The notes below the pieces were generated by a model, which saw only the letters and a list, made by a program, of their open reading frames with translations, made no database searches and was not told the origin of the DNA. From Eukaryota sp. TZLM1-RC (taxonomy: Eukaryota > Protista > Metamonada: BaSk clade): a DNA stretch of 64,000 nucleotides. Shown piece after piece: positions 1 to 64,000 of the stretch; within the stretch, counting starts at the first letter, position 1; every line of letters starts with the position of its first letter. Position numbers and translations under genes: made by a program. The stretch lies in contig JAUPSS010000010.1 in the NCBI GenBank assembly GCA_040285825.1, forward strand, positions 680,881 to 744,880, written 5' to 3'.

Positions 1-539
1 TAAGGAGAAACTATTTGAACACTAAAAAACAACTACCTACCAACATTGACGATCTTCTCTTTTCTTTTAAAGTATATAATTAAACGCACTGTGGCATTTA
101 AAGCTATTCTTCAAAATGATACAACTAATTTCATCTGCTACCTCATTCCATCCAAATTGGCCAAAAAGTATCTTTGTTTCAGTGTAAAAACCCCAAGGGA
201 CATTGTAAACAAAAGGTACAATTTCGCTTATTAAATTTAATTCTTTCAAAATTGAATTTTTTGAAAGCTTGTCAGAATATATTTTCAACAACGTATTATT
301 CCATTAATTATCATAACCTCCAACTATGGTAACATCAGGTACAAAATTTGTTGCAGTTTAAAAGTCATCAACACGAACAAACTTATTTCAAACAAATTTA
401 AATTTCTTCTCAGATTCAAAATCATTTAATTCAGTGATAAAATGATTCTCTTCGTCGTGTCGTTTTGTAAACATCCTAGAGATCTGTCTACATTGAAACG
501 AGTGATTTAAGCTATGATTATTTAAGCCATGATCTGAGG

Positions 540-1500
540 ACTACACTTGTCTTGTGTCCCCATTGTGGTTCTGTTGTTCTCTCCATTGCAAACCACATTG
601 CCAAAACAAAATGTGCGAAAGAACATATTTATTCACATTTGACTTTGTTTTTTGATTCTTCAAAGTCGAAAAAGAAGACTACTCAATTTAATTCGTTTCA
701 CTCTGCCACAGATTCAAATCGAAAAAGTATCCAATCTGAGTCAGTTGATTTGGTTACTGACCCCAATACCTTTTCATTCACTCCTCAGAAGCTTTAATTT
801 ACACTAATGGATCAAAAACCAGGGTTTGGAAATATTACATTTGCAATGTATTCATTACCATAGGGTATCAGTACAATAATATTGCGTGGTTACCAAACAA
901 ATACAGTATGATTGTTGGTATTGTACTGGAATGTATTGACAGACATTTAAACCATGATGAAAATACCCAAATCAGCGTGAACATTATATATAATAAAATC
1001 AAAACACAAAAATACCCATTAATATGGTTATTCTGAGTTCGGGGGAAGAAAGATCTCAATTTGAAGATCAAAAGTATAACTGTTGATGTGTCTACTCGTA
1101 TGCATTCTGCAAATTTGATGCCAGAAGCTAATGTATAAAAAGTGGATGCTGTTGACAATACCACTACTTACACTGAGGATAAAACCGCCAAAAAGAAACG
1201 TTTCACTGACAATGAATCAGGCGAATTCCGAGAGGTGAAAAAATTCTTACGTGACTTTTCTTAAGTAACAAAAGGATTGTGTCAAACAAACAACAGTACA
1301 ACTTCGTTTTATGCGATCCACTTGATCCAGATAATTAAAACAATGTGTTTGCACATGCAGAGTAAGTTTGATGATTATCTTCCCCATGTTTATAACTTTT
1401 CGTAGTATGTTTCAGTTATTATAGACCCTAAAATTAATAGAGACAATGTAGCTGAACTGCTAATCAACAATTTGTACCATCAGGGTCTGGAATACGTGTC
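540..1500 (+). pseudogene. Decayed hAT-like transposase remnant
   Basis: Fragments resembling a BED finger (CPHC...H, TRVWKYY). Frame from 1202 reads FTDNESGEFREVKKFLRDFS*VTKGLCQ..STTSF..MQSKFDDY..YVSVIIDPKI, matching the hAT 'L.pF..aT..ls...T.s / m..KfdkY / a.iLDPr.K' pattern. Many stops. Confidence 0.45.
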
Positions 1501-1789
1501 AGAAAGTGACTGTACTGGCTGTTGTGAGGAGAAAGCTAAAGAAACCAAAAAGAAAGGCAGTTCATTGATATTAGCTCGTTTTCGACTGCAATTGAGCAAT
1601 ATTAAATTTGCAATTAAATAAATGATTCAGATTGATAAGCTGACCTCAACGACAAATCAAATCATTTGGCACACTGCATGGCCACAGAAAACACCTCATT
1701 CTTAGTGCAGTTGTCGATTGATGATCACTTAATAATAAACCATATACATTTGGAATCTGGGAAATGAGACAACTTGAGCTACTTTCCTT

Positions 1790-3990
1790 AAGATTAATTA
1801 AAAAGTTGCAAAACCGGAATTTTTTTGTTTAGTCAAACTAAGACGAACAGTAAAATCCAGGTTTTCAAAAACTTTTAATATCTTTTTTCTGCAATTTAGC
1901 ATATGCAAATCTTAAGGAAACCAAACTTCTGGGTGGAATTTCTTGAATATCGGCAGGAAAGCATTTGGACCAGATGTGAGGAGAAAGGCATTCAATTTCA
2001 TTATGCAAAAACAACAAATACAATCAGTCACTAACACGATGTTCTATTGAATGTTGGTTTTCAGGAAAACGTTTCAAACATTTATTCATTTGCATCCACC
2101 AATAATTGCAGCTTTACACAAATATTTAAATTTCTGAAAATCTATATTTCCCAATTCTGTGCTACAAAAAATATGACTGCGTAAAAAAGAAGATTCAATA
2201 TCAAGCAAATTAGCCAAAAACTTGGTTCTTAATTCGTCAAAAATTCTGCAAAAATTTCAATTTCTGGATATTTTTGTTTTAATTCACACATTAAAGGATG
2301 AATAGCGAGGCGCAAGAACAAAGGACCTAATGGATCACCTTGTTTAACACCAGATGATGATACAAGATTAAATTCCTCATATACAAGTGTTGATTGAGAA
2401 TCGTAAAAAATTTAAAAAAATTCAGCTTCTGGGAAATGAGTTTGCAGCAAGGGCAATGTTGATGACCTCTTGGAAGCATAAAGAGCGTTTTTGAAATCTA
2501 AATTAAAAATATAATTTGAATTAAAGAAAAGATCAGAAAATAGGGCCGAAGAAGATGCTCCATCAACTGTTTTAACACCAAATTGAAAACGACTAAAAAA
2601 ATCTTTATCTTTTTTACCAATCCTACCAAAAACAGCAGAAGTAAGAATACGAGACAATGATTCTCCATTTGCAATTGGTCTTATTTTCGTTTCGTTGTTT
2701 TTAAAGCAATTAAGCGTGAACTGGTCATTTCAGATTGAAGCTTCATTTTTAATGTTAAAATTTGATTAGAAAAAGAAACCAAAACATCAATGCATTCAAG
2801 ACATTGATTCATTGTTGATTTTAACAAATCAAAGGTTATTTTCAAAGGTCCAAGCGCTTTTCCAGAGGGTAAATTGTTAATTAATTTAGATGTTTCATCA
2901 TTGGTTAGGGGATTCTGCTCCCAATAATTAACATTATTAGGTTTGGGGCACTTAAAAGCTTCAACAGGATGTAGACTTTTAAGCTGAGCAATAATGTTTT
3001 CATTACAGTCAGCAAGTTTTGATGAAAACAAACATTGCCTAGCGGAACCAAAACGTTTTTTGAAAGATAACTTGCGAACAATTTTTTCTTTTTCATGATA
3101 GAAGGACGAAATTTTGGTTTCAATAATAGTAATTTTTTGGATTAAGAAAAATTTCCATAATGGTGTTACATCCCATACACCTTTTTTTAAATTTATTGTA
3201 AATTTCCGAAAACTAATTGAAAAGGGGATGCAAGATACAGGACTTACCTGTGATGGAACACGTATTGGAGGTCTCAAAGAATCAACAGCTTTGCTAGATT
3301 CGCAAAAACGTAATGGTCGGCCAGAAGGATTAATGCCCAAATATTTAGTACAAAATAGACACTTTTTATTCGTAGAATCAATGGATGAAGTTGCTGGAAT
3401 TATTGCTGGAATTTCTTCATTTCTATCATTATTATCATTTAAGGGCAACGAAGAGAGTGATTGTTCCAAATCAGCAGATGCAGCACAAGCTTTTAATTGT
3501 TCTTGTTTAATTATGGGACATGTTTTAATGTTATGTCCTGGTTGACGACATTTACCACAACTATGAGAAGAAACTTTTCCAGTTTTCATTGGTTTTGGTT
3601 TCATTTTTTCAGTCTTTTCTAATTTATTAATCAACGAGTCAGAAGCAGGTGTTTTTAACATATTTCTGTTATTTGAGCCATAATTCTTGTTGGTGGTAGT
3701 TTTTGCAATCCTTCGGATTTTAGAAGGTAAGAAAAGTTTTTCAGAAACAGAGTTGTTGACAGAACGCACAGCAGAACGTAGAAATTGAAATTGTTGCTTA
3801 ACAGTAGTGGAATTGATTTTTTGATTTTTTTGATTTTTTTGCGACAAATTTGAAGAGAGAATAGGGTGTGTAGGACGATGAGATGACGAAAATGAAGTAG
3901 GAAGAAGTGAACAACGAGTATGAGATTCGCAGGTATCATTAGAAATCTTTTGTTCAACAATTTAAGCATTCCAATTAGTGTCATTGACAC
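1790..3990 (-). mobile_element. Decayed CRE-clade non-LTR retrotransposon (N-terminal zinc knuckle, RT, partial C-terminus; family B-like)
   Basis: CGKCRQPGHNIKTC knuckle, LPSGKALGP, FQFGVKTVDGA, LDFKNA, and SSGVKQGDPLGP at ~2320-2360. Multiple frameshifts and internal deletion. Confidence 0.82.
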
Positions 3991-4409
3991 TATCTGAACT
4001 CATCGAGAAGAGTACTAAAGCTTAAGAAAGAGATAGAGATAGATACAAAGTTGAATTTTTTCTGCTTCTTCTCAGACCTCACCATTCAATTTTGGACGAA
4101 ACTTTATCAAATTGGGCAATGCAGACTGTTTTGACATATCTGTTCTGTAATATATACAAAAACACATTAAACAAACAAGGTTGTTTAAAGGTGGATGGTA
4201 AAATTAAACAACCATATTTTTAAACCTTCAATTTCCTTATCGACACCATGTCACTAAAGGTTTTCAGCAGTAGGTATAACATCCAAGGAAAAATTAGTCG
4301 CAAATTCCATAAGTTTTGGCGGTAAATAAGTCACATAGAAAACTAATGAAGATTAACCTTCCCTTTTGCTGAGTTTAGAAAAACATTATATATTGATAGT
4401 TGTCTTTTA

Positions 4410-6440
4410 GTCTTCTCTTAGCCCACAATATGGTGGTTTAGGTTGGACAAAGGCCTCTATTCTTATTTCATGTGCATTTATCGGTGGATGCAGAGATGCA
4501 ATATTTGAGTTTTCTGAAAGATTTACTGATTGGGAAGGTTTATTAATGACAACGCAAAGTTCTACTATTTTTGCATCAAATGACGAAATTTCAAAAATTG
4601 ATAGAGAACAATGAAGTCGATGTTTTCTTCAATCATTCAATGGTAATATTCATGAAAAGAATTTTTTAATTTAAAACACACTCTTCCTACATTAAAGAAA
4701 CGAATCACTGGAATGTATGAAAATGAGCTTTATAAAAATATATGCAGCTCGGCTGTTTTAAATCAAGATCTTCACTCACTGTTATTGGAGAAAGGTGTTT
4801 GTGAAAATCAGTCATCAGGTTCTTCACTGTTTGTGACGAAAATTTGAAGTGTGTGCTAATAATGAAGCGTTTGTGACAAAAATGAGATTATATTTGAATA
4901 TTCCCATTGATCAATTATTAAAAGAAAAATGTATTTGTTCGAATTCACCTCAACTCACTTTGCGTCATGCTCTGAATTGTTCTAAATTGATAACTTATCG
5001 TTCTTCATTACATGATGCTTTTAGAAACACTGTTTTCAATATGGCAGGAACTGCAAGAATGTCGTGTATTGAAGAGCCTCTGCTGAATAAAAACATTGTC
5101 ATTGAATAATTCTGGTTCTGATGACAGACGTTGATGCCGTTAGGCAGATGAACACACGAAGGAGAGAAATCTAAGTTTATTAATAAAACTGATTCATAAA
5201 CGAGTATCACGTCATCAGTCAAAATACAAAGATACCTACTAATTCAATTTAAGTTCGACAACAACACTACTTTTTCCCATTTTTCTGAGGACAAATACAG
5301 TACTGGCTCAATAGAGGGAAGATATGGGGTTTGTTAAATTCTCCGGTGCATCGTTGGTATGAGAACGTTGGAGACCTACGGGAAGAATTCCTCTGGCAAA
5401 TCGGTTCAGAAAAGCTATGTCTGGCAACTTCAGTCCGGAAGCCCTACTCTTTACCTGGAGGAAACGTCGCAGGTAACAGGACATGCGTTCTCGGACGTCA
5501 CCAATTCGGACATCAAGCTTCAGTTCTGACATAGCCAGACTAAAATCTTCGTACGTGACGAACGATACGACAGATTGTAGATGTCTGAGAAGAACATCGT
5601 CACTGGATGAGACGTCGGATTTCTGGAGAGACAGGACTCTAACAGAAAAGAATCGACCAAGAGTCTTGCTGGAACAAGCTCTTTCTTAGGAGTCACCGAA
5701 GAATAAATCTTTCACTCCTATAGGAACAGAAGAACACTTTCAACTTTCATGGAAGAAAGAGACGTCAGGTTAACAGAGGGAACAGTCATCTGAAATAAGA
5801 AGGGCCAATAATTATTGATGCCGTTAGGCAGATGAACACACGAAGGAGAGAAATCTAAGTTTATTAATAAAACTGATTCATAAACGAGTATCACGTCATC
5901 AGTCAAAATACAAAGATACCTACTAATTCAATTTAAGTTCGACAACAACAACGTGATGTATATTGTGATTGGATTGAGAACTCTGCAGCTTTTGTTGAGT
6001 TTGTCTCCTGTAATATTGCAAATGACACTTTGGTTCAAAAAGAAATCTTAATCCTGTAAGTGCTCTTGAATTTAAAGCTAAATAAAAACATAGAAAATAT
6101 GACAAAGATATCGAAAAAGCTAATGCTGATAGAAAAGAGTACTTGTTTTATTGCTTTCTTATTTTCTATAAGCGGAAGACTATTAGTAGAAGCAGGAACC
6201 TTTCTGAATGATTTCCAAAAAAATGGTTCAAGAAAAAACAATGAAAAAATTTGATATCTTTTTATGGCGCTCTTGAATTCAATTTACCATTATTAATAGA
6301 TTACCCCGGTTTTTCAATCGAATTAGAGAAGCTTTAGCTAGACAGCAAGCCGATCAAGATTTTGTAGAGGAAATTTGGTTCAATTTCGTCCCATTAGTTA
6401 TGATTTTATTTTTTCAAGTTTATTCCAGTTTTCAAAAAAA
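4410..6440 (+). mobile_element. 5'-truncated CRE-clade LINE, family A (CCHC + RLE region), split by an LTR element
   Basis: Near-identical to 15950-17160 (CICSNSPQLTLRHALNCSK). The GSDDR|DVYCDW segment is interrupted at 5131/5951. Confidence 0.88.
5132..5950 (-). mobile_element. Short non-autonomous LTR retroelement (TRIM-like, 819 bp)
   Basis: Two identical 135-bp TG...CA direct repeats (5132-5266, 5816-5950). 4-bp TSD ACGT (5128-5131, 5951-5954). Minus-strand polypurine tract AAAAATGGGAAAAAGTAG abuts the 3' LTR. Broken gag-like ORF inside. Confidence 0.9.
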
Positions 6441-6786
6441 AGTTTAATATAAGTTAACTTTTTTGATAGTTGTACCTTACAGTTCATGAATTCATTGATG
6501 CTTTTTCAATTTCATCAAATTAAAATTCTGAAATATAATTTTTACGATTTATATTTCACAATTACAAAAAAAATACAATTGGCGCTTCCATTTATATTGG
6601 GTTGTTGAAGATATTTCTTTGCAAGCGCTGCTTCTTGTTGAATCTCATTATGCAAGAGTTGCATCTAGTTTTTGTGTTGGGAAAGATGGATTAATTAGAT
6701 GTCAATCAAAATTTGAAGATCATTTGGATCATTCATCTTGATGGAAAAGAAAGGTTTTCCGCAACTCGAATCAATCAATTCAACAG

Positions 6787-7128
6787 ATGATAGCCTCTCG
6801 ACTACCATGTCTCTTTGCAATGCTCATTCTTGCTGCATTTGCTGAACTCTCACAAGTCAAAATCATCAATAATGGAGAGAAAACAATGACACAAACATAT
6901 AGGGAAACAAATGGTCACTGGGAACAAACAGGCCTTGTTACTCTTCATCCTGGATGGTCTACCATTGTCTCTGCAAGCGGATCAAACAACCTTGTTGGCT
7001 ACGATCATTCTAGAGCACTTATTGCATTTGGTGAAAGTTGTTGGGTCTATGGTCTTTGTCACTGTTCTCCTTGTAAACTTGTCGGTCCAAAGTCATGGGA
7101 GGTTCGTTGTATCTGCCAAGAATACTAA
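6787..7128 (+). CDS. Small secreted cysteine-rich protein (113 aa), unknown function
   Basis: Intact ATG-TAA ORF with hydrophobic signal peptide (CLFAMLILAAFA) and six Cys clustered at the C-terminus. GC content higher than flanks. Confidence 0.7.
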   Translation: MIASRLPCLFAMLILAAFAELSQVKIINNGEKTMTQTYRETNGHWEQTGLVTLHPGWSTIVSASGSNNLVGYDHSRALIAFGESCWVYGLCHCSPCKLVGPKSWEVRCICQEY

Positions 7129-7499
7129 TGATTTGTCCTTCTACAATACATTTTGATGGTGCATGAGTTGTTTGCTACTTAATAGAGAGTAAGATGCAGT
7201 GTAGTATGTTCTGCTTATCATTAGATACTATATACATCCACATCTACAATGGATTGAAGTTTTGGTTGTCATATCAGTGCATCAGACTGCTTCAGAATTA
7301 AACACATATCAAGCGTTTGTCTTTCCAGCAAAACAAAACATCTTTTGAAGAGTGTGCAGTCCTGGTTGCCACGTTGTATTTGTATTAATCCTTTGTATTA
7401 ATACTTACATAGATAGATAGATGGATAGACTTACTCTAGAAAACAACATGAAACCAATTTGGATGACACAACTTGAAACATTTTTTTGTTCCAAGTTGG

Positions 7500-8260
7500 A
7501 TCAATCCATTTTAGAAAGTTATTCCAAAATGAGTTTTTTTACAATTTAATGGTTGTATTTAAGTGGACTTTTGGATAATTTTGCTTGTATTTGGAATGAA
7601 AAACCGTCTGCCAATTTCCATCAAATCGTGAGTTGTAAGAAGTTTCTTCAATATCGGTCAGTTCTTCATAATGCTGTTCGTGATGTGACATATGAAATGT
7701 TTAAGTTTTACAATTTTAGTTGCAAATTAGAACCCTTGTTAAAGCATTATAGCGATAATAATTTCTTTGATTCTTGTCGTGGTGATTTAATTGCTCCTTT
7801 TATAAATTCCTCTCAAATTGTTGTTGATTTTACTACTGTTGATGCCTTTGCTTCATTTTAACGTGATGATGTCTTAGTTAGTTCTAATGGCCACTTGGAC
7901 AAAGCTGAGGTTCGTAAATGAGACAAATATACTGGGTTATTGAATGATTTAAATAAGAACCATTACTCGAAGTTTTTTTTGTTCTTTTTGCCTTCTCGAT
8001 TTTTGGTAACATTGGTTGGTCTGCTTTGTATTTTCTCAATGATTTTGATACTTTTTGTCGTTCAAATGTTAAGAATTTTGCTGTGCTTTTATGGAAGAAT
8101 CGTATCATCTTTTATTTGTATAGAAGTGTTCCCAAGTATTTAAATTTAATGATGTCCAAGCTGTATAAGGATTTATCAACAGTTGGCGTGGAAAATTTTG
8201 TTTCTTATCTGTTTTAAATTGTTTTGTTTCGTAATTACGTAGAGAATACATAAATAAGTT
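7500..8260 (+). mobile_element. CRE-clade LINE 3' fragment (RLE domain), family E
   Basis: HQIVSCKKFLQYRSVLHNAVRD, CKLEPLL, RGDLIAP..IVVDFT, LWKNRIIF. Frameshifted. Confidence 0.78.
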
Positions 8261-8269
8261 TAATGAAAA

Positions 8270-9087
8270 AATATTTATTAAACTTGTACACTTTACAAAA
8301 TAAAGTCATAACCACCGGGATCAAATTCATTAAACCAAGACTTCCTTTACAAAATCTTTATCTGCTTGCTGTCTAACTAAAGCTTCTCTTATTTGATTGA
8401 AAAACCGAGGCAATCTTTTAATAATGGTAAACTGGATTCGAGAGCGCCATAAAAAGATATCAAATCTTTTCATTGTTTTTTCTTGAACCATTTTTTGGAA
8501 TTCATTCAAAAAAGTTTCTGCTTCTACTGATAGTTTTCCGTTTATCGAAAATGGGAAAGCAATAAAAACTAGCTGTGTAAATCTACCAGCATTAGCATCT
8601 CCGATGTCTTTGTCATATTTTCTATGTTTTTCTTTTGCTTTAAGATCAAGGGCACTTACAGGATTAAGTTGACTTCTGTGAACCAAAGTGTCATTTGCAA
8701 CATTACATGAGACAAAGTCAACAATAGCTTCAGAATTATCAATCCAATCACAGTATACATCACCTCTATCATCAGAACCAAAACTATTCAATGGCAGTGT
8801 TTCCTTCAACAGAGGTTCTTTAATAGACGAGATTCTTGCATTTCGTGCCATATTAAAAACAGTCTCCCTAACAGCATCATGTAATGAAGAACGATGAGTT
8901 ATCATCTTCGAACAATTCAGAGCATGGCGCAAAGTGAACTGTGGTGAATTTGAACAAATACATTGTTCTTTTGATAATAATTGATTAATGGGAATATTCA
9001 AATATAATCTCATTTTTGTTACAAACGCTTCATTATTAACACACAGTCCAAATCTTCGTGGCACAATGGTCACAAACAGTGAAGAAA
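8270..9087 (-). mobile_element. CRE-clade LINE 3' fragment, family A-related, with open 247-aa CCHC+RLE ORF (8330-9073)
   Basis: CICSNSPQFTLRHALNCSK zinc motif and RGDVYCD..AIVDF..KEKHRKY RLE motif. AATAAA in 3' UTR. Confidence 0.88.
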
Positions 9088-9512
9088 ATACAATTTCAAT
9101 GAGAAACTTGTGGTTTTTGTTTTCTGACGATAGAAATACACAGCTGGTTTTTATTGCTTTCCCATTTTCGATAAATGGAAGATTATCAGTTGAAGCAGAA
9201 ACTTTTTTGGATGACTTCCAAAAAATGGTGCAAGAAAAAACAATGAAAAGATTTGATATTTTTTTATGGCGTTCACGGATTCAATTTGCCATTATTAATA
9301 GATTACCTCGGTTTTTCAATCGAATTTTTTTTAAAACTGGAATATTTATTGAGATAAAAAAACCCATCTAGAATTCAATATCCTCCAAACAAGAGTCACT
9401 ATTACTGAACCTACTCACAGCATTACGTTCATATTCTACACCAATAGCTAAAAGTGCCTTTGAAATCATTGTTGGAATAGACTTGAAAATGCAAAAAACA
9501 ATTCTATTTATC

Positions 9513-12500
9513 ATTCTATTTATTTTTTTTTCTCCCTCCCTTAGTCAACCCTCTCATATTTCACTTTCTGTCACGGCGTCAAAGTTGTACTGTGTCTTTG
9601 CCAAAACGATGCCAGTGACTGACAGTGACTCTGATACTGATTGGAACGCCCAAGCAAAGATTCTACCCATCAGATCAAGCTCAGTCCCTTCACTTCTCCA
9701 CTCTCCCCACCCTTCAAGCTATGCTCGAATTTCTTCTCAAAAAAATTTGAAAATTTTTAAAAAAGATTGTTTGCCTTTGTGTGATGCCCCTGATATTACG
9801 CCTGAAAAAGTGCAAAAAAGAAGACATACCTGTTCCAAATGTGGCAAGGTTGGTCATAACATTAGAAATTGTCCTGATATTATTACCGAAAAAATGAGAC
9901 TGAAAACCAATATTTCTATTGTTAATAGTTTGCAAGCGCCATCCGAACTAAATCTTCCTCCTGTTCCCAATGTTTCTGCTGATGATGATAATTATAATTT
10001 AAATATTGATCAAACTCATTTACCAAAAACTGTTGCTCCTGATCCTACGGATAATGTCTTGAAACATAGTTGTCCTTTTTGCAAAAAGTTCCTCTCTAAT
10101 TCTTCTAATGGTCGCCCTCTATTGTTTTGTTTTGACTGTCAAACAAGTGATTCTCTTCGTACACCTGTTAAAATTCCTGTAGAGGTGAGTCCTGCCAGTT
10201 CTGTTCCTTTGTCAATGGAAATGCGTTCTTTTTCTTCGCAATTGAAATTAAACAAATGGAACATAACAAGATTTTGGAAATTCTTTGCCAAAAAGAATAA
10301 GAAGAAAATTAATTACAAACCAAAACAGAGAAAAGCTAATTCATCTTTTCAAGCAAGAAAATTGTTTTTGAGAGGTAGATATGGAAGCGGATTAAAAAAT
10401 ATTTTTTCGGGAAAACTGGCTGATACCAATCTCGAAACTGTTGAAAAATTGAAATCCCTTCATCCAACTGAACATTTTTGCCCCAGTAAGCCTTCTATTT
10501 GTCAATATTGGCTCGAAAATCCATTTCAGGCTCAAGAAGTATTGAATGCCGTTGCTGAATTACCAAAAGGAAAAGCTGCTGGTCCTTCAGGCATTTCCTT
10601 TGATTTGTTAAAAACTGCCTGTAAAAATGCTCCTGAAATTGTTGAGGATCTTGCTTCCTATTTTCAAAATTTAATGTGTTTAAATTATGTTCCTCCGCCT
10701 GAATTGACTGCTGCCCGTTTAGTTGCTTTAGTTAAACCTGGTAAAGGTGACAAACCTGATGGAGTTAGACCAATTGCTATTGGAGAGTCATTAACCAGAT
10801 TGCTTTCTTCGCTTATTTTTAACAGAATTTCTACTAAAGCAAGGGACTATTTGAAGCCTTTCCAATTTGGTATAAAAACTGTTGAAGGTGCTTCTGTTGC
10901 TTCAATGACTTCAGATGTTTTTTTCAATAGTCAACAGCATCAATATATTTTTAATTTGGATTTCAAAAATGCTTTCAATTCTGTGAAACGTAATTGTATT
11001 TTTGATGTCCTTCTTCATGATTTTCCTGAACTTACTGCATATTTTTATTTATTTTATGGAAAAAAATCAGACTTAATTTTTGACTCCTTTACCCTTGAAT
11101 CTTCTTCTGGTGTGAAACAAGGTGATCCTCTTGGCCCTTTGCTGTTTTGTTTGGCTATTCATAATATTATTAAAATGACACAACAAGATTTTCCTGATTT
11201 GCGTATTGTTGCCTATATGGATGACATTTCTATTATTGGTTCTTTTGAAAGCATTTCTAGGGTTTCCGAAGACATTGCGGCGAAATACAAAGAAATTGGT
11301 TTAGCTTTGAACCCATCTAAATGTCTCTTGATTGGTAGAGAAAAACAATCTTTGATGATTGGTGGAGCTCAGATTCCTTTTATCAATTATGACCAACAAG
11401 CTTTTAAGTTTCTTGGATGTTGGCTTGGCAATTTGGATGAAATTTATTCACCAGTTAAACAATTTATTGGAGAAGTTTGACAAGGATCTTAGTTTTATTG
11501 CTGATTGTGACATTGAGAAACACATCAAATTTTTTATTTTAAAAATTTGTTATTCTGGAAAATTCACTCATATTTTAAGGTCAACTCCCCCTTCGGTATC
11601 TCTCAATTTCTGCAGATCTTTTAACAAACTTCGAGTCAAATTTTGTCCTTCTTTATTAGAAGTAAATGAATCTTTAATTCGAAGTCATGTATTTTGTTCA
11701 GCAGATTTGGGTGGAATTGGATTCACCAAATCTTCGATTCTGTGTAAAGCAGCATTTTTGGGAGGTGGTAAAAATTTTGTTTTTGAATTTTTCCAAAGGT
11801 TCCCTTTTGATGTTCATCTGATCAATGGTGAATCAAATTTTTACTTGAATCAACTGCAATTTGAATTAGAAAATTTGCCTAGTGATATCTGGATTCAGTG
11901 TTTTCCTCAAAATGTTCAAGAAATTCCCACTCGATCACTTCCAAATTTACGTTTTTGCTTGAAAAAGCTTCAGCACCATCTGGTTAAATTATATGAAGGC
12001 TTGGATTATGAAGTAAGACTTGGCTTGGCCAAAACTAAAAATCCCGCTTTCGGTAATTTTTTAAAGGATATTCGTGATAGTTCAGCTGCTGCTTTAGTAA
12101 CTCAAGTTCCCTCTGTTTATGGACTTTTGTTAAAAGACAATGAATGGCTTCTAAACATGCGTTTTCGTTGTTTTCTGTGGCCAAACAATTGGCCCAATCA
12201 TTTAACTTGTAAATGTGGAAAAACCTCTTTTGTTTACTCATCTTTTGAACTGTAAACATTTCATTACGTTTAGAAGCAAAGTGCATAATAACGTCAGGGA
12301 CCAAATTTATGTAATGTGCAAATCATATCGTGTAGATTCCTTTTTAGAACCGCTGTTATCAAAATTAATTCTTGATGATCCCAATATTGATAGTACGCGT
12401 TACAACAGAGCTTCTATGGGTCTGACTAGAGGTGATCTAGTTGTTCCTGGTTTAAATGGTAGTTTTACTATTTTGGACGCCATGTCTATTGACCCTTGTA

Positions 12501-12944
12501 ATTCCTCTAACGAACATTTCATTAACTCGGATGTAAATAATCCTCTTCTTGCAGGCGAAAAATATAAAATTGCTAAATATGCGAAACCCATTTCCTCGGT
12601 TAATGAAAATTCTCATGCCCAATATAATTTATGTCCATTTGTTTTTTCTTTGCTTGGATCTCTAGGTAAGGCTGCTATGGCTTTCCTTGAGGATTTTGTT
12701 GTAGTTGTAAAGGAAAGAACTGGAAGAATTTTCAATCGTGTTTACTGGCAAAACAGGATTGTATTTTCTATTTTTAAGGGAATGGTAACACTAATTTCTG
12801 ATTCACTATCTTCTTTTGGGAAATTTTCTGAATCTTTAGCGATTAATTGTTTTGATGTAGGGGAGGCAGGTTTTGAGGATGTGGAGTTTTAATTGTGTAG
12901 TTCATATTTGTTGTTGAATAAAAATCTTGTAGCTAACAAAAAAA
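9513..12944 (+). mobile_element. Apparently full-length CRE-clade non-LTR retrotransposon, family C (inner layer)
   Basis: 5' UTR, single ORF, AATAAA and short A tail at 12938-12945. TSD (A)TTTATC at 9506-9512 and 12945-12951. Confidence 0.92.
9609..12892 (+). CDS. CCHC knuckle + C4 finger + reverse transcriptase + CCHC + restriction-like endonuclease polyprotein (~1093 aa if two +1 homopolymer indels are corrected)
   Basis: CSKCGKVGHNIRNC, GKAAGPSG, GVRPIAIGE, FQFGI, LDFKNAFNSV, GVKQGDPLGPLLF, AYMDD, FLG, CKCG..HLLNC, RGDLVV..ILDA..GEKYK. Frameshifts at ~11443 (TTT) and ~12220 (AAAAA). Confidence 0.88.
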
Positions 12945-14444
12945 ATTTATCCAGAAAGTGGAGTTCATTGTTTTACCAGACCTATTCAGTAACACTTTTT
13001 TAAAATTTTCCAAAAAGTGCAACCCTGAAGGTCCAATATTGCCAAAAAGAGAAATTGCAAACGGCACAAACTGATATTTCACATGTTCCACTCTACCTCA
13101 CTGTGCCAAAGGTTCTTCATATTTTTTTATCTTCTTTTTTTCGGCGTTAGATAACGGCGAATCAGCGGAATACACTAAACGAGCAGCAGAATTTTTGCAA
13201 ACATCAACTGAGACAACATCTACAACATTGAGAACACCATCGATCCCTGGAGCTACTAAATCTGCCCTTCTTTTACCAAAGGAATCATCCGTTTGATCTG
13301 AAGACAGCTTACGTACTAGTGGCTCAATAAATGCCTCTATATTGTAACTTTTGCACATGGCATATAATTGATCACGAACTGAGTCATGAACAATTGAGCG
13401 ATAAGTTATAAAATACTTACAGTTTAAAATATGGGAAAGCGTAACAACACTCTTGCAGCGACAAATTAAATCATTTGGTAATGAACAAGGCCATAGAAAA
13501 CATCTCATTCTCATTGCAGTGGTCCATTGGTGATCATTAAGTAGAAGGCCATAAATGTTGGGAATTTGGGAGATTAGGCAACTTGAGCAACTGTCTTCAA
13601 GGTCAATCAAAAAGTTTGCAAAAACGGGATTTTTTTCCTTAGCCAAGCTAAGACGTACAATATAATCCAAGTTTTCTAAAACTTTCAAGATTCTTTTCTG
13701 CAATTTTGCAAAAGTCAGTGGTAAGGAGAGCAAGCTTCTTGAAGGAAGTTCCACAATATCAGAGGGGAAACATTTAGCCCAAATATTGGGTGAAAGAGTT
13801 TCAATTTCCTGTTGCAAAGAAATAAGATAAGAGCTGCCACAATTTTCAATGAGATGAATTATTTCAGGAAAACGATTCACAAATTCATAAATAAAATTCT
13901 TTCCACCTCCAATAAAGGCAGCTTTACAAAGGTAGCTTGATTTATGAAAATCAACACCACCAAAATTTGTACCACAAAAAATGTGGCTTCGTAACTGAGA
14001 TGCATCAATTTCCAATAATTTTGCTAAAAAATTGGTTCTTTGTTCATTAAAAATTTGACAAAACTCCAAAGAAATTGATGGTGATGTTGATCTCAAAATA
14101 TGAGTAAATTTTCCAGAATAACAGATTTTTAGGAAAAAGAATTTCAAATGTTTCTCAATATTTAAATTTTCTATTGATTCTAATTCATTTCCAAATTGAG
14201 TCAACAGAGTCGAAAGTTGGATCGAATTAGAGAAGCTTTAGCTAGACAGCAAGCAGATCAAGATTTTGTAGAGGAAATCTTGGTTCAATGATAGTCGTCC
14301 CATTAGTTATGAGTTAATTTAATTAAGTGTGCAAATTCAATAAATACATTATGTTTTTCTGACCAACTCGGATCTGTTAGTCATATTTCCATCAACAGTT
14401 CATTTTGGGAAGGATACAAACCAAGTTAAGGTTCGGCAACTGTT

Positions 14445-14903
14445 ATGCCTTCTCTTAAAACGGGCTATCTAGAAAAGAAACCTTATCTACACAAGCGTTT
14501 TCGAAGACGTTACTTCGTTCTTTCCTATGACGAACTCACATATGCTAAAGATCCTCAATCTCCACTTTTAGGATCGATTTCTCTAACAGATGCTCTTGTT
14601 CGTCCTTATCTCGACGACTCTGGGAAACATAGCTCCGTTTTCACAATCAAAAACCCTGTCCGTACCGTCTACATTCGTGCAACATGTGATGATAACATGA
14701 TGCAATGGATAAATGCTATACGAGCGGCCATTGAGTCTCCCTCTGTTGATCTGATACCGATGGTCAATTTCTCCCTTTTCCATAACTATTTTGCTCCTAA
14801 GAATGCATCCCGGTCCAATTCACCCGCAGTTAAGGCTAGTGTTTCGGAACTTTTGGATAGTTCGGAGGAAGAGGTGGATCTTGAGAAGTTGATTGATTGT
14901 TGA
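14445..14903 (+). CDS. PH-domain protein
   Basis: KTGYLEKK..FRRRYFVL..LTYAK..LGSISL..VFTI..RTVYIRA..MMQWINAI is a canonical pleckstrin-homology pattern. Confidence 0.9.
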   Translation: MPSLKTGYLEKKPYLHKRFRRRYFVLSYDELTYAKDPQSPLLGSISLTDALVRPYLDDSGKHSSVFTIKNPVRTVYIRATCDDNMMQWINAIRAAIESPSVDLIPMVNFSLFHNYFAPKNASRSNSPAVKASVSELLDSSEEEVDLEKLIDC

Positions 14904-17387
14904 TTTTTTTAGTTTTTGTGTGTTGTGTAAGTTATTAGTATTGCTTTGTAAATTTTTGTACATTTTTATCTATCTTCAACATGTATTTTGTAAAAATTTG
15001 AATCAATTTAGTTGAATATTTACAAATGGTGTCAAGAGCTCAAAAATATTGGACTGCTGCAAGCTTCTTCTTGACTTAAAACACAAGTGTTTACGAATAA
15101 TCCAACCCCTAAATTCATTTTTTGAAAAATAATTGATTCAACACTCTCAACATCAAACATAATGCAAAACATCGACATACAACCAGATGCTCTGTTCGGA
15201 GCAAGAGGTGGATCTTGAGAAGTTGATTGATTGTTGATTTTTTTAGTTTTTGTGTGTTGTGTAAGTTATTAGTATTGCTTTGTAAATTTTTGTACATTTT
15301 TATCTATCTTCTACATATATTCTAATTTACATTTTGGTAACAACATTTTGAGTTCATCAAGTGGCGTAAAGCAAGGAGATCCGTTAGGACCTCTTTTGTT
15401 TTGTTTGGCCATTCATCCTATTCTACTGCAAATTCAAGAGATGTTTCCTTCACTAAAAATGATTGCATATATGGATGATGTTGTGCTTATTGGTGATTTA
15501 AATATTGTGAAAAAAGCAACTGTATGTTTTAAAGAATTATTTACCAAAATTGGTCTCCGACTTAATTTACTTAAATGTGTTTTGTTATCGAATTCTCCAG
15601 TTTCCACAATAATTGATGATATTGAAATTCAAGCCAAATTATGGTCAATTGATGCTATTCGTCATTTGGGTTCGTTTTTAGGAAATAATGATGAAATTAC
15701 CAAAAAATTGTTTGAAAAGTTGAACTCAATTTCTGACAAAATTGACCGAATGATGAATTTAGATATAAAAAAACAGATCAAATTTACCATTATAAGACTG
15801 TGTTTTAGTTCCAATTTTAATCATATATTTCGATCTACAAATCCTCTCGTCACTAGACCTTTGGCTCAAAAGTTTAATGAGTTACGTGCAAAAGTTCTGT
15901 CTCAATTACTGGGATGTAAAATGTTTCAAATTCCAGATCATGCTTACCTTAGTCCACATTATGGTGGTTTAGGGTGGACGAAGGCTTCTATTCTTACCTC
16001 GTGTGCTTTTGTTGGTGGATGCAGAAATGCAATCTTTGAGTTTTCCGAAAGATTTGCAGATTGGGAAGATTTATTGATGACAACGCAAAGTTCCACTGTG
16101 TTTGCATTAAATGAAGAAATTTCAAGAATTGATGTAGAAAAATGGGGTCGATGTTTCCCCAATCATTCAATGGCAATATTCCAGAAAAAAATGTTTTAAA
16201 TTTGAAGTACACTCTTCGAACATTACAGAAAAGATTGACTGGAATGTATGAAAAAGATCTTTATAATAATATTTGCAGCTCGGCTGTTTTAAATCAAGAT
16301 CGTCACTCATTGTTATTGGAAAAGGGTGTTTGTGAAAACAAGGCGTCAGATTCTTCACTTTTTGTAACCATTGTACCACGAAGATTTGGATTGTGTGCCA
16401 CTAATGAAGCATTTGTAACAAAAATGAGATTATATTTGAACATCCCCATTAACCAATTATTATCAAAAGAAAAATATATTTGTTCGAATTCACCTCAACT
16501 CACTTTGCGCCATGCTCTAAATTGCTCTAAATTGATAACTTATCGTTCTTCATTACATGATGCTGTTAGAGACACTGTTTTCAATATGGCACAAACTGCA
16601 AGGATATCGTGTATCAAAGAGCCCCTGCTGAAGGAAACACTTTCTCTGAATAATTTTGGTTCTGATGATAGAGGTGATGTATACTGTGATTGGATTGATA
16701 ATTCTGAAGCTATTGTTGACTTTGTCTCATGTAATGTTGCAAACGATACTTTGGTTCACAGAAGAAAACTTAATCCTGTGGCTGCTCTGGATTTTAAAGC
16801 AAAAGAAAAACATAGAAAATATGATAAAGAAATTGAAGATGCAAATGTCGATAGAAATACACAGCTGGTTTTTATTGCTTTCCCATTTTCGATAAATGGA
16901 AGATTATCAGTTGAAGCAGAAACTTTTTTGGATGACTTCCAAAAAATGGTGAAAGAAAAAACAATGAAAAGATTTGATATTTTTTATGGCGTTCATGGAT
17001 TCAATTTGCCATTATTAATAGATTACCGCGGTTTTTCAATCGAATTAGAGAAGCTTTAGCTAGACAGCAAGCAAATCAAGATTTTGTAGAGGAAATCTTG
17101 GTTTAATGATAGTCGTCCCATTAGTTATGATTTAATTTAATCAAGTGTGCAAATTCAATATAATATCTTCTACATGTATTTTGTAAAAATTTGAATCAAT
17201 TTAGTTGAATATTTACAAATGGTGTTAAGAGCTCAAAAATATTGGACTGCTGCAAGCTTCTTCTTGACTTAAAACACAAGTGTTTACGAATAATGCAACC
17301 CCTAAATTCATTTTTTGAAAAATAATTGATTCAACACTCTCAACATCAAACATAATGCAAAACATCAACATACAACCAGATGCTCTG
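14861..17387. repeat. 334-bp tandem duplication (copy 1 14861-15194; copy 2 15195-15316 + 17176-17387, split by a LINE)
   Basis: Near-identical repeat containing the PH-gene 3' end, the intergenic region and the first 11 codons of the ubiquitin-like gene. Confidence 0.9.
15317..17163 (+). mobile_element. 5'-truncated family A CRE-clade LINE (RT C-terminal half + RLE)
   Basis: SSGVKQGDPLGPLLF, AYMDD, HLG, RGDVYCD. 12-bp TSD TATCTTCTACAT at 15305-15316 and 17164-17175. Confidence 0.93.
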
Positions 17388-17660
17388 CATTCTTACGTAG
17401 ATGAGGTCGAGCAAGAAGCTTCAGGGGGAAGCATTGACATACATATCACACTTCCATCAGGCGAGACTCTGACCTTCCTTTGTCCATACTCACAGACCAT
17501 TGAGTATGTCAAGTATCAGGTTGTGCGTAAACGTCCCGAAATAGAACAAGATTTTGGACTTTATCTCGGAGAGGAGAGATTAATTGAACCCATGAGTCTA
17601 AATGATTATGACAGTATTGCTCCTGATGCCCCTTGTGTTCTGAATATGAAGTTTGAGTAG
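17355..17660 (+). CDS. Small ubiquitin-like (beta-grasp) protein
   Basis: IHITLPSGETLTF..SQTIEYVKYQV..LYLGEERLIEPMSLNDY ubiquitin-fold pattern. No C-terminal GG. Confidence 0.75.
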   Translation: MQNINIQPDALHSYVDEVEQEASGGSIDIHITLPSGETLTFLCPYSQTIEYVKYQVVRKRPEIEQDFGLYLGEERLIEPMSLNDYDSIAPDAPCVLNMKFE

Positions 17661-17817
17661 AGATGTAGTTGGTCTTAGTTGGCTATTCTCGCCTTTGTTG
17701 TATTTAAACTTGCTACATATGTGGTTAATCTCAATTGTACTCAATATCCACACATAGCTGATTAGTTAATTAGTTATTTTAAATCGTGAAGCCTAGAAGC
17801 AAAGCAACACCATACTT

Positions 17818-18640
17818 TTGATTGTTTTGATTATTCTTACAGCTGGAAAATGTACACGTGTTCAATTTCAAACAAAAGACTCTGGATGGACGGTTTTATT
17901 TAGAAATCCAGTCATCTATTCAATGATTTACGCAAACAACATTAACATTAACATCTTATCAAAATCCAAAGTTGTCACAGAGGTTGACCCTAATGGATAT
18001 AATATCATCAGACTCGGATGTTTTAAGTTTCACCAAAAACAAGAACAATTTCTACACAAAAGGCAAACATTAATATCAAAATTTAGGAAGAAATAGTTTA
18101 CTAAACAAAATTGTTTAGTTTCTCAATTCCGAATAAGAAAGCTCCCAAGTAAAGGTATCTGAAATGCAAAATGGATTTAGTAAAAGCCTATGTGAAACTG
18201 AAACTACTTCACGATTTGTATTTGCTCCCAACACACCGTAATAACCATGTACTTGGAAAACCCAGATTTTTACGCCATAGAAATAGGCAACAGAGTGGAA
18301 AAAACTATTTTATACTAAGTAAGAGTTTGCTGAATTTACACAGTGATAAAGATGGCGTTCCAGGAGACCTTCTAATTGGAATCGGGTATTGGAATCAGAA
18401 GACAAATCGCAAAGGAAAAACTTCGCCTGTAAGTGGTGTAAATTTGAGAAACAATGTAAATCAAACAAAATGGATTCAAAGTATACCTGGGTGGAAGAAG
18501 GCAGAACTAGTGCTAGATGTTCGTCATGTGTGTACGATGATAGAGAAGGTATTACAAAGAGTAAGTTAAAAGTACTTTGAAATATAAATAAACATTTACT
18601 TGATCCAAACACTTTGATTAGAAATGAGAGGGAAATAAAT
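17818..18640 (+). pseudogene. Fanzor1-like RNA-guided nuclease relic (C-terminal half)
   Basis: In order: QFQTKDSGWTVLF, RuvC-I VVTEVDPNGYNII (D at 17986), bridge helix LGKPRFLRHRNRQQS, LLIGIGYW..KGKTSPVSGVNLR, RuvC-II + Zn WVEEGRTSARCSSC (18488-18529). Frameshifted, and no RuvC-III seen. Confidence 0.75.
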
Positions 18641-19011
18641 TAAAATGACTTAAAAAAGATGTTCGTGTGATAGGAAGAGTGTGTATATGAGAATGTTTGG
18701 ACATTTCGGTTCTCTGAGTGAGAATGATAAGAAAAGGAATGAAGTAAAAGCAAAAGGAACTGACGAAACTTGACCAACTCAAGAAACAAAAGAACAAACT
18801 GAAATGGGTTGCCTGTCATGGATTGCTACACTGTCAAAACAGTAAATTCTGTGACATCCACTGGGACCGGGATTCCAACAGTACAATTCATATCTGCAAC
18901 ATTACGTGTTTCCATACAGCAAAGAGGAATTGTTGGATTGTTGGTGAAGACTTTTGTCAAAAAGTAATTTGTTTTTGTTATAAAAAGATAAGTTGATTCC
19001 CGTTTGCATTA

Positions 19012-20958
19012 ATGAAGACCCTACCAGCAGCTCTTGGGTTGAAGAAGAAGTATGCACTTCAATCAGCTTCTCCTATTTCTACAGCAACACCAGACTCTAC
19101 ATCTGCCACACCAACACCGGGAACGGTCCAAACTACTACTACATCACCTAAAGTAAGTCCTCTCTCACGTACTTCTTCTGTCTCCAACGTGGCACAGCAA
19201 AACGAGGAAGAATCCCGCCCTGCAACCCCTCCTGACACCGAACCTCCTCAACGTGAGCCCTCTCCTCCCCCTACAGAAGTCCCACCACCGCCAACTCCAG
19301 CTCCTGAACCAAAAGCCAAACCAAAACCACGAGGCAGAAGAAAGTCAAAGCAGCACCAACAGTCAAAATCTTCTTCTTCTCGTAATGAAACCCAACCAAA
19401 TTACGCAGACTATCTCGTTACCACTACATTCACAAGATCTCAGGCTAGGGCTCTGGGTGTCGACAGAACTTCTCCCAAACAGGGAAGAGATTCATCAATG
19501 TCTGATTTTGTGGATCCATCAATGACGAGCAACATACTTTCCTCCCTGAAAAAGAGGGAAACTAAAAAGAAAGTCAAGGAAAATGAAGAAGTGTATTGTG
19601 TATGCAGGCAGCCCTTCTTTGGAATTATGGTCTGCTGTGATTCTTGTGACGAGTGGTTCCATATAGAGTGTGTGGGATTGACACAGAAGGAAGCGGACGC
19701 AGTGGATCATTGGGAATGTCATACCTGTTTACAAAAGAAGACGGTCAAAACAGAAGATCAAAAAGATGACGTGATGAGTGGGAAGGACGTTAAAAAAGCA
19801 GAAAAGGTACAACCGGTCAAAAAACCAGCTCAGAAAACCAAAGAACGAAAAAGAAAAGCAAAGACTGATGACATGCCCTCTAAATTACCCCCTGTGCTAC
19901 ATTGTAAATCTTGTGGAATGGTTTGTGCTGACGAAGATAGTTTCTGTAATGACAATTGCAGGGTTACATTTACACATTCTTTTGTTTCCGGTTCTCGGTA
20001 TGCTGAAAGTACTGATTTCCCATTACCTTTGGTGAAAGTAGAGGATCAGAAAAATGACGTTGTAGGTCATGCAGAGGGGAAAAAGGAGGAAATAGGAGAG
20101 AAAATGGAAGAATCTATAGAGCAGAATGATACAAAGGTTGAATTAGAAGCTCATAAAGATGACGTGGTGGGTCAAGAAGAGGATATTTCCAAAGACTCAG
20201 TTGGAGAATGTGATCAACCAATGGAAGGTGAATCAGTAGAAATTGCAAACCAATCAAATCAGTCAGTTTCCTATCCACCAACTGACAGTCAAATACTCTC
20301 CCAATCATTAGTAGAAACAGTGGTAGATCAAGTTGTAAGTTCTTCACGTGAAGAAGTGGCTCATTATTCTCAAGAATTTCCACAAAATGCTGATGAGAAA
20401 GGGGATGGAGAAAAGGAACAAGAACAGGAAAAAGAGGAAAAACAGGAAACTGAAGAAGTAGAAATGAATGATCAAAAAGAAATAGAAAGGGAAAAGCAGG
20501 AAATGGAAGGTGAAGATTCAAAAGAAAAAGAAGCATTAGTTTCTGGAGATGATACAGTCCAGCAGCCAACTTGTGATTCCAGTCAATCAATTACCGACCC
20601 TCAATCAGTTGCCGATGAAGCTCTTGATGACGCCGAAGTGCAAGAAGTAATCAAAATCCAATCAGAAATGATTGAACTTGAACAATCAAAAACCAAACTC
20701 TCCGCAAAACAAGTGGAAGTAAACGAATGGTACAGAAACCTTGGTCATTTACGAACTTCTCGATCTTCCCTCTGTGGATTCCAGCTCTCAGATGGTGGCA
20801 TGTGCGAGGTCTTGGATTGTAAAGAACATTTGGGTCATGAGGAAACAGTAAAGGGAAGGATAAGTTCCCAACTGGAGGATATTAATAAACAGATAGAGCG
20901 GAATAGGCAATTATCGATACGGATTTATAATAGGTTGGTTGAACGAAAAGACCTGTAG
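19012..20958 (+). CDS. Spp1/Cfp1 (CXXC1)-like PHD-finger COMPASS subunit
   Basis: PHD VYCVCRQP..MVCCDSCDEWFHIECVG..WECHTC, C..C...FC..C motif, C-terminal CG..C..CKEH..HE motif typical of Cfp1/Spp1. Confidence 0.75.
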   Translation: MKTLPAALGLKKKYALQSASPISTATPDSTSATPTPGTVQTTTTSPKVSPLSRTSSVSNVAQQNEEESRPATPPDTEPPQREPSPPPTEVPPPPTPAPEPKAKPKPRGRRKSKQHQQSKSSSSRNETQPNYADYLVTTTFTRSQARALGVDRTSPKQGRDSSMSDFVDPSMTSNILSSLKKRETKKKVKENEEVYCVCRQPFFGIMVCCDSCDEWFHIECVGLTQKEADAVDHWECHTCLQKKTVKTEDQKDDVMSGKDVKKAEKVQPVKKPAQKTKERKRKAKTDDMPSKLPPVLHCKSCGMVCADEDSFCNDNCRVTFTHSFVSGSRYAESTDFPLPLVKVEDQKNDVVGHAEGKKEEIGEKMEESIEQNDTKVELEAHKDDVVGQEEDISKDSVGECDQPMEGESVEIANQSNQSVSYPPTDSQILSQSLVETVVDQVVSSSREEVAHYSQEFPQNADEKGDGEKEQEQEKEEKQETEEVEMNDQKEIEREKQEMEGEDSKEKEALVSGDDTVQQPTCDSSQSITDPQSVADEALDDAEVQEVIKIQSEMIELEQSKTKLSAKQVEVNEWYRNLGHLRTSRSSLCGFQLSDGGMCEVLDCKEHLGHEETVKGRISSQLEDINKQIERNRQLSIRIYNRLVERKDL

Positions 20959-21469
20959 TGTATAGTAAACTTACTTTTTTGGATTTTAAACAAAATGTAA
21001 TTATTGAATTTTTGGAATAAAAATTATTACTCAATGCGTTTCTTTATTGTAATTTCCTAAAATTGTTGATATCAAAGTATCTAGTTAAGATTTAATTTAA
21101 CATGTTGAAATCTTATTTCTTCGGTTAAATAAACACAAAACTTGAAACAAGGGATAAAAGTTGATGAAGAGTTTGATAATTTTATGCTCAGAAACTTTCT
21201 GATGATGAAAAAGGAAATCATTTGTGAGTCAGGATGATTTTGGGCCAAAATTTAATGAAATTCCTCAATAGTTGAACAATTCAATTAGTTAATCTAAACT
21301 AAATTAGGAGGGCAAAAGAAAACGATGATCTACTACATTGCCCGGTCACACGAGTGCAGGACGGCATGCTGATTCCATATGACGATCAATAAAACATGTC
21401 TCCCAAATACAACCGTCAACAAAAACTATTTCAAAATATTAGTTTTCCTAATAGAAAGTAGTGCCTTGC

Positions 21470-22100
21470 ATTCGGGAACATAATTTCATGTTGCTTTGTG
21501 TTTATGGGAAGCATCATATAACTAATTAGTATATGCTTTATTGAAAGGCCTTGTAATATAGTTATGTATTATTAAAAAAAGGAGCAATAAAATCACCACG
21601 ACGAGAATCAAACTATTATCACTATAATGCTTTAACAAGGGTTATACTTTGCAACTAAAATTGTAACACTTAAACATTTCAAAGGTCTCATCACGATGAA
21701 GTAACTTCTTACAACTCACAATATGACGAAAATGGTATACAATTTTTCGTTGCCGATACAAGTAGAATTATCCAAAAGACCACTTGGATACAGCCCTAAT
21801 CTCAACCGCATGTTTTGTTTCCAAGCTTCATTTGTTAAGTGAAGACCAAATGTATTGGTTGCTGAGAAATTAAACTAGTGCAATTTTGACTGTCTGACAA
21901 AAAGACAGCAAAAACGGGATTATTAATCTTAGTCACACTAAATCGTTTAGAAAAATCCAGGTCTTCAAAACCAATAAGAACAGACTTCTGTAATTTCACA
22001 ACAGGAAGATGAAGATAAGACACAGATCTCGAAGGTACAGAAGGCAAACTTGAAAGAAAACACTTATTCCACACATCAATAGGTATTTTTTGCACCCTGA
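21470..22100 (-). mobile_element. Decayed CRE-clade LINE fragment (family E-like)
   Basis: VWNKCF..PSRS..KLQK..FEDLDF and RRGDFIAP-like RLE remnants on the minus strand. Confidence 0.65.
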
Positions 22101-22167
22101 AAAACAATGAAAAATATGAAAAATAAAAACAATATTTCAAAAACAATCTTATAAAACAACACAACTG

Positions 22168-24369
22168 ATGTCTCTCTCCGATCTTCAAGCTAGAACTAAA
22201 GCTAATGCTTTTCGAGTAGGGCTTGATGATGTGCCTGATGTAGAACTTGACGTACAACATCTTGTTACTCCTATGGCCGGAGTGCATCCCATATCTCCCG
22301 TAAGCCCTCAGCATGGCACTTCTTATGTATTTGCACGGGAAGGAGTCGATGCTATGGCCACAAGCCGCAACATTGATTCCCTTGACATCGCTGCCCCTCC
22401 ACCTGAACCGTTTTACCCCATGGATGTTTCCCAATTCCTTCGTCAACGTAACCAGTCCATAATACTCTCTGCTATTGATGATTGCAAGGATATGCTGCAT
22501 GAGTCATATGCACTCCTTACAGATAACATTATATCTGAAGACTGGAAGGCTCGGCAGACTACTATTCTAGATTCACTTGGTGCCACCACACCAACCCCTT
22601 CTGTGCACGCAATGCCACGTCACCCATCACGCCATCCATCGCGTCAGCAAGTTACACGTCAGCAAGTGTCACAACCAGGCAGTAGAGCCGTGGCTAAGGC
22701 TGCATCAGATCGGGAATCTTTGCTTGGAGAAGCCCTTGAAACTACTTTAAAACATCACCATTCCTCTGAATCGAGCAAATTAACCTCACTTTTATCAAAT
22801 TTCCATAATGCCACGTCATCACAACGCAACAATCCTTTGGAATTACAGCTATATAGGGCATGGGATTTAGTTTGCTATCTACTTAAAAATATAAAGGAAG
22901 GTGTAGTTACCGACCAAAACAGATATTTCAGAATTCAATCTATCAAATATTTGGCTAAACAGTATAAAGAACATCGACCTAGAAGTGGTGAAACGTTTTG
23001 GGAAGGGGTTTATTATTATTTGAGGACAAATGATCAATCAAAAGTGATTGAACTGATTCAGACTCAAATGGAAAGAAATCGTCATGATTTGACCCTCCAG
23101 TCAGCAGGTGAGTTGATTGTTAACTGTCTTTCCGAAAACGGAATGTATGACGTGACATCGACAATGGCCGGAAACTTACATGACCAATTATTAAAAATTT
23201 CAACATCCAAGGTTGATCCACATTTACAAGTGATCCTTACTTGTCTGTCAGGAAGAGATCCAAGATCAACATCAAAAATTGTCATGTCTTCTGTCGAAGA
23301 TTTCATGTGGTTTAAACTAATGGTCGCTGAAAGAGAACCTCATAGCAACTATGGTATCAATGATTTGCAGAATTTACTACTCAAATATGGTCCACAGCAT
23401 TTTAATGCAAGAGGTGAAAATTCTGTACTTTACTTTAATCTGTTAATATTGTCTCAAAATTTCACGAAAGCGTGTCAGTATTTGTTTTCAATGGAAAACA
23501 CTCTGACAGATGCGGTTTATTTTTCAGTCTTGTTTTGTCATTTGAATTTAATTCAAATGACATTTGAAGATGATTCTGTATTGCTATCTGATTCTGAAGG
23601 TTTAGATTTATCTAAATTAATTTGGAATTATTATTATCCAATTGCACATACTTCTCCTCGTTATTTAATTAATTTAAGTTTTCTATTACCAAGGAGTATT
23701 TCGGTTGAGTTACTTTCAAAATTAATTACTTTTGTTTCTACGGAAGCTTTAGATTTAATGACCCGAAAACTGTCACGTGATTTGATTGATGACGTTTTCA
23801 ATGAGGTAACTGTGTTATCACGTGACTTGGATGACGTGGATATGGTCAAAATTCTTGAAATTACTGGAAAATATGATATTATTGTGGTTAATTTGATTGA
23901 TCGTCTGTGTTCATTTTTTTCAAGATTTGCTGATACATTGTTGCCTCAAGAATTACAAAATCGTGATGTGCTTATTGACCTTTCCATTGACTTTTATAGA
24001 AAACATCAGTCAAATTTGATTGGAGTTTCTGGTAAGGACATGAACACCTACACTTTTTTGATGGAAATTGGACTTTTTTATAAAAATTTAGAATATAATC
24101 GAGTTGATGATGCTTTCTCCAGCATTGCTAAATTATCAGTTTTTCCTTTTAGAAATACCACCGTGGATTCTTCAATATCATTTTTTAGAGGTCTCTCTGC
24201 TCAAGTCAAACGAATTATTCCACCTTTGTTATTGGAAACTGTCAAATTATTGGGAAAAAGAGAAGAAGAATATAGGAATGAAATTAAAGATTTGGTGTCA
24301 TATGCTAGTAAATTACCTTTTGATTTGCCTGTAGAAGTTTCCAGTCGTCTGGCTCGGTTGGAAGCATAG
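22168..24369 (+). CDS. NUP93: Nuclear pore protein Nup93/Nic96
   Basis: WEGVYYYLR, SVEDFMWFKL, LQNLLLKYGPQHF, LYFNLLILSQNFTKACQYL motifs. 733-aa intact ORF. Confidence 0.85.
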   Translation: MSLSDLQARTKANAFRVGLDDVPDVELDVQHLVTPMAGVHPISPVSPQHGTSYVFAREGVDAMATSRNIDSLDIAAPPPEPFYPMDVSQFLRQRNQSIILSAIDDCKDMLHESYALLTDNIISEDWKARQTTILDSLGATTPTPSVHAMPRHPSRHPSRQQVTRQQVSQPGSRAVAKAASDRESLLGEALETTLKHHHSSESSKLTSLLSNFHNATSSQRNNPLELQLYRAWDLVCYLLKNIKEGVVTDQNRYFRIQSIKYLAKQYKEHRPRSGETFWEGVYYYLRTNDQSKVIELIQTQMERNRHDLTLQSAGELIVNCLSENGMYDVTSTMAGNLHDQLLKISTSKVDPHLQVILTCLSGRDPRSTSKIVMSSVEDFMWFKLMVAEREPHSNYGINDLQNLLLKYGPQHFNARGENSVLYFNLLILSQNFTKACQYLFSMENTLTDAVYFSVLFCHLNLIQMTFEDDSVLLSDSEGLDLSKLIWNYYYPIAHTSPRYLINLSFLLPRSISVELLSKLITFVSTEALDLMTRKLSRDLIDDVFNEVTVLSRDLDDVDMVKILEITGKYDIIVVNLIDRLCSFFSRFADTLLPQELQNRDVLIDLSIDFYRKHQSNLIGVSGKDMNTYTFLMEIGLFYKNLEYNRVDDAFSSIAKLSVFPFRNTTVDSSISFFRGLSAQVKRIIPPLLLETVKLLGKREEEYRNEIKDLVSYASKLPFDLPVEVSSRLARLEA

Positions 24370-24853
24370 AAATTTCATTGTGTTTGTTTGCAATAAATAC
24401 AGTTTGTAATAAATATTAGTATTTGTTCCATAGATTACTCACTATAACTGCACGAAAACTAACTAAAAGTACTGCTCTAGTAATAAACAGATGGTCTTTA
24501 GTGATTCCGATAGTAAAAATTAAACCTAAAAATGTAGAAATCGGAACAACAAGGTTAACTGACAGTTCCAGAAAAAGGAATCATTATTGAAAAAGTGGTA
24601 AGCTACTTAGCTTTAAACTGCGCTAGTGGTTCTTGAGGTTCAATCAGCCAGTTGAGAAAAATGTTCTTCATTGGTATTGAAAACCCAAATAATTAAGCTA
24701 CAGTGGCAACTCAATCAATGAGTGATTTGACATATGCTAATAAACCTCAACACTGGCAGTTGTTGTATTGTTGTAAGTGATTACGTTGCTGTTATTGGAA
24801 TTGTTTCATTCTTCAAACAATTCCTTTCAAATACAAATAACTTACAACTACAA

Positions 24854-25521
24854 ATGGAACTTTCACTTGCTGGACAGGAGCTCTCTGCTCTTCCTGACGA
24901 TTTCTTTGATCGTTATGGCGTTGACATCGAATCTCTTGACCTTACAGACAATTCAGTTTCAAATCTAGACCAGCTTTCTCGATTGTCCTCCCTCAAGGTA
25001 CTAGTCTTGGATAAGAATGGAATCACACCAACCACATCATTCCCAAAAATACCATCTCTCAAGACATTGTGGCTAAACGACAATCAATTAGACGATTTGG
25101 AAACGCTGATATCGTCCATCTGCGCCTCCTTCCCTCAACTCAACTATCTCTCTCTACTGAAAAACGAATGTTGTCCGGACATATTCCGTGGTGCTTCTGA
25201 GGCAGATTACCGTAGATACCGCATTTACATAATAAAGCGCCTCCCCTCTCTTCGCTTCCTGGATGCCTCTCCTGTGACTGAGACAGAACGCCAAGAAGCT
25301 GCTCGCATAGGTTCAGCGCTTCTAACACCCAAACGAAAACATCCCCAAACAGCTGCTCATCAACGAGATCCCTCCCTTGTTCCAGACGTTGATGACTCTC
25401 CTATTCCTTGTAAGTTTGGGGTTGCCAAGTATCAGTACACAGGACGACATAGTGAAGGTATTGTCGAATTTTGATATGATTAACTTTAGGAAATCGTTAT
25501 ATAACCAATTCTTGTCTGTAA
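24854..25521 (+). CDS. LRMDA/C10orf11-like leucine-rich repeat protein; intron 25458-25489
   Basis: LRRs, LRRcap DYRRYRIYIIKRLPSLRFLD. Splicing gives YQYTGRHSEG|NRYITNSCL, matching the LRMDA C-terminal YxGxxSEGNRFI motif. Confidence 0.85.
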
Positions 25522-25879
25522 ATACAAGTTTTTTTTAATTTATTGGTATCTGATGTTATAGGTTTATTGTTGATTTAATTATTGTTCAGGTTTTTTTGTA
25601 TTTTTAATAAATGTTGCTTGTTTTGTTTTTGTTTTGTGCTTTTGAATTTTCACAATGGTCAACAATTACTTTATGTCCTTCCACTTGACATGAGTTTTCT
25701 GCTTCTTCTTGTCTAGGTTCTGGAATGGTCAAATGTCAATTATTCAAGAAATGACTTTCTTACTACAAAAAATTATTATTATTACTTTATTTTTATTTTT
25801 TATTTCAGAACCTAATCAAAAACCGAATCAACAGTTGCAATCAACAATTTACCGTGCATGAACAACTGAAACAGATAAT

Positions 25880-26460
25880 GTTTCTTTTTGCAAATAATAC
25901 AATTGGTTATTTTAGATCAAGATCTTCACTCAATGTTGTTCAAAGAGGTGTATGAAAGAATAAGACACGCCATGGTTGGTTCATCACTATTTGTCACCAC
26001 TCTGCCTCCACCAACTGGGTTATCCACTGCCAAGGATGCTTTTGAATCAAAAATGAGGTTCAATTCAAATATTGAAGTTGACCATGTACTAAAAGCGACA
26101 AGCTGTACGGTTTCGAGTGGTTTTTGACTCACCTGGGCATGCAATCATGTATTCGAACTAAACATGGTGCAAAGAAGAGGTATAAAGGCTTCTTGAAGGC
26201 GAGAAATTCAGAAGCCTTTCATGTCCTAAAATCAAAAATTGGCAGAGATTCTGTCACCAGTCAATATTGGTTCTGAAGACCGAGAAAATAAAGGATGATT
26301 GGATTTAATAACACTAAACGCATTGGTTGACTATGATTCTTTCAATGTTCAACTTTTCTTCAGAGAAGAAAATTAAATCATAAAGATGTACTCGCACTCA
26401 AAGCAAAAGAGAAAGATGAAAAATTTAAAAATAAAACGGTTGACTGATGTTGAAGAATCC
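25880..26460 (+). mobile_element. Highly decayed family A LINE fragment
   Basis: LDQDLHSMLF..SSLFVT..AFESKMR homologous to 16290-16430. Confidence 0.6.
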
Positions 26461-26557
26461 AATACCAATAAAAATTCACTACATGTTTTCATGGTTTCAA
26501 TTTGAAACTTTCAAATGAATCTACAATCTTGGAGAATTTCTTTGATTCAATTCTCTC

Positions 26558-28044
26558 ATGTTACGTTCACTGCTGTTTATTCTTCTGCTGACGCTTTCGT
26601 TTGCCCTCAACCAATGGCATCATGACCTTTACCTTGATGCCACCCAATCCTTTGCATCTCGTTACTTCAATGCTGAAAATTGGCTCTTGTTCGAACAAAG
26701 ACTTGATCACTTCAGTGGCCAGGAGGAGGCAACCTGGATGCAGCGATACTGCTACAATTTAGCTAAAGGTTTCAAAAATGGCCAGCCAATTTTTGTCTAC
26801 ATTGGTATGTCATCTCATGCTCTACCTAACAGTAGGTGGTGAAAGTAGAATGAGAGATAACACCTGTGATAATGGTTACATTCCTGAATTAGCAAAAAAA
26901 CTACAGGGTGCCGTCTTTGCTCTTGAACACAGATTCTATGGTGAATCTTATCCGTTACCTGATCTTACTACCGAATCACTTGAATATTTATCCTCCAAGC
27001 AGGCTCTATTCGATCTGGCCTACTTTACACAGAACATCAAGAACAAGTTTCCTGATTCCCCTGTGATCATCGTTGGTGGTAGTTATCCTGGTATGTTTTT
27101 AACTGTTCTTCGCACCTCACCTCAGGAAATCTTGCAGCATGGTCTCGCCAGATGTTCCCCCACTTGTACGCCGGTGCTTGGTCTTCTTCCGCTCCTGTTC
27201 TCGCCAAGGAAGACTTTTACGAATATGATATGCAAGTTCGCAACTCTTTGTCTCTTGGATGTATGTAGTCATTATCTTTCTCCTTACCCCAGGTCAAATC
27301 AATGTAGGTCTTGCTACTGGAAAGATTGAAAAGCTTTTGGACAACCCTGAAACAGCCAGGCTGATCAAGAGAAGATTCAGAGCTGAAAACATTTCTGACA
27401 ATATTGAGTTCCTCTACGTTTTGGCTGATGCTACCGCCTTTGCCGTCCAGTACAACTACATCACTGCCATGTGCAACCGTCTTGAATCCGCTCATGACGT
27501 TGTTGAAGGTTTCCAAGACTTCTTTGAATGGCTCATGGACTTTTTAGACACCACCCCTTATGAATGGACTACTTCCTCTCACACTGATACAAAGAAGGAC
27601 ACTCATGGCAATGTTCGTCAATGGATGTACCAATCTTGTAATGAGTTTGGCTACTGGCAAATTGCAAACCCAGAAAACCCCATGAGGTCCAAGCAAATTG
27701 ATGTTGGTTACCACCGTCGTCTCTGTAAAAAGTTGTTCAACAAGGGACATTTCATTCCAGACATCAATGGCACTAATACTTACTATGGAGGTCTCGGCTA
27801 TGGTGGCTACAATACTGCTTTTGCTAACGGTTCTCTTGATCCATGGAAGCACTTGGGTATCCGTCCCGAACGCCTAACCCCTCAAATGGAAAACCGACAC
27901 TGTGGAGCTGTTGAGATTGAAAAGGAAGCCCATTGTGCTGATCTACATGCTTCTTCCTCTAATGATTCAGAAGCTTTGAAAAAGGGAAGAGAATTCATGG
28001 TTGAACATGTTATGAAATTCTTGGATGAGTTTTATAATCAATAG
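26558..28044 (+). CDS. Secreted serine carboxypeptidase S28; introns 26805-26835, 27091-27125, 27261-27292
   Basis: Signal peptide, QRLDHF, PIFVYIG|GE, LEHRFYGES, GGSYPG|NLAAW, QSCNEFGYWQ, NGSLDPW, AHCADL. The three introns restore the frame. Confidence 0.93.
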
Positions 28045-28529
28045 GTGTTGTTCAGTTTATGTTGTTTTATAAAATTGTTTATCGTTTTTACCATTCAAAA
28101 AGAATTCAAGCTGCTATATATAATAGATGACACGGTTTCTCCATCCAATTAGTGCCATTATGGCGAGAAAATATGGAGATTGGTTTTTTGTAGAGGAAGT
28201 GTTGATTCGTCGAAATTTGTCGCATCAGTTATGAGTTTATTTTGTTAAGTGTTTTATTTCAACAAAATTTGATTTTTCAAAAGTGATGATCGTCACAAAA
28301 ATAAACATAAGAAGCCGATTGATTTTTTTGGCTGATTTGGGACATGAAGATTTATATTTTAATTTTGTTGTTTAATTTCTTGGTGGAATCAATTTTTAAA
28401 TTATGAAATAAAAATTTAACAAAAATAGCACATTTCTTGTTGTGATTAATATCTTCTATTGTATCGATTTGAATATTTTTCCAATTCTTTAAATATTTAT
28501 AACATATTGTTTTTCACACAGAATTGTCT

Positions 28530-29190
28530 CCCATTTAGAACCATACTCTCTCGTTTTGTTGAAGAAGATACTTGGAATTCTTTTGGTCGAAAAAGAGGCT
28601 ATTTAATGCTTAGATGTCTTGAAGAAACGAGCATTATTCCATATGTGAAATCAGCTGTTGTATCTTATGATTTATTGCTATCGTTAGCACAATTAAAATA
28701 TATCTGACCTGTTGTCGATAAAATTGAAATTGATACATATAATTTATATGCATATAAAGCACAGTTGCTGTTTTTGGCACCTTAAATAATAAATAAAATA
28801 AGGCTTAAATATAATAAGCGCAAAATGAATCAACTTTACTTCATTCACATCACTCCAATTCTTCAACTCAAGGTAACACTATTCTTGAATTCCGAATCGC
28901 ATACTCAGTATGTCTTTTGTATGTTTATATTTTCGCTACATTGTTCACTTGGACCAGTTTCTTTGTCTATCTTGGATGAGTTTATAGAAATTGTGAACCA
29001 GCGAGAACTTTTTAGAAAGCAGTTTCGGCAAAGCAGAATTGTTTCATCCATATTTAAAGGTGCTGTCCCCTTGTTGTCTTCTGCTCTCCTATCTTTTGGT
29101 AGGTTTTATGAATAAATAACTTTGAGTCATTTCTTTTCGGATGATATGGGAATTGGAGATAGAAAACTTTGTTGTTTGGTTATTTATTGG
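28530..29190 (+). mobile_element. Decayed CRE-clade LINE 3' fragment, family F
   Basis: SFGRKRG, FRQSRIVSSIFKGAVPLLSSALLSFGRFYE. Homologous to 39410-39950. Confidence 0.65.
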
Positions 29191-29199
29191 AATTAATAT

Positions 29200-29790
29200 A
29201 AATAGAGGCATTTATTGAGCCACTAGTATGTAAGCTGTCTTCAGATCACACTGATGATTCCTTTGGTAAAAGAAGGGCAGATTTAGTAGTTCCAGGGATC
29301 GATGGTGTTCTTAATGTTGTAGATGTTGTCTCAGTTGATGTTTGCAAAATTCTGCTGCTCGTTTAGTGTATTACGCTGATTCGCCGTTATCTAACAAAAA
29401 AAACCGAAAAAAAAAGAAGATAAAAAAATATGAAGAACCTTTGGCACAGTTAGATAGAGTGGAACATGTGAAATATCAGTTTGTGCCGTTTGCAATTTCT
29501 CTTTTTGGCAATATTGGACCTTCGGGGTTGCACTTTTTTGAAAATTTTAAAAAGGTGTTACTGAATAGGTCTGGTAAAACAATGAACTCCACTTTCTGGT
29601 TAAATAGAATTGTTGGTTGCATTTTCAAGTCCATTCCAACAATGATTTCAAAGGCACTTTTAGCTATTCTTGTAGAATATGAACGTAATGCTGTGAATAG
29701 GTTCAGTAATAGTGACGCTTGTTTGGAGGATATTGAATTCTAGGTGGGTTTTTTTATCTCAATAAATATTCCAGTTAATAAAAAAAAGTA
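29200..29790 (+). mobile_element. Family B LINE 3' end with poly(A)
   Basis: FGKRRADLVVPGIDG, FVPFAISLFG, AATAAA + A-tail at ~29761-29787. Confidence 0.85.
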
Positions 29791-29955
29791 ACTCTATAAA
29801 TAAAGTTTTAATGAGCAACATCTTATTCCTTTGAACTCCGATCGAAAGTAGTCTGTCAAGTTTTTCCGGTCATCACCAGAACTAATTGGGCAAGGAAAAA
29901 ATGAAGATCGATCTAGTTAGGGTTCATGTTCAATTTTCATGATAAGTGTTAAAAA

Positions 29956-30026
29956 TGCGTCCGCCGGGAATCGAACCCGGGTCACAACGATGGCAACGTC
30001 GTATTCTACCACTAAACCACGAACGC
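29956..30026 (-). tRNA. tRNA-Gly (GCC)
   Basis: GCGTTCG acceptor, anticodon arm CGACG-TTGCCAT-CGTTG, T-loop GGTTCGATTCC, immediately followed by TTTTT terminator. Confidence 0.97.
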
Positions 30027-30036
30027 TATTGCGTTG

Positions 30037-30410
30037 CTGTGTTCGAGGAAAAATTGGGTGGAAAAGGTGGGATTTTGGAAATTTTTTCGAAACAATCCCA
30101 ATTCTATTTGTACCACTGTTTTTCCATACCTGAAACTACAGCATATGTAAGGTAAGCTGGCTAAGGTTTTTGGCGGTACATTTGTTGTTATAATTATGCA
30201 AAACATATAAAGTATAAATTAATTCATTACATTTGTTTAATTACTAGTGGGTGTGTTCCTGATCTCTGACACTTCAATAAAAAGGTGGGTCCATTTGAGT
30301 TCAAATTCACAAGCGGAAGAAACAATATTGAAATACATCACATCCCATGATTATTTGCACCCAATTTATTTATTCCCACTGTTTTTCAACCCACTTTTCC
30401 TCGAACACGG
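30037..30410. mobile_element. MITE-like element (374 bp) with ~40-bp imperfect TIRs
   Basis: CTGTGTTCGAGGAAAAATTGGGTGGAAAAGGTGGGA (from 30037) vs reverse complement of TCCCACTGTTTTTCAACCCACTTTTCCTCGAACACGG (to 30410). Flanks TG / TA. Confidence 0.75.
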
Positions 30411-31480
30411 TAGAAAAATACATTGGGTGAATTTACAACACTTTGGAAAATTCGCCATATTGTATGGGTCCAAAATTTCTTTAAGAACATACTTCCTTTA
30501 CAACAACACGAACCTTCGGGAGCCTCTTCTTTCTTGGTTCAACACCATACCATACATTGGCTGTCACTCTATTTAACTTCTTGGTTGGGTAAGCGCAAAG
30601 GTACATCACCCTTTGTTCTCTCCGAAAAGTGAATTTTAATCAAAAGAATAGAACCTTCATTTTTTCGTTGCAGATTAACAAATCAAAATTTTCTCGAGCA
30701 AGCCTTGACGCATACCTTCAAACAACATAGACTCAAATCTAACGCTAGTTTGAAGCCTGCTTTTGTTTTCTTTTTCCACATCGGTCGTCAACCATTTTAT
30801 CTAAACACACAACACAAATAATTTTGGAAAACCCATATTTATTTTTCAGAACAAAAGTCAATGACTACACCATGTCGTCTAATGGTGATAGTGTACGTTT
30901 AACTTTCACACCCCACCCAAAAGCAACACAAGTGAGATTGTCTGGAGAAGCCTTGGGTGATGAGAGACCCAGAGGGGTATTTGGTTACTATGAAACCACT
31001 CGGAATAGAAAACGAACCCTGTAAGCCAAAATTAAAGGGTCACGACCTCTCCAGAAACCAAAAACTATTGAGTTGCAGGCCTTTGATGATGAAACGGAAA
31101 CATTGTTCTAAGCCATCAATCCCAACGACTTTAATCTATGTAATTCCAGCATTGGAACACGTTCAAGGCCGACCGTGTCCAATATCTTTTTGGAACCAAA
31201 CCAACGAAAAATCAATCACTCCGCTTCACTAACCCACTCATCAATAGATGTTTGTGACGTGCAGAAATTGAACCATTATCTGCTTGAAGCATCAACTACC
31301 GGTGACTACAGTGACCATGAAGGTAATAACATAAGACGATTTTTGCAAAACAGCAATTATATCTGAATGTTCGAAAAGCATTGAGAAAAAACACACTTGC
31401 CTTCTTTATAAGAAAACAGAAGAGATTAACCGCAATTATCAACAAAGTGAAAAAATTTGCAGACGTACATTCAGATAAAT
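30411..31480 (+). pseudogene. Fanzor1-like relic, truncated after the bridge helix (tandem paralog of 31750-33629)
   Basis: FKQHRLKSNASLKPAFV, QIILENPYLFF, DYTMSSNGDSVRLTF (30863-30907), LF*AINPNDFNL (31103-31138), RKALRKNTLAFFIRKQKRLTAIINKVKK (from 31372). All collinear with the downstream copy. The start coordinate is approximate. Confidence 0.75.
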
Positions 31481-31749
31481 CTGATGTAAAAATGTACAAT
31501 CAAAATTGCTGAAATATTAATGAACTCATTGAATTTATTGGTTCTGCTGGTCAAATAAACTACTACTGTTTTCAAAAACAACTTTATCAATTTTGACTCT
31601 TTAAAAAAGAGAATGGTCAAAGCAGTTTGAAAATCATTTACTAAAGTGTCTTTATAACTATTGGTATAGACTTCTCTTTTTTATGGATGCAGAAAATTGT
31701 AGGTAAACAAAAAATTTATTGGTGACTCACTGATCTATTCTAAATTGTC

Positions 31750-33629
31750 ACGCCCACTACACTAAAGACTACGACAGTGGATGCATCTGTTAATAATTTC
31801 TCCTTTCCTGTAATCCAGTCGTCACTGGAGAGTCAGCTTATCAATAAGCAACGTATTGCAGTATGTGCTACCAGGCTGGCTCAACTGTTTACCCTGCAGC
31901 GCCCGTAACCTGAGCATTTGGCTCACACAGCAGCAGTTCTCGGTGCCTCAGAACCGACGTCCCTTCGTTAGGGAGGGTGTTGTTGACGACACTCTCTTTA
32001 TTCTGTCGTCACGCCCGAGCTGGCCTTTTCCACCACCGTGTTCATCAAGCCGCCGTACTGGAGGCCCAGAGGTTCACCCATAGCTACTATTCTTCTTTTG
32101 TTTCTGCGACTGCCCGTCGCTTTGCGGAAGCCCACTGCCGTCTTTTGACAGAGGGACCGGTATGCTGGAAACAAAACTTTTTTTTGCAACGTGCCCCCGT
32201 TGCTTTGGGTGTCTAGCACCCAAAACATATGCCTCCTGTGTCTTGCCCCGAACAACATTCTCACCTAGAGTTGCCGCCTTTGCCAACCACTGGCATGTGT
32301 TTATCCGCGCCAGATGGGGAGCTCTACTGGACATCAGTGGTGATGTCCCCGACAATGATCACCAGCGCCCTTTGAGCGTATATTTTTAGCACCTGTTATG
32401 GATCTATCCAATGAGGTTGCTGCTTTTGTCCTCCACTGTCGCTTGACTATACTGTCATTCCTGTAAAGTCTCGCCCGACAGTTTGAGAAGACATGCCTTG
32501 TCTCCCCTCGCGAGTTATGTCACATGCTCTGTGAACGTAAACAAACAAACCCCCACGCCTCTTCTTCTAAAAACCATGGCGGTCAGCTCCTGGTGTCCCC
32601 TTACCGCTACTTTGGTCTTTCTTGGGACAGATACCCAGAGTACTCTGTAGCCACTGATGGTGTGAGCTTGCCTTTTGCTTTTTCACTCACCGGCTTTTTC
32701 AAGCAAACTCATAAAAGGCGCACCAAAACAGAGATGAAGGAAGCTCAAGCTGCAGATAAAGTGCAAGACTTCCACTGCGCTCAAATCAAGCGTTCCAAGA
32801 CAATGTAGCAGAAAGTCACCAGCCCCAGAAGACCAGAGATGATTCAAAGTCAGCAACAAAGGCCCCACCAGAATGCCAACTCTTTCTTTGTGGCCATGGA
32901 CCCCAACCGCAGTAATTTAGTGGGTTGAACAGCTGGTCAAACTTGTGGACCACTCAGATCAGGCATTGTCCTATCACCGAAGCCTCGCTCCATGACAACT
33001 ACCCCTTCGTTGAGCCGATTGAGTCCAAATTGTTATTCCGTTCAGGTCTATTATCAGCATCTGATTACAATGTCAACAAAGTTGGTCGATGTTACTCAAC
33101 CTACTGAAATGGAACAGTGGCTTTTAGTGGATCCTTAAAGAGACAACACTGAAAGACAAAGCTTTCTGGACCACCATCTACATCAAGGAGAAAGAAAAGC
33201 AATATCCCGTAATCACTTCGACTTTTTCATCCGTTGCCAAAAGAGATTCAGCCACTTTGTCCAGAAAATCAAAAACATGGCTAAAAATCGTGAAGTGTTT
33301 ATTTGGTTTGAAAAAGGAGGTGATGGACAATCCCGTCAAAGAGTGAAAACGCCAAGAAAGTGTTTTCTGAAGTATCTCAAGGCTGGATTTCCAACTGTGA
33401 AGGATGGAGATGAATACTATACATCTGCCAAAATGAACAAATGCAAAGTTTTCCATGATGACCTTTACTTCATAGAGAATGAAGAAAAGAAAAGTCAAAA
33501 GTCTATTTTGCATGTTCAGAATGTGGGATGGTTTGGTCAAGAGATATATCTGCATCCAGAAACCAGTGAAAAATTACAGTAAGCGAGTACTCTTTGAACA
33601 CTAGACCTCCAGCTTTTGGAAAATCTTGA
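31750..33629 (+). pseudogene. Near full-length Fanzor1 (eukaryotic TnpB-like RNA-guided RuvC nuclease), multiply disrupted
   Basis: HALSPLASYV, EYSVATDGVSL, RuvC-I FFVAMDPNRSNLV (32884-32922), FDFFIRCQKRFSHFVQKIK, VFIWFEKGG..KTPRK, RuvC-II GDEYYTSAK..KC (E 33412), CSECGMVWSRDISASRN (33513-33563), RPPAF, stop 33627-33629. About 626 codons. Confidence 0.88.
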
Positions 33630-33730
33630 TAAGAGTCTTCAAATCCAACGTATTTTGATCTAAGCCAATCATCTCCAAATGGTTAAGTTTAGACATGTGG
33701 ATGTGGTTGAAGTGTTGGAAATTTATATTT
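33608..33730 (+). ncRNA. Candidate omegaRNA scaffold (and downstream guide) of the Fanzor
   Basis: Small hairpin TCCA-GCTTT-TGGA (33608-33620), then nested stems CTTCAA/TTGAAG, TCCA/TGGA, TCTAAGC/GTTTAGA, AATCAT/ATGGTT (33637-33712) directly after the stop codon. Confidence 0.5.
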
Positions 33731-33739
33731 CAGATAAAC

Positions 33740-34330
33740 AAATAAGTTTTATTACTTGAACAGTCACATTTTACAACTCAACAACAAACCTTAACTAATA
33801 CTTTTTCTACTACGAACCCCATCCACTAAATGATGGGAGATATTCGCTATTCACTTTTATAGGAACTCGATTGTTATAAAACTCCGTAATATTATTCAAA
33901 ATGGAGTTAATATAATGAGGAAGAGCTTTAAATAACGAAAATACGATTCTGTTCTTCCAAATCAGAAAATCAAATGTGCGACCACTTTCTTTGAGAAGTT
34001 TTCCTAAATCATCTAAAAAAGGAAGACCTTCACTTCCAATGGTACCAAAAACTGATATAGAAATTGGAACAAATCTGATGTTTCTACCTCTTGTTCGATT
34101 GAGACGTTGAAGAAGAACTTCGTATTTTTATTTCTTGGAATGTTCTGCAACTTTAAGTAAATGGTGAATATCAGAATTAAAACTCATTTTCCATGGAAAA
34201 ATGGTGGTACAATCGATTATTAGTTCGGTTCCATCATAGCAAGCACATCGAATGTCACCTCGTTTTTGGCTCAAACTGAAATTTAATTCATCAAACAGTG
34301 GTTCAAAGCAGACTGGGTGATGAAGAATAA
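33740..34330 (-). mobile_element. CRE-clade LINE 3' fragment (RLE), family G
   Basis: CFEPLF..KRGDIRCACYDGTELIIDC..RFVPISISVFGTIG..LIWKNRIVFSLFK on the minus strand. AATAAA near 33750. Confidence 0.75.
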
Positions 34331-34398
34331 AGAATCAGATACAGAATGCATTTCCAGTGAAAACCACCTGACAGAGAGGAATTCCCACACCTACAAAC

Positions 34399-35382
34399 AT
34401 GCCTACCCAAGACAATGACACCTACTATTATGACTCATATGGTACCTATCATATCCATGAAGAAATGCTTTCAGACCGCATCCGTACAAAGGCCTACATG
34501 AACTGGATTTACCGAAACAAAGACCTCTTGAAGGACAAGGTTGTGCTCGACGTTGGCTGTGGTACCTCCATACTGTCCCTTTTCTGTGCCAAGGCTGGTG
34601 CCAGGAAAGTTTACGCTGTTGACGCCAGTGCAATAGTCCACACTGCTCGCAAGATTGTTGAAATAAACAATCTTTCAGACGTTGTTGAGGTCATTGAAGG
34701 CAAAATAGAAGAAATTGAACTACCAGAAAAGGTAGACATAATCATTAGTGAATGGATGGGCTACTTTTTGTATTACGAATCTATGCTCAATTCCGTCCTC
34801 GTAGCCCGTGACCGCTTCCTCAAAGAAGATGGTATAATGGCTCCTAATAAGACTGTAATCAAAATTGCTGGTATTGAAGATGCTGAATTCAAGGAAGATA
34901 AACTTAACTTTTGGAAGAATGTCTATGGTTTTGATATGGGCTTCCTTTCTGAAAGCTTTTTAAATGAACCTCTTGTAGATTATGCTCCTGCTGAAGCTTT
35001 GGTTACTGACTTTGCAGTGGTAGATGAATGTGATATAGACACTGTTGTCAATGGTGAATGTGGCGCTTATAAGAGTAAATTTAAACTCAACGTTACCAGG
35101 GACGATGTTCTCCACGCTCTTGTTGCACATTTTGATGTAGGTTTCACCCATGGCCATTCTTTATGGTTTAGCACCTCCCCTGAATCCCCCAATACTCATT
35201 GGAAACAAACAGTTCTTTACCTTAAAGATGATATTGTGGTTTATGAAGGTGATGTTGTTGAAGGTGAGATTGAGGTATTACCAAATTCTTTAAATCCAAG
35301 AGAGCTTGACATTAAATTGACTTATAAATATAGCGGAAAGGGGAGTGTTGTGGAAAATCACCAGTTTTTCAGACTTCAGTAG
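34399..35382 (+). CDS. PRMT1: Protein arginine N-methyltransferase (PRMT1/Hmt1-like)
   Basis: YYYDSY..IHEEML, VLDVGCG, SEWMGYFL.YESML double-E loop, THWKQT. Confidence 0.93.
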   Translation: MPTQDNDTYYYDSYGTYHIHEEMLSDRIRTKAYMNWIYRNKDLLKDKVVLDVGCGTSILSLFCAKAGARKVYAVDASAIVHTARKIVEINNLSDVVEVIEGKIEEIELPEKVDIIISEWMGYFLYYESMLNSVLVARDRFLKEDGIMAPNKTVIKIAGIEDAEFKEDKLNFWKNVYGFDMGFLSESFLNEPLVDYAPAEALVTDFAVVDECDIDTVVNGECGAYKSKFKLNVTRDDVLHALVAHFDVGFTHGHSLWFSTSPESPNTHWKQTVLYLKDDIVVYEGDVVEGEIEVLPNSLNPRELDIKLTYKYSGKGSVVENHQFFRLQ

Positions 35383-35858
35383 TTTCTAAGTTAATAATTG
35401 CTTCTTTTTTTAAGTTAATTTATTTGAATTGATCAGATTTTACTCATTTTTATTAAAAATCTATGTTTTGTTCTTGTTAGTCACTTTTGTATTTGTTTAT
35501 ATGTTTTTTAATGTCAACAGTTTCCACCGCAGAAGTTGTCGACTTTCTTATTTCTAATATCAACCAACTATATTACTTAGTGTTGCTTATCATATTGTCC
35601 CTGGTTTCAAATTACATCGAATAAACTTCCGAAATATACACAAAATTCATTAGGAATGACTTGAACTGGTAACCAGAGTCGTTGAATCTGCGATTGATTG
35701 ATTGTCCCTTTATTGTTCAGAGCAAGGCTGAGGAAGAAGTGACATGAGCATACTTGGAATAACCAGACACAAGAGAACCAACACGACATTTTTTCTTGAC
35801 AAGACAATTTCGATCACGTTAACCAAAACAAACTGATCTCCAATTGGGACAGTATTCA

Positions 35859-36539
35859 ATGGTTTCCTCAATGCGTCCTCAATGTGTAGATTGGATTTCT
35901 AAGGCTATAGCAACTACTCAGGTGTCTTCCAGCGTTTTTTTAGATGCAGTTTACTATCTCGATCTATTGCAGGTCTTGGAGCCAGCTCTCACAGGGTTTG
36001 AAGCTTGCTCATATTCACTTATATTGTCCTTGAAACAAAGTTGTGTGGCTCAACTCGATCTTGCTGATTTTGCTGGTCGATTTCAATCATTGTTACCAAA
36101 AGGTGATTCATTTGATGAAATTGTTGAAAAGAGTCTCTTCATAGCGTCTGTCCACAGAATTGATCACTCTATCACTGAGAAGATCATCACCATTGCGAAT
36201 GATTGCTTTTCCCAAGGTGTTTTAACTCAATTTCAATCAACTTCATTAATCCAAAACGCTGTTAAACTTGGCTGTCATGTAGCTCTTGTCGATCCTATTC
36301 TTCATGATTCTCTGGCGTTTGCTTTGGCTCTCTCAATGGTTGCTTTTGAGAAATTCCAAATCAATACTGATTTTCTAATGTCTGATTATTCATCTGAAAT
36401 TGATTTGGTAGACTTTGTTCATTTGTTTGAGCAAGTTTCTGATTACTCATGTCTGTTTGAAGAAGAAGCACCTCCTGTTACCCCCAAGAAATCTGATGGT
36501 TCACCCCAATCCTTACATAAGTACCTCAGTCGGTCTTAG
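35859..36539 (+). CDS. Divergent cyclin-fold protein
   Basis: MRPQCVDWI (cf. MRAILVDWL), FLDAVYYLD, SLILSLK cyclin-box helices, C-terminal TPKK CDK site. Start uncertain. Confidence 0.65.
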   Translation: MVSSMRPQCVDWISKAIATTQVSSSVFLDAVYYLDLLQVLEPALTGFEACSYSLILSLKQSCVAQLDLADFAGRFQSLLPKGDSFDEIVEKSLFIASVHRIDHSITEKIITIANDCFSQGVLTQFQSTSLIQNAVKLGCHVALVDPILHDSLAFALALSMVAFEKFQINTDFLMSDYSSEIDLVDFVHLFEQVSDYSCLFEEEAPPVTPKKSDGSPQSLHKYLSRS

Positions 36540-36779
36540 AAGGTGGCTTTTGGTGGTTGATTAACCTTGTTTGGATGTTTTTCAACATCTTTAATGTATT
36601 TTTATTGTATTTTCTATTTTTTGTTATTTTCACGTTTATTGTAAACTAATTCTACTATTTTTTAAAAAATGAACAGAGAAATGATTAAACAAGGCAATCT
36701 TCGAACTAAATGTACATAAGTCGAATATTTTTCGGAAATAATTTCATAACTTGATTGGCAACACATACTGCATTATTTA

Positions 36780-37075
36780 ACCATAGTTATTGCTTTTCCG
36801 TTTTCCATAAACGGAAGACTATTAGTAAAAGCAGGAAATTTTTGAATAATTTCCAAAAATTGGTTCAAGAAAAAATAATGAAGAGACTTGATGTCTTTTT
36901 GTGGTGGTCACGAATTCAATTCGCAAAAGATAATGTCTATTTCGGTTTTTTCATTGAAAAAGAGGAGCAAAGGCGAAGAACAAGCAGATCAGGATTTTGT
37001 AGAGGAAATCTTGGTTCATTGAAAGTCTCATTAGTTGAGATTCTATTTTATTATGTGTTGAAGCTTAATAAATAC
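36780..37075 (+). mobile_element. Decayed family A LINE 3' end
   Basis: FQKLVQEKIMKRLDVFLWWSRIQF, QADQDFVEEIL. Confidence 0.75.
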
Positions 37076-37881
37076 CATATTTTTACCATAATTTAGTTGC
37101 CAATTGCAAGATTACAACAAAAGTATAATTGACACGTCACAATGACTCATCGTTTATTCAAATTGACTTTTCCTCAATTCATCCTCATATCAATTGCTCT
37201 ACATTCCTGAGAAGTTGATTTTCGAAACTTACATATTCTATGGTCAATGCTTTGTCATTGGTCTGTTTCCGGTTCATAGATCTTTCCAATTTGCCCCGAG
37301 TGACACCAATGTCTTCAGAACCAAGACGATCTCAGTAACCTCAACTGTCTCTATTTGGTCTCTAAATGGTGTAGTCTCCATCACAGAATTGAGGAGACCA
37401 CTGCATTCTATCCAAAGATTGTTTTGGATAATGGATACTGTCAAGTATTTCAGATCCAAATACTTTGATCACCTTGTTTTTAATTAAACAGTTGCTGTCA
37501 TTTGTTTTGGTTTTGTTTGAGGCATGATGTTCGGACTTTGTGTAGTCTTTTGATGAGGTGTTGATCACAGAACATGTAAGTTTTAATTTAACAACTGTTG
37601 CTTTAAATCTTTGAATAATTCTAGGTCTATTGGATGATGAACCAAGATATCCTTTTACACTAATCCTCTCTGTATCATACACTGTTATGTATATCATTTA
37701 ATTTAAATGTCTATAAACCCAATGTACACGTTAATGGTATATTACCTTCTTGAATATGTGTTATAATAGCAATAGTAACGGATGGTTATTACTTTTTATT
37801 TGATATACTCGATACAGAACAACCTTGAGGCACTGAATGGTATGCCAACCCCCTGCTAATCAATTTAACTAAAAAATTCCT

Positions 37882-38577
37882 CTAAAGATCTACTTTATTA
37901 TAATCATCATTTATTCCTTCCAAAACGCCAACAACTTTATTTTCAAATTCTAATCGAAGTGAATAGAAGAAAACAATTAAAGAACCAACAGAAAGATATT
38001 GTCCAACTATTGCAATTTGAACCAGAATTGGTATATTTGAGAAAATATACGGCAGACACAGATAAATGAAAATGAAAAACGGTAAGCTATACACAATAAG
38101 TCTTCTATACTTGATGTAATAAACGTCTAGGTTCTTGTGCTGATGTTGCGAGATTCGCAAGATAAGAATAGCATTGGCGAGTGTGGCAATGAAGAAAACC
38201 TGGGCAGCACCACTGTGTATGTAGAAATGGTCAAACACAGAGACGTTCCCGAGGACAGTTAGGCCTGCACCCCCAATATAAGCAAGGACGCGAATAGATT
38301 TGACATAGAATGGGAGGTTTGGCGGAGGATCTTCCATGGTTTCAATAATTTTCGTATAGCAGATGATGATGAAGCCCAAGGATATGCCACCGAAAGAACA
38401 GCACCAAGCGAATATTGGTAGGAGAGGATACTTCCCACCAGATTCACTTATATAGAGAAGCCCTTCACGTATGGATCCATCTGCGAAAAGAAAGCGAGCA
38501 ACTATGAGGCAAAAAAGGATACCTGAAAGTAGAGTAGCACATGTCGCAGTGGATACAGAACGTAGAGGGATAGTCAT
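37882..38577 (-). CDS. Frag1/DRAM/Sfk1 family six-TM membrane protein
   Basis: LYISESG motif, HFYIHSGAAQVFF, six hydrophobic segments. Confidence 0.8.
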   Translation of the reverse strand: MTIPLRSVSTATCATLLSGILFCLIVARFLFADGSIREGLLYISESGGKYPLLPIFAWCCSFGGISLGFIIICYTKIIETMEDPPPNLPFYVKSIRVLAYIGGAGLTVLGNVSVFDHFYIHSGAAQVFFIATLANAILILRISQHQHKNLDVYYIKYRRLIVYSLPFFIFIYLCLPYIFSNIPILVQIAIVGQYLSVGSLIVFFYSLRLEFENKVVGVLEGINDDYNKVDL

Positions 38578-38859
38578 TAAGAAGGAGAGCCGTGAATTTG
38601 CTTACCACAGACCTATTGAAGATATAGTAAAACCTGAACAAATTTTTGCAAAATAAACTGTTCAAACTTGCAACTCCCAAGTCGAGATATAAAAAGAAAA
38701 CAATGCATTACTTACAAAGATTACTTAATCTACAACACTGAAATAAATAATTGTTTTCCTCGAATCTTGGGCTTTTACCAAAAACTTACCTATAGCAGTT
38801 TTTGTATATTCAACAGTTGTGTTGTATTTTGTATTGATACAATGGCAGAAAGATTGCCG

Positions 38860-39322
38860 AGGAGGCGTTCACCCATTTAAATGGACAAATGGATAAAGGA
38901 CGTACTGTGTATACGAGTTTTAAGTCCAGTTGATCTTTTGTAGATAGACCAATGGTTTTGATCCATTGCTGCATTATCGTTATTCGTTGTATTGTGGATA
39001 GTTAATCTGGTACATTTTTTACAGAATTGATGTCACTTGTAATGGTCTTTATCAAGGGGAGTGAATTTGATACATGGGTTATTATTGCGGTATTCATTAT
39101 GGCACACAAGGCATCACCTCTTTGTAGAAAGTAGAAGTTTTGCACTTGAGTTATTTGAAACTTTTGTAGATCTGCCTCCAACATCAATAATTGGCTAACC
39201 AAGAACAAAAACATCTCTTCAACAATGTCCAGCAGTAGTCTTAACCATAAATCAAACTGAGAACCAACGGTCAGTCTTGTACGATTTGGACACGTTATAA
39301 AGTTGTTCACTTTCTCTTTCAT
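38860..39322 (-). pseudogene. Possible LTR-retrotransposon integrase relic
   Basis: MKEKVNNFITCP (Zn-binding segment), LLLDIV, IKTITSD, YPQYN resemble integrase core motifs. Heavily decayed. Confidence 0.35.
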
Positions 39323-39409
39323 AAACCTTTTCCTTAAAAGTAATTAAACGAATGAATGGAAATTAATTTTTGAGTAACTGTGAGTGTTGTTTACGTCAAT
39401 CAATAGCTG

Positions 39410-39950
39410 TTTAGAACCATTACTTTTTCGTTTGGTTGATGAAGATATTTTGAATTCTTTTGGTCGAAATAGGGATGAATGAATGCTTGAAGGTCTTGAA
39501 GGGATGACTATCATCACTGATGTGAGATCAACTGATGTGTGTTATAATTCTTGCTTACCATTAGCTCAGTCAAATTAGAGGAATCCTTTGTCTGTTGCGG
39601 AAAACATTAAAATTGATAAATATAAAGCAAAGTTGTTATCCTTGAATGCTGAATCGCATTCTCATATGTTCTTTGTCCATATGCTTTTTCCCTACATGAC
39701 ACACTTTGACCACTTGCTTTATCTTTCTATGATGATTTTGTTGAAATTGTGAAACAACGTACAGGAAGAGTTTTTGACAAAATGTTTTATCAGAACAGAA
39801 TTGTATTTTGAATATTTGAAGGTGTTGTCCCCTTATTAACTTCTGTTTTGTTATCTCTTGGTCGTTTTTATGAAGGAAAAACTTCCAGTCAATTCTGCTT
39901 GGCTAATTTGGGTCATGAAGATATAGAATTTTAATATTTGTGGTTTAGTT
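39410..39950 (+). mobile_element. Family F LINE 3' fragment
   Basis: LEPL..SFGRNR..IITDV..KIDKYK..YQNRIVF. Homologous to 28530-29190 and 42060-42160. Confidence 0.7.
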
Positions 39951-39981
39951 TCTCAAACAATCAATCGAATTGGATCATCAG

Positions 39982-40686
39982 ATGAGTTTCTTCCGCGGTC
40001 TCGTCTTTTTCACAGCTTCTGCTGGTCTCCCTTTACTTTTGTGCTTCTCTACATTGAAGACTAATCGCTCTCTTCTCTGTTGCTTGCTACTCAGTGCCCT
40101 TTTTCATTTTTTCTCTCTTTCTTTCTTTTCTCTTCCATTCAGCTTCTCATTCTTCCCTCCGTGCATATCCTTAGCAGTTTCTCCTCTTTGCACCATATTC
40201 ACTGCTTACATCATCTACCTCACCATCTCTTCCTTCTCTCTACGATTACTCAAACTTACTTCCCTCACTAGTTCCTTCTCTCCCCGATTCCTCAAGTACA
40301 TCTTTCTATCATCAACACTTGGTTTAACTCTTGCACATTACACTTTTACCTACCTCCCCATCATAGCTAGGTCCTTCTCCTTTGGCTCTATCCGTGCCGA
40401 GAGCTGCCAGACCCTCTCCTTATTCGTAGTGGTTACAATCAAATCATTAGTATCAGCGACTTCTCAATTCAGCTTAGTAAGTTGCTTCTTTTATTGCAAA
40501 CTTTCACAGTTTCCGAAAAGGGGTTTGTTTTGTTTAAGTTTGGTTTATTTTGTGGAAGTTGGTTACTATCTGATTTATATTGCACCATTTAATTGCCAAT
40601 TATTTCTTGTCATTTATTTGGTTTTCTCACTTGGAGTGTCAGTTTTCAGTATAAAGGTGTTTCAGCGTAGAATTCAAGCTAAGTAA
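39982..40686 (+). CDS. APH-1-like (gamma-secretase subunit) multi-pass membrane protein, divergent
   Basis: Seven predicted TM segments in APH-1-like spacing. ARSFSFGSIRAESCQTLSLF resembles the GPxT..C..FF loop. Confidence 0.55.
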   Translation: MSFFRGLVFFTASAGLPLLLCFSTLKTNRSLLCCLLLSALFHFFSLSFFSLPFSFSFFPPCISLAVSPLCTIFTAYIIYLTISSFSLRLLKLTSLTSSFSPRFLKYIFLSSTLGLTLAHYTFTYLPIIARSFSFGSIRAESCQTLSLFVVVTIKSLVSATSQFSLVSCFFYCKLSQFPKRGLFCLSLVYFVEVGYYLIYIAPFNCQLFLVIYLVFSLGVSVFSIKVFQRRIQAK

Positions 40687-40692
40687 CTTGGT

Positions 40693-40715
40693 CTAACCCT
40701 AACCCTAACCCTAAC
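40693..40715. repeat. Interstitial telomere-type repeat (CTAACC)3.8
   Basis: CTAACCCTAACCCTAACCCTAAC. Confidence 0.85.
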
Positions 40716-40949
40716 ATCGGTTAAGTTGAATTTTGAAAACAGCTACCTTGAAACTATTTTCATTTTTTCTTGGATTCAAAGAATTGTGAGTTTTAAATCG
40801 AGAGTTGTTTCTAATATTGAACAATTTAATTCTTTTTCTTATTTTGCTGCTTGTCGAGTTTTGTTTATACAGACTGGATTTTTTCGAAAACAGAATTATT
40901 ATTATTGTTGTTGTTGTTTTTTCTTTGCTTCTCATTTGTATGATGATGT

Positions 40950-41640
40950 ATGCTAAAGGATTCTTGAGGATTCTTATTTGCCAGATGCTAATACCAGTTG
41001 ATAACTAAATGATTTATCTTTTGTGCTTGAAAGATTACCACCCCAAGTCTTGACCAAATGTGTCCTCCAATCAATGAGAAAAATGTCAACCGTTTTCTTG
41101 TCAATTTGACATGTTGTTGCAAAAAGCTTTAGCAAAAATTGTCTATTGTTTTGAAAGCAATTTTTAGCAATTTAAATGCTATATACGATTTGGCCAATTT
41201 TTTTACTAGCTGTTTGTGATGATACAACTTCCGTGTTAGTAACCACCATTCTGCTGATTTATGTTTTTCTATTAATGTTATTTCAAATGAAATTTTAGCT
41301 AATTTTGATGTTTATGATCCTATTCCAAATGCTGAAAGTTTCCAATTTTAAAATAGAGAGAGCCTTTATCCGAAATGTTTCACCCAGCAGCACGCCAAAT
41401 AAAATTTGTACACAGTTGTGTATTCTCAATTTGAGTATCTTGGTCCCATCACTTTACGTTTTCTGGCAGATATTGAACTGATTTATTTGGCAGAAGCAGG
41501 AACTGGTAGATAATGAATCGTTTTCCCCAATTTTATCGAATGTTGAAGATGGTTTCTAATGCACTGCTTTCCTTAAGATCTTATTATTAAAGAGATCATT
41601 TTTTAAACGTTGAGTTTTTTTCAAGTTTTCAAATAAAATA
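40950..41640 (+). mobile_element. Highly decayed family D LINE fragment
   Basis: LERLPPQVLTKC, CCKKL and the 3' end align to 60640-61690. Confidence 0.6.
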
Positions 41641-42299
41641 ACTAGTAAATATTACAGTGGATTGAGTGGCATTGTAAGTAAACAATGATTTTGAACTTAA
41701 GAAAAGTTGGCTTTAATTAATGTCATCGATGGCCAAATTTCGAAGAGATAGTTTCAAAATGCGAAAGACTCAAGATTTCGTTGTTCATCAACTCGCCAGT
41801 AACTCTTTCTACAATGCCTCGAAATTATTTCTTTTTTTGGGTATCGTTTATATCTTTAAAGTGTGGATGATTGAAGGAGTAAATGAGACAACAAAGAAAC
41901 CAAAAAGAAATTATTGCAACTTCCAATAGTACAATGAAGAATACGAATCCAAGATAATATCAACAGATGTTTTCATTAAAATTATGAACCAACGTAAAAC
42001 GTATTTTGCCAAGAATTGACAAAAATTTTGAGTAAAACATAATTAAATTTTACATTTTTAAAGGTGTTGCCCCCTTGTTATCTTCTGGTTTATTGTCTCT
42101 TGGTCGGTTTTATGAAGGAAAAACTGCCAGTCAATTCTTCTTGGCAAAGTTGTGGTGTGAAGATCTTTTGGAAAAATATACTAACAATAAAGAACATATG
42201 AACCAATAAAAAATTTATTGCTTACAAAAGGGTTTCATTGTTTCCACCCATGAATTCATGTAAACGTAATTTAGACCAGCTGTATAATGGATCAACCAT

Positions 42300-43260
42300 G
42301 GATAAACAGGTAATACAAACAAATATTTATTCTTGACTAGTTTAACAGATTTAACTAAACCTTGGTAAACCAATCTGGTTGGATCTAGATAACGTTTTAG
42401 GAAATGGTATTCGTCACCATCAGTTTTTGAATAAATTTCAAAGTGGGAAAGTTTTGTTCACTGAAAGAAGGAATTTCATGATGAACGATCAATTCCCTCA
42501 ATTTTGGTAATTGTATCGCAACATTAAGAGGCCGATCCACCAATACTTCCAATTTCGTGAGGGCTTGAGGTAATGGTATTTGTCCTTCCAATATGTGTTG
42601 TGAAAGAAAACTAGATAGCACCACCAACTCTGTCAAGGATGTCAGATAGCTTAAATGAGCAAGTTCAATACAAAAGAAAGGAAGAAAGTACAAGGGTTCA
42701 GTTTTTGAAACTGACTCTCCACCAAGCATGACAACCTCAACATTTGGGAAAAGTGACAATAATTGTGGATCATGTTCATGGCAAACATTCCGTTTGTTAA
42801 TTCTAGTATTAATTACTTTGGGACCACTATAACCAGTTGATAATCGTAATTGTAAATCACAAATATTATCATTCAAATTTAAATCTTGAGGACCATTTAG
42901 AAGCATCTTGTTTTGAATTGGATGGCTACCCTTTTACTAATACCACATTTGCTGTAAAATCTTGACTTCAGATATGGATGATTACCAAAGAGCTTCTGCA
43001 AATAATTGAGCTATTCCCAATAAACGAGCTCATTTAGACCACCAAACTTTCTATCCACAGGTTGATTTGGAAATTGAAAATTTGAAAGTATTTGCGACTC
43101 AAATACTTTGACAGGAGGTGGTCGATCAATCAAATCACCTGTACCTAATTGACCTTTATCGTTCCTTCCCCAAGCCGAAGCAGTGTTTTTGTTGTACACA
43201 AAAAGGAAGTATCGGATGAATGAAACCTTACGATTTTGGGTCAATAAGTTACACAAAGAT
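42300..43260 (-). pseudogene. Fragments of an LRR-type protein (42397-42906) and an RCC1-repeat protein (43011-43256)
   Basis: LSHLTSLTEL/LPKLREL-type repeats and the AWGRNDKGQLGTGDLIDRPPPVKV RCC1 repeat. Neither reading frame is complete. Confidence 0.55.
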
Positions 43261-44292
43261 TTGACAAGGGTTCGAAGGCTAGCTTTTTTATGTATGCAAA
43301 TTGATCACATCATGCTTTCTCTTGAATCTCAGTAGCAGAGAGTTGCATTCTAGTTGTTTTGTTTTGGGACAGATGGATTGTTTAGGTGTTGATTTAAAAG
43401 TTGTTTAATAAACAAATATTAATAAAAAAAGTTCGAACATAAAAATTCTGGTTCACAGAAAGTTTGTAGTAAATATAATTTGATTTAATAAATTTCCACC
43501 TTCCAACAATTCAAATTACGAAACAGATGTTGGCTCAGCTTGTGCTCTTCATAATGATGACAATATTTTTCTACGTCCCTGTTGAGTTTTGTGTTGAGAT
43601 TATTCAAGTCCTTTCATCCATTAAAGACTATTTCTCCAACTTTTCTATTGGATCAATTTCCGTTTCGAATCAGATCTTTTTTACTTCATTAATTCAAATA
43701 AATTTCTCATATCAGGATCACATTTCTTGGCAAAAGGTGGTCTTTCTGTGTTTGACATTCTTTATACAATAAGGTAATCTCAAATCTTGCTGGTGACACT
43801 ATTCATGAGTGTTCTCATAATGTAAAGTAAAAGCTCACAGAATAATAGTCATTGATTCACATTTCTCTACCCTTTTGAAAAGTACCAATAGTCCGCAACA
43901 CCTAACAAAAATCTAAATTCATAGAAAATTCATTGTGTACTGTACAGTGTACACCACATGCTAATTGATAATGTCTTCAAACTGCTCCAACATTCGTTTT
44001 CTATCCCTATCATTTGTCTACAATCGTCACGAACACCACAGTGTGAAATACATATAAGTTCAAAGCACAATTTACATCCCTAATCCAAATAGACGCCACA
44101 TTCACTGTTTCCACAGTGTTGCAGTTTCTGGCGAAGGAGAATTAGAATAAGTATCATTCATCTTAATAGTGTTCCATCGTATTAGTTGCTTCTGTTGGGG
44201 TCGCATGCATAGATCTCATCATAAACTATACAGAAACAGGGGTTTACATGAGAAGGGCGAGAATACAATGAATAAAGAACAAGAATCTAATT

Positions 44293-44386
44293 GAATCACT
44301 GATGACGTGGCATCACGTGATAATGAACTAATGAACTAATGAACTAAATGGCTATGGGCCAACACTTCAGAGTCTGACAGTGATTC
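44293..44386 (+). ncRNA. Possible box C/D snoRNA-like or small inverted-repeat element
   Basis: Terminal GAATCACTG/CAGTGATTC inverted repeat, TGATGA at 44300-44305, CTGA at 44374-44377, internal (TAATGAAC)3. Confidence 0.3.
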
Positions 44387-44519
44387 GAAGTCATTTTTGT
44401 TGGAATCAAAGCCAGCAAGAAAATTATCTTTGAAAAAATTCAGACCAGATGGATTAATTTAATGTAAAGAATTATTATTGTATTTATTTTCTACGTTATT
44501 ACAAAACAAAACAAATCAT

Positions 44520-46490
44520 TAAATTTATTGAACATGCATACTGAATTAAATTAATTCATAACTAATGGGACGAATATCATTGAACCAAAATTTCATCTAC
44601 AAAATCTTGATCTGCTTATTTCTAGCTAAAGCTTCTCTTATTCGATTGAAAAACCGAGGTAATCTATTAAAAATGGCAAATTGAATCCGAGAACGCCATG
44701 AAACAATATCAAATCTTTTCATTGTTTTTTCTTGAACCGTATTTTGGCAAAATAGTTTCTGCTTCAACTGATAATCTTCCGTTTAACGAAAATGGGAAAG
44801 AAATAAAAACTAGCTGTGTATTTTTGCATTTTGAGATCTTCTTCCATAGCATTAGATTTTTGTCATTCATTTAATTCATTGAGAACAGAATGTTTTGCTG
44901 ATTTATTGGATGTGGAACCAGGAATGTCGAAAAATCACTTATTTTTTTTTCAGCAAATTTGGGTGGTATTGGATTTTCTAAATGTTCTATTTTGTGTCAA
45001 TCAGCTTTTCTGGGTGGATGCAAGAACTTTATTTATGAATTTTCTCGTAGATTTCTCATTGATTCTCATCTGTTAGTTCCCAGTTGCAGTGCATATGTGA
45101 ATGAGTTATCTTTTGAACTTGATAAATTGCCGCCACAAATTTGGCGTTCAATTATGGCAAATTATAAGCAAATTATGGCGTTCACGGATTCAATTTGCCA
45201 TTATTAATAGATTACCGCGGTTTTTCAATGGAATTAGAGAAGCTTTAGCTAGACAGCAAGCAAATCAAGATTTTGTAGAGGAAATCTTGGTTTAATGATA
45301 GTCGTCCCATTAGTTATGATTTAATTTAATCAAGTGTGCAAATTCAATAAATACAATGTTTACAGTTAGAAATTACAACTACTCATTTGTTAAATTGTAA
45401 ACATTTTATTACTTTTAGAAGCAAGGTTCATGATGCTGTAAGAGACCAGTTATATTGTATGTGTAAATCTCATAGAATTGAATCCTTCTTGGAACCTCTG
45501 TTGTCAAGTCTGTTTGATGCTGAAGATGATTTTCATAAGAATAATAGAGGTGATGTTATATTACCTGGATTAGATGGAAGTTTCATTTTAGTGGATGTAA
45601 TGTCTGTTGATCCTTGTAATGCCTCAAATGACAGGCTAGTTAATTCTGAAATTCATAATCCCCTTTCAACTGCTGAAAATCTTAAATTCAAAAAATACAA
45701 TGAACCTTTGTCCAAATTGGCCGGTCTACAGCATGCAAAATACAATTTGTATCCATTTGTATTTTCCCTTTTTGGTTCACTTGCACCAACTGCTTTACGT
45801 TTTTTGGATGATTTTGAAATGATTGTAAAGAGAAGAACTGGGAGAAATTTCAACAGATTGTTTTGGCAAAATAGAATTGTGTTTTCTACCAGCTGTGTAT
45901 TTCTATCGACATTTGCCTCTTCAATATCTTTATCATATTTTCTATGTTTCTCTTTTGCTTTAAAATCCAGAGCACTCACAGGATTAAGTTTTCTTCTGTG
46001 AACCAAAGTATCATTTGCAACATAACATGAGACAAAGCCAACAATAGCTTCAGAGTTATCAATCCAATGACAGTACACATCACCTCTATCATCAGAACCA
46101 AAATTATTCAGAGAAAGTGTTTCCTTCAGCAGAGGCTCTTTGATACACGATATTCTTGCAGTTTGTGCCATATTGAAAACAGTGTCTCTAACAGCTTCAT
46201 GTAATGAAGAACGATAAGTTATTTAGAACAATTCAGAGCATGACGTAAAGTGAGCTGAGGTGAATTCGAACAAATACATTCTTCTTTTGATAATAATTGA
46301 CTAATGGGGATATTCAAATATAATCTCATTCTTGTTACAAATGCTTCATTGGTGACACAGAATCCACTTCTTCGTGGTACAATGGTTACAAAAAGTGAAG
46401 ATTCTGATGACTTGTTTTCACAAACACCCTTTTCCAATAACAATGAGTGAAGATCTTGATTTAAAACAGCCGAGCTGCAAATATTATTAT
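44520..46490 (-). mobile_element. Family A LINE (minus) interrupted by a family D fragment (44824-45888, +), itself interrupted by a family A 3' end (~45170-45355, +)
   Basis: Family A sequence breaks and resumes with duplication AGCTGTGTATTT (44812-44823, 45891-45902). D-type RGDVILPGLDG RLE inside. Confidence 0.85.
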
Positions 46491-46620
46491 AGAGAACAAA
46501 ACAAATTAAAAACACATAAGAAACAAAATTCTCTACACCTACTCTTGAAGAATCCTTGTAACGCTTCTTGGAAATAATAGAATTGAATTGGTTGCCTAGA
46601 TTTTATCCCAATCAACATCA

Positions 46621-47751
46621 ATGACAGATCCCCCACGAGAACGTAGAGACTCCCTTGTACTTCGTCCACCATCTCGCACAGAGTTCAATGTTGAAGACTC
46701 TAAATTAATGACTCTTGCTGCATTCAACCACTCTCCTGACCGTACTCTTGCACAACCCTCTGTCACCAACTGTCCTCTTTGTGGCAGCACTGTCTCCTCT
46801 GTATCACCAGCTCTCACCTACTTTCATTTAGTTGAAAATGTCTTCAAATCACAACATCATCAAAGCGTTCCAGAGGGTTGTGTTTCTGGCTTCTACACTG
46901 CTTTCTTTGAAGAAATCCGTACCATCGGATCGGGTGCATTTGGAACCGTCAAGGAGGTAGTCCATCGTCTTGGTCCTCATCAGCTGGCTAGTTATGCCGC
47001 CAAGATCATCCCAGTTGGTGAATTTTCCTACAATTCGAAATGGCTACTCAAAGCCATAAGAGAGGTACAATTGCTTTCAAAACTGAATCATCCCAATATA
47101 ATTAGCTACAAATATGCTTGGGTGGAACCATACCAGCTCTCTCCTTTTGCTCCAACTGTTCCTCATTTATTTATCTTGATGGAACTTGGTCTTTGTTCCG
47201 TGAGCTATCTTTTGCCTACTTCTATCCCAATCGCCTGTACGGTTTTGGCAGACATTGCTATGGGTTTGGCACATTTAGAGGCGCACGGAATAATTCATGG
47301 TGACGTGAAACCTGCCAACATATTATTAATTTATGATTCAGATGTAAGGAGCTGCAGGTTTGTTTTATCAGATTTGGGTCAATCACGTGATAGTCAGGAG
47401 ACTTCTGTTGACTTGGATTATGGAACTGAGGCTTATTTGCCGGAAAAATCTAGGGGTCGAGCTAAATTTTGTAGAGATGACATTTATTCACTCGGGATTT
47501 CTTTTTTAGAAACTGTTGTGGGGTATATTCCAGAGCGGACGGATATTGTATCTACTATAAGATCACTTCCCACCTTTCTACATGGTTCTCTCTTGTCCAT
47601 GCTGATGGAAGAAGAGAGTGGTCGTTGTGGTGGTCGAGATGTCATTGAGAATAAAGGGGTAGTGGAAATGGCACAGAGAGGAAGAGAGGAGTTGTTTAGA
47701 GTGATTGAGAGAAGGGAGAAGAAAGATATAGGTGGATTATTGCCCCCATAG
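46621..47751 (+). CDS. Ser/Thr protein kinase, IKS1-like
   Basis: GFYTAFFEE..IGSGAFGTV..VHRL..YAAKIIPVG..WLLKAIREV..HPNIISY..PTVPHLFILME, HGDVKPANIL, DLG. Confidence 0.85.
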   Translation: MTDPPRERRDSLVLRPPSRTEFNVEDSKLMTLAAFNHSPDRTLAQPSVTNCPLCGSTVSSVSPALTYFHLVENVFKSQHHQSVPEGCVSGFYTAFFEEIRTIGSGAFGTVKEVVHRLGPHQLASYAAKIIPVGEFSYNSKWLLKAIREVQLLSKLNHPNIISYKYAWVEPYQLSPFAPTVPHLFILMELGLCSVSYLLPTSIPIACTVLADIAMGLAHLEAHGIIHGDVKPANILLIYDSDVRSCRFVLSDLGQSRDSQETSVDLDYGTEAYLPEKSRGRAKFCRDDIYSLGISFLETVVGYIPERTDIVSTIRSLPTFLHGSLLSMLMEEESGRCGGRDVIENKGVVEMAQRGREELFRVIERREKKDIGGLLPP

Positions 47752-49220
47752 TGTGTAAATATTTAAATATTTAATGTGTTTCTTAACAAAAATTAAATTA
47801 AAATTAAAAAAATTACTCTAAAGCCATCCCATTTAAGCCTATGGGGACATTTTTTAATCCCCTTGCAAGTCTGAAGTGGGCGTTGTAAACGGATATTTCG
47901 CAAATACCACATGAACACAGCTTGAAATTAGTTTTAGAGCTAGAAATTATTCATAGACTTGTAAGACTATGTTATAATTGGCACACGATACTTATGCACC
48001 TATAAAAACAACCAATTACTTTATTGTGTTTATTGGGTGATCAAATGGGCTTCATCGATAATTAGTTATTGTTTGGTGAATTGTATCACCATGTGACGAC
48101 TCTATGTGGAGGTATGGTCACAGTCTGTGACAATTATTAGAAACAAAGAATTACAAGTGTTTATGTCGAAAAACTCTGAGCTTGAATAATAGTTTTTGGC
48201 ACAATTTGATTATTACAGTTGTTTCAGGAAATGTGTTTATAAAACTAAATTACACACCAATCAATGACAGTAATTGATTCCTGTATCTATGAGGAAGAAA
48301 TTCAAGTATTTATAAGATTATTTTTTGAATACCCAGTTGATGATTCTTGACACACGTACTCAATCTTTTTAATATAACAAGATCTTTCCAACATCATATC
48401 TCTATAAAACCAATTGATTGGTTATACAAGTCATAATATTGTTCGTCAACATCCATTGTCATTTGCAAGCTCCTAAAATAGCAAGGGTTTATTCAAGAAG
48501 AATTTAGTATTTGACCCGGTCAAACACCTGAGTGCGACCGGGTGCACCTCATGCAGTCATGACTACTTGACTGTTTCAATAGGTGAAAGTGTTGAAACGA
48601 TACCTTTGAATTACAGTGAGTACTGCTAAAATTCTTGAACTATTTCATTAGATTATAGAAATTCTGGAATTCCAAAAAGCAAAAATTGCAATTCAAAGGT
48701 ATGATTTCATCAGGTATTTGGAATTCTGGAATTCCGTATTTGGTTGAAACCATAGTGCAAATAGCACGGCACGTGTTTATAATAGATCAACACTTATGCG
48801 GTGTTTTGTACACCATGCAGGTCTATACAACTGTGTACTTTATGTTATTTAACTAAAAACACCAAATTAGTGTAGTTTATATTTTGTATCCTTCTTGAAC
48901 ATATTGCACTAATACATCAGGTCAAACTAACATTTATTATAAAACAATACTCTAAATTCTGGACTACTTTGGATTATTGGGATTTCTTCTAAGAAGGTAA
49001 AGACAGGACGTCTTGTTGGGGACATTGTTGGAATTGAGGAGAGTAAGAGAATTGAGATTCAGTATGAAGTGTTTAGCACGTGTTCATAGTGAATGAACAA
49101 GTGCTTTTGTACAAATTGGATGAAACACTCAAATAATTTCAAACACTGCTGTACAGGGTTTCTTTAACAGGAGGGTAACTCCTCCTTCGCATGAATGTTC
49201 ATCCTATCACATCGTGAAGA

Positions 49221-50095
49221 ATGAACAACATTGACCGTTGCTTTTTGGTTCACCTTGACAATATGAGGTGTGAAGTGTGTGAGGGCCCTGATCTGCTAGA
49301 GGAGTACCTCACACCTTTGAGGGAACAACATGATTGCGTCAGACATCATCTCGCAGAATCATTGATTATGAAACGTATTATTGCTGGATCTACTGGACTG
49401 TCTCAACCTCCTGTTGATGTTGAAGAATGTACAAGGTATTGGGAGGACCTTCTTCTGGGAGCACTCGCAATTGATCCTGAGGTTTTAAAATTCAGGAGAA
49501 AGGAACCTCATTTTGCGACCCTCCAAACTCATGAGGTATGTAGTTTTTTGGTCGTTCATCCTAGTCTATACGTCGTCCATTTTTGCAATTGTACAACACA
49601 GCACACAAGAGGAACGTTATGATAATAGAGATTGCAGAATCATCAGAGTTGTTGTCACTTGTTCATGAAAGGTTGATCAGACTTGCAATTAACGATTTAC
49701 TTGTTAGTAGGAAGCGTGCACTGTGTGTAGCTCTCATATATGAGCATCATTCCAAACTGAACTTATCCATTTGTGTTGTTACTGCTATTATCAATTTTGA
49801 TAGTGGACAGAAGGAGTTTCTATTGAGCAAGATTGAGACCTATGAACCCTCAATTTATAGCTTTGAGGCTTTGTTGGATGTTTGCGCAACGATTTTACAT
49901 GTGGAAGCAATGAATGAGAGCACGTTTCTATTAGATGAAACTACACGTTTTATTGCAGCATTAATATTGCGAGAAGGGTTTGATCGACTTCCATATGGTG
50001 TGTGCAATGCCACTAAATGTCACGGAAGGCTCTTGGAACTGGGACGGCCTAATTTGCTTGACGAATTTGAGGATGCCCTTGATGATGTTTCTTGA
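49221..50095 (+). CDS. Hypothetical protein; intron 49536-49564
   Basis: A 29-nt GTATGT...TTCATCCTAG intron joins ORFs 49221 and 49583 in frame. No recognised domain. Confidence 0.65.
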
Positions 50096-50516
50096 CTCTG
50101 TTTGTATAATTGAAGTTGTTGTAAATTATAGTTGTAATCGTAAATTAATTGAATTTAATGAAATTTGGAGCTTAATCATTTAAATTATTTATTTGACAAA
50201 TTTCCAGAATTTGCCTGCAAAACTCAGTAGCAACTTTCATAGAAATTAGTTTTTCCATATCCACAATGATTCGGTTAAATGCCATGGCATGTTATCGGTA
50301 AACAAAGCTCTTTGTGTCAGCATCTTTTTAAATGTTGCAAAACACAAAACATCAAACATCAAACCGAACGTAGAGAAGGTTCATGAGGTAAAAACTGAAC
50401 AGAAACAACAGATAGAAGAAAAAACAGTGACAGTTATGGTTAGTTGACGTTCACGTGTAATTGATCTTTATAAGAGATCTATTCATAGTTCAAAATGTCA
50501 GAATGTGTGAATCAAA

Positions 50517-51525
50517 TTTTTGTATTTATTGAATTTGCACACTTAATTAAATTAACTCAATACTAATGGAACGACTATCATTGAACCAAGATTTCCTCTA
50601 CAAAATCTTGATCTGCTTGCTGTCTAGCTAAAGCTTCTCTTATTCGATTGAAAAACCGTGGTAATCTATTAATAATGGCAAATTGAATCCGAGAACGCCA
50701 TAAAAATATATCAAATCTTTTCATTGTTTTTTCTTGCACCATTTTTTGGAAGTCATTCAAAAAAGTTTCTGCTTCAACTGATAATCTTCCATTTATCGAA
50801 AATGGGAAAGCAATAAAAACCAGCTGTGTATTTCTATCGACATTAGCCTCTTCAATATCTTTATCATATTTTCTATGTTCTCTTTTGCTTTAAAATCCAG
50901 AGCACTCACAGGATTAAGTTTTCTTCCGTGAACCAAAGTGTCATTTGCAACATTACATGAGACAAAGTCAACAATAGCTTCAGAATTATCAATCCAATCA
51001 CAGTATACATCACCTCTATCATCAGAACCAAAATTATTCAGAGAAAGTGTTTCCTTCAGCAGGGGCTCTTTGATATATGATATCCTTGCAGTTTGTGCCA
51101 TATTGAAAACAGTGTCTCTAACAGCATCATGTAATGAAGAACGATAAGTTATCAATTTTGAGCAATTCAGAGCATGGCGCAAAGTGAGTTGAGGTGAATT
51201 CGAACAAATACATTCTTCTTTTGATAATAATTGATTAATGGGGATGTTCAAATATAATCTCATTTTTGTTACAAATGCTTCATTAGTGGCACACAATCCA
51301 AATCTTCGTGGTACAATAGTTACAAAAAGTGAAGAATCTGACGACTTGTTTTCACAAACACCCTTTTCCAATAACAATGAGTGAAGATCTTGATTTAAAA
51401 CAGCCGAGCTGCATATATTATTATAAAGATCTTTTTCATACATTCCAGTCAATCGTTTCTGTAATGTTCGAAGAGTGTACTTCAAATTTAAAACATTTTT
51501 TTCTGGAATATTGCCATTGATTGAT
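50517..51525 (-). mobile_element. 5'-truncated family A LINE
   Basis: Near-identical to 16160-17160, with 3' UTR ...GTGTGCAAATTCAATAAATAC and short A tail. Confidence 0.92.
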
Positions 51526-51862
51526 TGGAAAATTTGAAGTTGACCAGAGCAGCAGCAATTTAACTCGATCATATTGATAGATTAAACTCGGATGGTCTAT
51601 CGAACAAGACAAGCAATGACGAGAAAGCATGCATATGTGGATGAAACCTTGTATAGCTGCGTGTGTTTCGAAGTCATTACAACAGTATGTTTGGTCATAA
51701 AAAATATAAATTTTGTGAATGATAATATGAGAATCCATTGATGTAATAAGAAGAAAAAAATTTTCAATCACTGCTTTTTAATCACTCTGAAACAATACTG
51801 AATTGTTATTGTTTCAAAGAACAAGTGAAATTCAGTTGAAATTAGTGATCAATACATCAAAA

Positions 51863-51933
51863 TGCGTCCGCCGGGAATCGAACCCGGGTCACAACGATGG
51901 CAACGTCGTATTCTACCACTAAACCACGAACGC
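51863..51933 (-). tRNA. tRNA-Gly (GCC), identical to 29956-30026
   Basis: Same 71-nt sequence, followed by TTTT. Confidence 0.97.
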
Positions 51934-52219
51934 TCTTGCAATAGACGTTTAGTAAAATACAATCTTTAAATTAGTCCAAAATAATCCTTAACAAGACATA
52001 CAAGCGGTCAATTTGAGGCATTGTTGAACAGACTAAAAACCGATGTTTTTAATAACAATAAATAATATTAATATATATAGTTTTTTTGGAACGGGGACAG
52101 TGTTTGACAAGTCGATTCTTTAATGCATTACGAAAGTATCCCTAATATTTTTTGTCAATACACATGAATAAACTGGGTCACAACAAGAATTCAAAGAAAT
52201 GTGAAAACTATAATAATAT

Positions 52220-53250
52220 GACTATTAAAAATTTTGTGACTGCCACTGCTGCTGAATCGAATTTGGCTTCTAAAAAATGTAATAAATGTAGCTATTGCCG
52301 TGATTTGTCACATAATATTGTGACCTGCCGAAAGAAATTTAAAAATAATGAGATTCTTAAATCTTAAAAATTTGTATTAGAATCGTCTTTGCCCAATGTT
52401 GACGCTTAAAACTCAAACATGATTTCTGAAGATTTGAATTCAAATTTTTTAACTCTATCTTATGTTAATCTTGCTGATCCAGATCCTAATTCTAACATTT
52501 GTGTATTTTGTTCAAATGTTTTAACTGAACGGCCAGTTTTATATTGTAATTCTTGTACCGCTACAGATACCTTGAAACTGCCTGTTAGAATCCCTGTTGA
52601 AACAAGCCCTGCTAGTTCTATTTTTTTGTCTTTTGAGATGCGAATTTTTTTACATTTAAAGAATAATAATTGGGTCACAACGGATTTATGGAAATTTTTG
52701 CAAAGAATAAATGTCTTTTGAAAAAACCAAAATCAAATAATTCATCTCGCTCACAAAAATCAAAATTGGTGAGACAAATGTGTTTAAGAGGTCGCTATGG
52801 TTCAGCCAAGAAAGTTAGTGTTCTTCTCAATTGGGCAAACCTACAAATGAAACAGTGACAAAATCAGAAAAACTTCACCCTGTTGGTATTGATTTCATAT
52901 TGAAACGGCAACATATTTTTTTTGCTTTTTCATTGAATCTATTTAAACAGCAAGCGGAAAAAATATTGTGCAAAGTTTCAGAAACTGCAATTGGACGAAC
53001 ATCCAATTTTGAATTTCTCAATAGCGCAGTCAAACGTGAACATCTCAATTCTTCAGGATGCAATCCACTTCCTAATACTACTGCAAATACACCGTTCAAG
53101 TCTCTACATGGAGTGCTCAGCGTACCAATGGTGCAAAAAGCCGGAAAGTAGAGAAGTAATCAAGGCAAAGTATTGGAATAGGAACAAGATGGCTTGTTTG
53201 AATATGTTGATCGTATTTATCACTGGTTGTCTAATGAAGACCTATTTATC
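52220..53250. mobile_element. Two convergent LINE fragments: N-terminal knuckle region (+, ~52220-52890) and RT N-terminal region (-, ~52900-53250)
   Basis: CSYCRDLSHNIVTC, PVRIPVETSPASS, RGRYGSA on +. SRLTALL..DVRPIAVSETL on -. Confidence 0.72.
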
Positions 53251-53430
53251 TCAGAGCTCAGTTTTTGACTAGCAAAATCTAATAGTTGGCATTTATCATG
53301 TACCAAAAACTTGAAACAATATATAGAATTTTTCTAAAGCAATCAAGCATTGAGAAAGCCAAAAATCAAAATCTGAAATCTTAATTTATTATAAAATACA
53401 TTTCAATCTTTTAATTGAATTAAATCCTAT

Positions 53431-54889
53431 TTAAATCTTTAATCCCTTCATTGCTGTCAAATATTTAGCTGGAACACCCTGCTCTTCTAGTTCCAATACT
53501 TTGAGATCTCTCATGGCCCTCAACTCGGCATGCTCTTCAGCTCGCCTTCTAAGAACTTTTCTTCCCTCTACCAATGCATTCTCTCTTTCCTTCTTATACT
53601 CTTGTCGTCTCTCTTCTATTTGCGCCAACAGCTCTTCCTGATGTTGCTTATACAACTTCCTCAATCTTTCTTCTTCCTTTTTCTGAGCTTCCACGTGTTG
53701 CTTCTGAGCTCTAGCGATTTCATCAAACTCTTGCTCCTCCTGTTGAACCATTGTGAGTAATCTCTCTTCCTTATCATGCAATTGACTAAACCTTGCCTTT
53801 GCCAACTCATCATTTAATTGTTTTCTTTTTTGCGCTTCCTGTCTCTCCTTCTCCCGATACTTCCTCTCTGCAGCTTCCATGGCCCTACGTGCTCTAAGCT
53901 CGTCTATTTCGGTTTGCTTGTCCCTGGCTTTTTCTTGCAATTGTCGAAGTTTATTGATTTCCTCTTCTTTTTTCTGTGCCTGTAACTTTGATTCTTGTAA
54001 TCGACGTTCTTCTTCTTCAGCTTTTTTTCGTTGATAATCTAAAATCTTTAATTCCTCTTCCTTTTCACGTTCCATTTCAAGCATTTTCTTTTGCGAGAGC
54101 TCAGAATTGACATTATTGAGCTCTTCTCGTAACCTTCTCGTCTCCTTCATTCTACGTTCTGCTTCTTTTTGCTCTTCTTTCTTCAACAGTTCTATATGCT
54201 GTGATAAGTAATCGATAATACCAAACCTCCAAAGCTGCCTTTTTGTCCTTTTCAAGGGCTTCTTCTTCCATTAACCGTTGTAATCTACGTTCTTCTTTCT
54301 GTTTTTTGATGACCTCGGCACCTTGCTGCATTTGACGTTTAATAGCTTCTTCTTTTTCTCTTTCCTTTCGGATGGCTTCCTGTCTTTCCTCTTCCATGAC
54401 AGCAGCTAACCGAGCTTGTTCTTGCTCTTCTTGCATCTGAAGCATCTTCTTTTCTTCAATTTGACGATCCCGAACAGCTGCACACTTGGCAAAGATAGCC
54501 ATCGAGTTTAGCTTTTTTGCTTCCTCCTTTTCTTCACATTTGAGGAGCTTGGCACGAGATTTTGTGGATTGGGTAGAGGTGTCATCAGACACAGTGGAGG
54601 GAGCTGGTTTTCTTGTTTTGTCGAGGTTCTGGAGACGTTCGCGTTTGGTGGCAGCTAGCTGGCGTCGTTGTTCTGTTGTAAGTTTGTGGGATGGTGTGGG
54701 GTTGGATGAGAGAGAGGCTTGTGCTTTTATGCGCTCCAAATCCGATTTAGAGAGAACAGCTGCCCTTGACTGGTCTATCGTGTGAACTCCTTGAAGAGAG
54801 TCGAGGGAAGAAGTGGTTGATATTGGTGTTGATGACCTAGACACAGTGGATATACGTGAATTAGTACGAGAGAGCCGCGACGAAGACAT
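53431..54889 (-). CDS. CFAP45: Cilia- and flagella-associated protein 45 (CCDC19); intron 54199-54226
   Basis: KKLNSMAIFAKCAAVRDRQIEEK, LRQLQEKARDKQTEIDELRARRAME, C-terminal GVPAKY. A 28-nt intron joins the two ORFs. Start inferred. Confidence 0.85.
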
Positions 54890-55989
54890 CTGGAGAGTGG
54901 TGGATGTGGATAGGGATGGTGGATGATACAGTAGATTCATTTTCATTTCGCTCACATCCAAATCAATATCATCTAAAAAGCTTCTTCGTTCCTCCAACAC
55001 ACTCACAGTGTATCGTCTTGGTAATGATTTTCCTAAAACGCTTTCATTCCAAGATTTTCTGGTTCAACATCCAATTTAAACACCCACAAACTTATATTCA
55101 GTGATCATTGTTTCTTCATATACCCTATTATATACCCATATTCCACATCAAAGGCTAAGGACAATCAAAAGCACTATCAATCATGTCAGTCTATTATAAT
55201 CCTGATTCTACTCAAAATTGCACCATCGTATATTTTCCCCTACGCACAGACTGATTTGACTGTATCACCGAGTAGTTATTTCGTTTGGTGTAAATGACCA
55301 ATAAAAAATTTATCATAAGAAACTGTTTACAAAACAAGACTTATCCAAGTTTTCAATGAGGCTTCAGGATCCTGCCTAAGAATCACCTCTGGATCAACAA
55401 TCTTCCGATGTGATCTATCCTTTCGTATAATCTTCGCTTCCCGTCTGACTTTGCAAATAGGCCGTCTAGTCAACTTGTAAGGACGTGTAAATGGGCATTG
55501 GGTTTGTTGATAAAGATACTTATACAATGATGTAGTTCTGTGTGTGGTTTGACCTATACTAGGATTGCAATGAGTTAGAGTGGAGTAGTTGTTGACAACT
55601 CTGTTGAAGGAGTGCATAAGTGACAAAGATCAGGATATCAGGGTGAATATCAAAAGTATACTGTTCTGTTGATTTAGGAAGGATGTACCACTTCAATGAA
55701 AAGAAGCAGTCTCAGCATCTTCTTCCAAAGACAGGTCTTATGTGATTTACTCACCTGAAATTAAGACTATATAGTCTTGACTCTCATGTTGTCCCACCCT
55801 CAGGAGCTTCTGATACTCCACCTCCAGTATCTGAAGTCAGCAAAATGGCTTTATCTCCTCCTTCAAGGATCAGAACTACCATTTTACCAATTTTAACAAT
55901 TAAGACTAAAAAACAATTCACCTGTTTTTGAAAAAAAAGAAGATTCTCACCTAATAGTTTGTAAAAAGAATGGGACATGTCGTTTTTTT

Positions 55990-56520
55990 ATTGTAATGGC
56001 TGTCATTTCTGATGTCATGTATGTAGCTACTGGATACGCTTCCTCCATTCTTGTCAAAGACAATGGCCAAATTTATGCTGCGACAATGGACAATTGGGTT
56101 ATGCATCTTTTGGCAATTAAGTAGTATTGGAAGCTATTGGAGTTAGTTTACTCGAGAATGAGCCCCCCCCCAAGAATATTTCAATGCAAGAGAGCTTCCT
56201 GAGCTGGATGTTTTTGAACTTCCACCGCTTGAGAAGCCATCATTTCTATTTGGAATCCCCAATAAATGGGGTTTTTTTGAGCATAAAAGATAATAAAGCT
56301 CGCCGAATGTGGACCAACCCGCATTTACCTTCATCATCTAGGTGTAAAGTACCTGGCGTCATTGAAAACATGGACAAGCACAGCGATTCGTACTCTCAAA
56401 TAATCCCCATTAAATCTAGTAATAGATGTTGATTTTGGATATGACGCTGGTGTTGTGGTTACTGAGGAAGACGAACTGTTCGTTTTTGGTGACCTTTCCA
56501 CTGAGTCTCCTTGCCAGGTG
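55990..56520 (+). pseudogene. Decayed RCC1-repeat-like fragment
   Basis: VATGYASSILVKDNGQIYA and DVDFGYDAGVVVTEEDELFVFG resemble RCC1 blades. Frameshifted. Confidence 0.4.
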
Positions 56521-56662
56521 CTCAAACTTTATTTAAGATCTATTCTCATTCATCAGCTAGGACCTTTTTGAGTATGGTACATATTCAGTATAGTCAAAAA
56601 TGCAATAATTGCTTGAAAAAGATTTAGCAAAGAGTATAAAAACAGAAAAAGCTAACCCAAAA

Positions 56663-56678
56663 AGTGTTGAAAAACACC
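56663..56678 (-). terminator. Histone 3' stem-loop (H2A)
   Basis: GGTGTT-TTTC-AACACT, 12 nt after the stop. Confidence 0.85.
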
Positions 56679-56690
56679 ATACTGCACAAC

Positions 56691-57074
56691 CTAGATTTCC
56701 TGAGAAGCTTGTTCTTCGGCTTCAACGCGAGCCTTGGATCCCTTGGGCAGGAGGTCGGAATGAATATGAGGAAGAACACCACCAGAGGGAATCATAATGT
56801 GGGACAAAAGTTTGCTGAGTTCTTCATCATTACGGATAGCCAAGAGAATGTGTCTGGGGACAATACGGGTCTTCTTGTTATCTCTAGCAGCGTTACCTGA
56901 TAATTCAAGAACCTCAGCAGTGAGGTATTCAAGGACAGCAGCCATATAGACGGGAGCACCAGCTGCAATACGTTCGGCATAGCGACCTTCACGGAGGTAA
57001 CGACGGATACGACCTACAGGGAATTGAAGTCCAGCTTTGAAGGAGAGAGTACGTGCACCAGTTTCTTCAGACAT
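56691..57074 (-). CDS. H2A: Histone H2A with C-terminal SQEI (H2A.X-type motif)
   Basis: [56 protein letters not shown]. True ATG at 57074. Confidence 0.97.
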
Positions 57075-57220
57075 GAGAAGTGATTTAATGGGGATTTGAG
57101 AGGAAAATTCCATTTCAACACAACAATTTGTTTGTTGCAAAATTGTCATTTGTGGCAAAACATTGAAACGTTTGATTTTTCAAAGTAAAAATCCTCAACA
57201 CCATTGATATCCTCAATCTC

Positions 57221-57655
57221 ATGCCCGGAAAGAAGTCTGTAAAGTCTACCAAATCCATCAAGGGAGTTCCCTCCAAAGCCCCATCAAAGGCTCCTGCCAA
57301 AGCTGTCAGCAAGGCTGTTGCTGAAGGAGGAGCTGTCTCTGCTGCCCCCAAGCGTAAGAAGGCCCGTAAGGAGACATGGGCTACTTACATCTACCGTGTT
57401 CTTCGCCAAGTCCATCCCGATACTGGTATCTCCACCAAGGCCATGGGTATTATGAACTCTTTTGTTAATGATATCTTTGAACGTATCGCTACTGAAGCTT
57501 CCCGTCTTGCTCGTGTCAACAAGAGAAATACCCTTTCTTCTCGTGAGATCCAGACCGCTGTTAGATTGTTGTTGCCTGGTGAACTCTCCAAACATGCTGT
57601 TTCAGAAGGTACCAAGGCTGTCACCAAATTTACCTCTGCAGGCGAAGCTGAATAG
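57221..57655 (+). CDS. H2B: Histone H2B (divergent from H2A)
   Basis: [55 protein letters not shown]. Confidence 0.97.
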
Positions 57656-57671
57656 ATTTGTGGTTTTTGAT

Positions 57672-57687
57672 GGTGTTCATCAACACT
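57672..57687 (+). terminator. Histone 3' stem-loop (H2B)
   Basis: GGTGTT-CATC-AACACT. Confidence 0.85.
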
Positions 57688-58010
57688 GGATAAATTTTAG
57701 TATTTTTTCCGTGGTTTTTAGTTGAAATTGTTTCTTTTTAAGTACATAAATGCGAATGCTAAGACGAACAAGCATTTGTATTTGGTTAGTCGTGAAAGGT
57801 TTTGGTTATATTCCCTACAACCAAATGAGAATTCATTAGATTAACAAGATGGTAAAACTTGACAATGGCCTCTGTTCTCAACAAAACAAACCAAATTGAG
57901 AAGACTGAGAGCAAGAAAATCAAATGACAATTGATTGTCGCAAGACATTTTCCCTGCCCTGAATTTCAGCTGAGTTACAATGCAAAATGACATAATCCTG
58001 ATCTACACTA

Positions 58011-58418
58011 ATGGCCCGTACTAAGCAAACCTCTCGCAAGACTACCTCCACCAAAACTCCAAGAAAGCATTTGGCCACCAAGGCTGCTCGTAAAGCTGCC
58101 CCGGCAACTGGTGGTATTAAGAAACCCCATCGTTATCGTCCTGGTACTGTTGCTCTCCGTGAAATCAGAAAGTACCAAAAGTCTACTGAGCTCTTGATCC
58201 GTAAGCTTCCTTTCCAACGTTTAGTCAGAGAAATCGCCCAAGAATTTAAGGGTGAGCTGAGATTTCAAGCATCTGGTATTTCTGCTCTTCAAGAAGCTGC
58301 TGAAGCTTACCTTGTTGGTTTGTTTGAAGACACCAATCTTTGTGCTATCCATGCTAAACGTGTTACCATTATGCCCAAGGACATGGCCCTGGCCAAGAGA
58401 ATTCGCTCTGATTTTTAA
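58011..58418 (+). CDS. H3: Histone H3
   Basis: [47 protein letters not shown]. Confidence 0.98.
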
Positions 58419-58432
58419 TTTTGCTTTTCAGT

Positions 58433-58448
58433 GGTGTTCTTCAACACT
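58433..58448 (+). terminator. Histone 3' stem-loop (H3)
   Basis: GGTGTT-CTTC-AACACT. Confidence 0.85.
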
Positions 58449-58785
58449 TGATAATTCAATAAACTTGATTTTTATAAAGTTTCTTGCTTTTACATGCAAA
58501 CAGCGGATCATGAACTTCTTCAGGTTCAGTACTCACACCTACTCATGATTGCTCAAGGTCAGTATCTTATTCAGTTATATGAAAGATGTTCATCAAATGA
58601 TGTCATATCAATATCAACCTCCCTCTCTGTCCTGTGAACCTCCATACTTCTTGTCCTGCTTAGAGTCTAGACATTACAATCACCAATGACGAACAACAAT
58701 TAATCTTGGCAAGACAATTCTTCAAATCAAACTCAAATTCTCAAACATCTTTCATATTCTATATTCTTATCTTCATCGATCATCA

Positions 58786-59097
58786 ATGGCTGGCCGTGGA
58801 AAAGGTGGAAAAGGTTTAGGTAAAGGTGGTGCTAAGCGCCATAGAAAGGTTCTTCGTGAAAACATCCAAGGTATAACCAAGCCCGCTATTCGTCGTCTTG
58901 CTCGCCGTGGTGGTGTCAAGCGTATCTCTGCTCTCATCTATGATGAAACCCGTACCGTGCTTCGTACTTTCCTCGAAAACGTGATCCGTGACTCTGTTAC
59001 CTATTGTGAACATGCTAGAAGGAAGACTGTTACTGCCATGGATGTTGTCTATGCCTTGAAACGTCATGGACGTGTTTTATATGGTTTTGGTGTTTAG
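58786..59097 (+). CDS. H4: Histone H4
   Basis: [43 protein letters not shown]. Confidence 0.98.
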
Positions 59098-59111
59098 GTT
59101 TTTGTTTTAGG

Positions 59112-59127
59112 GGTGTTTATCAACACT
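59112..59127 (+). terminator. Histone 3' stem-loop (H4)
   Basis: GGTGTT-TATC-AACACT. Confidence 0.85.
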
Positions 59128-60209
59128 AGTAAATCCTTTTACCCATACATTCTTTCAATTTGATCATCATTAGCTTAAAAAATAAAACAATTATGTAAAG
59201 TAAATATGTAGGTTGCTTTATTCGGATCATCGCAACACTACTGCAACCCACAGTTGAAGTAAAAATTGAAATGATAATGTTAGGTTTTGAAACTTCCTGG
59301 ATTGAAACATATGAAATCTGAATAAGTTTGGATCATCATGATTTCACTCTAGATCTTCTAGATAGCTGCAACGAAATTTGGATGCGAAATTAGTTCTTAG
59401 CCCATCAAATGGTTTTAAAAGAATTATAAGAGTTTATTCTTTGAACAGCCACATTTTAAAACAAAACATCTGTGTTACACAATTTAAAAACTAAATATGA
59501 ATTTCAATAAAGGCACCCACGAAGATTACATTGACCACTGGAACACTTTGTTGAAAAAAGTTGAAATGTCAAGAGAAACAATAACATTCTGAATAAGCAA
59601 GATAAGAAAAATGTTGCATCAAAGATAAATCTCCCATTCGAAATAATAAATGGAAATTAATGATGTAACATATAATCAAAATGAAGTCAACTAAGTCGCT
59701 TTGGATAAATCGTCATATCAAATATTAACTTTCTACTACTAAAAGGGAAAAATACACAAAATTTGTTTTTTGTAATTATCAGTTTTGTATTTACTGTTTG
59801 CGCCTTTAGGTTTAAATAGAATAAAGACAAAATATATCAACTTTGTCTCGTTCATTTTAGGTTATTCTCTTTATTCTAATTCGCGGACATAGTGCAACAT
59901 TAGGAGCAATGTTTCACATTAATCATTTTTTGACAGATGAGGAGAGTATGCTCTTCCTGGCTCTGCCATTGAAACAATCTTGTTTATCATCTTGTTTCAA
60001 CATTGACAATTTTGTTGGACATGTTTTTTGTCGAAGATTGGCACCTTTCTGGTGGAAGTTCGGCTTATCAATGTAATGATTAAACTGCTTTTTTGTTTTA
60101 TGGGAACTAGTTTGAAAATGGCCAAGTTTTAAAACACCAAACATTATAGTTTGGAAATATTGAAACCAAACCAAACAACCACAAAAACCAATTACCAAAA
60201 GTCAAAATT

Positions 60210-61720
60210 CTGTTGTCCCTTTACTAATTACAGTAGTGATGCTTTTAAGTTCCTTGGTTGTTGGTTGGGAAATATGCCTCAAATTCAGAATGAATTGCAA
60301 GTTATTTTGGAGAAAAAGAAAATTGATCTTGATTCAATTTCTTCTTTAGATCTAGAAAAACATATTAAATTTTTCATGCTTAAAATTTGCTTTACTGGGA
60401 GAATAACCCACATTTTGAGATCTTGTGCTCCTTCCATAGCATTAGATTTTTGTTTTTCCTTAAATTCATTGAGAACAGAATTTTTTGCTGATTTATTGGA
60501 TGTAGAACCAGGAATGTTGAAAAGTCACTTATTTTCTTCAGCAAATTTGGGTGGTATTGGATTTACTAAATCTTCAATTTTGTGTCAATCAGCATTCTTG
60601 GGTGGTGGCAAAAATTTTATTTATGAATTTTCTCGTAGATTTCCTGATGATTCTCATCTGTTAGTCCCCAATTGTAGTCCCTATTTGTATGAGTTATCTT
60701 GTGAACTTGAAAAATTGCCGCCACAAATTTGGACCAAATGTTTTCCTCAATCAATTCAAGAAATTCCAAACCGATCTCTATTAAATTTACAGTTTTGCTG
60801 TAAAAAGCTTCAACAAAAATTGTCAAAGATTTTTGAAAGCTTGGATTTTGATGTTAGACTTGGTTTGGCCAGGTAAAAGAATCCCGCTCTTGCAAATCTT
60901 TTACAAGATATGTGTGACAGTACTTCTTCTGCCTTAGTAACAACAATTCCTCAAGTTTATGGTACTCTCTTAACTGATTCTGTTTCGACTTTGAATATGA
61001 GATTTCGTTCTTTTATCTGGCCTGATAATTTACCTCATAATTCAATTTGTAAATGTTCTCGAAAAATTACAATTACTCATTTGTTAAATTGTAAACATTT
61101 TATTACTTTCAGAAGCAAGGTTCATGATGCTGTAAGACACCAATTATATTGTATCTGTAAGTCTCATAGAATTGAATCCTTTTTGGAACCTCTCTTGTCG
61201 AATCTGTTTGATACGGATGATTTTCATGAGAATAATAGAGGTGATGTAATATTACCTGGATTAGATGGAAATTTCATTTTATTGGATGTAATATGTGTTG
61301 ATCCTTGTCATAAAAGGCTTGTTAATTCTAAAATTCATAAATTTTTTCAAATGATGAAAATTTCAAAAACAAAAAATACAATGAACCTTTGTCCAAATTG
61401 TCCAGTCTACAGCATACAAAATACAATTTGTATCCATTTGTATTTTCCCTTTTTGGGTCACTTGCACCAACTGCTTTACGTTTTTTGGATGATTTTGAAA
61501 TGAATGTAAAGAGAAGAACTGGCAGAAATTTCAACAGATTGTTTTGGCAAAATAGAATTGTGTTTTCTATTTTTAAGGGGATGTTGAAGATGGTTTCTGA
61601 TGCTTTGCTTTCTCTTGGATCTCACTATAAGAGAGTTGCAGCCAGTGTTTTTGTTTTTGGAGAGATGGATTATTTAGACGTTGATTTATAGGTTTTTAAT
61701 AAAAAAATTATAAAAAAATC
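60210..61720 (+). mobile_element. 5'-truncated family D CRE-clade LINE, preceded by an inverted N-terminal fragment (~59920-60200, -)
   Basis: FKFLGCWLG, LGGIGF, CKC..HLLNCKH, RGDVILPGLDG..LLD, AATAAA/A-rich tail. Confidence 0.85.
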
Positions 61721-61819
61721 AAAATTAAGAGAAAGTCTGTCACTTCACACAAACCCAGTCCCTCCCCCATTGTTGTGAAAAGGACACTTATTTCATTGTT
61801 TTATACAACATTTGTAAGA

Positions 61820-62386
61820 ATGGGAGAGGAACTATCAAGTAGTTGGGATTTATACAGTTCAGCAAGTCCTTCCGACTCTGTACATATTGCGACATGCTCC
61901 TCACTTCAACACTTTCTACACATCTATTCATACATCAGTAAACCCCTGAGTCTTAAACCAGGCTACACATTGTGTGTATATTGTGCTTCTATGGAGTCTT
62001 CCCCAAATGGCTGCAGCTTGGTACTTCGATTTCACCCTTGCTGTCCAATGGTTGATTACTATTGGGATACTCTAGTGACTTCTCTCATTCTTGATCAATT
62101 TGATGACGAAGTGCCAATTCACCATCAAGTAAGCACCACGTCATCACCACGGATAAATTGCATGGGACGGCAAGTTGTCGGATTACAGGTTTCTCGTAAG
62201 TTGAACGTCCCAGAACTAACGTTGACTCTCTTGTTGAATTCCAGCGAACAGTTTGTCATTAAAGCTATCAGTAATTTTGTACATTTTAAGATTAAGAATC
62301 TTTTGAAAGATCGAGCAAAGTTTGTGCTACCCCCTGTCGAGACAATCTTTCATCAAGATTTACTTGACTCTACGGAAAAAGGATGA
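61820..62386 (+). CDS. Divergent eIF4E-like protein
   Basis: SSWDLY, HIATCSSLQHFLHIYSYISKPLSLKPG, DYYWDTLVTSLILDQFD, QVVGLQVSR follow the eIF4E fold order, but several conserved Trp are replaced. Confidence 0.65.
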   Translation: MGEELSSSWDLYSSASPSDSVHIATCSSLQHFLHIYSYISKPLSLKPGYTLCVYCASMESSPNGCSLVLRFHPCCPMVDYYWDTLVTSLILDQFDDEVPIHHQVSTTSSPRINCMGRQVVGLQVSRKLNVPELTLTLLLNSSEQFVIKAISNFVHFKIKNLLKDRAKFVLPPVETIFHQDLLDSTEKG

Positions 62387-62629
62387 GGTGTGATTTAGGT
62401 AGTTGACGTGTTGTTGATGTCTATTATGACCTATGTTTATTGTTAAGGTCTGAATTAGTATTTTGTAATAAAATTTAATTTAATTGTCTTTTTATTTTTT
62501 TTCGAAACGTCAAGGTATGAAACTATAAGGTCAAGAATTAACCTGCCACAGAAACGTTTCAACCATCTTCCATCAACCAAATAATTCGATATTATACTAT
62601 TCTGGAAACAAACTAACCAAATTTTAATG

Positions 62630-62776
62630 CTGCCTGACATAAATTGTATTGGGCATGAGAATTTTCATTAACTGAAGAAATGGGTTTCGCATATTTAGCA
62701 ATTTAGTATTTTTCGCCTGTAAGAAGAGGATTGTTTACATCCGAGTTAATGAGATGTTCGTTAGAAGTATTACATT
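62630..62776 (-). mobile_element. Short family C LINE RLE fragment
   Basis: NEHLINSDVNNPLLTGEKY..KPISSVNENSHAQYNLC, matching 12500-12635. Confidence 0.8.
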
Positions 62777-62784
62777 GTACTAAT

Positions 62785-63383
62785 CAGTGTTCGGACACCA
62801 CCATGTGGTTCATTTTTACCACTATGTGGACCACGTGGTGCCACGTGGTGGTTGGTGCCACCATGGTGGTTTTCTTGGTGGTCAATTTCATTTCATTATT
62901 CCTTTATCCTTTCTTTGTTCCTAATACCATGGCCTGGTAGCAAACACCCTGTATTTGAATACATTTCCCCTAATGAAGTGGAATATCTGAGAGGACGCCT
63001 ACATGCCATATGAGACTTTTATTCATTGGATGAATGTTGAAATAGTGAAAATGATGGAAGAGATGGAGGAAGTTGCAGAGGCAGTCAACGAGCAGGACCA
63101 AGAAATAGATTATCCACTGGACGAGGAAGTCCTATACGATCCTTTTTATTTTAGAAATCTTTATGTTTCGGAGGACATTGAGGAGGAATGATATGATCTG
63201 AAATGCATTGTTCTTTGTGGTTGAGTTGTAGGATTAGTATTAGTTTGCAAAAATAAACATGTTTTATTCATAATGATTTGACAATGTCAGAAGGTAACAG
63301 CACTTTATAGGCTAAAAAATACACCACCATGTGGACCACGCGGTGGCACATGGTGGTCCGCGTGGTCAAAATTCCGAATATTG
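62785..63383 (+). mobile_element. Non-autonomous hAT-type element (599 bp) carrying an acidic cargo ORF
   Basis: TIRs CAGTGTTCGGA / TCCGAATATTG. 8-bp TSD GTACTAAT (62777-62784) / GAACTAAT (63384-63391). Subterminal CCAC..GTGG palindromes at both ends. Confidence 0.8.
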
Positions 63384-63618
63384 GAACTAATTCTCCTCAT
63401 TTTGACATATGCACATCCTTTATATCACTTGTGCCACAGAACATTCATAAGAATTGACCTTGAAATATGTGAATACAGATAAAACTTGGTCGTTAGACAT
63501 CAACGGCAAGTTGCGGGGAAACAACAAGATGTTGATGAAAGAACAGCAGAAACTGTATAGAAACATGATACTAATGTTGAAGAGTATCAAGACAATCCAC
63601 TGGTCTCTTTGACGCTCA

Positions 63619-64000
63619 ATGCCACTACTACTAACCATCATTCTGATACTTTCACCAATTGCGTCAACTGAAATAGTGTTGCCACCTCGATGTCACATGA
63701 ATACCGAAATAAACACAATATGCGCCATTGAGATTAGCAAGCTTCATCCTACCCAATTTAGTGTGGGAGAATGGCAGGTGTACTGTGAGATTGAGGATAT
63801 TCATAACTATTGGTCCTCATGTTCCGATATTGTCACTCTCTATAAACAAATCAACCCACCAGTGGTACTGTTGAATGATTCATTCTATGTTCTAGATAAT
63901 CACCATTTTCTACGAAGTCTTTATGAGATCAACAACACCGAGCCAATCAACTGTCCTCTTCTATTTGGAAAAGATCCTGGAGAGAGGTTCGTCTTTGTGA
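63619..64000 (+). CDS. Secreted ParB-like (ParBc_2/sulfiredoxin-fold) protein, runs off the window end
   Basis: MPLLLTIILILSPIAS signal peptide, then ISKLHPTQFSVGEWQV and PPVVLLNDSFYVLDNHHFLRSL motifs. Open to 64000 and absent from the ORF track. Confidence 0.72.
   Translation, partial: MPLLLTIILILSPIASTEIVLPPRCHMNTEINTICAIEISKLHPTQFSVGEWQVYCEIEDIHNYWSSCSDIVTLYKQINPPVVLLNDSFYVLDNHHFLRSLYEINNTEPINCPLLFGKDPGERFVFV

Follow-up and report, generated by a model that had tools for sequence, protein, structure and literature searches.

A dead mobile-element copy in the metamonad Skoliomonas litria TZLM1-RC whose gene very probably encoded a Fanzor1-type nuclease

Positions 31750-33629 of the window (the whole 64,000-nucleotide stretch analysed here, taken from assembly GCA_040285825.1 of Eukaryota sp. 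TZLM1-RC, which is Skoliomonas litria, Metamonada) very probably belong to a dead mobile-element copy, the sole gene of which encoded a Fanzor1-type nuclease. Fanzors are eukaryotic RNA-guided nucleases under development as compact genome editors, and within the TnpB/Cas12 superfamily Fanzor1 forms the eukaryotic branch.

The body of the pseudogene (31750-33629, + strand, as are all features below to which a strand is assigned) comprises about 600 codons read across frame changes and is defined by ordered tblastn and frameshift-aware alignments to the intact proteins P0008, P0009 and P0037, and to P0004. The stretch 31768-33626 is collinear with residues 2-601 of P0008, an intact protein of 604 aa, at 42% identity (238/569; tblastn and frameshift-aware alignment), and P0009 and P0037 align to the region in like manner by frameshift-aware alignment. 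An earlier note on this DNA had read a nearly full-length gene here, and the pseudogene does run in order along intact proteins of 592-604 aa over nearly its full length. The open pieces of the gene entered the searches one by one, frames being joined only within the alignments. The motifs which that note listed are all present and in order (three-frame translations, tblastn and frameshift-aware alignment): HALSPLASYV in the +1 frame; YSVATDGVSL, FFVAMDPNRSNL, FDFFIRCQKRF, FIWFEKGG..TPRK and DEYYTSAK..KC in the frame of 31750; and CSECGMVWSRDISASRN and RPPAF in the +2 frame. The element is also the GC-richer island that had been described (46.3% vs 35.6% in the window).

YSVATDGVSL contains the T-D-G motif of the WED domain (32653-32661) and aligns to YSIKTDGVSI of P0008. 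RuvC-I is represented by D-P-N (32899-32907), aligned to the family-invariant AIDPNH, and W-F-E-K-G-G (33304-33321; family WFG.GG, with G changed to E in the pseudogene) corresponds to the strand of the classical TnpB RuvC-II glutamate. The alternative RuvC-II glutamate lies in D-E-Y-Y-T-S-A-K, with K-C after it in place of the family's C-C (33409-33447), and the second zinc knuckle C-S-E-C is found together with the RuvC-III sequence W-S-R-D-I-S-A-S-R-N at 33513-33560, where a 28-aa piece of the pseudogene itself matches PF07282 (E 2.7e-4) and is 79% identical to P0001. The three catalytic residues were said to be retained, and their codons can indeed be read in the sequence (GAC 32899-32901, GAA 33412-33414 and GAT 33543-33545). 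The natural stop codon (33627-33629) has a position common to six paralogous copies.

Short zinc-finger-like patterns are common, and the 28-aa piece, when searched against the PDB with phmmer, gives spurious summed C2H2 zinc-finger matches and weak Cas12m/Cas12f rows. It could thus be argued that the motifs are short patterns brought together by chance in an island of high GC that never was a nuclease gene, a reading so improbable that it can practically be dismissed. A single 147-aa open piece of the pseudogene finds 12 relatives among 1.84 billion proteins (E 1.7e-32 to 2.7e-08), the identity to P0008 extends over 569 codons, and there are six paralogous DNA copies at 79-89% identity; the relatives of the 147-aa piece, together with the ordered tblastn and frameshift-aware alignments, refute the chance origin of the motifs.

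The copy is dead. Its start codon is replaced by ACG, the frame is broken by five stops and at least seven frameshifts, and a 593-bp repeat is inserted in its 3' tail. The ACG (31750-31752) aligns with Met1 of P0004 and no in-frame ATG occurs between the upstream stop (31741) and 31905 (31744-31905 scanned), in agreement with the ACG-for-ATG start proposed earlier. An in-frame TAA (31906-31908) is immediately followed by a frameshift, and frameshift-aware alignments reveal at least five further ones in the N-terminal (REC-like) half (31940-32568), near 31940-31990, 32179-32197, 32355-32370, 32446-32464 and 32553-32568, the places of which concur within a few tens of bases in alignments to three intact proteins. 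Further downstream, frameshift-aware alignment locates an in-frame TAG (32806-32808) and a frameshift between RuvC-II and the zinc ribbon (33488-33491), the latter also seen as a frame change between tblastn pieces. In-frame TGA codons stand at a conserved W/Y position (CG[WY]T; 32926-32928) and at a conserved W (NQWKIA; 33567-33569), both by tblastn and frameshift-aware alignment, and an in-frame TAA (33136-33138) occupies the place of a Q in the close paralogues P0002 and P0003 (NPQRDNTE). The mutation spectrum has an ordinary transition and AT bias and lacks a RIP-like pattern.

That TGA occurs twice at a W of the relatives and TAA once at a Q could also be expected of a living gene with an unusual code (TGA = Trp, TAA/TAG = Gln), the stops and frameshifts being otherwise attributable to short introns or long-read assembly errors; the annotators bridged a frameshift in the paralogue P0004 with an 'intron', and the assembly, polished with Illumina data, was made from nanopore reads (PMC11316075). 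We consider a living gene highly improbable. The neighbouring host genes are long uninterrupted ORFs in the standard code, and decay is expected to place stops at W and Q positions, the codons of both being converted to stops by transitions. Within aligned conserved blocks there are at least seven frame changes, without intron-sized gaps, and neither the loss of the start codon nor the 593-bp repeat in the 3' tail fits an active gene. The claim of a "recently decayed" copy stands as far as decay is concerned (stops, frameshifts and lost start), while "recently" holds only in a relative sense because the DNA identity to the nearest paralogues is 79-91%.

The body proposed earlier for the element (31750-33629) holds, but its end at 33629 does not: the 3' non-coding tail reaches 33741 and resumes at 34335-34374 after the 593-bp insertion. 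The first part of the tail (33630-33741), a candidate omegaRNA scaffold with predicted hairpins, is ~91% identical among seven copies and its homology ends sharply. The secondary insertion (33742-34334, no strand assigned) is a dispersed repeat, parts of which are found again in L011 and L002; other copies run through the point without a break, and an imperfect direct repeat of 12 bp stands on either side of the insert (33730-33741 and 34335-34346, 10/12 positions identical). The right end of the element (34335-34374) carries the conserved motif ATGCAT-N7-GAAAACCAC...ACAG and shares 88-97% identity with the corresponding ends of four other copies, beyond which the flanks diverge. The motif is conserved across three subfamilies, and the right ends of P0008-type copies carry ...CCACAGTA. 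Together with the terminal hairpins, which are predicted to be stable (z -7.8 in the intact TZLM3 copies), it makes an omegaRNA transcribed from the right end a candidate. RNAalifold detected 0 compensatory pairs in the seven 3' ends of the subfamily because these copies are too similar, and no consensus structure of the 3' ends was returned across subfamilies, the arms of which were misaligned by MAFFT. An argument from special conservation of the 3' tail was dropped, because the conservation of the tail (91%) does not clearly exceed that of the coding part next to it (89%).

The elements are multi-copy, with a sharp and conserved right end. The left end is defined in the TZLM3 copies, target duplication is seen in some copies only (one copy stands between perfect direct repeats of 13 bp) and the copies of the pseudogene's subfamily at other loci are 5'-truncated at differing points. 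Terminal inverted repeats were not found in the copies examined, nor was a transposase gene associated with the elements or a serine-recombinase gene within the 2.5-kb unit. In 9/12 copies examined the right end lies 10-76 bp upstream of a same-strand host gene; in the window, an intact arginine methyltransferase gene (34399-35382; Pfam PRMT_C E 1e-43) starts 24 bp past the right end. Directly upstream of the pseudogene lies an older, 3'-truncated copy of another subfamily (30137-31470; RuvC-I A-I-N-P-N), aligned to P0009 and P0004 at ~33% identity by tblastn and frameshift-aware alignment.

In the intact members of the family D367, E518 and D564 (P0008 numbering) are invariant and follow the order RuvC-I, RuvC-II, RuvC-III. 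The canonical RuvC-II strand is W-F-G-x-G-G, and the Glu is found in G-D-E-x-x-T-S, 34-36 residues later; Fanzors have lost the canonical RuvC-II glutamate and have an alternative Glu just upstream of the zinc finger (PMC10530073, PMC10711439). The TDG motif of the WED domain, a Fanzor1 hallmark (PMC10711439), is present in P0008 and in the pseudogene, with SDG, TNG or SNG in other subfamilies. The published Fanzor pattern, DPG-x(120,160)-E-x6-CxxC-x(12,18)-CxxC-x(4,8)-D, is matched by 0/7 full-length members because RuvC-I is DPN (DLG in one member) and the first knuckle is CC (CH in P0037) at +9/+10, not CxxC at +7/+10. Both the spacing from D to E (143-161) and CxxC-x6-D fit the pattern.

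Sequence profiles give TnpB-level signals only: P0009, P0012 and P0001 score against PF07282 with bits among 28.1, 30.7 and 30.4 (cut-off 26.3), and the NCBIfam model guided_TnpB reaches E 2.6e-6. P0008 has no Pfam match besides PF07282 at E up to 0.1 (DUF8286 being covered if in the copy searched), phmmer of the 147-aa piece against the PDB returned no match, and the family HMMER profiles (A1 and A3) found no solved Fanzor in the PDB, RuvC-III alone being aligned, to LaTranC (E 0.004-0.24). At the level of sequence, membership of the family in the TnpB/Cas12 superfamily is supported.

The fold was modelled by AlphaFold on P0008, the 42%-identical intact relative of the broken gene (mean pLDDT 69, pTM 0.38, 16 alignment rows). 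Foldseek comparison of the model with the PDB places SpuFz first (E 1.5e-9, probability 1.00, TM 0.41-0.44 over ~680 columns), with PpFz at E 8.9e-8 and GtFz at E 9.2e-4; after Fanzor1 come Cas12f, Cas12g and TnpB, with E 0.036 for ISDra2 TnpB and E 0.11 for ApmFz2. A first AlphaFold run, on 4 sequences, was poor (pLDDT 48), and SpuFz still ranked first (E 3.8e-4). VIA aligns 443-448 residues of the model to SpuFz and PpFz (Z 11.2-11.8) and only 208 to ISDra2 TnpB. In BFVD the model finds Fanzor-like proteins of giant viruses and insect viruses (Foldseek E 1.5e-12 to 1e-8), and the ESM Atlas rows matched carry DUF8286 + PF07282. These full-length matches, from a model of moderate quality, and the TDG motif support the Fanzor1 type of the family, and the identity proposed in the earlier note is upheld in the comparison with SpuFz1, TnpB and Cas12 structures that it had suggested. 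Judging from fold and motifs, we infer that the family would act as an RNA-guided nuclease.

Bacteria are the food of skoliomonads, and the family may be envisaged as a bacterial TnpB (or a Fanzor2/IS607-type element) that these flagellates captured recently and independently, rather than as Fanzor. The TnpB level of the sequence models matched, a RuvC-I that is not DPG (one paralogue having DLG, as in TnpBs) and the want of visible terminal inverted repeats are compatible with such a capture, which we nevertheless regard as unlikely. The proteins have ~600 aa and a long helical N-terminal half, ~445 residues align to Fanzor1 structures, and ISDra2 TnpB and ApmFz2 match the model over a shorter length and at a far poorer E value, respectively. 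The glutamate is at the relocated Fanzor-type position, the canonical site being Gly, T-D-G is present, and the 2.5-kb unit is devoid of the serine-recombinase gene. Scans of viral contigs (IMG/VR; pattern and tblastn) and of metagenome contigs found no relatives, and those in protein collections are all from Skoliomonas.

Outside the window, the Fanzor1-type family is represented in protein collections by the three sequenced Skoliomonas strains only, and word-indexed protein searches, for which P0008 and the family alignment served as queries, returned TZLM3-RCL proteins only. The window and the paralogue loci belong to the same assembly, and decaying copies of the family are many in the TZLM1-RC genome. 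The intact copies that had been anticipated elsewhere do exist, as open frames in the same and sister genomes: the open-frame relatives (539-605 aa) are P0008, P0009, P0037, P0012 and an ORF at L006:76-1836, and the intact ones in the two kinds of genome are annotated merely as "hypothetical protein". Strain TZLM3-RCL harbours four dispersed copies of 604-605 aa with 98-99% identical DNA and unrelated flanks, and such open, near-identical copies point to recent mobility of the family. The suggestion that the family might be undescribed in its protist lineage was apt: the host is a metamonad, and the literature searched contains no publication on the Skoliomonas copies or pairing Fanzor with metamonads.

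By homology, we propose that the protein of a working copy, ~600 aa long, would associate with a guide RNA produced by transcription of the element's 3' end. Such an RNA would start in the last part of the reading frame, continue through 80-300 nt of non-coding sequence that closes with the conserved right-end hairpin, and finish with a guide derived from the flanking DNA. Double-stranded DNA matching the guide would be cut by one RuvC site formed by the Asp of DPN, the relocated Glu of GDE.xTS and the Asp of SRDISA. The pseudogene is unable to act so, since the start codon is lost, there are five stops and at least seven frameshifts, and the hairpin that closes the presumed guide-RNA scaffold is interrupted by the 593-bp repeat. 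As a tentative reading, to which we accord slightly less than an even chance, the copies constitute an undescribed, skoliomonad-restricted metamonad Fanzor1 clade, still mobile in at least one strain, with a CC...H + CxxC ribbon, no inverted repeats, a right-end hairpin ATGCAT...GAAA-NN-CACAG and a preference for landing in gene orientation, 10-76 bp ahead of host start codons. With such a landing, the guide portion of the RNA would match host 5' leaders.

While useless itself, the pseudogene points to natural open-frame enzymes of 539-605 aa in haloalkaliphilic anaerobic flagellates and, as far as the literature searched goes, extends the known Fanzor1 host range to Metamonada. Since the published Fanzor pattern failed and there is no profile link to solved Fanzors, pattern-based surveys would probably miss the family, which offers a test of the variation tolerated in the RuvC-I and zinc-ribbon signatures. 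That the right ends lie shortly before host genes of the same strand could bear on the target choice of the element.

Among known systems, the strongest fold matches overall are the viral Fanzor-like 'transposases' (Klosneuvirinae, Tetraselmis virus, nudivirus and granulovirus; DUF8286 + PF07282), which in the ESM Atlas, too, form the closest clusters, both in features (0.98) and in shape (TM 0.48-0.51); they differ in that P0008 has no DUF8286 match (if present in the Pfam copy searched) and no IMG/VR relative, and a cellular metamonad is the host in the present case. TnpB of IS200/IS605 and IS607 (ISDra2, PDB codes: 8H1J/8EXA) and Fanzor2 (ApmFz2, PDB code: 9B0L) share the RuvC fold, the zinc ribbon C-x-x-C ... 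R-D-x-N-A-A-x-N and a guide RNA from the right end (presumed for the family); however, they have ~400-470 aa, of which only ~200-300 residues align (VIA). Most TnpBs keep the canonical RuvC-II glutamate, and Fanzor2 is accompanied by an IS607 serine recombinase, which the 2.5-kb unit of the family lacks. From Fanzor1 (SpuFz1 of Spizellomyces punctatus, PDB codes: 8GKH, 9CEU-9CEZ; PpFz; GtFz1) the family differs in its low identity (13-14% in structural alignments, with no HMMER link), in a first zinc knuckle C-C with a His four residues on in place of CxxC, and in elements whose right ends lie near same-strand host genes and for which neither terminal inverted repeats nor an associated transposase were found. 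Fanzor1 proteins are nevertheless the best full-length PDB structural matches of the P0008 model and share with the family the size of ~600 aa and the order of parts: a helical REC-like N-terminal half, WED with T-D-G, RuvC-I, the relocated RuvC-II Glu (E-x-x-T-S), the zinc ribbon and RuvC-III R-D-x-x-A-x-x-N. The metal site of SpuFz1 includes D383 and N385, and this spacing (an Asp and, two residues on, an Asn) agrees with the D-P-N of the family (PMC10432273).

The nuclease gene that an earlier note had read in window 31750-33629 by stitching frames together is confirmed at the sequence level by ordered tblastn matches, frameshift-aware alignments and the matches of its longest open piece. 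In a three-frame translation of 31750-33650, all the motifs of that reading occur in the order and frames claimed, and the codons considered catalytic are kept (GAC at 32899, GAA at 33412 and GAT at 33543). The gene also lies in a GC-richer island, as proposed (46.3% GC vs 35.6% for the window), with ~51% GC in the 5' half of 31750-33629. The open pieces of the broken gene were searched separately rather than joined into one protein. A search of 1.84 billion representative proteins with the longest piece alone (33139-33579, 147 aa) found 12 relatives (E 1.7e-32 to 2.7e-08), some of them full-length at 539-604 aa. tblastn of the relatives against the window gave ordered matches from 31762 to 33617 with several frame switches, and frameshift-aware protein-to-DNA alignment placed 31768-33626 on residues 2-601 of P0008, an intact 604-aa Skoliomonas relative (238 of 569 aligned codons identical). 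The intact relatives P0009 and P0037 placed the same region likewise.

Codon 31750 is ACG at the position of Met1 in P0004, a gene model of the same genome, and no ATG lies nearby in frame. Before the natural stop at 33627, in-frame stops occur at 31906 (TAA), 32806 (TAG), 32926 (TGA, at a W/Y position), 33136 (TAA, Q in close paralogues) and 33567 (TGA, at a W). Frameshift-aware alignment revealed at least seven frameshifts, near 31906, 31940-31990, 32179-32197, 32355-32370, 32446-32464, 32553-32568 and 33488-33491, on which the P0008, P0009 and P0037 alignments agree. A different genetic code or introns were ruled out as the cause of these lesions, because the host genes nearby read as long ORFs in the standard code and the frame changes sit inside conserved blocks. 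W-to-TGA and Q-to-TAA changes are the expected products of transition-driven decay; 63% of the copy-specific substitutions are transitions, with a GC-to-AT excess. The copy is the most complete of its subfamily among those examined. Over window 31855-33741, identity to the decayed copies at paralogue loci L002 and L003 climbs from ~75-80% (5' half) to ~87-93% (3' part), along with a drop in GC from ~51% to ~42%; gene conversion of 3' ends and composition-dependent decay are both possible explanations of this gradient.

Sequence profiles place the protein at the level of TnpB only. Pfam PF07282 (Cas12f1-like TNB) exceeds its gathering score for the relatives P0009, P0012 and P0001 and matches the 28-aa RuvC-III piece of the window with E 2.7e-4, NCBIfam guided_TnpB gives E-values as low as 2.6e-6, and HMMER profiles of the family reached no solved Fanzor. 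It is the predicted structure that settles the kind of protein in favour of a Fanzor1-like one. An AlphaFold model of P0008 was built from a 16-row family alignment (mean pLDDT 69), and the suggested Foldseek comparison with SpuFz1, TnpB and Cas12 structures found it closest to Fanzor1. Six Fanzor1 entries of the PDB rank first: SpuFz (E 1.5e-9 to 4.2e-8, probability 1.00, TM 0.41-0.44 over ~680 columns) and PpFz (E 8.9e-8), with GtFz next (E 9.2e-4); below Fanzor1 come Cas12f, Cas12g, ISDra2 TnpB (0.036) and mimivirus Fanzor2 (0.11). VIA-align gave SpuFz and PpFz Z-scores of 11.2-11.8 with 443-448 aligned residues, the longest in the list, and a TnpB alignment spanning 208 residues. Among viral models it is Fanzor-like proteins of giant and insect viruses, 570-800 aa long, that match best (E 1.5e-12 upward), mimivirus TnpB-like proteins lying near 1e-3. 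In the ESM Atlas, language-model features (0.98) and shape (TM 0.48-0.51) both point to the same neighbours.

The flank alignment proposed for locating the element ends yielded a shared right-end base. All copies of the window's subfamily have a common 3' tail in which homology stops at the same base, after ...ATGCATTTCCAGTGAAAACCACAGACAG, and the flanks beyond are unrelated. In the window, the first part of the tail (33630-33741) is separated from the last 40 bases of the element (34335-34374) by an inserted 593-bp dispersed repeat (33742-34334). An imperfect direct repeat of 12 bp (33730-33741 and 34335-34346) brackets this insert, which has related pieces at L011:1471-1722 and L002:6329-6401 and in which no inverted repeats were found. 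The right end carries a motif, ATGCAT-N7-9-(T)GAAA-NN-CACAG, that is also present in the subfamily of strain TZLM3-RCL and in a divergent S. litria paralogue. Structure prediction pairs the 3' half of this motif with GUG(G/A)(G/A)UU further upstream in each subfamily. Two subfamilies have CC/GG as predicted pairs and the third has UU/AA, which amounts to weak compensatory evidence, drawn from three lineages. For an intact TZLM3 copy, the predicted fold of the 100 nt that precede the right end has z -7.8, and no covariation was found within the window's subfamily. By analogy with TnpB and Fanzor, the 3' tail would likely serve as an omegaRNA scaffold, the downstream flank acting as the guide.

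An intact arginine methyltransferase gene follows the element on the same strand, with its ATG 24 bp past the right end (window 34374-34399). The next annotated gene shares the orientation of the element in all 12 scored copies (window and L002-L010) and starts 10-76 bp past the right end in nine of them; an exact junction of right end and ATG was not found in the loci scored. Directly upstream of the copy lies an older, 3'-truncated Fanzor-like relic of another subfamily (30137-31470, ~33% identical to P0009), which reads A-I-N-P-N at RuvC-I and ends ahead of RuvC-II, preceded by a tRNA-Gly gene (29956-30026, minus strand). Two ORFs at 17818-18569, reading E-V-D-P-N-G-Y-N and L-L-I-G-I-G-Y-W-N, look like RuvC-I and RuvC-II of another relic; five family queries gave no tblastn match there at E 1e-4.

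The arginine methyltransferase gene and the paralogue loci are both in assembly GCA_040285825.1, whose proteins carry the name Eukaryota sp. TZLM1-RC, a strain which we take to be Skoliomonas litria. The relatives all belong to three Skoliomonas strains, and each carries the name "hypothetical protein". Skoliomonas genomes have been described (PMC11316075). In the literature searched, Fanzor and Metamonada are never paired, 'Fanzor' and 'Trichomonas' occur together only in a review of AlphaFold 3, and metamonads go unmentioned in three large Fanzor surveys, in agreement with the proposal that the family may be undescribed in this protist lineage.

The suggested search for intact relatives found open copies in TZLM3-RCL and an open ORF in the window's own genome. 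The 90% clusters of TZLM3-RCL have 14, 41 and 10 members. Four copies of 604-605 aa, on different contigs and each one uninterrupted ORF, have 2.49 kb in common at 98-99% DNA identity between unrelated flanks, a combination that indicates a recent spread of the family in this strain. The 2.5-kb unit contains no second ORF of at least 100 aa and no terminal inverted repeats. At L010 an intact 2.49-kb copy stands between perfect 13-bp direct repeats (2385-2397 and 4888-4900), and at L007 a copy together with a 749-bp module is flanked by an 11-bp repeat (1633-1643 and 4896-4906); L008 and L009 have no clear duplication. Within the module lie two 25-nt inverted repeats, spaced ~655 bp end to end (L009 copy). 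In the window's genome, six further copies of its subfamily were found, all decayed and 5'-truncated at different points, as well as a nearly intact copy of another subfamily, P0004. This gene model (L011:3001-4867) is annotated as 548 aa with a 220-nt "intron" that covers one frameshift and takes out the S-N-G region of WED; its residues 1-109 have a 100% identical fragment in inverted orientation at L011:1-328. The open 586-codon ORF (L006:76-1836) belongs to a divergent Fanzor-like subfamily, with D-L-G at RuvC-I and, at the place of the canonical RuvC-II site, A-V-G-S-A; a right-end motif of its own follows ~300 nt past the stop.

Fanzors are defined by DPG at RuvC-I and a glutamate six residues ahead of the first CxxC, with TDG in the WED domain as the mark of Fanzor1 (PMC10711439); the canonical RuvC-II glutamate is lost (PMC10530073). 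Of this motif set, the family has the TDG (S/T-D/N-G in some subfamilies) and the relocated glutamate, in G-D-E-x-x-T-S, the canonical site having Gly in W-F-G-x-G-G. It lacks DPG and the first CxxC: RuvC-I reads D-P-N (D-L-G in the divergent paralogue), and the CxxC is replaced by C-C (C-H in P0037), most members having a conserved His four residues on. Because these two positions deviate, none of seven members matches the published pattern; it is by fold and architecture that we class the family as Fanzor1-like, with a motif set that deviates. The D-P-N is not exotic, since the metal ligands of SpuFz1 include D383 and N385 (PMC10432273).
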